NCBI GenBank assembly: GCA_045634865.1
Contig: JAZRBB010000002.1
Coordinates: 197,162 to 261,161, forward strand
Source of the DNA: Candidatus Enterousia sp.
GTDB taxonomy: Bacteria; Pseudomonadota; Alphaproteobacteria; Rs-D84
Direction: 5' to 3'
DNA: 64,000 nt
Shown here piece by piece: positions 1 through 64,000 of this stretch. The translations under genes and the position numbers were made by a program. Positions within the stretch are counted from its first letter, which is position 1. Each line of letters starts with the position of its first letter. The notes below the pieces were generated by a model. The model did not search any database. It was not told the origin of the DNA and worked only from the letters and a program-made list of their open reading frames with translations.

Positions 1-227
1 ATATTGATTACATAGATTTAGATTATGGTTTAATTGGTGGTTATTATTCTTTGGGAATGCAAGGCCCAACAATGGGCAGTCGCACAGGATACCTTGTATT
101 CAAAACAGAATTCACAACAAATGGCATGCAGTTTCGTGCTGCCACATATAAAAACGCAGACAGCAAGAATTATCCTGGCCGAACAATAAAACCGGGTGAA
201 TATGCTGTTGATGCACTGGACGACTAA
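1..227 (+). CDS. 3' end of a gene that begins before the window (C-terminal fragment ...GEYAVDALDD*); function unknown
   Basis: Open frame from the window edge, in frame with the stop at 225-227. It lies directly upstream of the response-regulator gene. No recognisable motif. Confidence 0.3.
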   Translation, partial: IDYIDLDYGLIGGYYSLGMQGPTMGSRTGYLVFKTEFTTNGMQFRAATYKNADSKNYPGRTIKPGEYAVDALDD

Positions 228-239
228 AAAAATAAACCG

Positions 240-875
240 ATGGACAAAAGTGTTCTTGTTATTGACGATGATAAAATGTTGCGTGATACTTTGACAAATG
301 GGTTACGCAAACAAAATTTTACTGTATTGACAGCAGATTCAGCAGAAACCGCCCACGAAATATTGGGGCGGGTATCTGTTGATGCGATGATACTTGATAG
401 AATGATGCCTGGGCAAGATGGGCTAAGTTTTCTGAAACAAATTCGTGCCAAAGGTGATACAACACCTGTAATTATGTTAACGGCGATGTCTGGTTCAGAT
501 AATGCTATAAGTGGTCTGGCCGAAGGGGCTGACGACTACTTGCCAAAACCTTTTCAGTTTCAGGAGTTAGTTCTTAGATTAAAAAATATCACAAATCGCA
601 CAAAACCAACACACTCCCAGAACGTGTTGCCAACATGTTTAATATACACAGACGGTGAATTTTTTATAAATTTAGATAGTGTAGGGACCAAAAAACTGCT
701 TTCTTTGTCGACCGAAGAAAAAAAATTATTACAGAGTTTAACACAACCGTTTGGAAGCATTGTATCGGCTACACCAATGGTTGCAAAACGCTTGCGTAAT
801 AAAATAAATAGTGTATCATCAGACATAGATATTATAACCGTTCGCGGAATGGGTTATAAAATTATAAACACTTAA
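240..875 (+). CDS. OmpR-family two-component response regulator (receiver domain plus winged-helix domain)
   Basis: N-terminus VLVIDDD...DAMILDRMMPGQDG...KPF is a CheY-like receiver domain. C-terminal ...ITVRGMGYKI is an OmpR-type wing. The sensor kinase gene follows. Confidence 0.85.
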   Translation: MDKSVLVIDDDKMLRDTLTNGLRKQNFTVLTADSAETAHEILGRVSVDAMILDRMMPGQDGLSFLKQIRAKGDTTPVIMLTAMSGSDNAISGLAEGADDYLPKPFQFQELVLRLKNITNRTKPTHSQNVLPTCLIYTDGEFFINLDSVGTKKLLSLSTEEKKLLQSLTQPFGSIVSATPMVAKRLRNKINSVSSDIDIITVRGMGYKIINT

Positions 876-886
876 ACGGTAAAAAA

Positions 887-2167
887 ATGAGATTGATACC
901 TCGCAGTTTTTTATGGCGAACGATTTTAATGGTGTTATTACCACTGATTGTTGCGCTTTTGATTGTTGCAAATGCGTTTTTCGGGAACCACTGGCGTCGT
1001 GTTCATGCGACTTTGGCACGCACTTTGTCTGGTGAAATAACAACTATGATGCATTTTATGGATGAAGGTGATGCTAAATCAGTAAAAATGCTAGCACATG
1101 ATATTGGTATAAATGTCAGCATAAACGAAAAATTAAATCGTCCATCTAAAAATGACAACAACTCAATGGAGGCGGGACGGTTAGCCAACGAATTACAAAG
1201 GCGATTGAAACAACCTGCAGATATTTATGTTGATCGTGCAAACCGTTTATTATTCGTAGATATTCCAACAAAAGATGGAAAAATTGCTACTTTTGCGACA
1301 ACGATGTACCGTATTTATTCCACCAGCACCGAAGTGTTTTTGATTTGGCTGATTGGCGCTATATTAATAGTATCTGCACTTGTATCGCCATTTGTTATAT
1401 TTCATACACGCAGTATCCGCAGAATTGCCAAGGCTGCTAATAAATTCGGTCGCGGCATGGACGTACCTGGATTTCAACCAACTGGGTCTGCAGAAATCAG
1501 GGAAGCCGCTACTGCAATGATAACTATGAAGGAACGGTTGAACAGATATAACAAAACACGAACAGACATGTTGAACGCCGTTGGACACGACTTGAAAACA
1601 CCTTTGACACGTATGCGTTTGGCTGTCGAAACAGATTCTGCAAAAAAAGAAGATTTATTACATAATATTGATCGTATGACCGAAATGGTAAACGGTTATC
1701 TGGCTTTTGCACGTGGCGAAATGCCTGAAATAGAGCAGGCAACCGAACTACCAGCAACATTGACACGAATTGCACGTGATGCAGCGCCAAAGAAAAACAT
1801 TATTTTAGATTTTCCATCGACTCCTATTCAGTTCTATGCACGTCCATCTGCATTGACCAGCGCTTTTACTAATATCATTGAAAATGCGGCAAGATATGCG
1901 AAAAAAACAATAAAAATATCAGAACAAGATTCAGACGATTCGGTCACTGTAATCATAGAAGACGACGGTCCAGGTATCCCAGATAATAAAAAAGCCCAAG
2001 CATTACAGCCTTTTGTTCGTCTGGACGAATCGCGTAATGAATCCACCGGGGGAACTGGGCTTGGTTTATCCATAGCACAAACAGCCATCGAAAATCATGG
2101 TGGTCAAATATTCTTGGAAAACAGTGATTTAGGTGGCTTAAAGGTTCGTGTAGTTTTACCATTGTAA
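887..2167 (+). CDS. Sensor histidine kinase (EnvZ-like: two transmembrane segments, HAMP, HisKA, HATPase_c)
   Basis: H-box AVGHDLKTPLTRMRL, N-box IIENAARYA, G1 IEDDGPGIP, G2 GGTGLGLSIAQ. Two N-terminal hydrophobic segments. Confidence 0.85.
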   Translation: MRLIPRSFLWRTILMVLLPLIVALLIVANAFFGNHWRRVHATLARTLSGEITTMMHFMDEGDAKSVKMLAHDIGINVSINEKLNRPSKNDNNSMEAGRLANELQRRLKQPADIYVDRANRLLFVDIPTKDGKIATFATTMYRIYSTSTEVFLIWLIGAILIVSALVSPFVIFHTRSIRRIAKAANKFGRGMDVPGFQPTGSAEIREAATAMITMKERLNRYNKTRTDMLNAVGHDLKTPLTRMRLAVETDSAKKEDLLHNIDRMTEMVNGYLAFARGEMPEIEQATELPATLTRIARDAAPKKNIILDFPSTPIQFYARPSALTSAFTNIIENAARYAKKTIKISEQDSDDSVTVIIEDDGPGIPDNKKAQALQPFVRLDESRNESTGGTGLGLSIAQTAIENHGGQIFLENSDLGGLKVRVVLPL

Positions 2168-2183
2168 TTAAAGAGATTTCATT

Positions 2184-3839
2184 ATGAATTTATATAAATA
2201 TGTATCAGATGCGATAAACGATAAACTTGGACTTGTTGCCAATTTGGAGGTTCCAAAAAATCGTGATTTTGGTGATTTTTCTACAAATGCAGCAATGGTT
2301 GGTGCCAAGGCAGCAGGTAAAAATCCACGCGAATTAGCAAATGAAATCTTGCCAAAGTTGCAAGAACTAAATTTTGTTGAAGACGTTTCTGTCGCAGGTC
2401 CTGGATTTATAAACATTAAAATAAAAGATAATTTTATTCTGAATAACACAACAATACCTGAACACATTGCCACACAAAAATCATTAATGTTAGATTTAGA
2501 TTATGGCAGTTATAATATCGGCAAGGCATTACATATCGGTCATTTGCGTCCAATCGTTGTTGGCGATACTTTCAATCGCATTGCAAAATTCGTTGGACAC
2601 AAAACCAAAAGTTATAATCATGTTGGCGATTGGGGACGCCCAATGGGACTGATTATCGCATGGATTTTGGAATACGGTATGCCAAAAGACGCAGAAGAGT
2701 TTAACAAAATATACCCCGTATCTACAGCACGCGCAAACGAAGACGAAAAATGGCTGAACCATGCACGTGAAATAACATCTGAATTGCAACGTGGTAATCC
2801 TGAATATACCAAAATATATAACGAATTTATCCCTATGTCTTTGGCGCAAATGAACAGCGTTGTCCAAAGAATGAACGTTTTGCCTTTTGATATGATTATG
2901 GGCGAAAAGGGCGTATCTGAATATATCCCAGACGCAAAAGCAATTCTGGAAAACAAAAAATTGCTGGAACAATCTGATGGCGCTTTGGTTGTAAATATTC
3001 GTAATGAAGCAGATAACGCACCGATGCCACCATTGATTTTCCAAACGAATACAGGCGCAAACAGTTATGCGGCTGCAGATGTTGCTGCTATATATTACAG
3101 AAACAAAAATGACAATCCTGATAAAATTGTATACTTTACCGATTCGCGTCAGACGCTACATTTTCAACAACTGTTTCGTGCGGTAAAAATGGCGAATATC
3201 ACAACGGCAGATTTAATACACGTTGGCTTTGGAACAATAACAGGAATGGACGGAAAACCATTCAAAACGCGCGATGGGAATACCGCCAGTTTGTCTGATA
3301 TTTTAGACATGGTGGAAACGGCAGTTCGGGAACGTGTTGCCGAATCAAACAAATCACTTGATGACACAACAATCAACCAAATTGCATTGGCAGCAGTAAA
3401 GTTTAATGACTTGATTCACGACATAAAATCAGACTATGTTTTTGACCCAAAAGCCATCACTAGTTTTGAGGGACGCACAGGTCCATATATATTATATACT
3501 GCCGTTCGGTTAAATTCTGTATTAAAGCGTGCTGACACAACCATAGTAAAGCCAAAATCGTATGAATTATCATCTGATGAACGCAACATTTTGATTCAGA
3601 TTATGGATTTCGAACGTATGATATTGTCTGCTTGTGAAAATCATGCACCTGATTTATTGGCTAATTACACATACGATTTATGCCAACTGGCTAACAACTT
3701 CTATCACAACTGCCCAATTTTGCGCGATGATGTCGCACCAGAATTACGGGCAGGGCGTTTGTACATTGCAAAATTGGCCTTTGACACATTGAAAATCGCC
3801 ATAGATTTAATGGGATTGCAGATTCCAAATGAAATGTAA
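2184..3839 (+). CDS. argS: Arginyl-tRNA synthetase
   Basis: ArgS-like N-terminal domain, class I HIGH motif (ALHIGHLRP), typical length of 551 aa, C-terminus ending ...NEM. RBS AAAGAG upstream. Confidence 0.9.
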   Translation: MNLYKYVSDAINDKLGLVANLEVPKNRDFGDFSTNAAMVGAKAAGKNPRELANEILPKLQELNFVEDVSVAGPGFINIKIKDNFILNNTTIPEHIATQKSLMLDLDYGSYNIGKALHIGHLRPIVVGDTFNRIAKFVGHKTKSYNHVGDWGRPMGLIIAWILEYGMPKDAEEFNKIYPVSTARANEDEKWLNHAREITSELQRGNPEYTKIYNEFIPMSLAQMNSVVQRMNVLPFDMIMGEKGVSEYIPDAKAILENKKLLEQSDGALVVNIRNEADNAPMPPLIFQTNTGANSYAAADVAAIYYRNKNDNPDKIVYFTDSRQTLHFQQLFRAVKMANITTADLIHVGFGTITGMDGKPFKTRDGNTASLSDILDMVETAVRERVAESNKSLDDTTINQIALAAVKFNDLIHDIKSDYVFDPKAITSFEGRTGPYILYTAVRLNSVLKRADTTIVKPKSYELSSDERNILIQIMDFERMILSACENHAPDLLANYTYDLCQLANNFYHNCPILRDDVAPELRAGRLYIAKLAFDTLKIAIDLMGLQIPNEM

Positions 3840-3871
3840 TATACGGTAATATAATACCATAATGATTTTTC

Positions 3872-3900
3872 TTGACTTTTGTGCGTATTTGCGACATAAT
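3872..3900 (+). promoter_or_regulatory. Sigma70-like promoter for rplM-rpsI (TTGACT-17-CATAAT)
   Basis: -35 TTGACT at 3872-3877 and -10 CATAAT at 3895-3900, with a 17-nt spacer. Sits ~40 nt upstream of the rplM start. Confidence 0.5.
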
Positions 3901-3938
3901 ACGCACGTTATTTTTAACAACAACAAAGGTAAAAAACA

Positions 3939-4412
3939 ATGACAACGACAAAATCGTTAAAAAAATGCGAATTGGAAGCCAAATGGTATCTGATTGACGC
4001 AACAGATTGCACATTGGGTCGTTTGGCGGTATTTGCTGCCAATATACTGCGTGGCAAGAATAAACCAACATGGACACCAAATATGGATTGTGGCGACCAT
4101 GTTATTATCATCAATGCGGACAAGGTTGCTTTGACAGGACACAAAGATGAAAAGACAAAGTTCTTTTGGCATTCTTTGTGGACAGGCAGCACCAAAGAAC
4201 GCACATTGGGTCAGATGCGCTCTGAAAAACCTGAAAAATTGATTACAAATGCTGTTAAACGCATGATGGGTCGTCGCACAGCAGTTGCATTGGCAAACAA
4301 ACGTTTGACTAAATTGCACGTATATGCTGGCGCAGAACACAAACATTCTGCACAAAATCCAATCGTTATTGATTTTGGTAGTTTGAATCGTAAAAACAAA
4401 AGGGGCGAATAA
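3939..4412 (+). CDS. rplM: 50S ribosomal protein L13
   Basis: [23 protein letters not shown]...LGRLA...[16 protein letters not shown] is a canonical L13 sequence. Confidence 0.95.
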
Positions 4413-4930
4413 TGACAGAAGTTAAAAAAACAGCAGCAAAGAAACCAGCTGCGAAAACAACAGCAAAGAAAGCAGCCCCTGCAAAGAAAGCAACCGTTGC
4501 TAAATCAGCAACTGCAAAGGCTACAGTTGCAACAACAAAATTGTCTGGTGCAACATACGCAACTGGCAAACGTAAAGATTCTGTTGCACGTGTATATCTG
4601 ATGCCGGGCAAGGGTAATATGGTTGTAAACGGCGTTGCCATGAAAGATTATTTCAAACGTGCAGTGTTGCAAATGATTTTGGCACAACCATTTGATGTGA
4701 CAAAACGTGATGGCGCATACGACGTTGTTGCCATGGTATCTGGCGGTGGTTTATCTGGCCAAGCTGGTGCAGTAAAACATGGTATTTCCAAAGCATTGGA
4801 AAAAGCAGAACCAGAATTACGCAAAGCGTTAAAGGCTGCTGGATTCTTGACACGTGATAGTCGTGTTGTTGAACGTAAGCACTATGGTTTCCACAAGGCT
4901 CGTCGTTCTACTCAGTTCAGCAAACGTTAA
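4412..4930 (+). CDS. rpsI: 30S ribosomal protein S9 with ~43-aa Ala/Lys-rich N-terminal extension
   Basis: Canonical S9 core and C-terminus ...[14 protein letters not shown]. Start codon overlaps the rplM stop (ATGA). The N-terminal [19 protein letters not shown] tail is unusual. Confidence 0.95.
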
Positions 4931-4950
4931 TCGCTGGAACAAACACACAA

Positions 4951-4978
4951 AAAGCACCGCAAACGCGGTGTTTTTTGA
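4951..4978 (+). terminator. Rho-independent terminator after rpsI
   Basis: Hairpin aaagcaccgcAAACgcggtgcttttttg. Confidence 0.7.
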
Positions 4979-5044
4979 TAGGAAGGTATCTTGGTATAAA
5001 ACCAGCATGTTTGTTGTGGTTACTAATATTCCCAAATCTTTATG

Positions 5045-5073
5045 TTGCGTTTGGAAAAAAATGTTTGTATAAT
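5045..5073 (+). promoter_or_regulatory. Sigma70-like promoter for tig (TTGCGT-17-TATAAT)
   Basis: -35 TTGCGT at 5045-5050 and -10 TATAAT at 5068-5073, with a 17-nt spacer. Sits ~35 nt upstream of the tig ATG. Confidence 0.5.
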
Positions 5074-5108
5074 TGAACGCAACTTACTTAGTTCACAAAG
5101 GATGTATT

Positions 5109-6425
5109 ATGATTACAAAAGATAAAATCAAAGATTTACATTATTCTGTAAACGGCAAAATCGCCGCAGATGATTTGCAAAAAATTGCTGATGAGGTTTT
5201 AACAGAATTTGGTAAAACCGCAAAAATGGCAGGTTTCCGTCAGGGACATATTCCATTATCTGTATTGCGTCAAAAATACAATGCTTCCGCCTATGGCGAA
5301 GCCGTTGATAAAGCAATGAACAATGATTTGAATACTTATATTGCCGACAAAAAAATTCGCTTGGCCGGTCAACCAAAAGTTGATTTGAGTGGTTGGGAAA
5401 TCGGTAAAGATGTCGAATATTCTATGGAATTTGATATTTTGCCAACTTTGCCAGAAATCGATTTATCTAAAATTACCGTCACTAAAAAAGTCGCAAAACT
5501 GGATGAAAAGGAAGTCGATACGGCTTTGGAAAACATTCGTAAATCACGCAGTGTTGCTGAAAAGCAAGACGAAAAATACAAGGCACAAAATGGCGACGTT
5601 GCTGTGATTGATTTCAAGGGTTTTATGGACGGTGTTGCGTTCGAAGGTGGCGAAGCCAAAAAGCATCATTTGATTTTGGGTTCTGGTGCTTTCATTCCAG
5701 GTTTCGAAGACCAAGTTATTGGTCACAAAGCAGGCGATAAATTCGATGTAAACGTAAAGTTTCCAAAAGATTATCATGCCTCAAACTTGGCAGGCAAAGA
5801 TGCAAAATTCGAGATTGAATTACATGAAGTTCGCAAACATATTTTGCCAGAGATGAATGACGAATTGGCTAAACAAGTTGGTCAAGAATCTGTGGAAAAA
5901 CTGAAAGAACATATTCGTGAAATCATTTCTGGCCAATATACAGAAGCCGCTCAACGCGATATGCGCAATGAATTGCTGGACGTGTTGGCTGATAAAGTTA
6001 AAATGGATTTGCCTGAAACTTTGGTTGAACAAGAATACAATATGGCAAAACAAGAACATGATCACCAGCACGAACACTGTGAACACAAAGACGAAAAATG
6101 CAAAGATTGCAAGTGGGACGAAAAGCAAGAACGCAAAGACGCAGAACGTCGTGTTAAATTGGGCTTGATTTTGGCAGAGTGGGGCACACAAAACAAAGTT
6201 GAAGTGACCCGCGATGATTTGCAACAGGCAATCTGGGCAGAGGCTTCCCGTTATCCAGATCCAAAACAGATTTTCGAGTTCTATAACAAAAACCAAAACG
6301 CAGTTGCTATGTTGCGTGGTATGTTATTCGAAAGAAAGGCTTTGGACGAAATGCTGAAACAAGTAAATCAGAAAGAAAAATCTGTTCCAGCAGATGAATT
6401 GTTCAAGCAAGCATCTGTTAGATAA
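5109..6425 (+). CDS. tig: Trigger factor (ribosome-associated PPIase chaperone)
   Basis: MITKDKIKDLHYS...GFRQGHIPLSVLRQKY matches the trigger factor N-domain, followed by an FKBP-type middle domain. RBS AAAGGA sits 7 nt before the ATG at 5109. The listed ORF start at 5073 is probably too far upstream. Confidence 0.9.
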   Translation: MITKDKIKDLHYSVNGKIAADDLQKIADEVLTEFGKTAKMAGFRQGHIPLSVLRQKYNASAYGEAVDKAMNNDLNTYIADKKIRLAGQPKVDLSGWEIGKDVEYSMEFDILPTLPEIDLSKITVTKKVAKLDEKEVDTALENIRKSRSVAEKQDEKYKAQNGDVAVIDFKGFMDGVAFEGGEAKKHHLILGSGAFIPGFEDQVIGHKAGDKFDVNVKFPKDYHASNLAGKDAKFEIELHEVRKHILPEMNDELAKQVGQESVEKLKEHIREIISGQYTEAAQRDMRNELLDVLADKVKMDLPETLVEQEYNMAKQEHDHQHEHCEHKDEKCKDCKWDEKQERKDAERRVKLGLILAEWGTQNKVEVTRDDLQQAIWAEASRYPDPKQIFEFYNKNQNAVAMLRGMLFERKALDEMLKQVNQKEKSVPADELFKQASVR

Positions 6426-6430
6426 TTTAC

Positions 6431-6456
6431 ACCGCCCAATCGGGCGGTTTTTTCTT
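6431..6456 (+). terminator. Rho-independent terminator after tig
   Basis: Hairpin caccgcccaatcgggcggtttttt. Confidence 0.75.
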
Positions 6457-6599
6457 AGATTTTACTTGATTTTTGTAATTTTTACATATATAATTGCCTG
6501 GATTTCATGGGTGGGCATGATTTCAATCCGAATAACCCCACAAGACCTCGTCTTTACAAAACTACAATATGACGATGGCAAGCTTTGTTGAAAATTCTT

Positions 6600-8288
6600 A
6601 TGAAAGATTTATCCAAAGATTTATTTAATCCTGTATCTGGCGAAGATTTCGTCCAAATGTTTGATAAAAACTATGGTGCCCAGGAAACTTTGCAAGGATA
6701 CGCTACAAAAGGAACAGTCAAAGATATTCGTGGCGATTTTGCTATGGTTGATGTTGGCTTGAAATCCGAAGGTCGCATTCCATTAAAGGAATTCGGCGCA
6801 TCTGTCCCATCTGTGGGTGATATTATCGACGTTTTCGTTGAACGCTATGAATCCCGCGAAGGAACAGCAGTATTATCTTATACCAAGGCTCGTGCTGAAA
6901 AAGCATGGAAAGATTTGGAAAAAACTGTTGCAGAAGGTATCGATCCAGAAGGAACCATTATCGATGTTGTTCGTGGTGGTTATACTGTGGATATCAACGG
7001 TGTATTCGCATTTATGCCATCTTCCCAGGTTGATCATAAACCTGTGCGTGATGCAAAATCTTTGATTGGCTTGAAAGACAAATTCCGCGTTCTGAAAATG
7101 GATGCTTTGCGCACAAACGCTATTGTATCTCGTCGCGCAATCCAGGCTGATACTATCGCAGCACAACAGCAAGAAGCAATGAAAAACATTTCTTTGGGCG
7201 CTGTGGTCGAAGGTACAGTCAAAAACATCACAGACTATGGTGTATTTGTTGATTTGGGCGGTATTGATGGTTTGTTGCATGTGACAGATTTGTCTTGGAA
7301 ACGCATCAATCATCCACGTGAATTGGTTCATGTCGGTGAAAAAATCAAAGTGAAAGTTATTCAATTTGATCCAGAATCTCATCGTATTTCGTTGGGTGCA
7401 AAACAATTGGAAGAAGACCCTTGGGAAACAGCTTCCAAGGCTTTCAATATTGGCGATACAGTGACTGGCAAAGTATCATCTTTGACAGATTACGGTGCAT
7501 TTATTGATTTGGGCAATAATATCGAAGGTTTGGTCCATATGTCTGAATTGTCCTGGACAAACAAAAATATTCACCCAAGCAAAGTTTTGCAAAATGGTCA
7601 AGAAATCAATGTTGTTGTTTTGGATATCGACCAAGAAAAACGTCGTATTTCTTTGGGCTATAAACAACTGCAACCAAATCCTTGGAAAGATTTTGCAGAA
7701 TCTCACAAGGTGGGCGATGTTATTACTGGTCCAATTAAAAACACAACTGAATTCGGTCTGTTTGTCGCATTGACACCAGATTTAGACGGTATGATTCACA
7801 TTTCTGACTTGTCCTGGAACAAATTGGACGAAGAAGAATTAAAGAAATTTGTTCGTGGCCAAGAAGTCACAGCAAAAATCTTGGACATTAATCCAGAAAA
7901 AGAACGCATTACTTTGGGTATCAAACAATTGACTGAAAGTGCTGAAAATAACAACACTTCTATCAAGAAAGGTGCCGTTGTATGCGGAACAGTTTCTGAA
8001 ATCACACCTGATGAATTGATTCTGGCTTTGCCAGGTGATGTTCGTGGAACAATTCGTCGTACAGATTTGTCACGCGAAAAAGCTGAACAAGACACATCTA
8101 AATACAGCGTTGGCGATTCAGTAGAAGCATCTGTTGTTTCTGTTGATGGCAACAATGTAAAACTGTCTATTCGTGCATTACAAGTGACACTGGAAAAGCA
8201 GGCTGTAAAAGAATTTGCTAATGAAGCAGATTCTGGTTCTGTTTTAGGTGACATTTTAGGTGCTGCGATTGAAAACAGCAAAAAATAA
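6600..8288 (+). CDS. rpsA: 30S ribosomal protein S1 (six S1 domains)
   Basis: Repeated S1-domain signatures (GxV..I..G.FVD...GLLH.S....). ~560 aa. The ATG at 6600 (MKDLSKDLF...) is preferred over the TTG at 6585. Confidence 0.93.
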   Translation: MKDLSKDLFNPVSGEDFVQMFDKNYGAQETLQGYATKGTVKDIRGDFAMVDVGLKSEGRIPLKEFGASVPSVGDIIDVFVERYESREGTAVLSYTKARAEKAWKDLEKTVAEGIDPEGTIIDVVRGGYTVDINGVFAFMPSSQVDHKPVRDAKSLIGLKDKFRVLKMDALRTNAIVSRRAIQADTIAAQQQEAMKNISLGAVVEGTVKNITDYGVFVDLGGIDGLLHVTDLSWKRINHPRELVHVGEKIKVKVIQFDPESHRISLGAKQLEEDPWETASKAFNIGDTVTGKVSSLTDYGAFIDLGNNIEGLVHMSELSWTNKNIHPSKVLQNGQEINVVVLDIDQEKRRISLGYKQLQPNPWKDFAESHKVGDVITGPIKNTTEFGLFVALTPDLDGMIHISDLSWNKLDEEELKKFVRGQEVTAKILDINPEKERITLGIKQLTESAENNNTSIKKGAVVCGTVSEITPDELILALPGDVRGTIRRTDLSREKAEQDTSKYSVGDSVEASVVSVDGNNVKLSIRALQVTLEKQAVKEFANEADSGSVLGDILGAAIENSKK

Positions 8289-8307
8289 TAATTTATAGAC
8301 ATAAATT

Positions 8308-8340
8308 ATCCAATAAAGTCCAACTTTTTGTTGGACTTTT
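8308..8340 (+). terminator. Rho-independent terminator after rpsA
   Basis: Hairpin aaagtccaacTTTTTgttggactttttt. Confidence 0.75.
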
Positions 8341-8387
8341 TTATATTTATGTTAAAATTTATCAGGAAAATTACAAAAGGATGAAAT

Positions 8388-9032
8388 ATGGAAAAAGCAA
8401 AAAATAAAATTATTGTTTTGATGGGCGGTCAAGGTGCAGGCAAGGGCACACACGCAAAAAATTTAGTTGCACAGAAAGGGTTTAAATACATAGAAGTTGG
8501 CGCTATTTTGCGCGATTTACCACCTGAATCACCTACAAAACAAATTATGGCACGTGGCGAATTAGTTCCAGATTCAGAATTATTTCCAATTATCAGCAAA
8601 GCAATAGAAGCATGTGGCAAATCTGACATACTTCTTGATGGCTTTCCACGCAATGTTGAACAAGCCAAATGGTTGGTTAAACAATATGCCTCTGATAAAT
8701 CTCCTTATGACATTCACGTGTTGCATCTAAGTCTGCCTGAAAAAGTCATGATTCAACGTATCGCGAATCGGGTTAAAGAAGGCGGTGGTCGTGCAGACGA
8801 TGCGGATTCAGCAGTTGTCCAGAAACGTCTGGATGGGTTCAAGAAAGAAACATTACCTGCAATCGAGTTCTTGAAAAAATCAAACGGAATATATTTTTAT
8901 GCTGTTGACGTCAGCCCAGAAGACTTTACAACAAATTTTCTTAGCGTATGCAATGCACTGGGTATAGACAACATAGATAAAAATAAATTACAAGTAAATG
9001 TAGCCAATTTGCATTTATCAAACAATCGTTAA
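8388..9032 (+). CDS. adk: Adenylate kinase
   Basis: P-loop GGQGAGKGT, NMP-binding LLDGFPRNVEQA, short LID GGRADDADS. RBS AAAGGA upstream. Confidence 0.75.
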   Translation: MEKAKNKIIVLMGGQGAGKGTHAKNLVAQKGFKYIEVGAILRDLPPESPTKQIMARGELVPDSELFPIISKAIEACGKSDILLDGFPRNVEQAKWLVKQYASDKSPYDIHVLHLSLPEKVMIQRIANRVKEGGGRADDADSAVVQKRLDGFKKETLPAIEFLKKSNGIYFYAVDVSPEDFTTNFLSVCNALGIDNIDKNKLQVNVANLHLSNNR

Positions 9033-9039
9033 TATAAAA

Positions 9040-9068
9040 AGCCAACTTTTATGTTGGCTTTTTTTCAA
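9040..9068 (+). terminator. Rho-independent terminator after adk
   Basis: Hairpin aaagccaactTTTAtgttggcttttttt. Confidence 0.7.
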
Positions 9069-9162
9069 GCATATACTGATAAAAATTTTTTACTTGCACG
9101 AATCGGTGAAATGCTACTAGTATTGCACTGTCAAAAAACATTAAGCCAAAGGAAAGGACTTC

Positions 9163-9540
9163 ATGATAGTAGGAATCGGAATTGATTTGGTCGAAAGCGA
9201 CAGATTTCTTGATTGGTCTGCTTTCAAAAAACAACGCATTTTTACCAAGAAGGAACTGGAATATGCAGATGAAGATAACGCACGCGCCGAAAAACATCTT
9301 GCTAATTTCTGGGCCGCCCGCGAAGCAACATTAAAGGCATTAGGGACTGGATTTGGCGATGATATTTCTTTTTCGGATATATCTGTTGTTCATAATGATG
9401 CCGGGCAACCAGAATTGGTCGTTGCGGGTGGGGCAAAAAATGTATTGAAAGAATTAGCTGGACCAAACGCAAAAGTATTTCTGTCGATGACTGACCAAGA
9501 TAATTTTTCTGCTGCAATGGTCGTTATTGAAAAACAATAA
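9163..9540 (+). CDS. acpS: Holo-[acyl-carrier-protein] synthase (4'-phosphopantetheinyl transferase)
   Basis: MIVGIGIDLVE...AAREATLKALGTG... is the AcpS signature. 125 aa. Confidence 0.85.
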   Translation: MIVGIGIDLVESDRFLDWSAFKKQRIFTKKELEYADEDNARAEKHLANFWAAREATLKALGTGFGDDISFSDISVVHNDAGQPELVVAGGAKNVLKELAGPNAKVFLSMTDQDNFSAAMVVIEKQ

Positions 9541-9554
9541 AAACACTAACATAA

Positions 9555-9587
9555 AAAAATACCGTCCAAAATTGACGGTATTTTTTT
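9555..9587. terminator. Bidirectional terminator between convergent acpS and the 640-aa gene
   Basis: aaaaaaataccgtcAAAATTgacggtattttttt is a hairpin flanked by an A-run and a T-run. Confidence 0.7.
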
Positions 9588-11508
9588 ATTCTTCATAATC
9601 ATAAAAATATTCTTCATCAGATTCTTCTACAAAACCGGCAGGTTCTTGATAATCTTGCTCTGACACAACCATATCATCATTTTTAGAACCAACATCATAT
9701 ACTGGTTTATTTACAGTAATTTCCTCTACATTTTCTTCCACAGGTTCCTCTTCAACAAAATCACCCGATGTCATAACCTGGGCAGGCACAGAATCCATTA
9801 TCACTGGCTCTGCTGGTTCCTCTTGGACATCTTCTGCAATTGGTTCGGCAGTTTCTTCAACTGTTTCTTCTGGCACAGGTTCAGCCACCACAGACTCTGT
9901 CTCTGCAGGTTCTGTCTCTTCTTCTACAAAAACGAATTCTTCTGGTTCAGTCTCTTTTTCTTTACTAACCTGGACAGGTTCAGTTGTTTCTTCTGGAATA
10001 ACTATTTCTTCTTGGGCGTTTTCAACGGGTTGTTCGTCAACAACTTTCTCTTCAACCACAGCAGCCAATAATGGTTTAGTTTTACCAACATGTTTCTGAT
10101 ATAGCCACAAAGTAAACACCGATAAAATAATCAAAACGACCAACAATAAATAATATACGAAAGTCGGTTTGGAACGATTGGTTTGTTCAGAAACAGATAT
10201 ATTAGTAGAACTAATCGGTGGAACAACTGGCGGAACAGGCATCACAGGCTGTGAATATTGTGGTTCATTATTCATAACAGGTTGCGGTTCTAATTTTGGT
10301 TGTTCTGCAACAGGTTCCATATTTTCCGCTGGTACCATTGATTCTAATACAGGTTTCGGTTCTGATACTGTCGGCAAAATTTCTTCATCATGAACAGGCA
10401 CCATAGATTCCAAAACAGGTTTTGGTTCTTCCAGATGTGGCGTGAACATTGGTGTTTCTGTTTCAATTTCAGGCACAGTCTCTGAAATACTTTCCGAATC
10501 GAATACCGGCTCCTTTTCTTCTGGCGCTGAAATATTCAACGACGGCGCATCAAAAGTGATCGGCTTGAAAGCAATATCTTCATTTAATATTTCTGGGTCT
10601 TTATCAAACAGCGGTTTAATATCACTATCTGCGTTTGCATCTTCGTCATCATCATCAATTTCTTCTTCAATCTCTTCATCATCATCAAAATCATCATCTT
10701 CCAATTCGTCTTCATCCGGTTCAATCTTTTGTATTTCATGCTTTGGTGCAACCATAACAGATTTTGATGTTTTCGGACTTTGTTGTATTTCCAGCGCAGG
10801 CTGATTTAATAAATCGCTGGCCAGTTCTGCATCAACTGTGGCAACCTCTAACCGTTTCTGTGCAGAATCCAGCCTTTTCTTGGCGCGTTTCAGTTTTTCA
10901 TTTGTTGCATCAATCTGAGATTCCACTTTCAGAATCTTGGATGCAGATTGTTTGGTCGGAACCTTTCCAATTTCTTTCTTTTGCGCAGATAATTTTGCAC
11001 GCAAAGTTTTAACACGTTCCTGCAAGCGAACAATTGTTTCTTTGGTTTTTACAATCGTGATATTAGTTTTTGCAATAGTTTCATTCGCAACATTAAGGCG
11101 AATCATCGCACTATGGCGCGCAGCAGAATCACGTAAAATATTCAACTGATTCAAATGTTCAGACAAATCATCACCAGCAATATACGCATCGATAAGATTT
11201 TCATATACAGACAAACCGGAATATTCGATATCAAGTTTTTGATATTTATTATCTTGCTTTGGACGAATCGTTTCCAGATCAACATCATATTCCCCAGAAA
11301 GTATTTCATCCCATTTTTTATCGCCCATTGGGTTTATAACTAATAACACATTAGGTTTGTTCTGATTGATAGTGTTATCCAACACAAACACCAAATCATC
11401 AGAATCATCATAGAAAGCATTGATTGCATTACCATCTATGTTATACGAACGCATATTCAATGTTCCGTATTCTGTTTCATTCACTATATCTTCTCTCTCG
11501 CCTATCAT
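9586..11508 (-). CDS. Hypothetical large acidic single-pass membrane protein (coiled coil, Asp/Glu-rich and Pro-rich segments, one transmembrane helix)
   Basis: 640-aa ORF directly downstream of gcrA on the same strand. Coiled-coil region ~aa 150-230, acidic stretch EDELEDDDFDDDEEIEEEIDDDDED, duplicated PKPVLESMVP, transmembrane segment FVYYLLLVVLIILSVFTLWLY. No recognisable enzymatic motif. Confidence 0.55.
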   Translation of the reverse strand: MIGEREDIVNETEYGTLNMRSYNIDGNAINAFYDDSDDLVFVLDNTINQNKPNVLLVINPMGDKKWDEILSGEYDVDLETIRPKQDNKYQKLDIEYSGLSVYENLIDAYIAGDDLSEHLNQLNILRDSAARHSAMIRLNVANETIAKTNITIVKTKETIVRLQERVKTLRAKLSAQKKEIGKVPTKQSASKILKVESQIDATNEKLKRAKKRLDSAQKRLEVATVDAELASDLLNQPALEIQQSPKTSKSVMVAPKHEIQKIEPDEDELEDDDFDDDEEIEEEIDDDDEDANADSDIKPLFDKDPEILNEDIAFKPITFDAPSLNISAPEEKEPVFDSESISETVPEIETETPMFTPHLEEPKPVLESMVPVHDEEILPTVSEPKPVLESMVPAENMEPVAEQPKLEPQPVMNNEPQYSQPVMPVPPVVPPISSTNISVSEQTNRSKPTFVYYLLLVVLIILSVFTLWLYQKHVGKTKPLLAAVVEEKVVDEQPVENAQEEIVIPEETTEPVQVSKEKETEPEEFVFVEEETEPAETESVVAEPVPEETVEETAEPIAEDVQEEPAEPVIMDSVPAQVMTSGDFVEEEPVEENVEEITVNKPVYDVGSKNDDMVVSEQDYQEPAGFVEESDEEYFYDYEE

Positions 11509-11523
11509 CAGAAATCCCCCGTT

Positions 11524-12144
11524 TTATTTTTTCTTTGGTGCTGTAAATTGGTACGCTTGACGACAATGCTCATAACAATACGGCTTGCCAGCAAACACTG
11601 TTTCGCCACAGAAATGAAAATTATCAGAATCTGGATCGCCAATTGGCCAACGACATTGATTTGGTTTCAAGTTCGCCATCTGTAAAGCATGCTGAATCAA
11701 CAACTCATGCAAAGCCAAATCTTTCTTGGTCTTTTTAGAAGCGGTTTTTATCACAGGATTTTCAACAACCAAGGTCTTTTTATCTGCTTTATCTGCTTTG
11801 GGCGCCTTTTTTGTTTCAACTACTTTCTTAACTGGTTTTACAACAGATTTTTCAAGCGGTGCTTTTTTACCTTTCTTGACAACCTTCTTCAATACATCTT
11901 TCAGACTGTTTTTCTTAGCAACAACCTTTTTAGAAGTCTTTGTTTCTTTTACTTCTTTTTTCGACTTGGCAGATTTTTTATCTGTTGTATCAACAGCCTT
12001 GGAATTCCAACCCAAACGATTCAACTTGCCAATAACGGCATTTTTGGATACTTCCAATTTTTTACCAATTTCAGACGCAGACAACCCCTTGCCAACCAAC
12101 GCCTTTAATTTTTTCAGCATATTGCTGTCCCAACCCTTGCTCAT
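11524..12144 (-). CDS. gcrA: GcrA cell-cycle regulator
   Basis: N-terminus MSKGWDSNMLKKLKALVGKGLSASEIGKKLEVSKNAVIGKLNRLGW and C-terminus CRWPIGDPDSDNFHFCGETVFAGKPYCYEHCRQAYQ are typical of alphaproteobacterial GcrA. Confidence 0.85.
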   Translation of the reverse strand: MSKGWDSNMLKKLKALVGKGLSASEIGKKLEVSKNAVIGKLNRLGWNSKAVDTTDKKSAKSKKEVKETKTSKKVVAKKNSLKDVLKKVVKKGKKAPLEKSVVKPVKKVVETKKAPKADKADKKTLVVENPVIKTASKKTKKDLALHELLIQHALQMANLKPNQCRWPIGDPDSDNFHFCGETVFAGKPYCYEHCRQAYQFTAPKKK

Positions 12145-12216
12145 AATAAAAAGTCCTTGTGTTTATATCTGATATAATTGTATCATAAAAACGAATCGAA
12201 AGGCAAGAGAGAAAAC

Positions 12217-12678
12217 ATGATTTCTTATATATTTTTTTATGTGATTTTAATCGGCGCAATTTACTGTGCTGTCCGCATGGCAACCAATGATTTCAGGCAC
12301 CGCATCATACCAGACGTATACCTTTTTCCGTTTTTATTTGCAGGTTTATTGATTACGACCTTTTTCCCATGGCCTGTATCAATCGGTGATTCAGTTATCG
12401 GTGGTGCAATTGGATACTGTTTGGGACTGATTGTCGGATTTATATTCGAACACTTCCAGAAAAAGCAAAAATACCCAGCAATCGGTATGGGTGACATCAA
12501 ATTATTAGGGGCGGGGGGTATATGGCTTGGTACCATTGGTTTGGCGATTGCTATGGTTATTGCGTGCATATTATCTGTGATATGGGGAAAAAGAAAACAC
12601 CAAAAATATATCCCTTTTGCACCGTTCTTTTTAATGGGGGGATTTTTGTCTTTGATTATAATTCAATTTTTGATATAA
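12217..12678 (+). CDS. Type IV prepilin peptidase (A24 family, CpaA/TadV-like short form)
   Basis: Polytopic membrane protein with NDFRHRIIPD (first catalytic Asp) and GMGDIKLLGAGG (second catalytic Asp motif). ~154 aa from the MISYIFF start. Confidence 0.7.
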   Translation: MISYIFFYVILIGAIYCAVRMATNDFRHRIIPDVYLFPFLFAGLLITTFFPWPVSIGDSVIGGAIGYCLGLIVGFIFEHFQKKQKYPAIGMGDIKLLGAGGIWLGTIGLAIAMVIACILSVIWGKRKHQKYIPFAPFFLMGGFLSLIIIQFLI

Positions 12679-12682
12679 TCTG

Positions 12683-14593
12683 ATGAAGGAAAATATGAAA
12701 GCAGGAAAGATGAAATCTTTATTTATGTTCATAGTTGGCTGTTTTTACGCCATGTGCGCGCATTCAGCGGTTTCTCTTTTTTCGGATTATGGGCAAATCC
12801 AAAATGTCCAAAATTATTCTACAAACCCGTTTTGGTCACCAAACGCGCCATATAATCAAAAATTACCACAACCTGTGTATGTCCAGGGTAATGCTGTAAC
12901 CACCGAAGAATGCATAAATGTTATTCAATCCGCTGTTGCGTTTCAATGTGCTGCGCGCGATAATTGCAGAAACACCGCATTGACCGACATACGACCTGCA
13001 ATAATTGTTCAGTTGTCTAATCTACCTGGCAAGGCTTACAGTACCGCATGCGCGGGCTATCTGGACGGTGTGTTCGAATCGTACGTGGCTCAGTTTGGCA
13101 ATAATGCCCCTACGCGTCAGGTTGCATTTCCGGCTGGAACAGTTCCAAATTCAACATTAAATAATACAAACACAAACACGATTCAAATAAAAAATCCGTA
13201 TGAAGTTAAAACGCCCCAATGGCAACAGGAAATAGATGAACGAAGTCGTGAATTACAGGAATTACAGTCTGAAAATGGTGCGGGCAATTATGGATTGTCC
13301 GCAACTACGTTTCCAACGACATATAACGATTTGTCTTTCACTGACCGCATGGCAAACGAAGCAGCAGGTTATGCACCATACAAAGATAAAAGCGCATATA
13401 AAACAATAAATGTTAAAAGTGGTGACGAATGGTGCAAAGAACACCAAGGTTCCAAGGAATGTAAAGAATACGAAGAACAACAAAAATTGGCACAACAATC
13501 TAAGAATTCAACCAACCCAAACAACACTAAACAATCAACAACCACAAAACAATCAACAAACAAAGAAATACGTACTGATGCGGCAGAAATTGTTAAATTA
13601 CTGCAACCCGCTAACAAGGATCAAGAGTTCTTTTTTACTTCACTAGCGACAGATTACGTGACAGAAAAAGCAAAAAACTCATCGTTAGTTTTGGACAATC
13701 AGTTTTTATATGATTTTTTTTCTAGTAACAGTGGCGTTGATCGCATAAACACCTTCAAGGCTGGTTTACAAAACCTGGAATCTAAACAAGCAACCAAGGC
13801 AGCCAACATCGATATCAATTGGCAAGAAGCCGTAACCAAAATATCAACATTATTGGATGATAATAAAAAGTTATATGGCGCCATGGTATGCGAAAACAAT
13901 CGTTCTTATGAAGTTGGTATAGAAACGGCTTTGTGGGCAGCCACCGTAGGTGCTACAATTGCCACATTTTATGTTGGCGGTGCAGGTGGTGCAGGAACTG
14001 CAGCTGCTGGAACCGCGGCAAAAGTAGGAATTAAAACTCTTGCAAAAGCAGCGTTAAAACACGCTGTCACAACAGGGCTTAAATGGGCCATCTTAACTGC
14101 GGCTGGTGCCATTATTATAAATACAAAAGGTTCTTGGAATTATCCCAAAACTAACATTAATCAAACAAGTTTTGCCAAATCATCTGCAGGATTGCTTTAC
14201 AGTTTAGTTGACAGCGAACCAAGAACAGATATAGTGAATTGTCAAGGATTGGACGTAGCAGACCGAAAAAAATGTTACAGTGTATGCGGATACCCTGGCG
14301 CACCAAATGATGAACTGAACGAAAAAGTACTATCCGAAGTTATGGGTTCACGTTATTGTGTAAGCACAGAAGACTTTACTTTGTATGATATTAACACCAG
14401 AAAACCATTGATGATGACGTCAGCGCAATATAACCAAGTAATAGATAAACTGGCATTAATCAAAGACAAAGGTGGCTGTGATTGGAATGAAGATGACGTA
14501 GATATGTTTACAGGACGATATATTTATGATCCAAACACTATGGAACCGTCGTCATATTTATTGATTGAAAAAGTTGATCGTCTTGATGATTAA
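12683..14593 (+). CDS. Hypothetical secreted Cys-rich protein with a Gly/Ala-rich hydrophobic (glycine-zipper) segment
   Basis: Signal peptide MKSLFMFIVGCFYAMCAHSA. Thr/Asn/Gln-rich linker. GGAGGAGTAAAGTAAKVGIK...LTAAGAIIIN hydrophobic segment. Multiple Cys. Start ambiguous between 12683 and 12695. Confidence 0.6.
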   Translation: MKENMKAGKMKSLFMFIVGCFYAMCAHSAVSLFSDYGQIQNVQNYSTNPFWSPNAPYNQKLPQPVYVQGNAVTTEECINVIQSAVAFQCAARDNCRNTALTDIRPAIIVQLSNLPGKAYSTACAGYLDGVFESYVAQFGNNAPTRQVAFPAGTVPNSTLNNTNTNTIQIKNPYEVKTPQWQQEIDERSRELQELQSENGAGNYGLSATTFPTTYNDLSFTDRMANEAAGYAPYKDKSAYKTINVKSGDEWCKEHQGSKECKEYEEQQKLAQQSKNSTNPNNTKQSTTTKQSTNKEIRTDAAEIVKLLQPANKDQEFFFTSLATDYVTEKAKNSSLVLDNQFLYDFFSSNSGVDRINTFKAGLQNLESKQATKAANIDINWQEAVTKISTLLDDNKKLYGAMVCENNRSYEVGIETALWAATVGATIATFYVGGAGGAGTAAAGTAAKVGIKTLAKAALKHAVTTGLKWAILTAAGAIIINTKGSWNYPKTNINQTSFAKSSAGLLYSLVDSEPRTDIVNCQGLDVADRKKCYSVCGYPGAPNDELNEKVLSEVMGSRYCVSTEDFTLYDINTRKPLMMTSAQYNQVIDKLALIKDKGGCDWNEDDVDMFTGRYIYDPNTMEPSSYLLIEKVDRLDD

Positions 14594-14668
14594 GGGTATG
14601 GAATAAAACCTTGTTGTGTTTAATATAAAAAATTATTATAATGAACATGTGCAAGGAAAGGTTTATAC

Positions 14669-14983
14669 ATGAAAAAAATATTATTCATCATAATTACATT
14701 TATATCTATGTGCGGCAATACGTTCGGGTACCAGGTATTATCTACCAAAGAATTTGGCAAAAACGATGCAAAGAATCAAAACGTCGTTGTTAAATGCACA
14801 ACCGATACTGGCAAGTTGTCTGCCGAAACATGTTCTTTGCGCAGATATGCAAAATGCACAGACAAAGAAAAAAAGAATTGTAATCAATGGCAACCTTGGC
14901 GCGACTTACGCGATTCCAATGCTACATATGCAGATTGGAAATCCGCTGCATCTGCTTGTTGCAAGAAAAAGGGGTTAAGGTAA
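14669..14983 (+). CDS. Small secreted Cys-rich protein (104 aa, 8 Cys)
   Basis: Signal peptide MKKILFIIITFISMCGNTFG. No known motif. Confidence 0.5.
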   Translation: MKKILFIIITFISMCGNTFGYQVLSTKEFGKNDAKNQNVVVKCTTDTGKLSAETCSLRRYAKCTDKEKKNCNQWQPWRDLRDSNATYADWKSAASACCKKKGLR

Positions 14984-15148
14984 AGTTGGCTAATCAGCCA
15001 CAAGCATTTAATGTGGGCGGACTCCCTCGCACGCATATAAAATATGCGGCTGCGGGCAAAACGTAACGATTTGGTCGCGTTTTACTTACCAAATCTACTT
15101 ATTTTCGAACCAAACAACTTCGTTGTACGGTCGAATACCACAAACTAT

Positions 15149-15208
15149 ATCCACCACAAAAAAAGAACCACACAAAGTGGTTCGTTTTTTGTGGTGGATG
15201 TGGGCGGA
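15149..15208. repeat. Large perfect hairpin (atccaccacaaaaaaagaaccac...gtggttcgttttttgtggtggat) followed by a 22-bp duplicate of the tRNA-Val 3' end (ttttgtggtggatgtgggcgga)
   Basis: The 22-mer at 15187-15208 is identical to 15362-15383, which is the 3' end of the intact tRNA-Val. A second similar hairpin lies at ~15325-15366. Confidence 0.7.
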
Positions 15209-15366
15209 TTGGTCTCGTTCACACTCGACCTCACTACGCTCATCGGCATAAGCCGACCGCCATACTTCCGTCTGGCTTTCGCTTGTAGTCGAACCGCCAG
15301 CCGCCGTTTCTTCGTCACCCCCAACCACAAAATAAAAAATAGGGCATTCGCCCATTTTTTATTTTG

Positions 15367-15443
15367 TGGTGGATGTGGGCGGACTCGAACCGCCGACCCC
15401 TACGATGTGAACGTAGTGCTCTAACCAACTGAGCCACACATCC
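15367..15443 (-). tRNA. tRNA-Val (anticodon CAC)
   Basis: Reverse complement GGATGTGTGGCTCAGTTGGTTAGAGCACTACGTTCACATCGTAGGGGTCGGCGGTTCGAGTCCGCCCACATCCACCA. Cloverleaf with anticodon loop TTCACAT. Confidence 0.85.
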
Positions 15444-15602
15444 AAAAACCTAATAAAAAACCGCGTTTTGCGGTTATAATGCTTTTGTCCGTATTCGCTA
15501 TCGCTACGGCGAGACACTCAATTTTCTTAATTGTGCGCTTGTAATCACCCACAAAATTTTTTAATTTTGCGGGGCCCGAAGCGCGCGCAATAACGAAAAT
15601 CG

Positions 15603-15690
15603 GTGGTGGGGATAGTGGGACTTGAACCCACACGGTTGCAATAACCAAAGGATTTTAAGTCCTCAGCGTGTACCATTCCGCCATATCCCC
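15603..15690 (-). tRNA. tRNA-Leu (anticodon TAA), long variable arm
   Basis: Reverse complement GGGGATATGGCGGAATGGTA...GAGGACTTAAAATCCTT...GGGTTCAAGTCCCACTATCCCCACCA. Confidence 0.8.
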
Positions 15691-15741
15691 AGGACTTTTT
15701 TACACCCATTTGCCCTCAGAATACCTCTGATACAAAAAGGG

Positions 15742-15817
15742 TGGTGGAGCTGATGAGATTCGAACTCACGACCTCTGCATTGCGAACGCAGCGCTCTACC
15801 AACTGAGCTACAACCCC
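15742..15817 (-). tRNA. tRNA-Ala (anticodon CGC)
   Basis: Reverse complement GGGGTTGTAGCTCAGTTGGTAGAGCGCTGCGTTCGCAATGCAGAGGTCGTGAGTTCGAATCTCATCAGCTCCACCA. G3:U70 identity pair present. Confidence 0.85.
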
Positions 15818-15841
15818 ATGCTTCACATGCTTACAAACACA

Positions 15842-15928
15842 TGGTGGGCATAAGAAGACTCGAACTTCCAAGGTATTGCTACCACTAGTACCTGAAACTA
15901 GCGCGTCTACCAATTCCGCCATATGCCC
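15842..15928 (-). tRNA. tRNA-Leu (anticodon CAG), long variable arm
   Basis: Reverse complement GGGCATATGGCGGAATTGGTAGACGCGCTAGTTTCAGGTACTAGTGGTAGCAATACC..GGAAGTTCGAGTCTTCTTATGCCCACCA. Confidence 0.8.
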
Positions 15929-16067
15929 GTAAAAAGCACAAGGAATAATAAAACATATTCGCAACTTTTGCAACAAGAAAAAACAAAAAATTTACAAAAA
16001 ATATATTAAAAACTATGTAATTTTACTTGCCCCATATGGCATATTTCTGATAAAATTATAGCCAGAG

Positions 16068-18584
16068 ATGAAGAAAATTCTGACTTTTGTATTTACCACA
16101 ATTGTCTGCGTGTTTGGCGCGGACGCTGCAATACGTGACGAAAACACCACACAACGCGGAAAAAACACATCTGTCACAACAACACAAAACACACGTTCGA
16201 TAACTAATCGTTCTGCAATCAAGAAATCTGTTTCAGCGCGCACAGCGGGTTCTGTGAGCGTATTAAAATCACGCTCGGCATCACAAAATGTTGCGACACG
16301 AACACCGATGATACAAACAACAAAATCGCAACGTAGTGCCACAGTTAAAAAGCAAAACGTATTATCGCGTGCGGCAACCCAGACCAGTAATATCAATACT
16401 ACCGAAACACGCACTGGTGCCGAATACGAACAATGCAAAACCGCATTTTTTACTTGTATGGATCAGTTCTGCCAACTGAAAAACGATAATTTCAGAAGAT
16501 GTTCTTGCAATGACAAGGTGTTTAAGTACCAGGAAATTTCTGACACATACCAAAGCGCGAATGAACGTTTAACTGAATTCACTGAAAATCTTGATATCAT
16601 TGGCATGACAGCAGCCCAGGCAACCGCAATGAAAACCTCTACCGAGGGTGAAGACGCTTTGACCGAAGATAAATCGGCGTCCAAACAATTACTCCAGGCA
16701 ATTATGAATGCTATCAAGGGCGAAGATTCAACGGTTGGTGGAAAATATCAGAATCTGAACAGTTTGGTTATTTCGCCAGATATGTCAAACGCGTTTGGTA
16801 TGAATGATTATGGTCAAATTATCGCGTCTTATAACGGTGCAAATTTATACAAGGCTGTATATCCACAATGTCGTAATGCTGTCAAAGAAGATTGTAATAA
16901 CGCATCCTTGCAACGCGCAGTAAATGCATATTTAATGGCAATTGAACAAGATTGCAATACTGTTGAATCTGCTTTGTATGAAAAACAGAAAACATTAAAA
17001 GCATCAACATACGAAAGCAGTGCTATGCTGGATTTGGCACGCGTAGAAAATCGCCAAACACATAATTCTGATGATATTTCAACATGCTTGGCCAATGTAG
17101 AATCCGCAATCCAAAGTGAAGAGGTTTGTGGTGTCGCATATCATAAATGCTTGGATAACGGACAATTTATTGATGTAATGACTGGTGCGCCACTGACCGG
17201 TGTGAAAAACTTTTATGAATTGGGAACCTTGTTGACATTTAAAACAAATGAAAATATTCAGAACCAAAAATTATCTACTATCACAAGCAACAGGGATTTT
17301 GTTCAATTTTTTGAGAACAAGACCAAGAAATTTGCAACAGACGCTTTGGATAAATGCACAGAAAAATCTGATTATGTGTGGCAACAATATCTGGACCGCG
17401 CCTTGTTGGACATATACTATGCACAACAATCAAAGGTTAAAACCATTAAAAACAGTTGTTTTGATTTAGTAGCTGCATGTTATGACAACCAAACAGCCGC
17501 CATTGAAACTGCCATGGCTAATTTAACTGGGGAATACTCTATAGATCTTCAACCCGCTACATTGAAATTAACCCAAGAAATGTGCGACGATTACATAGAA
17601 TCTTGCAACAGCATGTTCGCTGGTGATGTAATAAAAGATTATATGAACAAAAAAACAGTGTCTGATTCTGAAAAAGCATGCCGTAAAATCGCCCAAAATT
17701 GTTTTGATAGTTTTGGCGGTGCTGGATACGAAAACTTTTATTCATTGCAAAACGATGTAATCAAAGCTGGCAAAGCACTGGATTGGTTCACTTTATACAA
17801 TTACGATGACAGCGGTAAAATTTTATCGCCCTGTGCCCAAGAATTAAATAATACCGCAGGTTGCAATTCCAAAGAAGTACTGGAACATACATTTGGTGGC
17901 TTTGATAAACATGCTGATGGTGATTACAGGTACATAGAAGACCATATCGACTATGACAGACATCTACGTTCATCAGGCGTTGCGAGTGAGGTTTATACAC
18001 AAATTATGGCAAGTTTGTCTGCCCAGTGTGAACAGATTCATGGTTTCTTTGTAGAGGCACACCTTGCAACATCTTATGGTTATACACAGAGCAACTTTTG
18101 TCAGATAAATAGTGGTAGTTTTATTTTTGTCGCAGGCAACAACAACACTTTGGGGTATTGGTACAATTTCAAAAAAGATGAAAACATGTGTCCGAAGGGG
18201 TATGCTTCCAAGATAGATACCCAGTCATGGGGTATGTGTTCATGTTGGGAAAATGGAAATTATCGCAGCAAAAACGGCCAAACAGAAACATGTATGCCAT
18301 TGCTACCTGTACCAAATGATGCGGTTGATAACTACACAATTTCTGACGGCGACCTCTGCACAGATGACGCAGTTAAAGACGCCACCAGCACAACAGGAGG
18401 TAAACAATACACTTATGATGTATGGTGTCAACAAACCGTTATGTCATCCAGAAGGCAAATCTGTCCCAGAATGCAAATAACAACCACCGACGACAACTCA
18501 CAAAAGATTTTTTGTGCATACAACAAAAACGACACGAAGAAGGTCATCAACGCAACAAAAGATCAAAAATTGCACAATCAATAA
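16068..18584 (+). CDS. Hypothetical large secreted Cys-rich protein (838 aa)
   Basis: Signal peptide MKKILTFVFTTIVCVFGADA. Ser/Thr/Arg-rich low-complexity N-terminal region, then many Cys. Promoter-like TTACTT-N17-GATAAAAT upstream. Confidence 0.6.
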   Translation: MKKILTFVFTTIVCVFGADAAIRDENTTQRGKNTSVTTTQNTRSITNRSAIKKSVSARTAGSVSVLKSRSASQNVATRTPMIQTTKSQRSATVKKQNVLSRAATQTSNINTTETRTGAEYEQCKTAFFTCMDQFCQLKNDNFRRCSCNDKVFKYQEISDTYQSANERLTEFTENLDIIGMTAAQATAMKTSTEGEDALTEDKSASKQLLQAIMNAIKGEDSTVGGKYQNLNSLVISPDMSNAFGMNDYGQIIASYNGANLYKAVYPQCRNAVKEDCNNASLQRAVNAYLMAIEQDCNTVESALYEKQKTLKASTYESSAMLDLARVENRQTHNSDDISTCLANVESAIQSEEVCGVAYHKCLDNGQFIDVMTGAPLTGVKNFYELGTLLTFKTNENIQNQKLSTITSNRDFVQFFENKTKKFATDALDKCTEKSDYVWQQYLDRALLDIYYAQQSKVKTIKNSCFDLVAACYDNQTAAIETAMANLTGEYSIDLQPATLKLTQEMCDDYIESCNSMFAGDVIKDYMNKKTVSDSEKACRKIAQNCFDSFGGAGYENFYSLQNDVIKAGKALDWFTLYNYDDSGKILSPCAQELNNTAGCNSKEVLEHTFGGFDKHADGDYRYIEDHIDYDRHLRSSGVASEVYTQIMASLSAQCEQIHGFFVEAHLATSYGYTQSNFCQINSGSFIFVAGNNNTLGYWYNFKKDENMCPKGYASKIDTQSWGMCSCWENGNYRSKNGQTETCMPLLPVPNDAVDNYTISDGDLCTDDAVKDATSTTGGKQYTYDVWCQQTVMSSRRQICPRMQITTTDDNSQKIFCAYNKNDTKKVINATKDQKLHNQ

Positions 18585-18606
18585 ATAAAAAATATTATAA
18601 TGAAAT

Positions 18607-19731
18607 TTATTCTGCTGAAATATCAGATGCAATTATGCTGGCAGGATTTTGATTTCCATGTTTCCATTTTGTGTCTGCACTTTTCAATTCTGCAATCATT
18701 TGTTTTCTGGCCAATGGCAAAGTCAATTGTTGCAAGCAATTTATTATATTATACGATGTGGCATTGCGTCCCAGTAATTCAGGATATATCATCTTGTTCA
18801 TCAATATATTTACCAAAGACACCCATTTAATTTTCAATAATATATGCCCCAACATTATTGTCAAAGGATTCATTTTATAAACAACGATTGCAGGTATATG
18901 CATTATTGCCAACTCTGCAGAAACCGTTCCGCTGGCCACTATCGCAATATATGTATTTGCATATAAATCATAGCGTTGACTTGCGGGTATTATTGTCGGT
19001 TTGATTTTCCAATTTTTAATATCTTTCTTTATATAGGCGTCTGTTGTTTCCACAGTCGGAATAACATATTTATAATCGCGATAACCACAATCAAACAACA
19101 TATCGACAGTCTTGTGAAACACCGGCAACAATTTTTTTACTTCGTTCATACGACTGCCCGGAACCAAAGTGATTATTTTGTCTTTCGATTCGGTTGCTAC
19201 AAACTTATCCAATCCATCTGCAATTGGATGTCCAACAGCGACTGTATTCAATCCATATTTGGTAAAATAGGGCACCTCGAAATCAAAAAAAGCATATAAT
19301 TTATCAAAAATTTTAGCGTATTTTTTTGCCCGCCATTTTCCCCACGCCCAAACCTGGGGCGCAACAACATGATAAAACCGCATAGATTCAGAATTGTTTT
19401 GCTTTCTGACCTGTTTCACAACAGATTTTGCAAATCCTGGCGAATCTATGGTTAAAACAACATCTGGTTTTTCTTGTAATATGGCATTTACTGTTTCTTT
19501 GATACGACTTGTCAAAGTCTTGGCATGCGCCAATACCTCAAATACACCCAAAACAGATAAATCAGACATCGGAAATAAAGATTGCAGTCCCATTTGTTGC
19601 ATATGTTGACCACCAATGCCAACAAATTTAACATCGGGCATCTCACGCATAATTTTAGCGCCCAGGACATCGCCTGAAACCTCTCCTGCGATAATAAAAA
19701 TCTTTTTCGGGGCAGATTTAGTGTTTGTCAT
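18607..19731 (-). CDS. lpxB: Lipid-A-disaccharide synthase
   Basis: N-terminus KIFIIAGEVSGDVLGAKIMREM...VGIGG and ~375 aa length match LpxB (GT19). Confidence 0.85.
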   Translation of the reverse strand: MTNTKSAPKKIFIIAGEVSGDVLGAKIMREMPDVKFVGIGGQHMQQMGLQSLFPMSDLSVLGVFEVLAHAKTLTSRIKETVNAILQEKPDVVLTIDSPGFAKSVVKQVRKQNNSESMRFYHVVAPQVWAWGKWRAKKYAKIFDKLYAFFDFEVPYFTKYGLNTVAVGHPIADGLDKFVATESKDKIITLVPGSRMNEVKKLLPVFHKTVDMLFDCGYRDYKYVIPTVETTDAYIKKDIKNWKIKPTIIPASQRYDLYANTYIAIVASGTVSAELAIMHIPAIVVYKMNPLTIMLGHILLKIKWVSLVNILMNKMIYPELLGRNATSYNIINCLQQLTLPLARKQMIAELKSADTKWKHGNQNPASIIASDISAE

Positions 19732-20539
19732 TTGCTGTTCTTATACCGCGTTTAGAACGATTTTCGATAAAATCAATCGCGTCCATTGCGTATTTGTTAT
19801 TTTTTACTTCTTTGCGAATTTTGTTCAGCTTGTCTGATACAGTACTGGTATCTGAATCACAACACCCAAACACAGAACAATACACATTATGAATTGCATG
19901 CATATCTTCGTTTGTAAAGCCATGACGCATTAAACCAACACGATTTATTGTTCGATATGTTGCACGTGCACCGTTGGCCCCTTCGTAAATAGCATAAGGC
20001 AAAACATCATCACCGACGCCACTCATCCCGCTAATAAAAGCATTACGGCCGATTCGAACAAATTGCAGTACCATCACACCGCCAGACAATATAGCATAAT
20101 CTTCGATTTCTACATGGCCGGCAACCTGAACCAAATTAGACATAACAACACCATTACCAATCTTGCAATCATGACCGACATGTGCGTTAACCATAATCTG
20201 ACAATCGTCGCCAATTTCTGTCCCGTCTGATGCAGGTGTTCCAGAATGAATTGTCACATATTCACGAATTTTGCATCTTTTTCCGATACGCAAACCTGTC
20301 ATTGTGGTTTCATCTTGCCATTTCAGGTCCTGACTCATCACGCCGAGAACCGCGAATGGATAAACAATAGAATCATCACCAATTGATGTTTTCCCGTCAA
20401 TTACAACATTGGAAACCAATTCAACACGATCACCCAAAACAACATTTGAACCAACAATGCAAAAAGGTCCGATTTTGCAGTCTTTACCAATGATTGCGCC
20501 TGGTTTAATAATCGCGCTGGGGTCTATAACACTAGCCAT
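19718..20539 (-). CDS. lpxA: Acyl-ACP--UDP-N-acetylglucosamine O-acyltransferase
   Basis: Left-handed beta-helix hexapeptide repeats (IDPSAIIKPGAIIGKDCKIGPFCIVGSNVVLGDRVEL...). 273 aa. Overlaps the lpxB start by 14 nt. Confidence 0.88.
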   Translation of the reverse strand: MASVIDPSAIIKPGAIIGKDCKIGPFCIVGSNVVLGDRVELVSNVVIDGKTSIGDDSIVYPFAVLGVMSQDLKWQDETTMTGLRIGKRCKIREYVTIHSGTPASDGTEIGDDCQIMVNAHVGHDCKIGNGVVMSNLVQVAGHVEIEDYAILSGGVMVLQFVRIGRNAFISGMSGVGDDVLPYAIYEGANGARATYRTINRVGLMRHGFTNEDMHAIHNVYCSVFGCCDSDTSTVSDKLNKIRKEVKNNKYAMDAIDFIENRSKRGIRTANDKH

Positions 20540-20619
20540 CTTTCATCCATTTTTTATTATTATTTACATCATATTATATGGGAAAAACGCATAAAAATAT
20601 ATTCAATAAATATAACAAA

Positions 20620-21615
20620 TTATAACAAACGCAAAAAATCTTTGACGCTGATTTGTTTAGAAACAAATGTCAAATATACAATCCCAAGTGCACTGATTAC
20701 AGGACATATAATTATTACCCCAAAACAAATCATCAGCATCGCCCACGATTGCCTAGACACAACATCTGACAATTTTGCGCTGTGATATACAGACAATGCT
20801 TCCAACAACCAAACACAAATCAACAATCCGATAAATACAGGTACTGATTCTGTAGCAATAAATAAAATCAAAGCCAGCAAGGCAAGAATCCTGAACAACC
20901 ACTTTAATTTGATAAATGCGCTTTGACGAATCCTGGCGCGCGCATTAGTGTATTTTGTTACCAAGGTAGTCACTGCAAAAAATCCAACAATCATAACGCC
21001 TACCAAGTGAATCAATGTCAAATTTCCCAACTGCCCAAATCTGAAATATTCAGGCTGCATTAAAATTAAGGTTGTCATCACAGCAAAAATCAATGTTGTC
21101 ATAGAAACCCAAGACCGATTAGTCTTTGACCGACAACCAACAATTGCCCCACATAAAATCGCGCTGACTTGCAACAATATTCCCCACCAAGTCATCATTC
21201 CTGAAAACACAGCACCAAGCAATATAGCAAAAAACAACACCCATTTTAATTTGCTGACACGCAATTTTTCCATATACTTTAATCGAACCATACCATTTGA
21301 AACAACAATCATAAGTAAAAATAAAATTACAGCCAAACCCAAAGACAGACACGACATACTGTCACGTATTACCGCATAATTCCCACCAAATAACAGCAAC
21401 CAAAACATCAAAAATACTGATGACCAGAACCCAGTTTGTGATTCCACATTCTGATTATTCCAACCAAAACGCGACACAAAATCACGTCCATATAAATAGA
21501 CCACAAAGAACAAAGGCAAAGCCAATAAACCCGCAGAAAAAAACAACGGATTCAGCAATGCCGCATTATTAAAAGAACTGACTGCTGTCGTAGCTATAAG
21601 AATATCGTTCAACAT
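20620..21615 (-). CDS. Hypothetical polytopic inner-membrane protein (about 10 transmembrane helices)
   Basis: Highly hydrophobic 331-aa ORF immediately upstream of lpxA on the same strand. No family motif recognised. Confidence 0.5.
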   Translation of the reverse strand: MLNDILIATTAVSSFNNAALLNPLFFSAGLLALPLFFVVYLYGRDFVSRFGWNNQNVESQTGFWSSVFLMFWLLLFGGNYAVIRDSMSCLSLGLAVILFLLMIVVSNGMVRLKYMEKLRVSKLKWVLFFAILLGAVFSGMMTWWGILLQVSAILCGAIVGCRSKTNRSWVSMTTLIFAVMTTLILMQPEYFRFGQLGNLTLIHLVGVMIVGFFAVTTLVTKYTNARARIRQSAFIKLKWLFRILALLALILFIATESVPVFIGLLICVWLLEALSVYHSAKLSDVVSRQSWAMLMICFGVIIICPVISALGIVYLTFVSKQISVKDFLRLL

Positions 21616-21626
21616 TTACTTGCCTT

Positions 21627-22340
21627 TTGTCTTTCCTGAATTATTATATAGGTATGTCAGAAAAACAAGGAAATTTTACATTATTAAACGGTCGCGTTAT
21701 TATGAAACGCGGTATATATAATCCGACTTCTGATGCCGTCTGGTTGGCAGCATATGCACCAAATACGGCAAAAACTGTTTTAGATGTTGGTATTGGCACC
21801 GGCGGGGTGTCTTTGTGTCTAATGACACATAACCCAAATGCGAATTATACAGGAATCGATATTTCACAAGAAATGCTGAATGCATGCAAAGAAAATGCAG
21901 AACTGAATAACAGACAAATAAATCTGATAAACACAAACATTTTAGATTGGTCTACAACCGAAACTTTTGATTTAGTTATAACAAACCCACCTTATTTTAA
22001 TGGAACACCTGCAAATCATCATGCGCACCATGGAATTGATATTGTTAAATGGGTGAAGCACAGCGCTGCACGCGTCAAACCGTCTGGACACTTTTGTATT
22101 ATATCTGATGCCAAAACAACTGATAACATAATATCTGCATTAAAAAGCAAAAACTTTGGGGATATTCAGATTTTTCCATTATTCAGTAATAAAAATACCG
22201 CCGAACGCGTATTAATTCGTGCAAAGCAGGGCGTAAAAACGGGTTCCACGATATATTCTGGGACAAATATGAATAATGAATCAATTTTACGCTCAGGCTT
22301 GACTATTGATATGTTATTGGCTAACATTAGTGCACAATGA
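21627..22340 (+). CDS. SAM-dependent methyltransferase with NPPY motif (TrmN6/YfiC-like N6-adenine MTase family)
   Basis: Motif I VLDVGIGTGGVS and motif IV DLVITNPPYF. Confidence 0.65.
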   Translation: MSFLNYYIGMSEKQGNFTLLNGRVIMKRGIYNPTSDAVWLAAYAPNTAKTVLDVGIGTGGVSLCLMTHNPNANYTGIDISQEMLNACKENAELNNRQINLINTNILDWSTTETFDLVITNPPYFNGTPANHHAHHGIDIVKWVKHSAARVKPSGHFCIISDAKTTDNIISALKSKNFGDIQIFPLFSNKNTAERVLIRAKQGVKTGSTIYSGTNMNNESILRSGLTIDMLLANISAQ

Positions 22341-23626
22341 TAAGTTTCATAGCAAGATATTTTTCGTCTTTGTGGGAACTGTTGACAGCGCCTTTTCGTG
22401 CGATATGGCGCGGTATTTCTGCATTATTTCCGCCACGCGACTGCACAGTTATGGATACCCCAGACGGCAGTGTTCACACATATCAGCAAAGCAGTTTTTG
22501 GCGTTTTGCCAAGTTCTGCGTAATTGTCACTATGTCTATATGGGCAGCATGGGCAACTTATGTTTATGTTTATCACAGACCATTATTGCAAAAACGCACA
22601 CAACAACTGGAACAGGCGCGCAATCAACATTATCGTCAAATGTCTGATTTGAAGGTATATCTAAAAAAATACAACGAATTGACACGCAGTTTGACTGCGA
22701 CAGATGATAAAATACTGAAAGCAGACAAAGAAAAACTATCTGATTCAGAAAAAGACAATTTATTAAACACAAAATCAAAAATTGCTGGTGAACTAGATTT
22801 CTTGCATACCCGAATTTCTGAAATGATGGAAGATGAACACTATACACCTGAATTTGAGAAAATAGCCGAAATATCTTTGGAATTTGAATTGGTTCGTAAT
22901 GAAAATGATTCTATAAAACAGAGAAATCAGGAAATAACAGAATCTTTTAATGAGATTTCTGAAGCAGATCAACAAATCATTGATACTGTATCAAAAATGA
23001 CATCTGATAATATCAAAGAGTTAAGAAATCAATTAAAACGCATAAATACCAGTATCACCAAACTTGGCCTGAACGAAACAAAAATGATTGAAAAAGCCAA
23101 CGATTATTCCAGTCCTTTTGTTGGTGGCGCATATAAACCAATTGAAATAAAGAAAAATGCCAACATAAAATACAAAAAAATAGCCAAAGATTTGGAACAA
23201 TGGCATGGCCTAAATAGATTAACCGAAATGTTGCCATTGGGTGCACCGGTCGAAAAGAAGGTTATAACTTCACCATATGGAACACGCGCCGATCCATTTA
23301 CGGGCGAGAAAAAACAACACAAAGGCATCGATTTTTCTGGTAAAATCGGAACAGAATTATATGCTGTGGCACCTGGTCGCGTAATATCGGCAGGCGAAAG
23401 GCATGGCTATGGTACAACCGTTGAAATTGATCATGGGCTTGGCTTTACAACATTGTATGCGCATTTGTCTAAAACAATGGTTTCGCGTGGTGATGGTGTC
23501 AGACCTGGGACAGTTATCGGTTTAGGTGGCTCGTCTGGTCGTTCTACTGGTCCACACTTGCATTATGAAATAAGATACAAAGGAAACCCATTTAACCCAA
23601 TTAACTTTGTAAAAGAAAAAGACTAA
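22337..23626 (+). CDS. M23 family metallopeptidase with N-terminal transmembrane segment and coiled coil (EnvC/LytM-like)
   Basis: C-terminal HKGIDFSG...YAHLS...GSSGRSTGPHLHYEIR is the LytM domain. Long coiled-coil region before it. Start overlaps the upstream stop (ATGA). Confidence 0.8.
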   Translation: MISFIARYFSSLWELLTAPFRAIWRGISALFPPRDCTVMDTPDGSVHTYQQSSFWRFAKFCVIVTMSIWAAWATYVYVYHRPLLQKRTQQLEQARNQHYRQMSDLKVYLKKYNELTRSLTATDDKILKADKEKLSDSEKDNLLNTKSKIAGELDFLHTRISEMMEDEHYTPEFEKIAEISLEFELVRNENDSIKQRNQEITESFNEISEADQQIIDTVSKMTSDNIKELRNQLKRINTSITKLGLNETKMIEKANDYSSPFVGGAYKPIEIKKNANIKYKKIAKDLEQWHGLNRLTEMLPLGAPVEKKVITSPYGTRADPFTGEKKQHKGIDFSGKIGTELYAVAPGRVISAGERHGYGTTVEIDHGLGFTTLYAHLSKTMVSRGDGVRPGTVIGLGGSSGRSTGPHLHYEIRYKGNPFNPINFVKEKD

Positions 23627-23637
23627 GGAAGGAAAAC

Positions 23638-23988
23638 ATGTTGGCATTTACAAACGCAGACGAAAAAAAATCCCCAACAATTATTGGGGCAGGTTGCAAT
23701 CTGAAAGGTGACATAAATACCGATCATACCGTTCAGATTCATGGCACAGTTAAGGGAAATATTGTCGCTGAAACACTTGTAATTGGACGTGGTGGTATTG
23801 TTCATGGCAATATCAAGGCGCAAACTTTGTTTTTGCATGGAACCTTAGATGGCGACGCAGTAATAAATGTTGCGAACGTTTTCGCTAATGCAGAAATGTC
23901 AGGAACACTTTCTTATAAAACTCTGAATATAACATGCAATACTGGTCTGGAATGCAAATTATCTAAACGAAAGGAAGATACAAAATGA
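23638..23988 (+). CDS. Bactofilin (polymer-forming cytoskeletal protein, DUF583)
   Basis: Beta-helical repeats HGTVKGNIVAETLVIGRGGIVHGNIKAQTLFLHGTLDGDAVIN are typical of bactofilin. Confidence 0.75.
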   Translation: MLAFTNADEKKSPTIIGAGCNLKGDINTDHTVQIHGTVKGNIVAETLVIGRGGIVHGNIKAQTLFLHGTLDGDAVINVANVFANAEMSGTLSYKTLNITCNTGLECKLSKRKEDTK

Positions 23989-24434
23989 GCAACCAAGATA
24001 TCACAACCGTTTATTTGGCCGCAGACCATCGTGGGGTAGGGCTGAAATTATATCTGTATGAAATGTTGATGGCGGACGGTTATCATGTTGTCGATTTAGG
24101 GACAAATGATTTGAATACGCCTGTCGATTTTCCTGATATTGCAAAAAAATTGGCAGATGAAATGCTGGATGATTCACAATCACGCGGTATTTTAATTTGC
24201 GGAACAGGGGCTGGCATGGAAATTGCTGCGAATCGGTACCGTCATATTCGTGCATCACGTTGTGAAAGACCAGAACAGGCACGCGACGATCGTTTTCATG
24301 ACGACATAAACGTTTTAACTTTGGCTGCGGACGATATAGACATTGAAATTGCGTTTTTATGCGCACAGTCTTTTTTGGAAAGTCCATTTGACAACTGTGA
24401 AAAACGTATCCGCAGAATTGAAAAAATATCATAA
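23985..24434 (+). CDS. rpiB: Ribose-5-phosphate isomerase B (RpiB/LacA/LacB family)
   Basis: TVYLAADHRGVGLK...ILICGTGAGMEIAANR is the RpiB signature. 149 aa. 4-nt overlap with the bactofilin gene. Confidence 0.8.
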   Translation: MSNQDITTVYLAADHRGVGLKLYLYEMLMADGYHVVDLGTNDLNTPVDFPDIAKKLADEMLDDSQSRGILICGTGAGMEIAANRYRHIRASRCERPEQARDDRFHDDINVLTLAADDIDIEIAFLCAQSFLESPFDNCEKRIRRIEKIS

Positions 24435-24436
24435 AA

Positions 24437-24466
24437 AACACCCCGCAAAATGCGGGGGATTTTTTA
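24437..24466 (+). terminator. Rho-independent terminator after rpiB
   Basis: aaaaacaccccgcAAAAtgcgggggatttttt. Confidence 0.75.
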
Positions 24467-24474
24467 TATAGGGA

Positions 24475-25239
24475 TTATAAACTTTTGGCTTGTTCTCTTT
24501 TAATCATCTCTACTATATGATTTGTGGCTCTGCTGGCACGTTCTCTTTGCGAGGTCCAGTGATCATCCTCACGCTTAGGTGCCTTTTCTACACAGATACC
24601 AAGTAATTTATTTATCAAGTTAGCATTTGATTTTGCACGATACCAATCAGACTTTTCAACACTTTCCATAACCCAACTTAAACCATGTTTTATTTCGTCA
24701 GCATTTTTGTTTGCTTTTTTGTAATCTCGGGTTGCTATGATTTTTATCAAACCAATTGTATTCGAATCTATTGGTAATCCTGCCCCCAAAGCACCGGACA
24801 CATCATACAATGTTGCTTTTGGATTATAAGCCAATTTCTGTAACAATCTGTTACCCATTTCTTCTGGCAACCAAGACCACAAAGCTTTGAACATTATGTA
24901 TTCTTTGTCGTCCGACAACAAACACAACAAATCCATAACACGCTTACCGTATATTGTATGAACAAAATCAACTTTTTCTTTATCGGTTTTTTTCACATAT
25001 TCTGTTGCATTTTTCAGAACACTAAATGTTTTTATCAATTCTTTACAAGTTGATTGCAAACTTTCATCTTGTGGATTTTTTGCAACAATTTCATTAAAAG
25101 CGTCAAAGAAAATATTAATATTCAAATAATTCTTTGGGTTGTATGACGCAATAACTTTGTCAACCACAGCAATAAACACCTTGTCTTCCAAAGAATATGG
25201 TTTTCTGTGATACATTATAAAATCGTTTTGTTTATTCAT
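24475..25239 (-). CDS. Hypothetical cytoplasmic protein (254 aa from MNKQNDF)
   Basis: ORF with RBS AAGGGG 8 nt upstream of the ATG at 25239. No motif recognised. Confidence 0.5.
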   Translation of the reverse strand: MNKQNDFIMYHRKPYSLEDKVFIAVVDKVIASYNPKNYLNINIFFDAFNEIVAKNPQDESLQSTCKELIKTFSVLKNATEYVKKTDKEKVDFVHTIYGKRVMDLLCLLSDDKEYIMFKALWSWLPEEMGNRLLQKLAYNPKATLYDVSGALGAGLPIDSNTIGLIKIIATRDYKKANKNADEIKHGLSWVMESVEKSDWYRAKSNANLINKLLGICVEKAPKREDDHWTSQRERASRATNHIVEMIKREQAKSL

Positions 25240-25325
25240 AATTTTAACCCCTTGATTTTTTGGTTGCGTATAATATAGCCAAAATATTAAAAATGTCAAG
25301 ACTTATATTGTGTTTTTTTATAATA

Positions 25326-25352
25326 TGCAAAAAAACGCCCTGAAATCAGGGC
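25326..25352 (-). terminator. Rho-independent terminator downstream of leuS
   Basis: On the minus strand: cgccctgatttcagggcg followed by a T-run. Confidence 0.65.
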
Positions 25353-25359
25353 GTAATCA

Positions 25360-27759
25360 CTACTTTTTAATTACAAAATTGACCAATTTATTTGGAACAA
25401 CAATTGTTTTGATAATTGTTGCACCAGCCAATTGACGTTCTGCCGCCTTTTTGGCTGCTTCTATCAAATCAGATTCAGATATACCAACCGGTACAACAAA
25501 ATCATTTGCACGTTTACCATTTACAGAAACAACAATCGTCATATCACTGGCAACCAACTTTGATTCATCGTATGTTGGCCATGGCTCAAAGACCAATATA
25601 TCTTTGTGTCCCAACTTTTCCCACATTTCTTCGGTCAAATGTGGTGCAAAAGGATTCAACAACTGAATCAGTATTTCATAAGCCTTGCGTGGCATTTTAC
25701 CGCCTGGAAATTCGTTTATAAATTCCATCATCGCAGAAATAGAGGTATTAAAGCCCATATTTTCAATACGATTTGTGACATCCGCAATCAATTGATTTAC
25801 TAATCTATCTTGTTCTGGTGTTAATTCGTCATCTGTTAAATTGTCAGAAAAAGCCTCGATTCGTTTCAAGAACCTCTGAACACCAGCTAGTGCCCCTTCG
25901 GTCCAAACAGTATTGTTTTTCCACGGGCCCAAAGATAAAATAGTCACACGTGCAGAATCTGCACCGACCCTGTCCAATAATTCAGCAGTCATAAACCCAT
26001 TGTTACGCGATTTTGACATTTTATAGCCATCACTGCCCATCACCAAACCTTGCGCAGTACGTTTTGCATACGGCTCTGGGGTATTTACCAAACCCAAGTC
26101 ATATAATGCATGGTGCCAGAATCTTGAATAAATCAAATGACGCGTGTTATGTTCGTGTCCGCCATTATAATGATTGACTGGCATCCATTTTTCCATTTGT
26201 TCGCGCGAACAAAATTCTTTGTCATTTTTTGGATCAAGATATCTTAAATAATACCAAGATGATCCGGCCCACCCAGGCATAGTATCCGTTTCACGCTTTG
26301 CAGGTCCACCACATTTGGGGCAGGTTGTATTTACCCAATCTGTCGCACGTGCTAATGGGCTTTCCCCGTCATCAGTTGGACGATAATCCATCATATATGG
26401 TTGCATCAGCGGAAGCTGTGATTCTGGTACAGGTTGCCACCCACATTTTTCACAATAAACCAATGGAATTGGTTCACCCCAATACATTTGACGTGAAAAT
26501 CCCCAATCTTTCAATTTATACTTTGTTGCCCCACGTGCAAAACCATGTTCGGTTCCATATTTAATAGCAGCATCTATCGCTTCCTGTTTGCCCATACCGT
26601 TTAAGAAATCGGAATTGATATGTTCGCCATCACCTTCCCATACCTCGTCTGGTTTACCGCCAGCCAATACAGGAATAATCTTTAACCCAAACTTTTTTGC
26701 AAAATCCCAATCGCGCGAATCGTGTGCAGGCACCGCCATAATCGCACCAAAGCCATAGTCTGCCAACACATAATCAGATATAAATACTGGGGTTTCAACA
26801 CTGTTATATGGATTGATTGCTTTGATACCCTTTAATTCGACGCCTGTTTTTTCCTTGGTTGCATCAGTTCTTTCGATTTCAGATTTCGCCGCAGATTCTT
26901 TGATATACTTTTCAACTTCATCTTTATTTGTTATGCGACCTTCATCCAACCATTTACGAACCAATTTATGTTCAGGCGCCAACACACAGAATGTCACACC
27001 AAATATAGTATCAACACGCGTTGTATAAACCGTCATGATATCATCGCCAACCTTGAAATCAACCTCTGCCCCAGTTGACTTACCAATCATATTGATTTCG
27101 TCTTTCTTGATGCGTTCATCAAAATCAACATCTTTCAGACCATCTAATAATTTTTCCGCATAATCACCAAGACGCAAATTCCACTGCAATTTCAATTTCT
27201 TTTCAACCAAGCCATGACAACGATCACATTTACCATCTTCTAATTCTTCATTGGTCAAAGTAGTTTTGCAATTCGGGCACCAATTCATTGGTAATTCGGA
27301 TTTATACGCCAAGCCATTCTTGAAAAATTGTATAAACATCCATTGGGTCCATTTAATATATTCTGGATCAGAAGTCGCGACACGCGTTTCTGGGTCAACA
27401 GACCAACCAGCCTGGTCAATAACATTTGAATACGACTTTTTCAGATCTTCAGCAATTTCTGCAGGATGACGTCCAATTTTTGTGGCGTAATATTCCGCCG
27501 TAATTCCCATGGCATCAAATCCCATAGGCCACAACACATCATACCCCAAACGACGACGGAAACGGGACATAACATCCATACCTGTATAAACCAACATATG
27601 TCCAGCGTGTAAACCTGCACCCGATAAAAAAGGAAACTCTGTCAAACTGTAAAAACGTTTTTTAGAACCATCATCTTTTGGTATAAACGCACGTTCATCA
27701 CGCCAACGTTTTTGCCATTTGGCTTCACGTTCTTTTATTTTTTGCATTTCGTCAGACAT
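25360..27759 (-). CDS. leuS: Leucyl-tRNA synthetase
   Basis: HAGH class I motif (LHAGHMLVYTGMD). KMSKS present (YKMSKSRNN). LeuS-specific GSSWYYLRY. Start MSDEMQKI at 27759 with RBS AAAGGA. Confidence 0.88.
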   Translation of the reverse strand: MSDEMQKIKEREAKWQKRWRDERAFIPKDDGSKKRFYSLTEFPFLSGAGLHAGHMLVYTGMDVMSRFRRRLGYDVLWPMGFDAMGITAEYYATKIGRHPAEIAEDLKKSYSNVIDQAGWSVDPETRVATSDPEYIKWTQWMFIQFFKNGLAYKSELPMNWCPNCKTTLTNEELEDGKCDRCHGLVEKKLKLQWNLRLGDYAEKLLDGLKDVDFDERIKKDEINMIGKSTGAEVDFKVGDDIMTVYTTRVDTIFGVTFCVLAPEHKLVRKWLDEGRITNKDEVEKYIKESAAKSEIERTDATKEKTGVELKGIKAINPYNSVETPVFISDYVLADYGFGAIMAVPAHDSRDWDFAKKFGLKIIPVLAGGKPDEVWEGDGEHINSDFLNGMGKQEAIDAAIKYGTEHGFARGATKYKLKDWGFSRQMYWGEPIPLVYCEKCGWQPVPESQLPLMQPYMMDYRPTDDGESPLARATDWVNTTCPKCGGPAKRETDTMPGWAGSSWYYLRYLDPKNDKEFCSREQMEKWMPVNHYNGGHEHNTRHLIYSRFWHHALYDLGLVNTPEPYAKRTAQGLVMGSDGYKMSKSRNNGFMTAELLDRVGADSARVTILSLGPWKNNTVWTEGALAGVQRFLKRIEAFSDNLTDDELTPEQDRLVNQLIADVTNRIENMGFNTSISAMMEFINEFPGGKMPRKAYEILIQLLNPFAPHLTEEMWEKLGHKDILVFEPWPTYDESKLVASDMTIVVSVNGKRANDFVVPVGISESDLIEAAKKAAERQLAGATIIKTIVVPNKLVNFVIKK

Positions 27760-27925
27760 AATTTTTCCTTTTTGGTTTATATTCAGGTTTAACTGAGCGA
27801 TTTTATATTGAATTGCTTGAAAAATCAAGTAATTTTACACAAAACCGCAGGGGATTATTCACAAAAAAATCGCCGATACGTTATGTACCAGCGATAAAAT
27901 AACCAATATCCACAAATTGTATCAT

Positions 27926-28399
27926 TTATTCCATTTTGATACTTTCTATGTCTTTGCCTTCTTCGATATAAAAGGTTGCCTGTGCATTTTTATCTGACTT
28001 TAAGTTGGCTTTGCCCGAAACCTTACCAATTTCTATCACAGTTGGGGCAGGCCCATAACAACCGAAAGTCAATGGCAAAATCATTCCAAACAGCAAAAAC
28101 ACAGAACCCAGAATCATATTGCCTGGCTTGTTATCTTTCTTGATCGTCAAAAACAGCAAATCAATAAACGCCCATACTGCGGACACAATAATTCCGACAA
28201 TCGTCAAATCCAATATAATAAACAGCCAACCCTGACCATTTTTCCCTTGGGCAAACTTATGGGCACCGACAAAGCCGAATAGGGCGCATAGTATAATCAG
28301 CCTTGCATTTTCAGTATCAAACCAAGAACAATCATTGTTCTCATTACGAACTTGTTTTTTTGCATTACGTTTCATAAACTCTCTCCTTTTTACACGCAT
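27926..28399 (-). CDS. TM2 domain-containing small membrane protein
   Basis: ILCALFGFVGAHKFAQGKNGQGWLFIILDLTIVG matches the TM2 domain pattern (GxHxF..G). Two transmembrane helices. Confidence 0.5.
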   Translation of the reverse strand: MRVKRREFMKRNAKKQVRNENNDCSWFDTENARLIILCALFGFVGAHKFAQGKNGQGWLFIILDLTIVGIIVSAVWAFIDLLFLTIKKDNKPGNMILGSVFLLFGMILPLTFGCYGPAPTVIEIGKVSGKANLKSDKNAQATFYIEEGKDIESIKME

Positions 28400-29244
28400 A
28401 AATTATACATTTTTTCACCCCAAAAAGCAAGTAATAGTTCGAGAACCAATTCTCCCTTTGGAGGGAGTACCGGCAAAGCCGGGGAGGGAGGGGAACTCAA
28501 AAAAAACTTTGATAGAAAAAATCCGATAAATATGTCAACAAGCGATTTATTTAACGAAAAATAGGGGACAAAGCGTCAAAAAAGCGTCGCAAACCTGCAG
28601 AAATCTAGGCTTTTTTTGCGATTTTGGGGACAAAATAGGGCACAAAACCCCAATTTTCAGCCATTTTGACCATTTTTTGATATTTTATGTAAAAATGCCT
28701 GTTTTATTATTAAATGCCCCGCACAACATAATTTATGGCACAAAAACGAAAACATAATAAAAAACAAAAAAATTATAAAAAATCAATTTTCAGAAAAACT
28801 TTTCAGATTTCCAATTTAACAAAACTTTATACAGCCACAAACACCCAGAAAACCGCCACTCTTTAGTATTTATGCAAAATTTGATATGAAACACAAATCG
28901 CCCCAGCCCGCACAAATCCGCAAAAAAAAATAATGATTGAATATATAAACCACATTCTTAATCGATTCTCTGCGATGTAAACATATAAACATACGATTGG
29001 AAACATTATAAGCCCAAAAACGCAATCAATTTTCAGCGACCTGAACCTATGATTATACAGTTAAATACAATCAGCAGGCTGAAAAATTCAACACACCAAA
29101 CCACCACAAAATCTGAACGAGATAAACATATAGATATATGATTGAAAACATTTATCTGGCTGATATCTGGCTGAAAATAAACCCATAATATGTGCCAACA
29201 AAGTTTGTTTATGTGCACCAGCATATACATTATATATCAATGTG

Positions 29245-29342
29245 TTATATTATGTATAGTTGTGTATGCAACAGCATATGATTGTTGTTATATTATGTAT
29301 AGTTTAGGAGTCCCCCCAGACGACTAAACTATACATAATATA
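29245..29342. repeat. 17-bp perfect inverted repeat (tatattatgtatagttt / aaactatacataatata) with a 20-nt loop aggagtccccccagacgact, plus an upstream direct copy of one arm
   Basis: Read directly: arms at 29289-29305 and 29326-29342. Extra direct copy at 29245-29261. Confidence 0.8.
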
Positions 29343-29396
29343 CATTATGCGCCTTTTATATATTCATCTATCAACACACCACTCCATAAAAAAACA

Positions 29397-29428
29397 CCGC
29401 CCGAAAAAGGACGGTGTTTTTTTCAATT
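29397..29428. terminator. Bidirectional rho-independent terminator (also serves mscL)
   Basis: aaaaaaacaccgcccGAAAAAggacggtgttttttt. Confidence 0.65.
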
Positions 29429-29443
29429 ACAACACATTAATTA

Positions 29444-29995
29444 TTATATTTTATTTGCGACTTTCTTTGCAACCTTGGTCACATTTAGAACTTTGCTTTT
29501 CAGATTTTTCAATCCTTTGGCCAAATCAGTCTCTTCTGCTGGCCCTATTTTTTCAGGTTTTACCGCAGAACAACAAAACGGACATTTCTTTGCTAACTTA
29601 CTGATTGATTGCTGGCAATACGGACACGCACGTGTTGTCACAGGCGCTTTGCTGCGCGCAGAATTCACAACCTTTACAAAAATAAATATCGCAACCATTG
29701 TTATAATAAAACTGATAACAGTATTCAGAAACGTCCCAATGTTCAATGTAGTTGCACCCGCAGCCTGAGCAGCAGCAATCGTTGTGTAATGCGCCCCTGC
29801 TTCACCACCACCAAGCACATAAAACCATTGTGAAAAATCAACATTACCCACCAAAAGCCCCACAGGTGGCATAATAACATCTTTGACCAAAGAATTAACA
29901 ACACTGGTCATCACAGACCCAACGATGATACCGACAGCCATATCAATCGCACTGCCCTTGTTAATAAATACCTTGAATTCTTTAACTATTTTCAT
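29444..29995 (-). CDS. mscL: Large-conductance mechanosensitive channel MscL with a C-terminal Cys4 zinc-ribbon extension
   Basis: The first ~115 aa align to MscL (MKIVKEFKVFINKGSAIDMAVGIIVGS...IMPPVGLL...). The C-terminal ~65 aa contain CPYCQQSISKLAKKCPFCC. Confidence 0.85.
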   Translation of the reverse strand: MKIVKEFKVFINKGSAIDMAVGIIVGSVMTSVVNSLVKDVIMPPVGLLVGNVDFSQWFYVLGGGEAGAHYTTIAAAQAAGATTLNIGTFLNTVISFIITMVAIFIFVKVVNSARSKAPVTTRACPYCQQSISKLAKKCPFCCSAVKPEKIGPAEETDLAKGLKNLKSKVLNVTKVAKKVANKI

Positions 29996-30557
29996 TTTTG
30001 TTTTCTCCTTGTTTCTTTACGTGGTTTTCTATTGCACACAACACCTTGTTCAGTGTTTTGTGAATATTCTCGTCTTTGGTTTCAACCATCATGTCTGCCA
30101 AAGCATAAATATCATAACGTTCTTTTATCAACTGAGCCAAAATTTGACGACTGTCTGTGTTTAATAACTGTGGACGGGTATGACGAAAATTTGTCCTTTT
30201 TACAAGGAGTTCTAGGTCAGCTTTTAACCAAATTGTTAACGTGTTGTCCAAAACCATTTTACGCACTGTATCGGTTATAAACGCCCCCTCACCCGTAGAG
30301 ATAACCTTTACCAACGGTGGTGTTTCAAGCAATCTTTCGATAACTTTTTCTTCTACACGTCTGAACTCTTTTTCGCCATACAAAGAAAAAATATCAACCA
30401 CGCTACAACCTGCGGCCTTTTCAATTTCTTTATCAGAATCAACAAATGGAATACCTAAATAACGCGCCAAAGCACGACCTATACTGGTCTTGCCTGCACC
30501 CATCAAGCCAACCATAACGATTGGTTTATCTATATCGATTTGTCTTTTTATTCTCAT
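29982..30557 (-). CDS. aroK: Shikimate kinase
   Basis: Walker A IVMVGLMGAGKTSIGRALARYLGIPFVDSD. ~190 aa. Confidence 0.85.
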   Translation of the reverse strand: MRIKRQIDIDKPIVMVGLMGAGKTSIGRALARYLGIPFVDSDKEIEKAAGCSVVDIFSLYGEKEFRRVEEKVIERLLETPPLVKVISTGEGAFITDTVRKMVLDNTLTIWLKADLELLVKRTNFRHTRPQLLNTDSRQILAQLIKERYDIYALADMMVETKDENIHKTLNKVLCAIENHVKKQGENKNENS

Positions 30558-30601
30558 GTTTTAACATTTTACCACAAATATTAAACCAGACAATAAAAAA
30601 T

Positions 30602-31666
30602 TCAATCCAAAGCCGCCAATCTTTCCAATTGATCAGCACTAATCAATGCATCTATCATTTCATCCAGACCTTCGCCACCCGCCAAAATGTCGTCCAATTT
30701 GTACAGCGTCAATTTAATACGGTGGTCTGTGACACGCTGTTCAGGGAAATTATAAGTTCGGATTTTTTCACTTCTGTCGCCAGAGCCAACCATACTACGA
30801 CGCGATGCATTAGAAGCATTTATTTGCTCATTACGTTGCTTTTCGTACAAACGCGAACGCAATACCGCCATAGCGGTTGCCTTGTTCTGTAATTGCGAAC
30901 GTTCGTTTTGACATGTCACGACAATACCGGTCGGAAAGTGCGTTATACGTATTGCAGAATCTGTTTTATTGACGTGCTGACCACCTGCCCCAGACGCGCG
31001 GAAAATATCAATACGAATATCTTTTTCATCAATTACAACATCAACATCTTGCGCTTCGGGCATAACCGCAACAGATGCTGCAGATGTATGAATACGCCCT
31101 GCTGCCTCTGTTTCAGGAACACGTTGCACACGATGAATCCCAGATTCGAATTTCAATCTGGCATACGCACCATGTCCATCAACCTTGAAAATAATTTCTT
31201 TATACCCACGAAGTGAGGTTGCATTTTCTTCGATAATCTCTATCTGCCATCCATGACGTAATGCATAAGATTGATATTGTCTGAACAAATCACCAGCAAA
31301 CAAAGCCGACTCTTCTCCACCAACACCGGCACGAATTTCCACAATGGCGCTGTTATCGTCTGCGCTGTCGCGTGGTAAAAGAGCAATCTGTAAATCACGT
31401 TCCAAGTCTGGCAAAGTATGCTTCAGTTCATTTAATTGTTCTTCGGCTATGCCTTTTAATTCAGGGTCTGCCAGCATTTCATTTGCGTCTTTGATGCCCT
31501 GCTGGGTTTGCAAGTATTTGTTTATCAACGGCAAAACTTCTGATAATTGTGAATACTCTTTGGATAAACGCGTCAATTCATCGCCAGATATTTCGCCAGA
31601 ATTCATTTTGGTTTCAATATCTTTGGCGCGCGCAATAATATCCAACAACTTTTGTTCAATAATCAT
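30602..31666 (-). CDS. prfA: Peptide chain release factor 1
   Basis: GGQ motif ([19 protein letters not shown]) and the RF1-type PxT tripeptide ([15 protein letters not shown]). Confidence 0.9.
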
Positions 31667-31667
31667 A

Positions 31668-32960
31668 TTATTTCACCTTTACTTTTTGGACAATGTCATC
31701 AAACGCGACAGATTCTTGAACACCAGACTCCATATTTTTCAGCGCGACAACTTTATTTGCAACCTCATCATCGCCAATGATAATGCTGTACTTTGCACCG
31801 ATTTTATCAGCATATTCAATTTGATTCTTGAATTTCTTGTCAGTATCCAAATACGGCACAGCAACAATGCCATCTGCGCGCAATTTTGCAACCAATTCCA
31901 TAGCATACGAAACATTTTGCTGTCCCATAACCAACACAGCCACATCAACAATGTTTGCAAATTTTGATAAATCGATTTTATTATCTTCTAATAATGCAAC
32001 CAACATTCTTGAAATACCAACAGAACCACCTATGCCGACAATTTTTGTCTTGGAAAATTTGGACACCAAATTTTCATATCGACCACCACCCCCAACTGCT
32101 GGTATTTCTGGAAAGTTATCCAAGAAAAATTCAAACACTATGCCAGTATAATAAGAATGTCCACGCATTATTGAAACATCAACAACAGCATTATTAACAC
32201 CCATTGTTTTTAACATTTCTATTAAATTATCCAGCTCTGCGATTGATTCTGCCAACTTTTCAGATTTAGACGCAAATGATTTATAACCAGATACAAATAC
32301 ATCTTCTATAACATCTGCTTTCTGTTCACCAATTATTTCAATCAAAGCATCCTTAAAATCTGCAATTTTATCGCGTTTATCAATCAAAATGAAGGTTTCG
32401 CGACTTTGCTTGTCATCTAATTCCAGATATTCAAACATTGCATTCCAAAACTTACGATTCCCAATTTTAATTGTCACCGGACCAATAAATTCTTGTACAG
32501 ATTTATATACTTGTGCCAAAGTCGCAATAATTTCCACTTCGTAATTCAATGACAAATTATCAATTCCCATAATGTCAATGTCCATCTGCCAAAATTCACG
32601 ATAGCGACCACGTTGTGGACGTTCTCCGCGATAATTTCTCGCAAATTGATATGCACGAAAAGGAAAAGTCAAATTATTCAAATGCCCAGCGATATAACGT
32701 GCTAAACCGACAGTTCCGTCATAGCGCAAGCCCATTTTTGTATCACCTTTTTGGAACAAGAACATTTGAGTTTCTATTTCATCCCAGTTTTCTTTATCAC
32801 TTAATACCTCTGCCCGTTCAATTGCCGGCAAATCAAGACGATTGAAACCTGCGTTTTTCAACACATTCTGCATACGTTGCGCACAATAATCAAAACAACG
32901 CTGTTGCGCAGGCAACAATTCTATAAATCCAGTCAAAGGTTTTGTTGGTTTCAAATCCAT
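31668..32960 (-). CDS. hisS: Histidyl-tRNA synthetase
   Basis: Class II motif 2 region [23 protein letters not shown]-terminal anticodon-binding domain. 430 aa. Confidence 0.88.
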
Positions 32961-33164
32961 TTTTTCCGCCCCTTGGTTAAATCAGTAAATCTATATCGTT
33001 TTTATAACGACAATTATATCATAACAAATATAAAAATGCTAGAGACGCACGCCACACGCGGCGTGATGTAAAAAAGATGAAAAAGATACAAATTTGTTAT
33101 TCATCATGTCCTAATTATACCAGTTCTTTTCTATTTTGCAACAAATTTTGATACAACTTAGAAT

Positions 33165-33345
33165 AAGTTCCCCACCCATGGCGGGGTGGCACGAAGTGCC
33201 GGGGCGGGTATTCTGGTGTATTCGTAATAACGAACGGGTGGAACAAAACTTTATCCACCCCTCCCCGTCTTGATGTTCGCTATGCTCTCATCAATCCACC
33301 CCGCCCAAGGCGGGGAACTTACTCTCATTCTTGAAACACCTCCTT
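33165..33345. repeat. GC-rich palindromic element, copy A (homologous to 59250-59425)
   Basis: Shared blocks cccatggcgggg, gggtattcYggtgt, gaacg..tggaacaa, cccctcYccgtcttg, caatccacccc. Internal palindromes ccccRcccatggcgggg and gggtgg..ccaccc. Confidence 0.7.
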
Positions 33346-33396
33346 CCCCAGCTACGTCGATACTCCCCCAAAAGTGAGAATTGCTATATCACTGAA

Positions 33397-33425
33397 AAAT
33401 AAAAAGTCCCCTTTTTTTGAGGGGA
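33397..33425. terminator. Bidirectional terminator downstream of the 33431 gene
   Basis: aaaaagtcccctTTTTTTgaggggac is a hairpin with flanking A and T runs. Confidence 0.65.
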
Positions 33426-33430
33426 CATAA

Positions 33431-34525
33431 TTATCTGCGCATACCGACAGTAAATTCATCGCCCCAATCAGCAATCTTTTGTCCACCAACCGTGCAATTC
33501 AATGCGTCAAACCCTTTTTCAACCTGACTTTTCTTGATAAGAACACCAGACACAACACCACCGACAGTTCCTAATACTACACCCGCGGTCAAGTCAGATG
33601 CCAAGCGAACACCATTGAAAGAGCCATCTGCATTTTTCCAAACACTTTTATCAGAATCCACTTTGCTGAAAAACTCTTTCAATCTTGCATGTGCCGCGCT
33701 AATTTTTTTAGAATCAGTATTTGCATTTTTATCTGTATCAGCCACAACACGAGCACTTGATGTATCAGGTGTTTCCACAGAAACATCACTAAAATTGACA
33801 GATGCTATCGAAGTCCCTTTACATATACTGTCAATTTTATCTTTATATTTAAGCTCTATTTTTCTGGCTATTTTTTCTGCATCGTCATTTTTATCAATTT
33901 TAAGATTATCTACCCTGAAAGAGCCGGTCTTTCCGTTATCACACCTAACTGTGATATCGCCTACAAATTCACAATCGCCATTTTCACACACTGTCCCCTG
34001 GGGAACATTACACGTTTCACAAAAACATCCGACAAAAGCTTTACCACCACTCATTTTGACAACACTGGTTGGTTTTAGCATTTTGTTAGCCTCAATATAA
34101 TCTACAATCTTTGGTTTACAAATTCCGTCACCAGCACAATTCTTTTCACATTTTTTCATTGCTTCTGCTTCTGAATAACAATAGCCTAAAATACGCGCAT
34201 TTTGGGTTTTAGAAACATCATATTTGGTTTCAAACACCAATGGCATTACTTGACCATCAGGACACTTTCTAGCAACGCAACGCAATTCACCACTATTAAA
34301 TTTTTTGCAAACACCGTCTTGCCCTGCACCATTTCCATCTTGCTCACAATCCTGGTCTACTTTTTTACAAGTAGGTTTTAATTCAACTTTTTTGTATTTA
34401 ATCCATGGACAAACATCATCATCATTTGATGTCAAACCAGATTGCACAGTTTCTGCATTGGAATCCTGGGCGACAACGCCACCAAATATAACCATCACAG
34501 ACAAAATAGAAATAAACTTCTTCAT
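33431..34525 (-). CDS. Hypothetical secreted Cys-rich protein with conserved C-terminal module (shared with 34675-36675)
   Basis: Signal peptide MKKFISILSVMVIFGGVVAQ. Many Cys. The C-terminal ~85 aa are nearly identical to the paralog downstream. Confidence 0.65.
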   Translation of the reverse strand: MKKFISILSVMVIFGGVVAQDSNAETVQSGLTSNDDDVCPWIKYKKVELKPTCKKVDQDCEQDGNGAGQDGVCKKFNSGELRCVARKCPDGQVMPLVFETKYDVSKTQNARILGYCYSEAEAMKKCEKNCAGDGICKPKIVDYIEANKMLKPTSVVKMSGGKAFVGCFCETCNVPQGTVCENGDCEFVGDITVRCDNGKTGSFRVDNLKIDKNDDAEKIARKIELKYKDKIDSICKGTSIASVNFSDVSVETPDTSSARVVADTDKNANTDSKKISAAHARLKEFFSKVDSDKSVWKNADGSFNGVRLASDLTAGVVLGTVGGVVSGVLIKKSQVEKGFDALNCTVGGQKIADWGDEFTVGMRR

Positions 34526-34640
34526 GATACTACCTCTTTATAAATATCACTATGGTGCGCATTGTAGCATAAAAATAATCAAATACAAATTTTTTTGATT
34601 TAACATATTCAGTTCAACAAACATCTATGCCTCAAAAAAC

Positions 34641-34658
34641 AGCCTCGAAAGAGGCTGT
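34641..34658 (-). terminator. Terminator hairpin downstream of the 34675 gene
   Basis: cagcctcTTTCgaggctg followed by a T-run on the minus strand. Confidence 0.6.
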
Positions 34659-34674
34659 TTGTATGGTACTAGCA

Positions 34675-36675
34675 TTATCTGCGCAGACCGACACTGAATT
34701 CATCACCCCAATCAGCAACTTTCTGCCCATTAATGGTGCAATTCAAAGCATCAAATCCTTTTTCAACTTGGCTTTTCTTGATTAACACACCAGATACAAC
34801 ACCACCAACCGTGCCCAATACTACACCCGCAGTCAAATCAGATGCCAAGCGCACACCATTGAATGAACCATCTGCATTTTTCCAAACACTTTTATCAGAA
34901 TTCACTTTGCTGAAAAACGCATCAAGATTTGACTTTGCCTTGGTTAATCGCTCTACTTTTCTGCGTTGTTCTTCGGCATCTTCTTGTTTTGGCAGTTTGT
35001 CTGCGTCATCATCTTGGATGTCATTTGAACAATTCTTATCTGCCAATTTCTTTGCCATATCTGCATTACCTGCAAATTTTTTATTAAAGTCTGCACAAGT
35101 AAGCCCATTTAGATCTTCCTTGCTCAAATTGATTTCCATACTGATTCCTTTGGAACAAGCAATCGTATATTTACACCCAGCAACAACATCAGACTTTTCA
35201 ACACATCTTGCAGCATTCCAAGTCTTAGTATCATCAGGCAACTGTGTTTCAGGAACAACACAATAACAACTACCATTATCTATATCACCAGTCCATTTTG
35301 TGTTTTTACCTGCTTTACAACACGCTAAACGTTTAGGATGTCCAGCATATAAATCATTACAAGTTTTCTTTGCACCCGGCTGTTCGTTATCTGGTTGTTC
35401 ATTTTTCGGTGTCGTCTTCTTGGCATTAGGATCAGGAACACAATCATTATTTTCCCATTTCATACCAGGATCTATACATCTCCATTTCCAACATGGTACA
35501 GTATGTCCGTTTTCCGTTTCCCAAAATGCAACAGGTTCATAATGAGCACCCTTTGCAGGAAAATTATACTTGACACCTCCTTCCTTGCACCAGCGAAGTT
35601 CTGGATCAGACCAATCATCATCCATTCCTTTGCCTTTCCATCCTTGATCCGTCTTATATACCCCACCCATAGGCCCTTTTTGTACACAATAATTGATATA
35701 ACCAAATTTATTACTGTGTATAGCGCGACCAATAGCCAGATTTTCCGTATAAGGCCCCATCAAAGCAGCATTTCCATCCGTAACATTACAACAATGTGTC
35801 CACTGCGGGTAAACATCGCTTTTTACACAATCAGACTGAGAAGCAACACGGGTCAGCATTAAACCACCACCAATCGCCGCACCAACACCAATTGCAACAC
35901 CATATCCAACTTGGCCGGCCATAGGAATCGCATTCAACGCCATTGCTATACCCCCCGCAGCCTTTGCGCCCCCCACAGCACCTTTAAATACACCAGACGC
36001 ACCAACTTCACCCTCTTCAAGGAAAGTATTTTTTACATCGTCTAAACCCTCTTTCTCAAGCATCAAACCCATACCAACTTGCAATGCCTGTCCAGCTGTT
36101 ATTTTCCCCACACCCTCATAACCAATCTTCTGTGCGATTCCACCAGTACCACCACCTGCCGCACCGGCACCAGATGCACCACCTGCTGTACCACCGCTCA
36201 TACGCTCTTTGGCTATTTTTTCAGCATATTTATTTGCTTTATCCAATTCTTCTAACTTATATGTTTTTATATTCTCACCTTTTGCACTAATTTGATTACC
36301 TGCTTGATCATAAAATCTATTTCCTTTCTTTGTTAATTTTTCCATGGCACCCGTTTCTCTGTTAACACCCCAATGAGTATTTGTAGCTGCAGTATTTGCA
36401 CTTGGCGTCGCAGAGGGTGTTGAATTTGGTATTGACGGTTCCAATTTAGGAGTAAGATTTTTAGTAAAGTCTGGGTCTATAAGATCCGCCTCTTTTATTG
36501 CAGAACCCATTTTATCTACGAATTTGCCCTCTGGAGTCATATACACGTCTCTTAAATAATTTTCGCCATCTGTCGAGGGTGCATAATATTTTGTTAACTG
36601 CCAATCTGAAACAGCAGACACAGCAGGACTAATTCCAAACACAATTACAGATAACATAAAAAGTATTTTTTTCAT
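34675..36675 (-). CDS. Hypothetical secreted protein with a Gly-rich glycine-zipper region, Cys-rich domain and conserved C-terminal module
   Basis: Signal peptide MKKILFMLSVIVFGISPAVSA (start at 36675, RBS AGAAGGGA). GGTAGGASGAGAAGGGTGG...GVAIGVGAAIGGG region. C-terminus paralogous to 33431-33700. Confidence 0.65.
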   Translation of the reverse strand: MKKILFMLSVIVFGISPAVSAVSDWQLTKYYAPSTDGENYLRDVYMTPEGKFVDKMGSAIKEADLIDPDFTKNLTPKLEPSIPNSTPSATPSANTAATNTHWGVNRETGAMEKLTKKGNRFYDQAGNQISAKGENIKTYKLEELDKANKYAEKIAKERMSGGTAGGASGAGAAGGGTGGIAQKIGYEGVGKITAGQALQVGMGLMLEKEGLDDVKNTFLEEGEVGASGVFKGAVGGAKAAGGIAMALNAIPMAGQVGYGVAIGVGAAIGGGLMLTRVASQSDCVKSDVYPQWTHCCNVTDGNAALMGPYTENLAIGRAIHSNKFGYINYCVQKGPMGGVYKTDQGWKGKGMDDDWSDPELRWCKEGGVKYNFPAKGAHYEPVAFWETENGHTVPCWKWRCIDPGMKWENNDCVPDPNAKKTTPKNEQPDNEQPGAKKTCNDLYAGHPKRLACCKAGKNTKWTGDIDNGSCYCVVPETQLPDDTKTWNAARCVEKSDVVAGCKYTIACSKGISMEINLSKEDLNGLTCADFNKKFAGNADMAKKLADKNCSNDIQDDDADKLPKQEDAEEQRRKVERLTKAKSNLDAFFSKVNSDKSVWKNADGSFNGVRLASDLTAGVVLGTVGGVVSGVLIKKSQVEKGFDALNCTINGQKVADWGDEFSVGLRR

Positions 36676-36751
36676 GATTTTTTCCCTTCTTTTCAATTTA
36701 TTCATGTATCTTATTTTATCATAACACACACACTAAAAAAAGCGTTTTTTA

Positions 36752-37456
36752 TTAAAAATATGTATGCAAATTGCAACCGTTTTGGTTCAGCCATCTTTTC
36801 GCCCTTTCCACACCAAAGCCATATAACTTTGATACAGTTGCCCAAAATTCAGGCGAATGATTCATATGTTCCCTATGCGCCAATTCATGCATTACTACAT
36901 ATCGCATTACTTCGTATGGTGCAAAAGCCAATCGCCAAGAAAACGACATATTCCCATTTGATGAACACGAACCCCAACGCGTTGTTGTATCACGCAAAGA
37001 AATATTTTTCGGCCAATATTGTTTTGGCGTTGTTCTGATAATACTTTTAATTTCTGCCAATAATTCAGACTTTATAAAATCACGCACACGCCGTTCGAAC
37101 ATATCAATTCCGCCACCGATACATAATACTGTTTTATCATCGTTCATATATTTGTTCGACCGCATGCCTGAATCATGTACCAGCCTGACCGTCCGTCCCA
37201 AAAATTCGATTGTATCATTTGGTTTCAGGTGTTCTTTGCGTGGCGCACGCGCAAAAATACTTTCTATCCATTTGCGTTTAGATTCTAAAAACTTCATAAC
37301 AAACGCAGTTGATGTCAGCCAAGGCTTGGATATATGTATTTCCAAATGCGGTGTTGTCTTTGGGCGCAGAGTCACATTACGCGCACCGCGTCGTGTTTCT
37401 ATGACAACAGGAACCTGACATCCCGACGACAAAGTAAAGAAATTATCAGACGACAT
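36752..37456 (-). CDS. YgjP/DUF45-family zinc metallohydrolase (HExxH)
   Basis: C-terminal YVVMHELAHREHMNHSPEFW motif. ~234 aa. Confidence 0.65.
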   Translation of the reverse strand: MSSDNFFTLSSGCQVPVVIETRRGARNVTLRPKTTPHLEIHISKPWLTSTAFVMKFLESKRKWIESIFARAPRKEHLKPNDTIEFLGRTVRLVHDSGMRSNKYMNDDKTVLCIGGGIDMFERRVRDFIKSELLAEIKSIIRTTPKQYWPKNISLRDTTTRWGSCSSNGNMSFSWRLAFAPYEVMRYVVMHELAHREHMNHSPEFWATVSKLYGFGVERAKRWLNQNGCNLHTYF

Positions 37457-39231
37457 TATTTTATATACTGCTTTATTTCACTAATAATTTTATCTGGATT
37501 AAAACCATATTCATTATACAAAGTATCCGCATCACCAGACGCACCAAAAGAATCAATTCCAATCACGGCATCTGCAATCTCGAACCAATTTCCTGGCGCA
37601 GCCGCTTCGATAGCAATTACACAGCCAGGCAAGATTTGGTTTTTGTATTTATCATCTTGGTTGCGGAATATTTCCATATTTAACATAGACGCAACCTGAA
37701 CATTTCTGAAACGCGATGCAATATCCACAGCCAATGGAACCTCGCTACCTGTTGCAATAATAGTCGTTTTTGCGTGGCCAGATTTCGCAGGATAAATTAC
37801 ATAAGCCCCACGCGACAAATCCGCATCAGTTGGTGTTGGAATCTGTCTGAATTTTTGACGCGATAATATAATCGCAGACGGATGTTCCGTATCTGCAATA
37901 GATACATTCCAAGCATATGCAACCTCTGTCATATTACAAGGGCGATAAACCATTAAATTCGGTATTAAACGTAATGACGGCAACTGTTCAATTGGCTGAT
38001 GCGTTGGCCCATCTTCGCCAACACAAATACTGTCATGCGAAAAAACATATATTGCTGGCAATTTAGACAAAGCCGCCAAACGAATCGCAGGTTTCATATA
38101 ATCGCTGAACGCCAAAAACGTAGAACCCACAGGTCGCAACCCACCGACACAGAGCCCGTTCATTATCGCACCCATTGCATGTTCGCGAACACCATAATTG
38201 ATATAATTTCCATCAAAATGATTTGTGCTTATAACCTTCGACACACTGGTTTTAACACGTGTGTTATCTGCCAAATCTGCAGACCCTGTTATTAAATCTG
38301 CACCCTGTTTCATCAACAAATCAAGATATATTCCAGACAATTCACGTGTGGCAATACGTTCTGGGGTCTTTGGCACACGCACGCGATCCAATACGGACAC
38401 AGCCTTGCTAGTTTTTGCGACTGGACGTTCTGAAACAATCGACCATAATTTCAATCCATCATTATCTTGGTTTCTGGAAATCAGACCCAACATCTCACTT
38501 TCTGACAAACCAAAACCATGTGCCTTTGGCGTATTTGCCACAGATGAACCACGTCCCAAAACATTTTTACATTGTATAAACACCGGCATAGTAGATTTTG
38601 TTGCACGATCCAAAGCACGTTCAATTGACGCAATATCATCACCGCGCATAGACATTACATTAAAACCCATCGCACGCATACGCGCATTGACATCAATATC
38701 AGTTTGCGCAACACCGTCTATGCTGATTTTATTATCGTCCCATAAAACGATTAAATTATTCAGATTTAATCGACCTGCCAAAGCCATCGATTCGAACGAT
38801 ACACCCTCCATCAAATCACCATCTGAACACAAACAATATGTTTTCGCACGAATACCGCGTATTTTTTGGGACAGCGCCAAACCAACCGCATTACCAACAC
38901 CCTGCCCCAAAGGGCCAGTTGTTGCATCAACACCATCAATTCCATATTCTGGATGTCCCGGCAAACCGTTGAATTTTCTGAAACTGTGTAAATCGCCAAC
39001 ATCATAGCCTGATAATTTCAACACAGAATATAACAAAGCGCTACCATGCCCAGCCGATAAAACAAATCTATCGATTCCACGACGCAAATAATTTGCAAAA
39101 ATACATGTGATTATTTCAGCCGCATCCAGCACAATTCCAACATGCCCACTTTGTGCAGATAAAATCGCACCCAGCGCGCTTGCACGCACTGCATTAGACA
39201 TCTGTTGTAATTGTTTGGCATTAAACTTCAT
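37456..39231 (-). CDS. tkt: Transketolase
   Basis: N-terminus SGHVGIVLD...DRFVLSAGHGSALLYSVLKLSGY...GHPE...TTGPLGQGVGNAVGLAL is the transketolase TPP-binding signature. 591 aa, which is somewhat short. Confidence 0.8.
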   Translation of the reverse strand: MKFNAKQLQQMSNAVRASALGAILSAQSGHVGIVLDAAEIITCIFANYLRRGIDRFVLSAGHGSALLYSVLKLSGYDVGDLHSFRKFNGLPGHPEYGIDGVDATTGPLGQGVGNAVGLALSQKIRGIRAKTYCLCSDGDLMEGVSFESMALAGRLNLNNLIVLWDDNKISIDGVAQTDIDVNARMRAMGFNVMSMRGDDIASIERALDRATKSTMPVFIQCKNVLGRGSSVANTPKAHGFGLSESEMLGLISRNQDNDGLKLWSIVSERPVAKTSKAVSVLDRVRVPKTPERIATRELSGIYLDLLMKQGADLITGSADLADNTRVKTSVSKVISTNHFDGNYINYGVREHAMGAIMNGLCVGGLRPVGSTFLAFSDYMKPAIRLAALSKLPAIYVFSHDSICVGEDGPTHQPIEQLPSLRLIPNLMVYRPCNMTEVAYAWNVSIADTEHPSAIILSRQKFRQIPTPTDADLSRGAYVIYPAKSGHAKTTIIATGSEVPLAVDIASRFRNVQVASMLNMEIFRNQDDKYKNQILPGCVIAIEAAAPGNWFEIADAVIGIDSFGASGDADTLYNEYGFNPDKIISEIKQYIK

Positions 39232-39267
39232 TTTATGATATTATATCACAAAGAAAGGTGAAATAAA

Positions 39268-39696
39268 ATGCTAAAAATATGGACAGACGGAAGTTGTTTA
39301 GGTAACCCAGGCCCAGGCGGATGGGGCTTTGTAGCCACAGACGGAATACATACCGCACAGCGTTCTGGTGGCGAAAAAGACACAACGAACAACAAAATGG
39401 AATTGACTGCGGTGATTCGGGCTTTGCGTGCCGCACGCAAACACAATGAATTGGAAATTCATACAGACAGTCAATATGTTAAAAACGGTATGCAATCTTG
39501 GATAAAAAATTGGAAGAAAAACAATTGGAAAACCGCAGACAAAAAACCAGTTAAAAATCAAGAATTATGGCAGGAATTGGACGAATTAGCATCCAAAATA
39601 AAAATTCATTGGGTTTGGGTCAAGGGACACGCCGGCGAAGAGTTTAATGAAATGGTTGATACATTGGCGCGAACCGCCGCCGAATCGTTTAAGTAA
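39268..39696 (+). CDS. rnhA: Ribonuclease HI
   Basis: MLKIWTDGSCLGNPGPGGWGFV...TNNKMELTAVIRAL...TDSQYV is the RNase H fold signature. Confidence 0.9.
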   Translation: MLKIWTDGSCLGNPGPGGWGFVATDGIHTAQRSGGEKDTTNNKMELTAVIRALRAARKHNELEIHTDSQYVKNGMQSWIKNWKKNNWKTADKKPVKNQELWQELDELASKIKIHWVWVKGHAGEEFNEMVDTLARTAAESFK

Positions 39697-39699
39697 AAA

Positions 39700-39730
39700 T
39701 GAAACCCTGAATTTTTCAGGGTTTTATTTT
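39700..39730. terminator. Bidirectional terminator after rnhA
   Basis: aaaccctgaatttttcagggtttt hairpin. Confidence 0.7.
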
Positions 39731-40229
39731 ATTTTCTATATTTATTATTTTTTTGCTTGCCAGGTAATAACGATATAATCGTTGCAAAGGCAAGGAAATA
39801 CCAAGGTGCTAGATCTGTAAACAGAGTTCCCGCTAACCATAAAACCAAAACAGGTATCCATACCCAATTTCCAGGAAGCCCCGCATCATGCAAACGACGT
39901 TCTAACAGAGCCATACATGGTATAAATGTGCCAACAATCCATATAACTCTGACCCAATTTAGCATCTGCCACAAAATCAAAGCGACAGAATCGGATACAA
40001 AATGCCATGTCACCAAACCCATATCTACCTGAACAATCATCAAATGCACCAAGAACACAAACAAAATTGCAAAAAAACATTCGCCACGTTGGGCAGTACC
40101 TTTGAAATTCGCATAATTTTTCCAAAAATTTGTGATTGCAGACCAGACACCAACTGTTTTTTGTTTTTGTATCTTAGATTTTGTTTTATTTTTATTTACA
40201 ACCATAATTCTCTCCCTTGACCTAAACAA
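39729..40229 (-). CDS. DUF805-family inner membrane protein
   Basis: Transmembrane helices and an RRLHDAGLPGNWVW motif. Confidence 0.55.
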   Translation of the reverse strand: MFRSRERIMVVNKNKTKSKIQKQKTVGVWSAITNFWKNYANFKGTAQRGECFFAILFVFLVHLMIVQVDMGLVTWHFVSDSVALILWQMLNWVRVIWIVGTFIPCMALLERRLHDAGLPGNWVWIPVLVLWLAGTLFTDLAPWYFLAFATIISLLPGKQKNNKYRK

Positions 40230-40404
40230 CGGGAATTATATCATAAATTTAACAAAAAGGAAATTTCTTTATCTTTGTCTTACATCTGCAACCAAGGTTC
40301 CAATGTCGTTTGGGGTAAATGTTCCACGAACACGAACCGGGATATTATGTTTTTGTGCGATCATAATAATCACGATAAACTAAACACTCCGAATTTTTCG
40401 GGGT

Positions 40405-40878
40405 TTATTTTGTTATGACATTGGCTTCTTTTTGTTTCTTTGCTGCTAAATTATTATTAATACGATTGTTATAAAGAAAACTATGAAGCATACCACGAAT
40501 TTTGTTTGTACTATAAATTGCAAAATAAAAAACATCACTACCTTGTACAGACTGTTTTTTTAAATTTATATTCTTAACATTATCTAATAAATACGACACT
40601 ATATATTCTTGATCATTTGCTACAGCATACATCAATGCTGTCCATCCATTATTGTTCTGTATATTGAAATCTGCATCATGTTCATAGCAATATTTAATTA
40701 AAGCTTTATCTCCACACTCGGCAGCATACATCGCCATTGTGCTTCCATTCTTATCTCGTGCATTTATATCCGATAAACTCATCGCAAAATCTACCCTTCT
40801 ATTGGCGCAAACACTACCTGCACCGTAAAATAATGGCACAAAACTAAGTGGCAAACAATTGTTTTTCTGTTTTGTCAT
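40405..40878 (-). CDS. Ankyrin-repeat protein (157 aa, ~3 repeats)
   Basis: NGSTMAMYAAECGDKALIKYCYEHDADFNIQNNNGWTALMYAVANDQEYIVSYLL follows the ANK consensus. Confidence 0.75.
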   Translation of the reverse strand: MTKQKNNCLPLSFVPLFYGAGSVCANRRVDFAMSLSDINARDKNGSTMAMYAAECGDKALIKYCYEHDADFNIQNNNGWTALMYAVANDQEYIVSYLLDNVKNINLKKQSVQGSDVFYFAIYSTNKIRGMLHSFLYNNRINNNLAAKKQKEANVITK

Positions 40879-40904
40879 TTTTATAATCCTTTTTTATTTT
40901 TATA

Positions 40905-41444
40905 TTATCTTACAAGATTTATCTCTTCTGTTTTTTTGTTTAACATTTCAACCAATTTAAATGGATATTTTCCTGTATTAACTGGCCAAATTTGATGTCC
41001 TTGCTTATTTATCACACAGTCTTTTTGGGTCAGTTCTTTCATATAAACAACAGAAACAGGTTGTCCCCACCCCCTTCGTAAATCGAACACAAAAGGTACT
41101 GCTTCTGTATTGTTTGGTAAATTTGCGTAATGCCAATCAAAACCTTCATAATTCTTGGTCATATACTTATCAACATCCTGTTTATACATCAAAGAATCCA
41201 TTAAATAAAAATCAAATTCGTCTGCTGTATAATCACACAACTTAAGATAATCACCAGACGCGACTGACACATCAGCATTATAAAGTTCAACAACACGAGC
41301 CACAGTTATAGGGTCGCTTTGGCTCATAAACTTTTTTGCCACAAGATCAAAAAAAGATGATATCGAATCAAATTTGATAATGTCAGGGGTAGATAACCAG
41401 TGTTTACCACGAATTTCATATCTAACCATTGATTTAATGTTCAC
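40905..41444 (-). CDS. Hypothetical protein (179 aa)
   Basis: ORF lying between the aspartokinase-like and ankyrin genes on the same strand. No motif recognised. Confidence 0.45.
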   Translation of the reverse strand: MNIKSMVRYEIRGKHWLSTPDIIKFDSISSFFDLVAKKFMSQSDPITVARVVELYNADVSVASGDYLKLCDYTADEFDFYLMDSLMYKQDVDKYMTKNYEGFDWHYANLPNNTEAVPFVFDLRRGWGQPVSVVYMKELTQKDCVINKQGHQIWPVNTGKYPFKLVEMLNKKTEEINLVR

Positions 41445-41503
41445 TTTTACAATCCTTTTTTATTCTGCCGAGAATTGTACACCAAACAAAACAATTGTCA
41501 AGA

Positions 41504-42238
41504 TTATTTTTGCCTTGACTTTGCGACCAAGGTTCCAAAATCTTCGGGTGAAAATGTTCCGCGAACACGAATTGGTATATTATGCTGACGCGCGGTCATA
41601 ACGCTGCGTGGATGCAATACTTTGGCGCCATTATTCGCCATTTTCAGCATATCATCATAAGATACAAAATCTAATTTCTTGGCATCTTTAACAACATTTG
41701 GGTCTGCATCATAAACACCATCAACATCGGTATAAATATCGCAATAATCAGCACCAATTGCCGCAGCAATCGCAACTGCAGATGTATCTGAACCTTCGCG
41801 TCCCAATGTTGTAATATCCTTGTTGTATGTTATGCCCTGAAAACCAGTAATAACAGGAATCGTGCCTTTTGACCAGTCATACCAAATTGGCGCGGTTATA
41901 TATTTGATTTTTGCATCACCAAAGTTTTCATCAGTCCATATTCCCATTTGAAACGCATTATAACTGCAAGCTTTACACCCAATCGCATTTAATGCCATCG
42001 AAACCAAAGCAACAGAAGTCATTTCGCCTGTTGCCAACAATGCATCTAATTCACGTAAATTTGGTTTATCTGTAATTTGATGCGCCAAGTTCGTCAAAGC
42101 ATTTGTTGTTTTTCCCATCGCAGAAACAACCACAGCAACCTTTGCTGTTTGGCGCTGCGTAGCGATAATATTCGCAACATTTTTTATTTTATCGATATCA
42201 GCGACCGAGGTTCCGCCGAATTTCATAACTATTTTCAT
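41504..42238 (-). CDS. Aspartokinase-like amino-acid-kinase family protein lacking ACT regulatory domains
   Basis: MKIVMKFGGTSVAD...AVVVSAMGKTTNAL is the aspartokinase N-terminal signature. The protein ends at ...IPIRVRGTFSPEDFGTLV, roughly where ACT domains normally begin. Confidence 0.65.
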   Translation of the reverse strand: MKIVMKFGGTSVADIDKIKNVANIIATQRQTAKVAVVVSAMGKTTNALTNLAHQITDKPNLRELDALLATGEMTSVALVSMALNAIGCKACSYNAFQMGIWTDENFGDAKIKYITAPIWYDWSKGTIPVITGFQGITYNKDITTLGREGSDTSAVAIAAAIGADYCDIYTDVDGVYDADPNVVKDAKKLDFVSYDDMLKMANNGAKVLHPRSVMTARQHNIPIRVRGTFSPEDFGTLVAKSRQK

Positions 42239-42267
42239 TACCATTGCCCTTTGACACAATAAACAAC

Positions 42268-42927
42268 CTAGCCCCTGAACCCCATGGCAACGATAAACAT
42301 TTCCACAGAATCTTTTCGTGAGGCTGGCGGTTTAATATGATGAACTGTCTCAAAATGTTCTTTGATTTGTTTCAGCAAATCGTTCGTCGTCCCCCCCGTA
42401 AAAGATTTAGCAATAAACGTCCCCCCGTTTTTCAATGCGCGAATTGCAAAATCCAGCGCATATTCCAACAAAACCATTTGACGAATATGGTCTGTTTTTT
42501 TATGTCCAACTGTATTTGGTGCCATATCAGACATAACAACATCTGCGGTACCTTTGCCCGCTTCGTCGTGCGATAAATTTAATTTATCTTCCAACCAATT
42601 TAACGCTTCATCAGTTGTAAAATCACCCTGATAAAATTCGACATTATTGATTGGTTTGATTTCCAATAAATCCATCGCAAATATTTTAGAATTCGGATAT
42701 TTACGCGCAACATATTGCGACCAAGAACCCGGCGCAGCACCTAAATCAACAACAACCTGACCATTACGAAAGAAATGATATTTTTCATCCATTTCGATAA
42801 TCTTGAAAGCCGCGCGTGCACGATAGCCTTCTTTTTGCGCCTTGGCAACGTACGGATCAGATGCTTGACGTTGAATCCAAGCCACAGACGATTTATGCCC
42901 AGCAATCTTTTTGTTCAGGATTTTCAT
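42268..42927 (-). CDS. rlmE: 23S rRNA (uridine-2'-O)-methyltransferase RlmE (FtsJ)
   Basis: VVVDLGAAPGSWSQYV motif I and a K-D-K-E catalytic context. 219 aa. Confidence 0.85.
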   Translation of the reverse strand: MKILNKKIAGHKSSVAWIQRQASDPYVAKAQKEGYRARAAFKIIEMDEKYHFFRNGQVVVDLGAAPGSWSQYVARKYPNSKIFAMDLLEIKPINNVEFYQGDFTTDEALNWLEDKLNLSHDEAGKGTADVVMSDMAPNTVGHKKTDHIRQMVLLEYALDFAIRALKNGGTFIAKSFTGGTTNDLLKQIKEHFETVHHIKPPASRKDSVEMFIVAMGFRG

Positions 42928-42936
42928 GATATAAAA

Positions 42937-43422
42937 CTAAGCCTGACCACCGTTTTTCAATTTTTCCATTACGGCTTCCATGCCACCCATTTTCTGAATC
43001 ATAGCCATCTGCTGTTTCATTTTGGTATATTGCTTGATTATGTGTTCTACTTCACGAACTGTGCAACCTGCTGTTTCAGCAATACGCGCCTTGGCATTTG
43101 CGAATATCTTTTCTGGATCTGCACGTTCAACCGCAGTCATCGCTTCCAATATCTTAATTTGCGCATCAACGCTGCCATCTGCTATTTTTTCCTTCATAGC
43201 ATTCACAGCATCTTTCATACCAGGAACCATTTTCAACAGACCGCTGAAACTGCTCATCTTTTTAATCTGCTTCAATTGCGCCAACATATCGTTCATATCA
43301 AATTGACCAGCCATCATACGTTGTGCAGTTTCTTTCATACCAGACGGCATTTTAGCCGCTTCTTGTTCCAAATCAGCATTTTCTTGTTCTGCTAATTTTT
43401 TCTTTTTACCAAATCCAAACAT
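42937..43422 (-). CDS. Standalone signal-recognition-particle Ffh M-domain-like protein
   Basis: Aligns by eye to the Ffh M domain: FDMNDMLAQLKQIKKMSSFSGLLKMVPGM...ERADPEKIF...KARIAETAGCTVREVEHIIKQY..MKQQMAMIQKMGGM. No NG domain upstream. Confidence 0.6.
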   Translation of the reverse strand: MFGFGKKKKLAEQENADLEQEAAKMPSGMKETAQRMMAGQFDMNDMLAQLKQIKKMSSFSGLLKMVPGMKDAVNAMKEKIADGSVDAQIKILEAMTAVERADPEKIFANAKARIAETAGCTVREVEHIIKQYTKMKQQMAMIQKMGGMEAVMEKLKNGGQA

Positions 43423-43444
43423 ATATATCCCCTTTGAATTGAAT

Positions 43445-43795
43445 TTATTTTTGTGCTTGTTTCATCAACTGTTGCATTTTATAACGTTCAACGAAGTTTA
43501 ATGATTTATATATTGCACCCGCTTCTACTTCATCCATTAGCATCAAAGCAGTCTGTAAATCACCATTTTTGATAATAACGTTATGAATAAATCTTGCGTG
43601 CGCCTGAACTTCTGGATATGTAATAAATTTTTTTTGTTCTTGCGCATTATAACAATCAAGCATTTGTAAAGATTTAATAACTGATGTTGCCTCTGGTTCG
43701 TCCATTGTTCCCAAAGCTGCCCGTAAATCACCATTTCTGATAATGGCATCACGAACAATTTTTGCATGTTTTAAATATTCTGCATGTGTAATCAT
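43445..43795 (-). CDS. Hypothetical protein with an internal ~55-aa tandem duplication
   Basis: The halves ITHAEYLKHAKIVRDAIIRNGDLRAALGTMDE... and ITYPEVQAHARFIHNVIIKNGDLQTALMLMDE... are clearly homologous. Confidence 0.45.
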   Translation of the reverse strand: MITHAEYLKHAKIVRDAIIRNGDLRAALGTMDEPEATSVIKSLQMLDCYNAQEQKKFITYPEVQAHARFIHNVIIKNGDLQTALMLMDEVEAGAIYKSLNFVERYKMQQLMKQAQK

Positions 43796-43838
43796 TTTTT
43801 CTCCTTTATTTATTAATTGTTAAATTACTCAAGACATA

Positions 43839-46697
43839 CTACTTATTTTTCTTTGGTTTGTCCAGATACTTTTTCAGATATTGTCCAGTCAAAGAATTTG
43901 GATTTTGTGCAACATCTTCTGGGGTTCCAATTGCAACAATTTGTCCACCACCTGCGCCACCACTTGGCCCCAAATCAACAATCCAATCTGCAGTCTTAAT
44001 AACTTCCAAATTGTGTTCAATTACAATCACTGTATTACCTGCATCAACCAATTCATGCAAAACAGACAACAAAGATTTTATATCTTCGAAATGCAAACCT
44101 GTAGTTGGCTCGTCCAATATGTATATAGTCTGACCTGTACTGCGCGCAGCCAATTCTTTGGATAACTTTATACGCTGGGCTTCACCGCCTGATAAATCAA
44201 GCGAACTTTGTCCCAATTTGATATAGTCCAATCCAACACGTTTCAACAATTCCAATTTGCGCGCAATCTGGGGGACATTTATAAAGAATCTGTACGCTTC
44301 TTCCACCGTCATATTTAATACATCAGCAATAGATTTACCTTTGTATTTCACAGCCAATGTTTCATCGTTATAGCGCTGGCCATGGCATTTATCACATTCC
44401 ACATAAATATCGGCCAAGAAATTCATCTCTATCTTAATTTGACCATCACCCTGACAAGCTTCACAACGACCGCCTTTGACATTAAACGAAAAGCGACCTG
44501 CATCATATCCACGTGCTTTGGCTTCTGGTAAATTGGCAAAGAAATCACGAATATTATTAAACACACCTACATAAGTCGCAGGATTACTACGCGGACTGCG
44601 CCCTATTGGCGATTGATCAATATCAACAACTTTATCTACATTTTCCAAACCGCGAATAATATCATGCGCACCTGTTTCCAGTTTAGAATTATATAATGCG
44701 CGCATAACCGCTGGATAAAGCGTACTTAACAACAAAGTTGATTTTCCAGACCCAGACACGCCAGTCAAAGCAATAAATTTGCCCAGTGGAAAATCTACTG
44801 TCACATTTTTCAGATTATTTTCACGTGCGCCTTCGATTCTTATGCATTTACCATTACCGACTCTGCGCTTTGATGGGACATCTATTTTGCGCTTGCCAGA
44901 TAAATATTGTCCAGTCAAAGAATCAGGATTTTTAATAACCTGGGCCGGTGTCCCTGCTGCGACAACATTACCACCATTAACCCCTGCACCACGACCAATA
45001 TCAACCAAATAATCTGCCTGACGCATCATGTCTTCATCATGTTCCACAACCAATACAGAATTATCTTTGTCACGCAACATCTTTAATGTATCAATCAGTT
45101 TATCATTATCACTTTGATGCAAACCAATAGACGGTTCGTCCAACACATATAGAACACCAGACAAACCACTACCAATTTGCGATGCCAACCTTATACGCTG
45201 GGCTTCGCCACCAGACAAAGTTCCAGCCATACGTGACATAGTCAAATAACCCAAACCAACATTTTTCAGAAAATATAAACGCGATGTAATTTCACGCAAA
45301 ATCATAGTAGCGATTTCATTTTCTTTTTGCGTCAAATGATTAGGTAAATCTTGGAACCAATTTAATGAATCGTCCACAGACATATCACAGACGTCCATAA
45401 TATCACAGCCATTTATCTTTATACACAACGCCTGAATATTCAACCGCTTGCCATGACAAACTGGACAAGTTTTTTCAGATTGATATTTAGCCAACTCTGT
45501 CCGCATTGAATCTGATTCAGATTCACGTAATCTGCGTTCAAGATTTGGTATAACACCTTCAAACGGTTTTTCATAAACAAAGCCGTTCCAATTTACCTTT
45601 ACAGGTTCATCGCCTGTTCCATATAACACAATATTTTTTTCTTTATCAGACAAAGTATGCCAAGGTTTAGACAATGGGATTTTGTATTTTTTATGCAAAG
45701 CATCCATTACATTTTCATACTGGCTCAGCATGCCACCACGCGACCAAGGCGCAATTGCACCGCCCAATATAGATTTCGTTGGATCTGGCACAACCAAATC
45801 TGGCGAAACATTTAATTGCACACCCAAACCATCACAAGCATTGCATGCACCCAATGGCGCATTAAAAGAAAACAATCGTGGTTCAATTTTTGGAACAGTA
45901 AAACCACTGACCGGACATGCATATTCTTGGGAATACAAAGAATCTTCATTTGTGTCTAATCTGCGAACAATCACCGCACCAGGAACCAAACGCAAAGCAG
46001 CCTCAAATGAAGAATACAATCTGGACCGAAATTCTTCTACTTCGTCACCAGCCAAATCATTATCAGGCATCGCAACCCTGTCAATTATAACAAAAATATT
46101 ATGTTTTTTATTTTTATCTAATGCCGGAACAGATGCCAAATCATACAACACACCATCAACAATAGCACGCTGATAGCCTTGCTTTATCAAAAACGCAATT
46201 TCTTTTTTATATTCGCCTTTTCTTTCACGAACCATTGGCGCCATTATATAAAACTTTACCCCATGCGGTATTTTCAGTGTCCAATCTACCATTTCTGCAA
46301 TAGTTTGCGATTTAATTGGTAATCCTGTCACCGGCGAATACGGAATTCCAATACGCGCCCACAACAAGCGCAAATAATCATAAATCTCGGTCACTGTTCC
46401 GACTGTGGAACGTGGATTTTTTGATGTTGTTTTTTGTTCGATTGAAATAGCAGGCGATAAACCTTCGATTAAATCTACATCTGGTTTTTTCTGCATATCT
46501 AAAAATTGTCGCGCATAACTGGACAAAGATTCAACATATCGACGTTGCCCTTCGGCATATATTGTATTAAATGCCAATGATGATTTTCCAGAACCAGATA
46601 CGCCAGTCAGCACCACCAATTTGTTTTTTGGCAGATCAACATCTATGTTCTTAAGATTATTTTCGCGCGCACCGCGAATTTTTATAAATCCTGACAT
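43839..46697 (-). CDS. uvrA: Excinuclease ABC subunit A
   Basis: [43 protein letters not shown]... Two ABC cassettes, zinc fingers, 952 aa. Confidence 0.93.
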
Positions 46698-46752
46698 GGC
46701 TTTTATAAAATAGTTCAGATTAAAGAAAATTCAATACGCAACGGGCAGAAAA

Positions 46753-47607
46753 TTATTCCGCAATCCCCGCACCTTTCAGAGCGCTTGGGGCCATAGATAT
46801 ACCAGATTTTCTGGTATTTGGAGCACCTAATTTATTTATGCGCTGGCCATCAACCCAAACATCTATGCCACCAACATTACCAAATGTTGCCTTGAAATTA
46901 TCGCCAAGTGGCATGTAATAAACGTCCCCAGGCAATAAAACGCGTGAAAACACAGAATTGCCTTTGGCATCATCTATGCGAACCCACGATTCTTTTTCAG
47001 CCTGCAAAACAACACGCGATTCTTTGCTATTTTTAACATCAAACTTTTCACGCACAGGATATCTGAAATCTGGTTCTGTGACAGTTGTAGCAACAACTTC
47101 TGTTGGTGCTTCTACGTTTTCCACAACTTCTGCTTTCTTGCCACCAAAAACCAAAGCCAGCACAACGGCCAAAACAACAATTCCAAAACCCGAAGCAAAC
47201 CAAATCCAATGCTTTTTGACATATTGACCGGCCGACTTGAACCATTTAACCAAAGTTTCTTTGTTGATTTTTACCTGACGTTTTGGTTTTTCAATAACCT
47301 TTTCAGGCTCAGATTCTGTTTCTTCTGGAACAATACCCAATTCACGTTTCAATTTTGCAATAACTTCATCAGGATTCAAGCCTAATTCCACAGCATAACT
47401 GCGTGCAAAGCCCAATATATATACATTTTCAGGGATAACGCGATAATTACCCTCTTCCAAAGCGGTCAAAAATTCTTCACGAATACAAAGCAATTTTGCA
47501 ATCGTAGCAATCTCACGTTTTCTGCGCCCAGTTGTACGCGCATTACGCAGCATTTCGCCAGCAGTTAGTTCCATAGAAGGTTGTAAAATTTCTTGTTTTT
47601 CGTCCAT
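46753..47607 (-). CDS. rodZ: RodZ-like cytoskeleton protein (HTH_XRE, transmembrane helix, C-terminal DUF4115)
   Basis: Start MDEKQEIL at 47607 (RBS AAAGGA). HTH GEMLRNARTTGRRKREIATIAKLLCIREEFLTALEEG. Transmembrane segment, then C-terminal beta domain. Confidence 0.65.
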   Translation of the reverse strand: MDEKQEILQPSMELTAGEMLRNARTTGRRKREIATIAKLLCIREEFLTALEEGNYRVIPENVYILGFARSYAVELGLNPDEVIAKLKRELGIVPEETESEPEKVIEKPKRQVKINKETLVKWFKSAGQYVKKHWIWFASGFGIVVLAVVLALVFGGKKAEVVENVEAPTEVVATTVTEPDFRYPVREKFDVKNSKESRVVLQAEKESWVRIDDAKGNSVFSRVLLPGDVYYMPLGDNFKATFGNVGGIDVWVDGQRINKLGAPNTRKSGISMAPSALKGAGIAE

Positions 47608-47654
47608 GATAAAATCCTTTGATAGATATATGTTATGATAGAATCTGTCCATTG

Positions 47655-48572
47655 TCAATCTATCGACCAAAAATCTTTTATAATTTTTCGCAGTTCTGAT
47701 TCGTCTGTGATTTGATTTACTTTTATACGAAATTGCGCAGCATTTGGGCGACCCGCAGAATACCATGCAGCATGCTTTCTGAACATTGGAATCGCAACCT
47801 TTGCCCCATAATATTCAATCATAAAATCCAAATGCTGCAAAACAACGTTGCCAATATTTTCTGGCTTGTCACATGCCCCACAAATCTGCCCCATAATCCA
47901 AGGTTGCCCAAGCATTCCACGCCCAATCATCGCACCATCATAACCCAAATTTTGGACACGTTCTATGTCCGCAAGTGATTTTATATCACCGTTTGCAATT
48001 ATTGGTATCGGCAAGTCTGGTTTGATTGGCAAAATCGATTGTCCCAAATATCCCTGGGCCCTTGTTCGACCATGAATTGTAGCAAACGAAGCACCAGATT
48101 CTGCGGCAACACGTACCAAATCTTGCCAATCTTTGTGCGCTTCATCCCAGCCCAATCGTGTTTTTATCGAAACAGGTATCTGAACAGATTTTACGCAACT
48201 TTCAATTATACGCCCTGCCAACGCATGATTTTTCATCAAAAAAGCGCCTGCACCTGCACGTGTTGCAACTTTTGGTACTGGACAGCCCATATTTATATCA
48301 ATCCATTTTGCACCCGCATCTTGTAAAATCTTAGCAGCCGTCCCCATCAATTCAGGTTCAGCACCAAAAATCTGGGCACCAATATTCCCTTCGTCATCAT
48401 AACTATCAAAATTACGAATACAATTTTTATGTCCGCCAACCAACGAATGACAAGATATCATTTCGGTCACCAAAGAAACATCGGGCGCAAACTGACGTAT
48501 AACCTTTCTGAAAGGCTTGTCTGTTATACCCGCTAATGGGGCAGCAAAAATTTGGTTATTATTTGTAAACAT
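47655..48572 (-). CDS. dus: tRNA-dihydrouridine synthase (DusB-like)
   Basis: MFTNNNQIFAAPLAGITDKPFRKVIRQFAP...INMGCP...HGRT is the Dus TIM-barrel signature. Confidence 0.8.
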   Translation of the reverse strand: MFTNNNQIFAAPLAGITDKPFRKVIRQFAPDVSLVTEMISCHSLVGGHKNCIRNFDSYDDEGNIGAQIFGAEPELMGTAAKILQDAGAKWIDINMGCPVPKVATRAGAGAFLMKNHALAGRIIESCVKSVQIPVSIKTRLGWDEAHKDWQDLVRVAAESGASFATIHGRTRAQGYLGQSILPIKPDLPIPIIANGDIKSLADIERVQNLGYDGAMIGRGMLGQPWIMGQICGACDKPENIGNVVLQHLDFMIEYYGAKVAIPMFRKHAAWYSAGRPNAAQFRIKVNQITDESELRKIIKDFWSID

Positions 48573-48591
48573 TTGTGATATAATACACGCT

Positions 48592-48924
48592 ATGTGGACA
48601 AAAATCAAAAATTTCTTTGACTTTATAAAAAGCGCATGGGCCTGTGGCGCACGTGGTAAATGGGGCATTTTATTTATGCTGGTCGCGATATTTTTCTTTG
48701 TCCGACTGTTTTTTGGCGCCCAAAATGTCCAGGGATTTGTTATAAACGCATGGCATTTGAATCGCAGTCGTACTGAATTAGCAGTTGCGCAAAAAAAATT
48801 ACAACAAATCCAGCACCATATATATTTGCTGCAAAATCCCGAAAATTCACCTGATTATATTGAAGAATTGGGGTTAAAGACATTAAACCTGGGCAACCCC
48901 GAATTCAAAGAATTAAAATATTAA
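48592..48924 (+). CDS. ftsB: FtsB/DivIC-like septum formation initiator
   Basis: Small bitopic protein with a transmembrane helix then a coiled coil (LAVAQKKLQQIQHHIYLLQN). Divergent from dus. Confidence 0.55.
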   Translation: MWTKIKNFFDFIKSAWACGARGKWGILFMLVAIFFFVRLFFGAQNVQGFVINAWHLNRSRTELAVAQKKLQQIQHHIYLLQNPENSPDYIEELGLKTLNLGNPEFKELKY

Positions 48925-49075
48925 AATAACCACCCCCAATTATAAATCCTTATTTAGTAGTCTGATTGAGCGATTATCACAAAAAATACTTGACATATAT
49001 GTTTTTTGTATTATATTTTGATTATCAAGAGAAAAATCTTGAACACAAAAACAACTAAACCAAAAGGAAAAACAC

Positions 49076-49516
49076 ATGTTTTCAGAAAAAGACTACGTAG
49101 ATGCTTTAAAATTTTGTAAAGAACAAAACTACCCTTTGGACAAACTAGGAGTTGTCACAAGAATCCGCCCAAATCCCTGCCGTCGAGAGCAAGGCTTTCA
49201 TTATATAGAATTTGTAAGACTAAGTTCATTTCTACGTTATGAGACCACGGAACACTTTTCTAGCTGCATTATAGGTAACTATCAAGTAAAAAATGGTGCA
49301 GAACATAGTTGTTGCGAGATGAATGCCGACGGTGAAGTAGATTTAAAATTTTACACCGCTATTGGTGATTTAATTTTACTTGGAGAACATAAAGGTACTT
49401 ATGGAATCTATTGTGATATTGTAAAAAATATTAGACATGAAATGATGCTTGAAAACTTAAAAAAAGCAAAAAATAAAGTTTTTGGCAACCTAGTAGAAAA
49501 TCAAAAAAAGAAATAA
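49076..49516 (+). CDS. Hypothetical protein (146 aa, 7 Cys)
   Basis: ORF with an AAAGGA RBS, followed by a terminator at 49524-49550. Confidence 0.45.
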   Translation: MFSEKDYVDALKFCKEQNYPLDKLGVVTRIRPNPCRREQGFHYIEFVRLSSFLRYETTEHFSSCIIGNYQVKNGAEHSCCEMNADGEVDLKFYTAIGDLILLGEHKGTYGIYCDIVKNIRHEMMLENLKKAKNKVFGNLVENQKKK

Positions 49517-49567
49517 AAAATAGATAAAACCCTGAAATTTTCAGGGTTTTTCTTTACACAATAAATC

Positions 49568-50047
49568 TTAGTTTAAATAAATTATCATCGCATTAAGATA
49601 AAATGCGAACATCAACCATATTATGTAAGGAACAACCAGCCAGAAAGAAGCCTGACTGACCCGATAAAACGCACGCGCCATAAATATTGCGGTGATAATC
49701 AAAGCCGTCAAAATTATCAACGCGGCTTCTGGTAAGTGTGCACCAAAAAACACAAACGACCACAAAAAGTTAAGAACTATATTTATACCAAATGCTGTAT
49801 AAGCACCCGCTTTGTCGTGCTCGTTTCTTGTTTGCTTGCGTTGCATAACCAAAAACAAAGCAATACCAATCAAGAAATATAGTATCGTCCAAACAACACT
49901 GAACACCCAACCATCTGGGGTTAGGAAAGAGTTGTTTAGTGTGTTATACCACAGATTTTGCCCAGATTGTATTGGTGAAAAAAATAATCCCAATAATCCA
50001 GGCAAGAAAGACAAAACCATTGCCAGAACAAATTTCCAAAAAGCCAT
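49568..50047 (-). CDS. tspO: TspO/MBR tryptophan-rich sensory protein
   Basis: Five transmembrane helices. W/Y-rich motifs (PDGWVFSVVWTILYFLIG) are typical of TspO. Confidence 0.75.
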   Translation of the reverse strand: MAFWKFVLAMVLSFLPGLLGLFFSPIQSGQNLWYNTLNNSFLTPDGWVFSVVWTILYFLIGIALFLVMQRKQTRNEHDKAGAYTAFGINIVLNFLWSFVFFGAHLPEAALIILTALIITAIFMARAFYRVSQASFWLVVPYIIWLMFAFYLNAMIIYLN

Positions 50048-60025: not shown

Positions 60026-60529
60026 CTAGCGGTTTATTATTCCACCCTTTTGTAACACTATTCGCAAAGGTTTTTTAATATAACGCGCATCATAGTCGTA
60101 AATATTTCTTAAAATTTCCGCTGCTTTACCATATGCTTCGACAGCTTTCTTTTCGTTTTTCTTTAATGTACTAAAACTCCAATCTTGTCCGCAATCTTCT
60201 TCAACAGCATACAAATGTCCAATTTTACCAGGCATATAAAAGAATTTTGCAAAATCAGAAAAGTAATACGATTTAAGATGTTTACCATGATTATACAAGC
60301 TGACTTTTTCAGGAAATACTTTGATTACTTGTTGTCCCACAATTTTATAGTTCGCCCTTGCCACCTTAAAAGAAATACCATGAAAACGACCATCTTTGTC
60401 CAATTCAGAAATTGAACCACCAGAAGTTACTTCATAAAACTGCTTGTCGCCATCATCCGCTAAGAAATAACGTGTTTCATACCAATAACCATCGGTCGAA
60501 AAACTCTTTTGTGCCATTTTATATTGCAT
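60026..60529 (-). CDS. Hypothetical protein (167 aa)
   Basis: ORF with no recognised motif. Confidence 0.45.
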   Translation of the reverse strand: MQYKMAQKSFSTDGYWYETRYFLADDGDKQFYEVTSGGSISELDKDGRFHGISFKVARANYKIVGQQVIKVFPEKVSLYNHGKHLKSYYFSDFAKFFYMPGKIGHLYAVEEDCGQDWSFSTLKKNEKKAVEAYGKAAEILRNIYDYDARYIKKPLRIVLQKGGIINR

Positions 60530-60551
60530 TTGTTAATACCTTTCTTGTTTA

Positions 60552-61310
60552 TTATAAAATCACATTTCCATCAATACGTGCATCACTTGGAATTGGACCA
60601 AATGAAGAACGTGGGGAAACATAAATATTACCCTGGACAGTAAATTTACCACAGAAACTTAATTTTTCAACATTGCGAACAAATAAATTGCCACGAATCT
60701 TTGCATCACAAGGCAAAGTATATTTACGCATATTTTGGATAAACAAATTACCATCAATCTTTACACCATTTGATAAAACTGGCGCAGATGGGTACATATC
60801 AACAATAACATCACCCATTAATCTTTGCTTTGGCAAAACTTGTGCCGGCAAAGAAATTTCCTTTACAACCACAGGCTTTTTAACACCGACTGTTTTAATT
60901 TGTGGTTTGATACCTGTTTCGGCACTTACTTTCAATGGCAAGGCTGTATTTATTTTGTACTTACGTTTAACAACTTTGCGATTATCCTGCTTTGCTGAAT
61001 TTGTTTTGGCAACAACAACACTTTTATTTGTTTTTGCAACCGTATCCACAGAATTATTATCATATCTGGTAAAATTGTGAATCAGACCTGTAAATAAAAC
61101 GATTATAGCGACCAACAAAGTCAAATTCACCATACCAACGATATCAATACTCTTTACCCAATTCCAGATTGCTTTGCATATACGGCAAATAAAACGCCAT
61201 GCTTTTTTACACAATTCCCAAGGGAACGAAACAACGCGTTTCAACCATTGTTTAATATTGCGCTTGCGCGTATTACGTGCAGCAGTTTTCATTTTTTGTG
61301 TTTTATTCAT
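60552..61310 (-). CDS. Hypothetical membrane-anchored protein with C-terminal ~20-aa [KR]I[DRQ]GN[LIV][FY][IV] repeats
   Basis: Basic N-terminus, one transmembrane helix, Lys/Val-rich linker, then four repeats (KIDGNLFIQ / KIRGNLFVR / VQGNIYVS / RIDGNVIL). Confidence 0.45.
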   Translation of the reverse strand: MNKTQKMKTAARNTRKRNIKQWLKRVVSFPWELCKKAWRFICRICKAIWNWVKSIDIVGMVNLTLLVAIIVLFTGLIHNFTRYDNNSVDTVAKTNKSVVVAKTNSAKQDNRKVVKRKYKINTALPLKVSAETGIKPQIKTVGVKKPVVVKEISLPAQVLPKQRLMGDVIVDMYPSAPVLSNGVKIDGNLFIQNMRKYTLPCDAKIRGNLFVRNVEKLSFCGKFTVQGNIYVSPRSSFGPIPSDARIDGNVIL

Positions 61311-61409
61311 ATCAAATCCTTTTGTTATGTTTGCATATAATATAGACTATTTATAACATTTGTCAAGAGATTTGTCAAAAAAAATATTAGAGCGCTATAA
61401 AAAAACGCC

Positions 61410-62450
61410 CTATTTTTTAGATTTTTGGGAAAAACGTTCAATAAAAGCATTCAGTTTGTATTCGTCTTCCAATTCCTGATCTTTCATCATCCCCTTAACA
61501 TCTTCAAGTGTAGCAGCAGCATTCTTTAATTTTATAATACCTTCTTTGAACCCCAAAACAAACATTTGACGCCGTTCTTCAAGATAATCTTCGATAGATT
61601 TTTTATCTATTTTGTCTATATCGTGTGCAAGTTGTGCCTGAAAAGTTCGCAATATATACATTTGCCCGGCACTTAAATTATGCTTTCTGTCACGATCAAA
61701 AGCATTTAAAATGTCCCTGTAAAAACCTGGAAAATATTTATAAAAAGAATCTAAAAATTGTTTAATCGATTGTCTAGAATATTCTTCATTGTAATATATT
61801 CCCACAGGTAATTCAATATTGTATGGATTTTTGACCGAAACAATTTCTGCAGATTTTTCTGGACGCAAAAAAGGCTTAGCCACTTCTACAATCTTATTTA
61901 ATAATTGCGGGGTTAAATCGTAAAAATATATAGTTATCGGATCATGACGACTTTGCCAATGATACAAACCTGACGGTGTTTTATATTGAGCAATATGCTT
62001 TCCCTTATCTTCGTTTACAATGTCATCCAAATGTTCTATCAACCCACTAGCCATATACACATTCAAAGACAAACGCGCCTTTAATGCCTTGTTTCGTTCG
62101 CTCTGAGGTTGATATTCACGATAATACCAGCCGTTTGTTGCCCCATCAGGCAAAGTATCAGCGTTAGTTAATAACTTAACAGATTTATATGGTGCCCTGA
62201 TTCTACTGAAACGTTTGTCTGCGAACTCTCTCACAGAAGTGGTATTGTTTTTTATTCCCGCTTTGGTATAATCAGTCAAAGGATATTCATCACCATCTTT
62301 GACATGCCGTAATTTTTCATATTTTTTATTCAAAACTGTAAATACATTTACATCGTCACCCTTTTCCCAATTTACATCACCAGCAAACTGTTTTAACCAA
62401 TCTTTGAATAACATAAAAACTACCTCTGTATCATAGGATGATTTTAGCAT
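61410..62450 (-). CDS. Hypothetical protein (346 aa)
   Basis: ORF with no recognised motif. Adjacent to the tRNA-Arg locus. Confidence 0.45.
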   Translation of the reverse strand: MLKSSYDTEVVFMLFKDWLKQFAGDVNWEKGDDVNVFTVLNKKYEKLRHVKDGDEYPLTDYTKAGIKNNTTSVREFADKRFSRIRAPYKSVKLLTNADTLPDGATNGWYYREYQPQSERNKALKARLSLNVYMASGLIEHLDDIVNEDKGKHIAQYKTPSGLYHWQSRHDPITIYFYDLTPQLLNKIVEVAKPFLRPEKSAEIVSVKNPYNIELPVGIYYNEEYSRQSIKQFLDSFYKYFPGFYRDILNAFDRDRKHNLSAGQMYILRTFQAQLAHDIDKIDKKSIEDYLEERRQMFVLGFKEGIIKLKNAAATLEDVKGMMKDQELEDEYKLNAFIERFSQKSKK

Positions 62451-62548
62451 ATTATGGGTTATAAAACAAACAAAATCGGGATAAAAAAGTCAACAAACAA
62501 AAATTAAAAGTTGCAATCGTAGGGTTTATGATATAAAATCTGGGACAT

Positions 62549-62589
62549 GCGCCCATGGCTCAATTGGATAGAGCAACAGATTTCTAATC
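62549..62589 (+). pseudogene. Duplicated 5' half of tRNA-Arg(TCT) (acceptor 5' strand, D arm, anticodon loop), not a complete tRNA
   Basis: gcgcccatggctcaattggatagagcaacagatttctaatc matches the 5' part of the intact tRNA at 62793 (gtgcccatggctcaactggatagagcaattgccttctaagc). No matching 3' half follows. Confidence 0.6.
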
Positions 62590-62792
62590 ATCCGTAATTT
62601 TTATGGATAGATTTGGATCTGAATGCATAAACGCCTGATTTGTGCGGATGTGCGCGAAAATCAGTTCTGTATAAAACTGGATACAGATTGATTGAAATGT
62701 ACGCAAATGGATGTAAAATGTTACATATTTGCTACATAGAATGTTACACAGGAATTGGACGATATATGCGTTGAATTCCGCAAAGCAGTTAA

Positions 62793-62869
62793 GTGCCCAT
62801 GGCTCAACTGGATAGAGCAATTGCCTTCTAAGCAATAGGTTGCAGGTTCGAATCCTGCTGGGCACGCCA
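62793..62869 (+). tRNA. tRNA-Arg (anticodon TCT)
   Basis: GTGCCCATGGCTCAACTGGATAGAGCAATTGCCTTCTAAGCAATAGGTTGCAGGTTCGAATCCTGCTGGGCACGCCA. Good cloverleaf. Confidence 0.85.
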
Positions 62870-63200
62870 GATATAAAAGCCCCGAAACTTCGGGGCTTTT
62901 TAAGTTCGAAAGTTTATAAAACACGAATCGTTAAGCATAAAATGCTATTGATTTTTTCGTCAATTTGTGGTATAATTGCAGACAAGGATGAGGGAGAATT
63001 TTATATTCCTTTGCTTGACTTGTAACGTTTCTTGTGCCAAAGTGCAAACAGATATAAGGGTAAACCTATGAAAGATATGCGTAATAATTTTGGTGTTAAG
63101 GGTGTTAGTACACCTGATGCAAGTTTTTTCAGTAATCTGAAAAAGCCTGTTGATGCTACAATGGTTAAACGCGCACAGAATATATTTAGGGGCATAGAGA

Positions 63201-63752
63201 ATGTTAAAGTTTGTCGCGTGGATGCCCAATAACTCTATTCCAGAGTTTGAATGTAAAGATTCTCAGATCAACAGATATTACAAAGAACAATTACAAACAG
63301 ACATAGATGTGCGTGCCTGTAAAGCGTATTTTTTGTTTCAAGATGATAATGTCGTCGGCTTTTTCACGTTATTACCGCATTCCATAAAAAATACGAATAA
63401 TCATAGTATCCGTAAAAGAAAATTTAAGGGTATGGGCAAATGGTTGTCGGGTGTGTTACTGGGGCATTTTGCAATAGATAACAAATTTTGCAGCCAGCAA
63501 CATATGAGCGGACTGAAATACAGTAGAATATTGATGTTATATGCATTGAGAATGTTTGAACACGTTGTTCGCAATTTTTGTGGTGTGGCTTTATTATTAA
63601 ATCCAATAAATGAAAGTGTCCGTGATAAATTTTACATAAAAGAATATGGTGGTTTATTTGAAAAGTATCCCACCAATGACGATTATATGTATGCACGTAC
63701 AGTTGATGTATTGGCTGTGTTAGATAAATGGTGGCCAGATCGTAATAAATAA
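63201..63752 (+). CDS. GNAT-family acetyltransferase-like protein (possible island cargo or toxin)
   Basis: YFLFQDDNVVGFFTL...LLGHFAIDNKFCSQQHMSGL...ALLLNPINESVRDKFYIKEYGG follows the GNAT beta4-alphaC-beta5 pattern. Confidence 0.4.
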   Translation: MLKFVAWMPNNSIPEFECKDSQINRYYKEQLQTDIDVRACKAYFLFQDDNVVGFFTLLPHSIKNTNNHSIRKRKFKGMGKWLSGVLLGHFAIDNKFCSQQHMSGLKYSRILMLYALRMFEHVVRNFCGVALLLNPINESVRDKFYIKEYGGLFEKYPTNDDYMYARTVDVLAVLDKWWPDRNK

Positions 63753-63790
63753 TCAGTCGCCGTTAGCGTGTAAAACATAACTCTATTAAA

Positions 63791-64000
63791 TTATCCCGTT
63801 ATCATGCTTGCGACATTGTTTGCGGTGCGACGTGCGGCGATGCTTGATGCGTGCGCATATATTTCTGTTGTGGTGATTTTGGTGTGTCCCAGTACGTCTT
63901 TTAATATTCTTATATCTTCGCCCATGCTGGTTGCCAGTGTTGCAAAGGAATGACGCAAGTCGTGTATGCGCATACGTGGCAATTCGGCACGGTCCAATGC
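63791..64000 (-). CDS. Tyrosine recombinase/phage-type integrase, C-terminal end (gene continues beyond the window)
   Basis: ...MRIHDLRHSFATLATSMGEDIRILKDVLGHTKITTTEIYAH is the catalytic R..H...LGH....T..Y box II with the tyrosine. Confidence 0.75.
   Translation of the reverse strand, partial: ALDRAELPRMRIHDLRHSFATLATSMGEDIRILKDVLGHTKITTTEIYAHASSIAARRTANNVASMITG

What the first reader, a model, noticed from the sequence alone, without database searches (positions are those of the whole stretch)
40405..42238. Operon-like trio: an aspartokinase catalytic domain lacking ACT domains, an unknown 179-aa protein, and an ankyrin-repeat protein
The kinase has the unmistakable MKFGGTSVAD aspartokinase start but ends right where the regulatory ACT domains should begin, and no ACT ORF follows. 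Downstream on the same strand, with short gaps, are a 179-aa unknown protein and a 3-repeat ankyrin protein. This may be a deregulated kinase recruited into a novel pathway, or the ankyrin and unknown proteins may act as protein-level regulators.
Basis: partly seen in the sequence, partly recalled or inferred. Interest (0 to 1): 0.5.

Follow-up and report, generated by a model that had tools for sequence, protein, structure and literature searches.

The report
ACT-less aspartokinase plus unrelated inserted gene pair
A gut alphaproteobacterium carries a real aspartate kinase that has permanently lost its feedback-sensing domains, while the two genes after it are a separately acquired, fast-evolving cassette and not partners of the kinase.

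Summary
All three genes exist, on the minus strand: aspartokinase (AK) 41504-42238, unknown protein (UNK) 40905-41429, ankyrin protein (ANK) 40405-40878.

The kinase is a true LysC-type aspartokinase. It ends at the catalytic/ACT boundary (C. glutamicum LysC residues 4-245). The ACT-less form is fixed in a clade of uncultured gut and rumen Alphaproteobacteria: 42 protein clusters, almost all 237-250 aa, dN/dS 0.06-0.18, catalytic residues intact. One clade-specific change stands out, GRGGSD to GREGSD. An ACT profile that hit every control locus found nothing in the window or in relatives' loci.

The trio is not a functional unit:
- Five related species have the same short kinase without UNK/ANK.
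- The pair is bracketed by a 98-nt duplication of the kinase's 3' end.
- It has its own promoter-like site and terminator-like hairpin.
- Its GC is lower (31-34% vs 40%).
- It evolves fast (ANK dN/dS about 1).

UNK belongs to a small orphan family. Its predicted structure is confident (pLDDT 92.6) but matches no solved structure.

Best reading: a constitutively unregulated aspartokinase in a metabolically reduced gut bacterium, next to a recombining accessory cassette. Enzyme activity, the downstream pathway and the cassette's role were not tested.

The parts
41504..42238 (-). Aspartokinase catalytic domain only (244 aa), with no ACT domains. A conserved housekeeping-type gene.
   Evidence: Pfam AA_kinase 7e-53. 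NCBIfam aspartate kinase models aligned to positions 2-244 of 407. C. glutamicum LysC residues 4-245. 42 orthologous clusters, almost all 237-250 aa. dN/dS 0.06-0.18. Catalytic residues conserved, with the clade-specific E148.
41504..41601 (-). Direct-repeat copy 1: the last 98 nt of the kinase gene now in use. It is of a different sequence type from the rest of the gene.
   Evidence: the repeat finder family D1. 90% identical to the L001 3' end but only 74% to L004, whereas the block just upstream is 99% identical to L004.
41474..41501 (-). Promoter-like site (TTGACA, 16-nt spacer, TACAAT; 11 of 12 matches) immediately after the kinase stop and upstream of UNK.
   Evidence: Best-scoring site in the scan of 39600-43600. 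This is a consensus match only. The sequence is conserved in L004.
40905..41429 (-). UNK: a 174-aa orphan-family protein (179 aa if the GTG at 41444 is used).
   Evidence: No hit in Pfam, NCBIfam, PHROGs or PADLOC. 43 relatives among 1.84 billion representatives. AF2 model pLDDT 92.6 with no fold match in PDB or BFVD.
40405..40878 (-). ANK: a 157-aa protein with about three ankyrin repeats. Its N- and C-termini are conserved and its middle is fast-evolving.
   Evidence: Pfam Ank_2 8e-16. Alignment A2. dN/dS 1.0-1.1, and dS 0.175 against about 0.7 for neighbouring genes. GC 31%.
40386..40404 (.). Terminator-like hairpin just after the ANK stop. It closes the cassette.
   Evidence: Detected on both strands. 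It resembles the hairpin at 39704-39729 (family D3, 81%).
40269..40366 (-). Direct-repeat copy 2: a relic of the kinase gene's original 3' end, displaced downstream of the cassette.
   Evidence: 76% identical to copy 1. Translates to IMIAQKHNIPVRVRGTFTPNDIGTLVADVRQR* and ends at the same stop position. 95% identical to the 3' end of the L004 kinase gene.
41441..41464 (-). 24-nt leader with ribosome-binding region upstream of UNK. It is repeated upstream of ANK at 40875-40898 (92% identical).
   Evidence: the repeat finder family D4.
42268..42927 (-). RlmE (FtsJ) methyltransferase, 29 nt upstream of the kinase. It is the conserved upstream neighbour and is probably co-transcribed.
   Evidence: Pfam FtsJ 5.5e-58. 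Same position in L001, L008, L009 and L083. Gap measured.
39729..40229 (-). DUF805 membrane protein lying between the relic and the RNase H gene. It is not at this position in any related locus examined.
   Evidence: Pfam DUF805 5.8e-14. Absent here in L001-L010 and L083-L085.

Best explanation
Two independent things lie side by side.

(A) The kinase.
- It is a functional, naturally ACT-less aspartokinase of the LysC (C. glutamicum / Synechocystis) subfamily, fixed in a clade of uncultured gut and rumen Alphaproteobacteria.
- Inference: it still phosphorylates aspartate, because all catalytic and substrate-binding residues are kept. Having no effector-binding domains, it would run without lysine or threonine feedback.
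- Inference: it may still dimerise, because this subfamily associates through its catalytic domains.
- Inference, not tested: in a metabolically reduced, nutrient-dependent gut bacterium the enzyme mainly feeds aspartate semialdehyde towards diaminopimelate for the cell wall. Inhibition by abundant external lysine or threonine would then be useless or harmful.

(B) UNK and ANK.
- They form a self-contained accessory cassette with a promoter-like site, two genes and a terminator-like hairpin. The cassette was inserted or exchanged by recombination at the 3' end of a kinase gene that was already short.
- In this genome the incoming DNA brought its own copy of the last 98 nt of the kinase gene and pushed the original 98 nt downstream.
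- UNK is a small, non-enzyme-like protein of a clade-restricted orphan family. ANK is its ankyrin-repeat partner at this locus.
- The pair's rapid divergence and its tandem duplication in other strains suggest a role in interaction with other cells or with parasites. That role is inferred, not shown.
For: Kinase:
- Identity and truncation point.
- 42 clusters at 67-97% identity are almost all 237-250 aa with AA_kinase only. The next-best hits are full-length enzymes of 404-423 aa at 51-58% identity.
- Orthologues in eight GTDB species of gut or rumen Alphaproteobacteria all stop at the same place.
- dN/dS is 0.06-0.18, similar to the neighbours RlmE, UvrA and transketolase.
- K6, G8, G9, S11, S39, T45, E72, S150, D151, D171 and D179 are 100% conserved and R147 is 98% conserved.
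- No ACT relic or ORF was found, and the positive control worked.
- In L008 and L009 the convergent RNase H gene starts 2 nt after the kinase stop, which leaves no room for ACT domains.
- No riboswitch is present.
- Class II and III aspartokinases oligomerise through their catalytic domains (PMC4142519).
- Rumen RF32 and Rs-D84 Alphaproteobacteria are described as metabolically reduced (PMC13196213). UBA1254, the source of L007, is placed in family CAG-239.

Cassette:
- Present only in the closest relatives, and duplicated in L005 and L083-L085.
- 98-nt direct repeat and relic.
- Mosaic breakpoints at 98 nt before the stop and at the stop codon.
- Promoter-like and terminator-like sites.
- GC is 31-34% against 40% for the kinase.
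- dN/dS is 0.4-1.1.
- UNK paralogues occur at other loci without a kinase or an ankyrin gene.
- The near-invariant UNK residues are Y, P, Q, W and T. No acid, base or nucleophile residue is among them.
Against: - No enzymatic activity was measured.
- The clade-wide Gly-to-Glu change in the otherwise invariant GRGGSD loop (E148; G in 76 of 76 full-length relatives) lies next to residues that, from my recollection of published aspartokinase structures, bind the substrate. It could alter activity or specificity.
- I could not inspect the rest of the genome. Still open are the presence of asd and the dap genes, of a second canonical aspartokinase, and of a separately encoded ACT subunit.
- The taxonomic placement (RF32/CAG-239) rests on one table entry for one relative.
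- The cassette has no recombinase, so how it moved is unknown.
- The relic occurs only in this genome. It documents one recombination event, not necessarily how the cassette first arrived.
- ANK dN/dS near 1 is also compatible with relaxed constraint.
Confidence: 0.65

Rival explanations
1. The three genes form one operon in which UNK and/or ANK replace the ACT domains as protein-level regulators of the kinase, or the three together form a new pathway.
For: Same strand and short gaps. UNK and ANK follow the kinase in the window and in L001, L004, L005 and L083-L085. No terminator is predicted between the kinase and UNK.
Against: - Five related species keep the same ACT-less kinase without the pair.
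- The pair is flanked by a duplication of the kinase's 3' end and has its own promoter-like site.
- The pair is only 26-67% identical between strains whose kinases are 89-93% identical.
- UNK paralogues occur away from any kinase.
Confidence: 0.06
2. The short kinase is a decaying gene fragment, a lysC truncated by insertion of the cassette, with no function.
For: A cassette does sit at the gene's 3' end, and a fragment of the gene lies downstream. In unrelated Clostridia MAGs a similarly short aspartokinase ORF is followed by a serine recombinase gene, which suggests interruption there.
Against: - The relic is only the last 98 nt and ends at the same stop, so the gene was already short before the event.
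- Relatives without the cassette have the same length.
- No ACT remnant was found anywhere.
- dN/dS is 0.06-0.18 across dS up to 1.7.
- Catalytic residues are invariant.
Confidence: 0.03
3. It is a split enzyme. A regulatory ACT subunit is encoded elsewhere in the genome and associates in trans, so feedback control is retained.
For: Known aspartokinases of this subfamily use a separate beta subunit made only of ACT domains (PMC4142519). NCBIfam holds a 'putative aspartate kinase subunit' pair model, TIGR02078. Only 64 kb of the genome, plus about 12 kb in each relative, could be searched.
Against: - No ACT-like sequence was found in the window or in 13 related loci.
- In the known alpha2-beta2 enzymes the beta subunit pairs with the ACT domains of the alpha subunit, and those are absent here (PMC4142519).
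- The kinase shows clade-specific surface changes at positions otherwise conserved (E199K, E214M and others), which fits permanent loss of a partner domain.
Confidence: 0.12
4. It is a neofunctionalised kinase. After losing the ACT domains and acquiring Glu in the GRGGSD loop, the enzyme phosphorylates a substrate other than free aspartate.
For: E148 is present in 98% of the ACT-less clade and in none of 76 full-length relatives. Several other otherwise invariant positions are also changed (Q5M, D46N, T177D).
Against: T45, E72, R147, S150 and D151, the residues corresponding (from my recollection of published aspartokinase structures) to the aspartate-binding set, are conserved at 98-100%. Overall identity to bona fide aspartokinases is 51-58%. 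No neighbouring gene suggests another pathway.
Confidence: 0.1

Closest known systems
C. glutamicum LysC (PDB 3AAW, 3AB2, 3AB4), a class II alpha2-beta2 aspartokinase
   Same: Best solved-structure match (E 4e-61), colinear over residues 4-245, which is the whole catalytic domain. The Lys, Gly-Gly, Thr, Glu, Arg and Ser-Asp motifs are shared. The catalytic domains of this enzyme associate with each other (PMC4142519).
   Different: LysC has two ACT domains on the alpha chain plus a beta subunit made of ACT domains, and is inhibited by Lys plus Thr. The window protein stops at about residue 247 of LysC, has no beta ORF, and carries GREGSD in place of GRGGSD.
Synechocystis aspartokinase (PDB 3L76), class III
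   Same: Strong match over the catalytic domain (E 1e-57). Its dimerisation involves only the catalytic domain (PMC4142519), which sets a precedent for an ACT-less dimer.
   Different: It has four ACT domains per chain. The window protein has none.
Engineered or mutant feedback-resistant aspartokinases (lysC-fbr) and the ectoine-linked Ask_Ect isoenzyme
   Same: The functional outcome I infer is the same: aspartokinase activity freed from end-product inhibition. Ask_Ect is described as not under threonine feedback (PMC7824335). The lysC-fbr alleles are cited from my own knowledge.
   Different: As far as I know, those enzymes keep their ACT domains and escape control through point changes or altered effector specificity. 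Here the whole regulatory region is absent, and this state is fixed in a natural clade.
Genomic islets that integrate into the 3' end of a gene and carry a replacement 3' end
   Same: The cassette is bracketed by a direct repeat that consists of the target gene's 3' end. The upstream copy keeps the gene intact and the downstream copy is the displaced original.
   Different: No integrase or recombinase is present. The element is only about 1.2 kb. The repeat was found in one genome only. Homologous or illegitimate recombination between strains explains it equally well.
Ankyrin-repeat effector proteins of host-associated bacteria (for example Legionella AnkX, AnkY and AnkH)
   Same: Ankyrin repeats, and weak NCBIfam hits to these models over the repeat region (E 1e-6 to 8e-4). 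Fast evolution and low GC are typical of accessory host-interaction genes.
   Different: The scores (18-28 bits) are far below the models' cut-offs of 500-1400 bits. The resemblance is to the repeat only. No secretion signal or secretion system was identified.

Membership tests
Aspartate kinase (EC 2.7.2.4), LysC-type, within the amino-acid kinase superfamily | Amino-acid kinase fold domain (PF00696) covering the catalytic region | tested here: met
   Pfam AA_kinase E 7e-53, profile positions 1-233 of 234.
Aspartate kinase (EC 2.7.2.4), LysC-type, within the amino-acid kinase superfamily | Specific similarity to aspartokinases rather than to other amino-acid kinases | tested here: met
   TIGR00657 asp_kinases scores 289 bits against a cut-off of 208.7. 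The 24 best NCBIfam models are all aspartokinases. The best other model is pyrH, at 46 bits against 243.9. Identity to full-length aspartokinases is 51-58%. Full-length equivalog cut-offs are missed only because half of each model has no counterpart.
Aspartate kinase (EC 2.7.2.4), LysC-type, within the amino-acid kinase superfamily | Conserved catalytic and substrate-binding motifs: KFGG, SAMGxTT, TGE, LGRGGSD, DVDGVYxADP | tested here: inconclusive
   All motifs are present and 98-100% conserved in the clade, except that the first Gly after the Arg of GRGGSD is Glu (E148) in 98% of ACT-less members and Gly in 100% of 76 full-length relatives. The effect of this change is unknown.
Aspartate kinase (EC 2.7.2.4), LysC-type, within the amino-acid kinase superfamily | C-terminal pair of ACT regulatory domains (the canonical architecture) | tested here: not met
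   The protein ends at model position 244 of 407. The ACT profile found nothing in the window or in L001-L013, although it detected every control.
Aspartate kinase (EC 2.7.2.4), LysC-type, within the amino-acid kinase superfamily | ATP-dependent phosphorylation of L-aspartate | not testable with these tools
   This needs an enzyme assay or genetic complementation.
   Only pyrH appears, at E 4.7e-12 and 46 bits, far below its cut-off and far below the aspartokinase models.
Alpha2-beta2 aspartokinase with a separate ACT-only beta subunit | A beta-subunit coding sequence, either an in-frame internal start in lysC or an adjacent ACT ORF | tested here: not met
   No ACT-like ORF in any frame of the 64-kb window, or within about 6 kb of the kinase in 13 related loci. 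The rest of the genome was not searched.
Ankyrin-repeat proteins | Tandem repeats of about 33 residues matching the Ank profiles | tested here: met
   Ank_2 8e-16, Ank_4 2e-13 and Ank 2e-10 over residues 33-107 of ANK.
Site-specific integrative element at the 3' end of a gene | Direct repeats flanking the insert that derive from the target gene's 3' end | tested here: met
   The 98-nt repeats at 41504-41601 and 40269-40366 are 76% identical. The relic is 95% identical to a relative's 3' end.
Site-specific integrative element at the 3' end of a gene | An element-encoded integrase or recombinase | tested here: not met
   The only ORFs between the repeats are UNK and ANK, and neither has a recombinase domain. 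One distant UNK-family member (P0146) has a sub-threshold Phage_int_SAM_4 hit at 24.2 bits against a cut-off of 27.
Known anti-phage defence or toxin-immunity systems | Match of either cassette protein to a curated defence or toxin model | tested here: not met
   PADLOC gives nothing for UNK, and ANK matches only through its ankyrin repeats (PDC-M72A 1.4e-11, Ankyrin 1.8e-6). PHROGs gives only weak hits to families of unknown function.

The most novel reading that the evidence does not exclude
UNK-ANK is a miniature mobile or exchangeable two-gene cassette.
- It targets the 3' end of the aspartokinase gene and carries its own replacement 3' end.
- It encodes a protein with a previously unseen fold plus a diversifying ankyrin partner.
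- Together these would mediate interaction of a metabolically dependent gut alphaproteobacterium with its partner cells or its parasites, as an effector-adaptor or toxin-immunity-like pair.

A second, less likely novel reading is that the ACT-less, E148-bearing kinase has acquired a new substrate.
Probability: 0.25. Interest if true: 0.6.

Novelty: new variant of a known kind. Interest (0 to 1): 0.4.

Why it matters
Aspartokinase is a textbook allosteric enzyme, and the ACT domain is partly named after it. A whole natural clade has discarded the regulatory half while keeping the catalytic half under strong selection.

This gives a natural experiment on three questions:
- What the ACT domains are needed for.
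- How a catalytic-domain-only aspartokinase folds and oligomerises.
- How metabolic control is simplified in reduced, nutrient-dependent gut bacteria.

It may also be a ready-made feedback-insensitive enzyme for amino-acid production strains.

The neighbouring cassette matters for a different reason. It shows strain-level gene exchange at a defined site in an uncultured gut lineage. It also contributes an orphan protein family with a confident predicted structure that resembles nothing solved so far.

For annotation, these genes are correctly called aspartate kinase, but regulated behaviour should not be assumed for them.

Tried and rejected
- **Exact-sequence look-ups.** The window's UNK (179 aa and 174 aa) returned no contig and the window kinase is not in the protein collection. 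The source contig could not be retrieved.
- **UNK structure, shallow alignment.** A 3-sequence alignment gave a useless model (pLDDT 46.7). Only the 44-sequence alignment worked.
- **Literature.** Five searches for natural or engineered ACT-less aspartokinases found nothing relevant. The aspartokinase 'cohesion group' review is not held.
- **Wrong taxon at first.** I suspected order Rs-D84 / Ca. Enterousia. A table placing the related genus UBA1254 in family CAG-239 points to RF32 instead. Supplement searches for MAG identifiers or pathway genes found nothing.
- **Cluster look-up** gave no names or accessions.
- **Lysine riboswitch as a substitute for allostery.** Rejected: there is no Rfam hit, and only 29 nt lie upstream of the kinase start.
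- **UNK paralogue elsewhere in the window.** None was found.
- **Signal peptide or lipobox on ANK.** Judged by eye from alignment A2, the N-terminus is not consistently hydrophobic across homologues. This was not tested formally.
Full report
**1. What is there**

- The kinase (AK) runs 42238 to 41504. It is 244 aa from the ATG of MKIVMKFGG, with an AAGGG motif upstream, and starts 29 nt after the stop of an RlmE/FtsJ methyltransferase gene.
- UNK runs 41429 (or the GTG at 41444) to 40905.
- ANK runs 40878 to 40405.

The wider minus-strand order is RodZ, UvrA, a 116-aa orphan, an SRP54 M-domain-only protein, RlmE, AK, UNK, ANK, DUF805. Then comes RNase H on the other strand, followed by transketolase and YgjP.

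**2. The kinase is a real aspartokinase without ACT domains**

- Pfam gives AA_kinase (E 7e-53).
- The 24 best NCBIfam models are all aspartokinases. The top one aligns to positions 2-244 of 407, and TIGR00657 is above its cut-off.
- The best non-aspartokinase model (UMP kinase) scores 46 bits against a cut-off of 244.
- Against solved structures the protein is colinear with residues 4-245 of C. glutamicum LysC (E 4e-61). It ends at the boundary between the catalytic and regulatory regions.
- An ACT profile built from 76 full-length relatives found nothing in six-frame translations of the 64-kb window or of 13 related loci. The same profile recovered C. glutamicum LysC and all 69 control loci with distant aspartokinases.
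- No riboswitch or other Rfam family lies nearby.

**3. The short form is a fixed, selected state of a clade**

- The homology search returned 42 clusters at 67-97% identity, almost all 237-250 aa and carrying only the kinase domain. The next hits are full-length enzymes of 404-423 aa at 51-58% identity, many from gut Gastranaerophilales and relatives.
- Genome hits are eight species of uncultured Alphaproteobacteria from rumen, horse faeces, yak and buffalo.
- All orthologues end at the same GTLVA-plus-five-residue position. Pairwise dN/dS is 0.06-0.18 over dS up to 1.7, like neighbouring housekeeping genes.
- In L008 and L009 the convergent RNase H gene begins 2 nt after the kinase stop.
- Catalytic motifs are invariant. 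The exception is a clade-specific Gly-to-Glu change in GRGGSD (E148: 98% of the short clade, 0 of 76 full-length relatives). Several other clade-specific changes occur at otherwise conserved positions.
- The pseudogene reading is therefore rejected. A change in activity or specificity cannot be excluded.

**4. The trio is not a unit**

- tblastn of UNK and ANK against related loci shows the pair only in the closest relatives: L001/L003, L004, L005, a fragment in L006, and L083-L085. L002 and L007-L010 carry the same short kinase without it.
- In L005 and L083-L085 the pair is tandemly duplicated.
- Between genomes whose kinases are 89-93% identical, UNK is 28-65% and ANK 44-67% identical. dN/dS is 0.42-0.68 for UNK and 1.0-1.1 for ANK. 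ANK dS against L084 is only 0.175, compared with about 0.7 for flanking genes.
- GC is 34% for UNK and 31% for ANK, against 40% for the kinase and 39-43% for the surrounding housekeeping genes (DUF805 is 36%).
- The best promoter-like site in the region (TTGACA, 16 nt, TACAAT) lies directly after the kinase stop, and a hairpin follows ANK.

**5. A recombination scar**

- Reading the minus strand downstream of ANK showed a second copy of the end of the kinase gene.
- The repeat finder confirmed a 98-nt direct repeat, 41504-41601 and 40269-40366, at 76% identity.
- The downstream copy translates to IMIAQKHNIPVRVRGTFTPNDIGTLVADVRQR* and stops at the same position.
- The window's kinase gene is about 99% identical to that of L004 up to 98 nt before the stop. 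Over the last 98 nt it switches to an L001-like sequence (90% to L001, 74% to L004). After the stop it returns to near-identity with L004.
- The downstream relic is 95% identical to the L004 3' end.
- So the relic is the displaced original 3' end. The incoming DNA carried a replacement 3' end, and the gene was already ACT-less when this happened.
- The relic is unique to this genome among those examined, and no recombinase is present. I therefore treat this as evidence of cassette exchange at a hot spot, not as proof of a site-specific element.

**6. What UNK and ANK are**

- UNK has no hit in Pfam, NCBIfam, PHROGs or PADLOC.
- A profile search of 1.84 billion representatives found only 43 relatives of 61-367 aa. 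None has a Pfam domain above threshold.
- With 44 sequences AlphaFold2 gave a confident beta-rich model (pLDDT 92.6, pTM 0.85).
- The near-invariant residues are Tyr, Pro, Gln, Trp and Thr, which points to a binding or structural role and not catalysis.
- Paralogues lie near tyrS and between queH and fabD in related genomes, without an ankyrin gene or a kinase.
- ANK is a three-repeat ankyrin protein with conserved termini and a variable middle.
- The cassette's function remains inferred.

**7. Context and mechanism**

- One relative (UBA1254) is listed under GTDB family CAG-239. Rumen RF32 and Rs-D84 Alphaproteobacteria are described as lacking ammonia assimilation and amino-acid or peptide transport genes, and as possibly symbiotic (PMC13196213).
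- Aspartokinases of the C. glutamicum and Synechocystis classes associate through their catalytic domains (PMC4142519), so a dimer without ACT domains is plausible.
- I infer a constitutively active, feedback-insensitive aspartokinase, most likely retained to supply aspartate semialdehyde for diaminopimelate.
- The pathway genes, a possible trans-acting ACT subunit and a second aspartokinase could not be checked, because only the window and short related loci were accessible.

**8. Novelty and verdict**

Five literature searches found no description of a natural ACT-less aspartokinase. This is absence of evidence within the held library only. Databases already label these proteins aspartate kinase.

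I rate the kinase a new variant of a known kind. The 'operon trio' interpretation is not supported. Overall interest is moderate.

Noticed in passing
window 42937-43422 (-): A 161-aa protein that is only the M (signal-peptide-binding) domain of Ffh/SRP54, with no NG GTPase domain (Pfam SRP_SPB 4e-23). It is conserved at the same position in L001, L002, L008-L010 and L083, with dN/dS 0.06-0.08. This is a second 'domain-only' housekeeping protein two genes upstream of the ACT-less kinase. Whether a full ffh or a separate NG gene exists elsewhere is unknown.
   Followed up: partly
L011, L012, L013 (Clostridia/Bacillota MAGs), about 6001-8650: A 246-aa aspartokinase catalytic-domain ORF (51-52% identical) ends without ACT domains. 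About 300 nt downstream in L011 and L012 there is a large serine recombinase ORF of about 520 aa. In L013 a similar recombinase-like ORF lies upstream instead. Spore-coat-like genes are nearby, judged by reading. This looks like lysC interrupted by an integrated element. No ACT sequence lies within about 6 kb.
   Followed up: partly
L090 4001-4576 (UBA1185 contig DBYN01000004.1), L086-L088 5001-5633, L089 413-1009, L093 446-1386: UNK-family paralogues sit at two other conserved sites: next to tyrS-tsf-rpsB, and between queH and fabD (a tandem pair in L093). None has an ankyrin gene beside it. The family is multi-copy and is inserted between housekeeping genes.
   Followed up: partly
window 51729-52712 (-), 50264-51631 (-), 60026-62450 (-): A second, larger ankyrin-like protein (327 aa, judged by reading only) and several orphan ORFs with no Pfam hit lie in low-GC patches (33-34% against a window mean of 38%). 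These may be further accessory islets.
   Followed up: no
window 43445-43795 (-): A 116-aa orphan between uvrA and the SRP M-domain gene appears, by eye, to be an internal duplication of a unit of about 55 residues (…RNGDLRAALGTMDEPEA… / …KNGDLQTALMLMDEVEA…). It has no family hit. A 108-aa ORF with no Pfam hit occupies the same position in L001, and none does in L083.
   Followed up: no
window 29982-30557 (-): A shikimate kinase gene (Pfam SKI 9e-41) is present, although rumen members of the candidate orders are described as metabolically reduced. It may be another isolated remnant of an amino-acid pathway, like the aspartokinase.
   Followed up: no
window 39704-39729 and 40386-40411: The hairpin after ANK is 81% identical to the bidirectional terminator between RNase H and DUF805. 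The two may share an origin or belong to a repeated terminator family.
   Followed up: no
P0146 (333 aa, UNK-family member from the representative library): The UNK domain (residues 218-332) is fused to an N-terminal region with a sub-threshold hit to the phage-integrase SAM-like domain (24.2 bits, cut-off 27). This is a weak hint of a link to mobile elements.
   Followed up: partly
one search hit list (P0043-P0120): The closest full-length relatives of this alphaproteobacterial kinase are from gut Gastranaerophilales/Melainabacteria and Margulisiibacteriota (55-58% identity), not from Alphaproteobacteria. This suggests horizontal acquisition. No phylogeny was made.
   Followed up: no
window 11524-12144 (-): By reading, this ORF looks like the cell-cycle regulator GcrA (…GLSASEIGKKLEVSKNAVIGKLNRLGW…). 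That fits an alphaproteobacterial origin for the window. It was not tested with a profile.
   Followed up: no

Follow-up and report, generated by a model that had tools for sequence, protein, structure and literature searches.

A half tRNA-Arg gene, broken off just past its anticodon loop, lies a short distance upstream of a complete tRNA-Arg gene near the right end of the window (the whole stretch of DNA that was analysed, 64 kb in length), and the end of a tyrosine integrase gene lies beyond both. Where does the half gene come from, and how is it related to the intact gene and to the integrase? The preliminary description of this stretch supposed a genomic-island boundary at the tRNA gene and took the half gene to be a duplication of the intact gene's 5' half, made by integration. 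I will argue for a different relationship between the two. Positions 62549-64000 very probably represent the attL end of an integrative element that split the tRNA-Arg(UCU) gene of its host at the anticodon loop and brought a complete tRNA-Arg gene of its own. The features on which the argument draws are collected in Table 1.

Table 1. Features of the putative attL end, in window coordinates.
Feature	Position	Strand	Basis or remark
Promoter-like site TTGCAA-17-TAAAAT of host tRNA-Arg gene	62511-62539	+	Consensus scan
Host tRNA-Arg(UCU) 5' half (stump)	62549-62589	+	B arm and core of attL; truncated, predicted non-functional
Common core GATTTCTAATC, 11 bp	62579-62589	+	Junction alignment; common to attB, attL, attR and reconstructed attP
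P' arm of element, 203 bp	62590-62792	+	~96-98% identical in all element copies, whatever the host flank
Promoter-like site TTGAAA-16-TAAAAT in P' arm	62692-62719	+	Promoter scan
Candidate arm-type integrase site ATGTTACATATTTGCTACATAG in P' arm	62718-62739	+	22-bp repeat
Candidate arm-type integrase site ATGTTACA in P' arm	62741-62748	+	
Complete tRNA-Arg(UCU) gene with encoded CCA	62793-62869	+	ARAGORN tRNA-Arg(tct); Rfam 73.1 bits, E 7e-16
Intrinsic terminator hairpin GCCCCGA-AACT-TCGGGGC, then TTTTT	62879-62901	+	Read from the sequence, 3' of element tRNA
Promoter-like site TTGATT-17-TG-TATAAT upstream of 54-aa/183-aa pair	62948-62976	+	Consensus match only
Conserved 54-aa ORF (66 aa from 63032)	63068-63232	+	32-nt overlap with start of toxin-like gene
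183-aa GNAT-fold protein	63201-63752	+	Homologue of tRNA-acetylating toxins TacT, AtaT, KacT
Tyrosine integrase C-terminus, 69 residues	63791-64000	-	Pfam Phage_integrase, E 1.5e-10; gene runs off the window

The half tRNA and its intact neighbour

The half gene comprises an acceptor arm, a D arm, an anticodon stem (ACAGA), an anticodon loop (TTTCTAA) and two further bases (TC). Its position had been given correctly: it matches the first 41 nt of the intact tRNA at 34 of 41 positions, and the window has exactly two instances of a 25-nt pattern that spans what the two have in common (0 expected from 100 shuffles). The acceptor and D arms of the two genes are nearly identical, but the anticodon stems differ (ACAGA as against ATTGC), as does position 32 of the loop, and the half gene is therefore part of a different tRNA-Arg(UCU) gene and not a copy of its neighbour. 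The proposed duplication does not hold. Judged from the sequence, a mobile island cut a host tRNA-Arg(UCU) gene in its anticodon loop and left the half tRNA as the left-hand stump, and the intact tRNA is an independent gene borne by the element and owes nothing to rebuilt host sequence.

ARAGORN, run on the window, calls no tRNA at the position of the stump, and the Rfam tRNA model reaches 16.9 bits (E = 2) over 62549-62627, short of its gathering score of 29. I considered whether this score might reflect a decayed tRNA 3' half lying after the core in the P' arm and rejected the idea, there being no T arm or acceptor complement visible. The promoter-like site 10 nt upstream of the stump presumably served the host tRNA gene; since integration it has been oriented into the element. 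An equivalent stretch (TTG...TATAAT) precedes the intact host tRNA at the empty sites of contigs L029, from the non-carrier assembly GCA_017543505.1, and L036.

The core includes the 7-nt anticodon loop TTTCTAA, which is probably the region of strand exchange. The complete tRNA-Arg, confirmed by ARAGORN and Rfam alike, has the anticodon stem ATTGC/GCAAT and the loop CTTCTAA, and its cloverleaf is the minimum-free-energy fold. It sits within the element, 203 bp from attL, and lacks the core sequence, since it departs from the target in its anticodon stem and at position 32 of the loop. Every copy of the element carries this gene, always inside the att arm; it is identical in 12 sources and shows one change of G-C to G-U in 3 others. 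Rfam finds no intron and no other RNA family in the P' arm that separates it from the stump. The terminator hairpin that follows it is aligned as a stem in the Rfam output and was not listed by the consensus scanner. In L017, where the element is complete, its P arm has the 22-bp repeat of the P' arm once more, as a direct repeat. From its anticodon and its position, the element's gene is presumably a replacement for the split host gene.

Mobility of the element and its empty sites

Contigs whose left flanks are unrelated or just 72-77% identical share the block from about 62585 to 64000 at 95.6-98% identity. At the position of the stump, other hosts have their own host 5' half (GCGCCCGTAGCACAATGGATAATGCAACAGA...), and the element side remains constant; the host-type 5' half in the window reads GCGCCCATGG..., and the host-type stem is ACAGA/TCTGT. 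This constancy on one side and host specificity on the other bear out the genomic-island boundary that had been placed at tRNA-Arg(UCU). The boundary falls within the core, however, and the left flanks vary by host, so the genes at 60026-62450, thought earlier to be possible island genes, lie outside the element. On the host side, L004 has, beside a 98%-identical element, diverged orthologues in syntenic position of the 83-aa gene that lies just upstream of these genes (59669-59920) and of the 252-aa gene (67% and 51% at the amino acid level). The 167-aa and 334-aa genes are not conserved at that locus and may belong to some other variable region. GC content, which had been put forward as a check, gives no contrast in the window (38.2% in the host part, 38.0% in the element) and does give one in the host of L017 (43% as against 36.8%).

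The whole element, attL to attR, was seen in one host species and measures 12,243 bp. The distal repeat that the preliminary description called for is present at attR, in sibling contigs, as the same core. In L017, L018 and L021, attR reads ...GGGTTCAGACG ATTTCTAA TCTGTGGATTGCAGGTTCGAGTCCTGCCGGGCGTGCCA, a non-tRNA arm joined to the 3' half of the host tRNA. The comparison with related genomes, also called for, gave the empty site: in element-free contigs of the same species (MscS 99-100% identical), the exact position of the insertion is taken up by an intact 76-nt tRNA-Arg(tct) gene. When the occupied flanks are compared to L028, the alignment runs to position 11008 and then from 11009 on, with 96-99% identity, and L036 and L034 provide a second pair of empty and occupied sites. 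ARAGORN calls no tRNA at either junction, attL or attR, only that of the element. The evidence on attR and on empty sites comes from sibling contigs of other host strains, not from the window's own genome: three host proteins of the window have no record in the contig collection, and a scan of genome contigs for the empty site of the window's host turned up one 3.6-kb MAG contig (Alphaproteobacteria UBA1218, 55% at the amino acid level), which has no tRNA.

In L002, L003 and L005 the element is joined to non-tRNA sequence, and no tRNA is disrupted. The junction in L002 shares only TTTCTAA, and the left sequence of this type continues uninterrupted in L011 and L012 into a hairpin beside tRNA-Met, where 9 bp of complementarity span the site. 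It is probably a secondary attB, to go by these alignments. I also considered the left flank of the three contigs as the element's P arm, exposed in an attP or a tandem junction, and rejected this, as the true attR has a different arm.

Could the same arrangement have arisen otherwise? Bacterial group I introns insert in the anticodon loop, where the half tRNA ends, and about 244 nt lead from there to the next anticodon loop, a spacing that would suit a tRNA interrupted by an intron, with its 3' exon downstream; alternatively the half gene might be a local partial duplication or a tRNA pseudogene unrelated to the integrase. I give these notions almost no credence. A search of 62300-63300 against Rfam (E up to 10) returned tRNA only, with no group I intron or other family, and the anticodon stem of the stump is unable to pair with the 3' strand of the downstream tRNA, so I rejected the idea that 62590-62828 is a group I intron or separates the parts of a split tRNA; the stump is, moreover, fully explained by the comparisons with empty sites. 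Very improbable too is the usual case for tRNA-associated islands, as PMC4383910 presents it, in which the intact gene would be a regenerated host gene and the upstream half a relic of an older, decayed integration. The integrase does adjoin the intact tRNA, as such a history would have it, but that tRNA moves with the element, together with the 203 bp upstream of it, into hosts with a different tRNA-Arg of their own. The host gene at the empty sites is contiguous with the sequence of the stump and has its stem, not that of the intact gene, and at occupied sites the distal end of the element adjoins the host 3' half. Rather than the pattern of a canonical, Islander-type island, there are tRNA fragments only at the ends, a 5' half at one (attL) and a 3' half at the other (attR), and the arms that adjoin them are not tRNA-like.

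A more serious contender grants the whole architecture and differs in what it makes of the element's tRNA, which would be ordinary cargo (supplying codons, for example, or acting as a decoy against anticodon nucleases) in a host independent of it, either through another tRNA-Arg(UCU) or through tolerance of the loss. Phage-borne tRNA-Arg(UCU) is very common, 850 records of the phage database having matched the tRNA alone, and the element manages in L002, L003 and L005 at a site where no tRNA is disrupted. I nonetheless consider this unlikely. The anticodon of the element's tRNA is exactly that of the destroyed gene, and its place inside the att arm is the same in every copy. By the established rules of decoding, AGA is read by tRNA-Arg(UCU) only, and it is in regular use, making up 16% of the Arg codons in the window's host ORFs (113, among 17,059 codons in all); searches of the window and of the 10-20-kb host flanks gave no further tRNA-Arg(tct). 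A split host gene accompanied by a replacement remains the reading that I prefer.

The integrase, the ORF pair and the rest of the element

The reading frame on the opposite strand at the window's edge was described as the C-terminus of a phage-type integrase belonging to the island, and so it is: the fragment keeps HDLRH...LGH...Y, and the full-length protein in sibling contigs L001, L008, L009 and L010 (403-412 aa) has the domains Arm-DNA-bind_3, Phage_int_SAM_3 and Phage_integrase (PHROG_1 integrase, 4e-55). The conjecture that it is aimed at the anticodon loop also stands, since the crossover core spans that loop.

The two ORFs reported at 63201-63752 and 63032-63232 exist and are island cargo. 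The larger had been called GNAT-like. Pfam and NCBIfam lend this no support, as neither recognises the protein; it is supported by PHROG_1758 acetyltransferase (5e-13), by a profile search of the PDB, which returned GNAT toxins only (TacT3, 6g96, was best, 1e-4), and by its predicted fold. With an AF2 model (pLDDT 74) as query, the top 37 Foldseek matches are all toxins of the TacT/AtaT/KacT/GmvT type (E 5e-8 to 3e-5, TM 0.6-0.78), and other GNATs have TM < 0.5. Sequence identity to the known toxins is 13-20%, and profile and fold searches agree in assigning the protein to the TacT/AtaT/KacT clade. The smaller ORF is annotated as a gene in every related contig and is intact, with 7 substitutions, in L034, the most diverged copy. 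It has no match in Pfam, PHROG, NCBIfam, PADLOC or PDB. In such a pair the upstream gene would be a DUF1778/RHH antitoxin of ~90 aa; the ORF here, at 54 aa, has no detectable similarity to that family and is left unclassified, antitoxin-like by position and overlap alone. That the two form a toxin-antitoxin module, as was suggested earlier, is plausible because the larger is a GNAT toxin homologue.

TacAT, AtaRT and KacAT are type II toxin-antitoxin systems, and their GNAT toxins acetylate aminoacyl-tRNA and arrest growth, an effect that the antitoxin neutralises. The pair described here resembles them in the GNAT fold (~175-183 aa), in the small overlapping gene upstream and in its location on a mobile element. 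It departs from them in the upstream protein just described, and its toxin activity is a prediction from sequence and fold.

The rest of the element consists of int, an HTH_17 protein (excisionase/AlpA-like), DUF6291, a small-terminase-like protein (phrog_57, 2e-29) and variable cargo. The sole copy seen whole is 12.2 kb in size (other variants are larger), and more than half of it is non-phage cargo: an ABC transporter, an MFS transporter, a rhamnosyltransferase and a trypsin-like protein. Because this copy (L017) has no capsid, tail or lysis genes, and with one small-terminase-like PHROG match to set beside that, the element looks more like an island or a phage satellite than like a complete prophage. 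Phage-inducible chromosomal islands (PICI) and P4-like satellites are small integrative islands with genes for integration, regulation or excision, replication and the hijacking of packaging, and a helper phage mobilises them. The element is like them in its size of ~12 kb, in its int, HTH_17 and small-terminase-like genes and in its lack of virion genes. It is unlike them in its mostly non-phage cargo and in that neither a helper phage nor a primase/replicase or capsid-redirecting gene came to light, the L017 copy having no recognisable replication module beyond DUF6291.

Neither IMG/VR nor the phage collection yielded a close relative of the element. The P' arm and the L002 junction have no exact DNA match in IMG/VR, full-length relatives of the integrase there are only 26-30% identical, and blastn of the element against the phage collection gave tRNA-Arg matches only. 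Homologues of the element's 310-aa protein were tried as markers of related elements and rejected, as they are located in restriction-modification loci.

Presumed replacement of a host tRNA and its precedents

The events may be pictured as follows. An arm-binding tyrosine integrase would recombine attP with the host tRNA-Arg(UCU) gene at its anticodon loop. Because attP and attB share only the 11 bp of the core, no tRNA would be rebuilt at either junction, and the host 5' half would be left at attL and the 3' half displaced to attR at the far end, past the window. The element's tRNA, which has a promoter-like site and terminator of its own and lies also downstream of the orphaned host tRNA promoter, would then take over the decoding of AGA, and I infer that the host depends on it. 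Integration would for that reason be tolerated, and a resident element would be hard to lose except by precise excision. Stabilisation of a second kind, by addiction, would come from the adjoining 54-aa/GNAT-toxin pair.

That an element may disrupt a tRNA gene and replace it is a principle known since 2024 from mycobacterial phages; what is described here is a new example, not a new principle. tRNA-dependent lysogeny was shown experimentally in actinobacteriophages (Guerrero-Bustamante and Hatfull, mBio 2024, PMC10865867), namely Fionnbharth/K4, Cluster L, Gaia and Gordonia CQ2/DL, with Lys-TTT, Ile2-CAT and Leu-CAA given as targets in Table 2 of that paper. There the disrupted tRNA is essential and single-copy and integrants need the element's tRNA to survive; in the comparison of pCG44 with pCG38, integration was efficient only with the tRNA. 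Common to those phages and the present element are an arm-binding tyrosine integrase, an attB in a host tRNA gene, a very short core (8-17 bp in the actinobacteriophages, 11 bp here), the absence of a rebuilt tRNA at attL or attR, and an element-encoded tRNA with the anticodon of the target (here tct) and its own promoter (here a promoter-like site). A secondary site is experimental in the one case and probable, in L002, in the other. The present case differs in its uncultured alphaproteobacterial host, in its target, tRNA-Arg(UCU), and in that the requirement for the tRNA is presumed; in the size of the element, 12.2 kb without structural or lysis genes; and in the place of the replacement tRNA, inside the P' arm between attL and int, 203 bp from the crossover. 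Because structural and lysis genes are absent, the term lysogeny may not apply.

Two further cases were recognised in silico, the Lj965 prophage of Lactobacillus johnsonii and Sinorhizobium meliloti sequences that resemble Mesorhizobium phage vB_MloP_Lo5R7ANS (PMC10865867, PMC11476347, PMC12429752). As those papers describe them, a tRNA gene is inactivated and a similar isoacceptor carried, and Sinorhizobium too belongs to the Alphaproteobacteria. By the same descriptions, those cases, unlike the present one, are prophage-like and come from cultured hosts.

Canonical tRNA-gene islands and prophages with P4-like integrases were reportedly treated by Williams in 2002; the islands are the subject of the Islander database (PMC4383910). 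In canonical islands the 3' part of the target tRNA is contained in attP and the gene is regenerated, whereas here no such part is carried and both halves are orphaned. The crossover at a tRNA stem-loop is shared with them, as are the Arm-DNA-bind_3, SAM-like and catalytic domains of the integrase and the position of int beside the tRNA end.

The strategy of disrupting a tRNA and supplying one would reach uncultured Alphaproteobacteria and, probably, a small non-viral island. Island finders that expect a regenerated tRNA and a displaced 3' fragment would misplace the boundary of such an element and could take its tRNA for a host gene. The same foreign tRNA-Arg allele, present in several host species whose own alleles differ, would offer a way for a core tRNA to be replaced horizontally and for a host to become addicted to an element. 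A bolder reading, which I put forward tentatively and with some doubt, is that a satellite-like island, not a phage, has spread among several uncultured Alphaproteobacteria, swapping the sole AGA-decoding tRNA for one foreign allele. Within that reading the island would be effectively unlosable, and the toxin module would reinforce its hold and might be tied functionally to the tRNA; these additions, taken jointly, are likewise possible rather than probable. If that reading is right, tRNA-dependent integration would be seen here for the first time in something other than a complete temperate phage, and a core translation gene would have been replaced horizontally.

As for habitat, the record names suggest rumen or gut metagenomes.

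The split tRNA gene and the left boundary

Close to the end of the window ARAGORN calls a single tRNA, tRNA-Arg(tct) at 62793-62869 (73.1 bits with Rfam), and the half tRNA, 183-aa ORF, small overlapping ORF and integrase C-terminus that the preliminary description placed around it are all present, the last belonging to a tyrosine recombinase (Pfam Phage_integrase, 1.5e-10). The half tRNA, or stump (62549-62589), is identical to the first 41 nt of the intact gene at 34/41 positions, and a 25-nt acceptor/D-arm pattern common to both occurs exactly twice in 64 kb, where none would be expected by chance. It had been described as a duplicated tRNA 5' half. The mismatches, however, cluster in the anticodon stem (ACAGA vs ATTGC) and at loop position 32, and because they are so concentrated, the stump is the 5' half of another tRNA-Arg(UCU) gene and no copy of the adjacent tRNA. 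A cluster of four tRNA genes in the window (15367-15928, minus strand: Val-cac, Leu-taa, Ala-cgc, Leu-cag) does not include tRNA-Arg.

The 183-aa protein has an exact match in 14 public metagenome contigs. All contigs with this protein share, at 95.6-98% identity (blastn), a block that starts at about 62545/62585 and runs to 64000. Left of the block, the DNA differs by contig without relatedness: ClpX...MscS in L001, L006 and L007, Dus-TspO in L008 and other sequence in L010. The left flank of contig L004 is syntenic with that of the window, at a DNA identity of just 72-77%, and the two flank genes they have in common are 51-67% identical as proteins. When the junctions are aligned, the tRNA 5' half comes in two forms that depend on the host, GCGCCCATGGCTCAATTGGATAGAGCAACAGA... 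and GCGCCCGTAGCACAATGGATAATGCAACAGA..., each joined at ...TTTCTAATC to one identical element sequence, ATCCGTAATTTTTATGG.... Since host-varying 5' halves fuse to a constant element sequence, the alignment puts the element boundary within the anticodon loop, as the earlier suggestion of an integrase aimed at that loop would have it, and the intact tRNA, 203 bp inward, is part of the mobile block.

Far junction, empty site and presumed replacement of the host gene

Within the window, the element is represented only by its left junction (attL) and its initial 1.4 kb; the far junction (attR), the empty host site (attB) and the size of the element were read from sibling contigs of other host strains. 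Contigs spanning a whole copy were reached by walking with the element's 310-aa protein. The distal att site that the preliminary description proposed to look for was found in one of these, L017, 12,243 bp from attL. It reads ...GGGTTCAGACG-ATTTCTAA-TCTGTGGATTGCAGGTTCGAGTCCTGCCGGGCGTGCCA, an arm without tRNA character followed by a tRNA 3' half. The comparison of related genomes at the tRNA-Arg locus, likewise proposed, yielded element-free contigs of the same species, retrieved with the MscS protein of the flank as query (99-100% identical), and these carry an intact 76-nt tRNA-Arg(tct), GCGCCCGTAGCACAATGGATAATGCAACAGATTTCTAATCTGTGGATTGCAGGTTCGAGTCCTGCCGGGCGTGCCA, flanked by MscS and TspO. 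When the flanks of the occupied site are aligned with contig L028, the alignment ends at base 11008 and resumes at 11009 (96-99% identity). A second host species provides a second pair, L036 (empty) and L034 (occupied). Common to attB, attL, attR and the reconstructed element site, attP, is GATTTCTAATC alone (11 bp). At neither attL nor attR does ARAGORN find a tRNA, whichever the locus; its sole call is the element's own gene. In a third host species (L008 1-2000; flank 75-79% identical to L029 and L036), the tRNA-Arg gene, together with its promoter, has the opposite orientation with respect to TspO-Dus, which looks like an ordinary between-species rearrangement rather than an effect of the element.

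Integration breaks the host's gene for tRNA-Arg(UCU) within the anticodon loop and leaves both halves unrepaired, and the tRNA that every copy of the element brings along is complete, well formed and identical in anticodon to the split gene. By established decoding rules, no tRNA but tRNA-Arg(UCU) reads AGA, a codon used for 16% of the arginines in the host ORFs of the window. The element tRNA would replace the lost gene. Its own promoter presumably drives its transcription, to which read-through from the host promoter at the stump may contribute. With a different anticodon stem and C32 it lacks the core sequence and would presumably escape being targeted in turn. Were the element to excise precisely, the host gene would be restored; loss of the element by any other route would be deleterious.

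Guerrero-Bustamante and Hatfull (mBio 2024, PMC10865867) define tRNA-dependent lysogeny, in which the same two-feature arrangement is found, by a tyrosine integrase whose attB lies in a tRNA gene, by a common core too short (8-17 bp) to rebuild any tRNA, and by a phage-encoded tRNA of matching isotype without which integration is not viable. They note an earlier in-silico case, Lj965 of Lactobacillus johnsonii, and predict the phenomenon beyond actinobacteriophages. A comparable replacement is described in two papers on Sinorhizobium meliloti, where phage-related sequences inactivate a tRNA (PMC11476347, PMC12429752). In canonical tRNA islands, as described for Islander (PMC4383910), the target gene is regenerated, whereas no regenerated gene is seen here. 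Because three of the five features that define tRNA-dependent lysogeny are found, the element is placed with the known cases, as a further instance of that arrangement, though "temperate phage" is a doubtful term for a 12-kb element without virion genes. Possible new twists are the island- or satellite-like carrier, the tRNA-Arg(UCU) target and a replacement tRNA inside the att arm adjoining int. The host is judged to be an uncultured alphaproteobacterium, on the strength of a flank protein with a 55%-identical counterpart in MAG UBA1218 and of the sources named for related proteins.

Gene content of the element

Features of the element in order from attL, preceded by the host's promoter-like site and followed, in the last row, by homologues outside the element; window coordinates unless a contig is named
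Feature	Position	Remarks
Promoter-like site	62511-62539	5' of stump; host's
P' arm	62590-62792	first from attL
Promoter-like site	62692-62719	5' of element tRNA
Element tRNA-Arg(UCU), then terminator hairpin	62793-62869 (tRNA)	after P' arm
Promoter-like site	62948-62976	5' of ORF pair
54-aa ORF, then 183-aa GNAT protein	63068-63232; 63201-63752	after element tRNA and hairpin
int	63791-64000 (C-terminus)	opposite strand; 403-412 aa; Arm-DNA-bind_3, SAM-like and catalytic domains; PHROG_1, 4e-55
76-81-aa protein		after int
Small-terminase-like protein		phrog_57, 2e-29
DUF6291 protein
HTH_17 protein		excisionase/AlpA-like
153-, 62- and 310-aa proteins		in that order
L017 cargo	up to attR	MFS and ABC transporters, rhamnosyltransferase, trypsin-like protein, small ORFs
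310-aa protein homologues	L001 14416-15348; L025-L027 10001-10984; L014 10001-10933	no Pfam/PADLOC match

The element has no capsid, tail or lysis genes, and IMG/VR and a phage collection contain no relatives of it beyond distant integrases and matches to tRNA-Arg. The P arm (position -95) and the P' arm (62718-62739) have a 22-bp direct repeat, ATGTTACATATTTGCTACATAG, in common, with a third ATGTTACA at 62741-62748; these repeats are candidate arm-type sites for the arm-binding domain of the integrase.

No family is recognised for the 183-aa protein in Pfam or NCBIfam. The GNAT-like character attributed to it earlier is borne out by PHROG_1758 ("acetyltransferase", 5e-13), by a profile of 11 close relatives, which finds only GNAT toxins in PDB (TacT3 (6g96, 1e-4), AtaT2, AtaT, KacT), and by an AlphaFold2 model (pLDDT 74), whose top 37 Foldseek matches are toxins of the TacT, AtaT, KacT and GmvT type (E 5e-8 to 3e-5, TM 0.6-0.78), other GNATs falling below TM 0.5. 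The 54-aa ORF, conserved and kept intact by every copy of the element, matches no family or solved structure. The proposal of a toxin-antitoxin pair is plausible because of gene order and overlap, but the 54-aa ORF does not resemble the DUF1778/RHH antitoxins of about 90 aa that go with such toxins.

Homologues of the 310-aa protein stand between hsdS and hsdR of type I restriction-modification operons and also adjoin a type IIG enzyme. PrrC-like abortive-infection genes sit in the same interval, a position that makes the homologue a candidate for a role in defence. The 290-aa trypsin-like cargo protein of L017 (882-1751) weakly matches models of the defence proteins LmuA (1.6e-8) and HamA (2e-5) and may be further defence cargo.

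Variants, a probable secondary site and neighboring loci

In one variant of the element (L002 4545-11483; also L003, L005 and L034), the GNAT gene and int are separated by 6.8 kb of inserted DNA. Direct repeats of 68-69 bp, formed by the 3' end of the integrase gene (matching window 63792-63860), flank the insert, and the arrangement looks like a nested insertion or deletion hotspot. The insert encodes a 266-aa protein, an alternative-type valine-tRNA ligase (NF000540, 1079 bits), a GT2 glycosyltransferase, a 469-aa protein and an APH-like kinase. A ValRS is unusual on a mobile element.

In L002 (3290-3345), L003 and L005, the P' arm is fused to ...CGCCGAGACACTGAA-TTTTCTAA and not to a tRNA-Arg stump. 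The same left sequence runs on unbroken in L011 (10855-10953) and L012 (858-955) into a long hairpin adjoining tRNA-Met, and the junction is probably a secondary attB that has only the 7-bp TTTCTAA in common with the core. Secondary-site integration is likewise reported for Fionnbharth (PMC10865867).

L002 (100-2900) and L012 (about 1640-2460, reverse strand) also carry small strain-variable genes with 81-nt repeats (4 copies, 73-100% identical) between them. Translated on the plus strand, the repeats read as a peptide tail that is conserved, WLCxLCNxRxxLxEIGQEI; the overall arrangement resembles a cassette array. The window itself encodes, at 56657-59230 (plus strand), an 857-aa secreted-looking protein with about 20 repeats of the motif F..C.GLTG.IP..LF.
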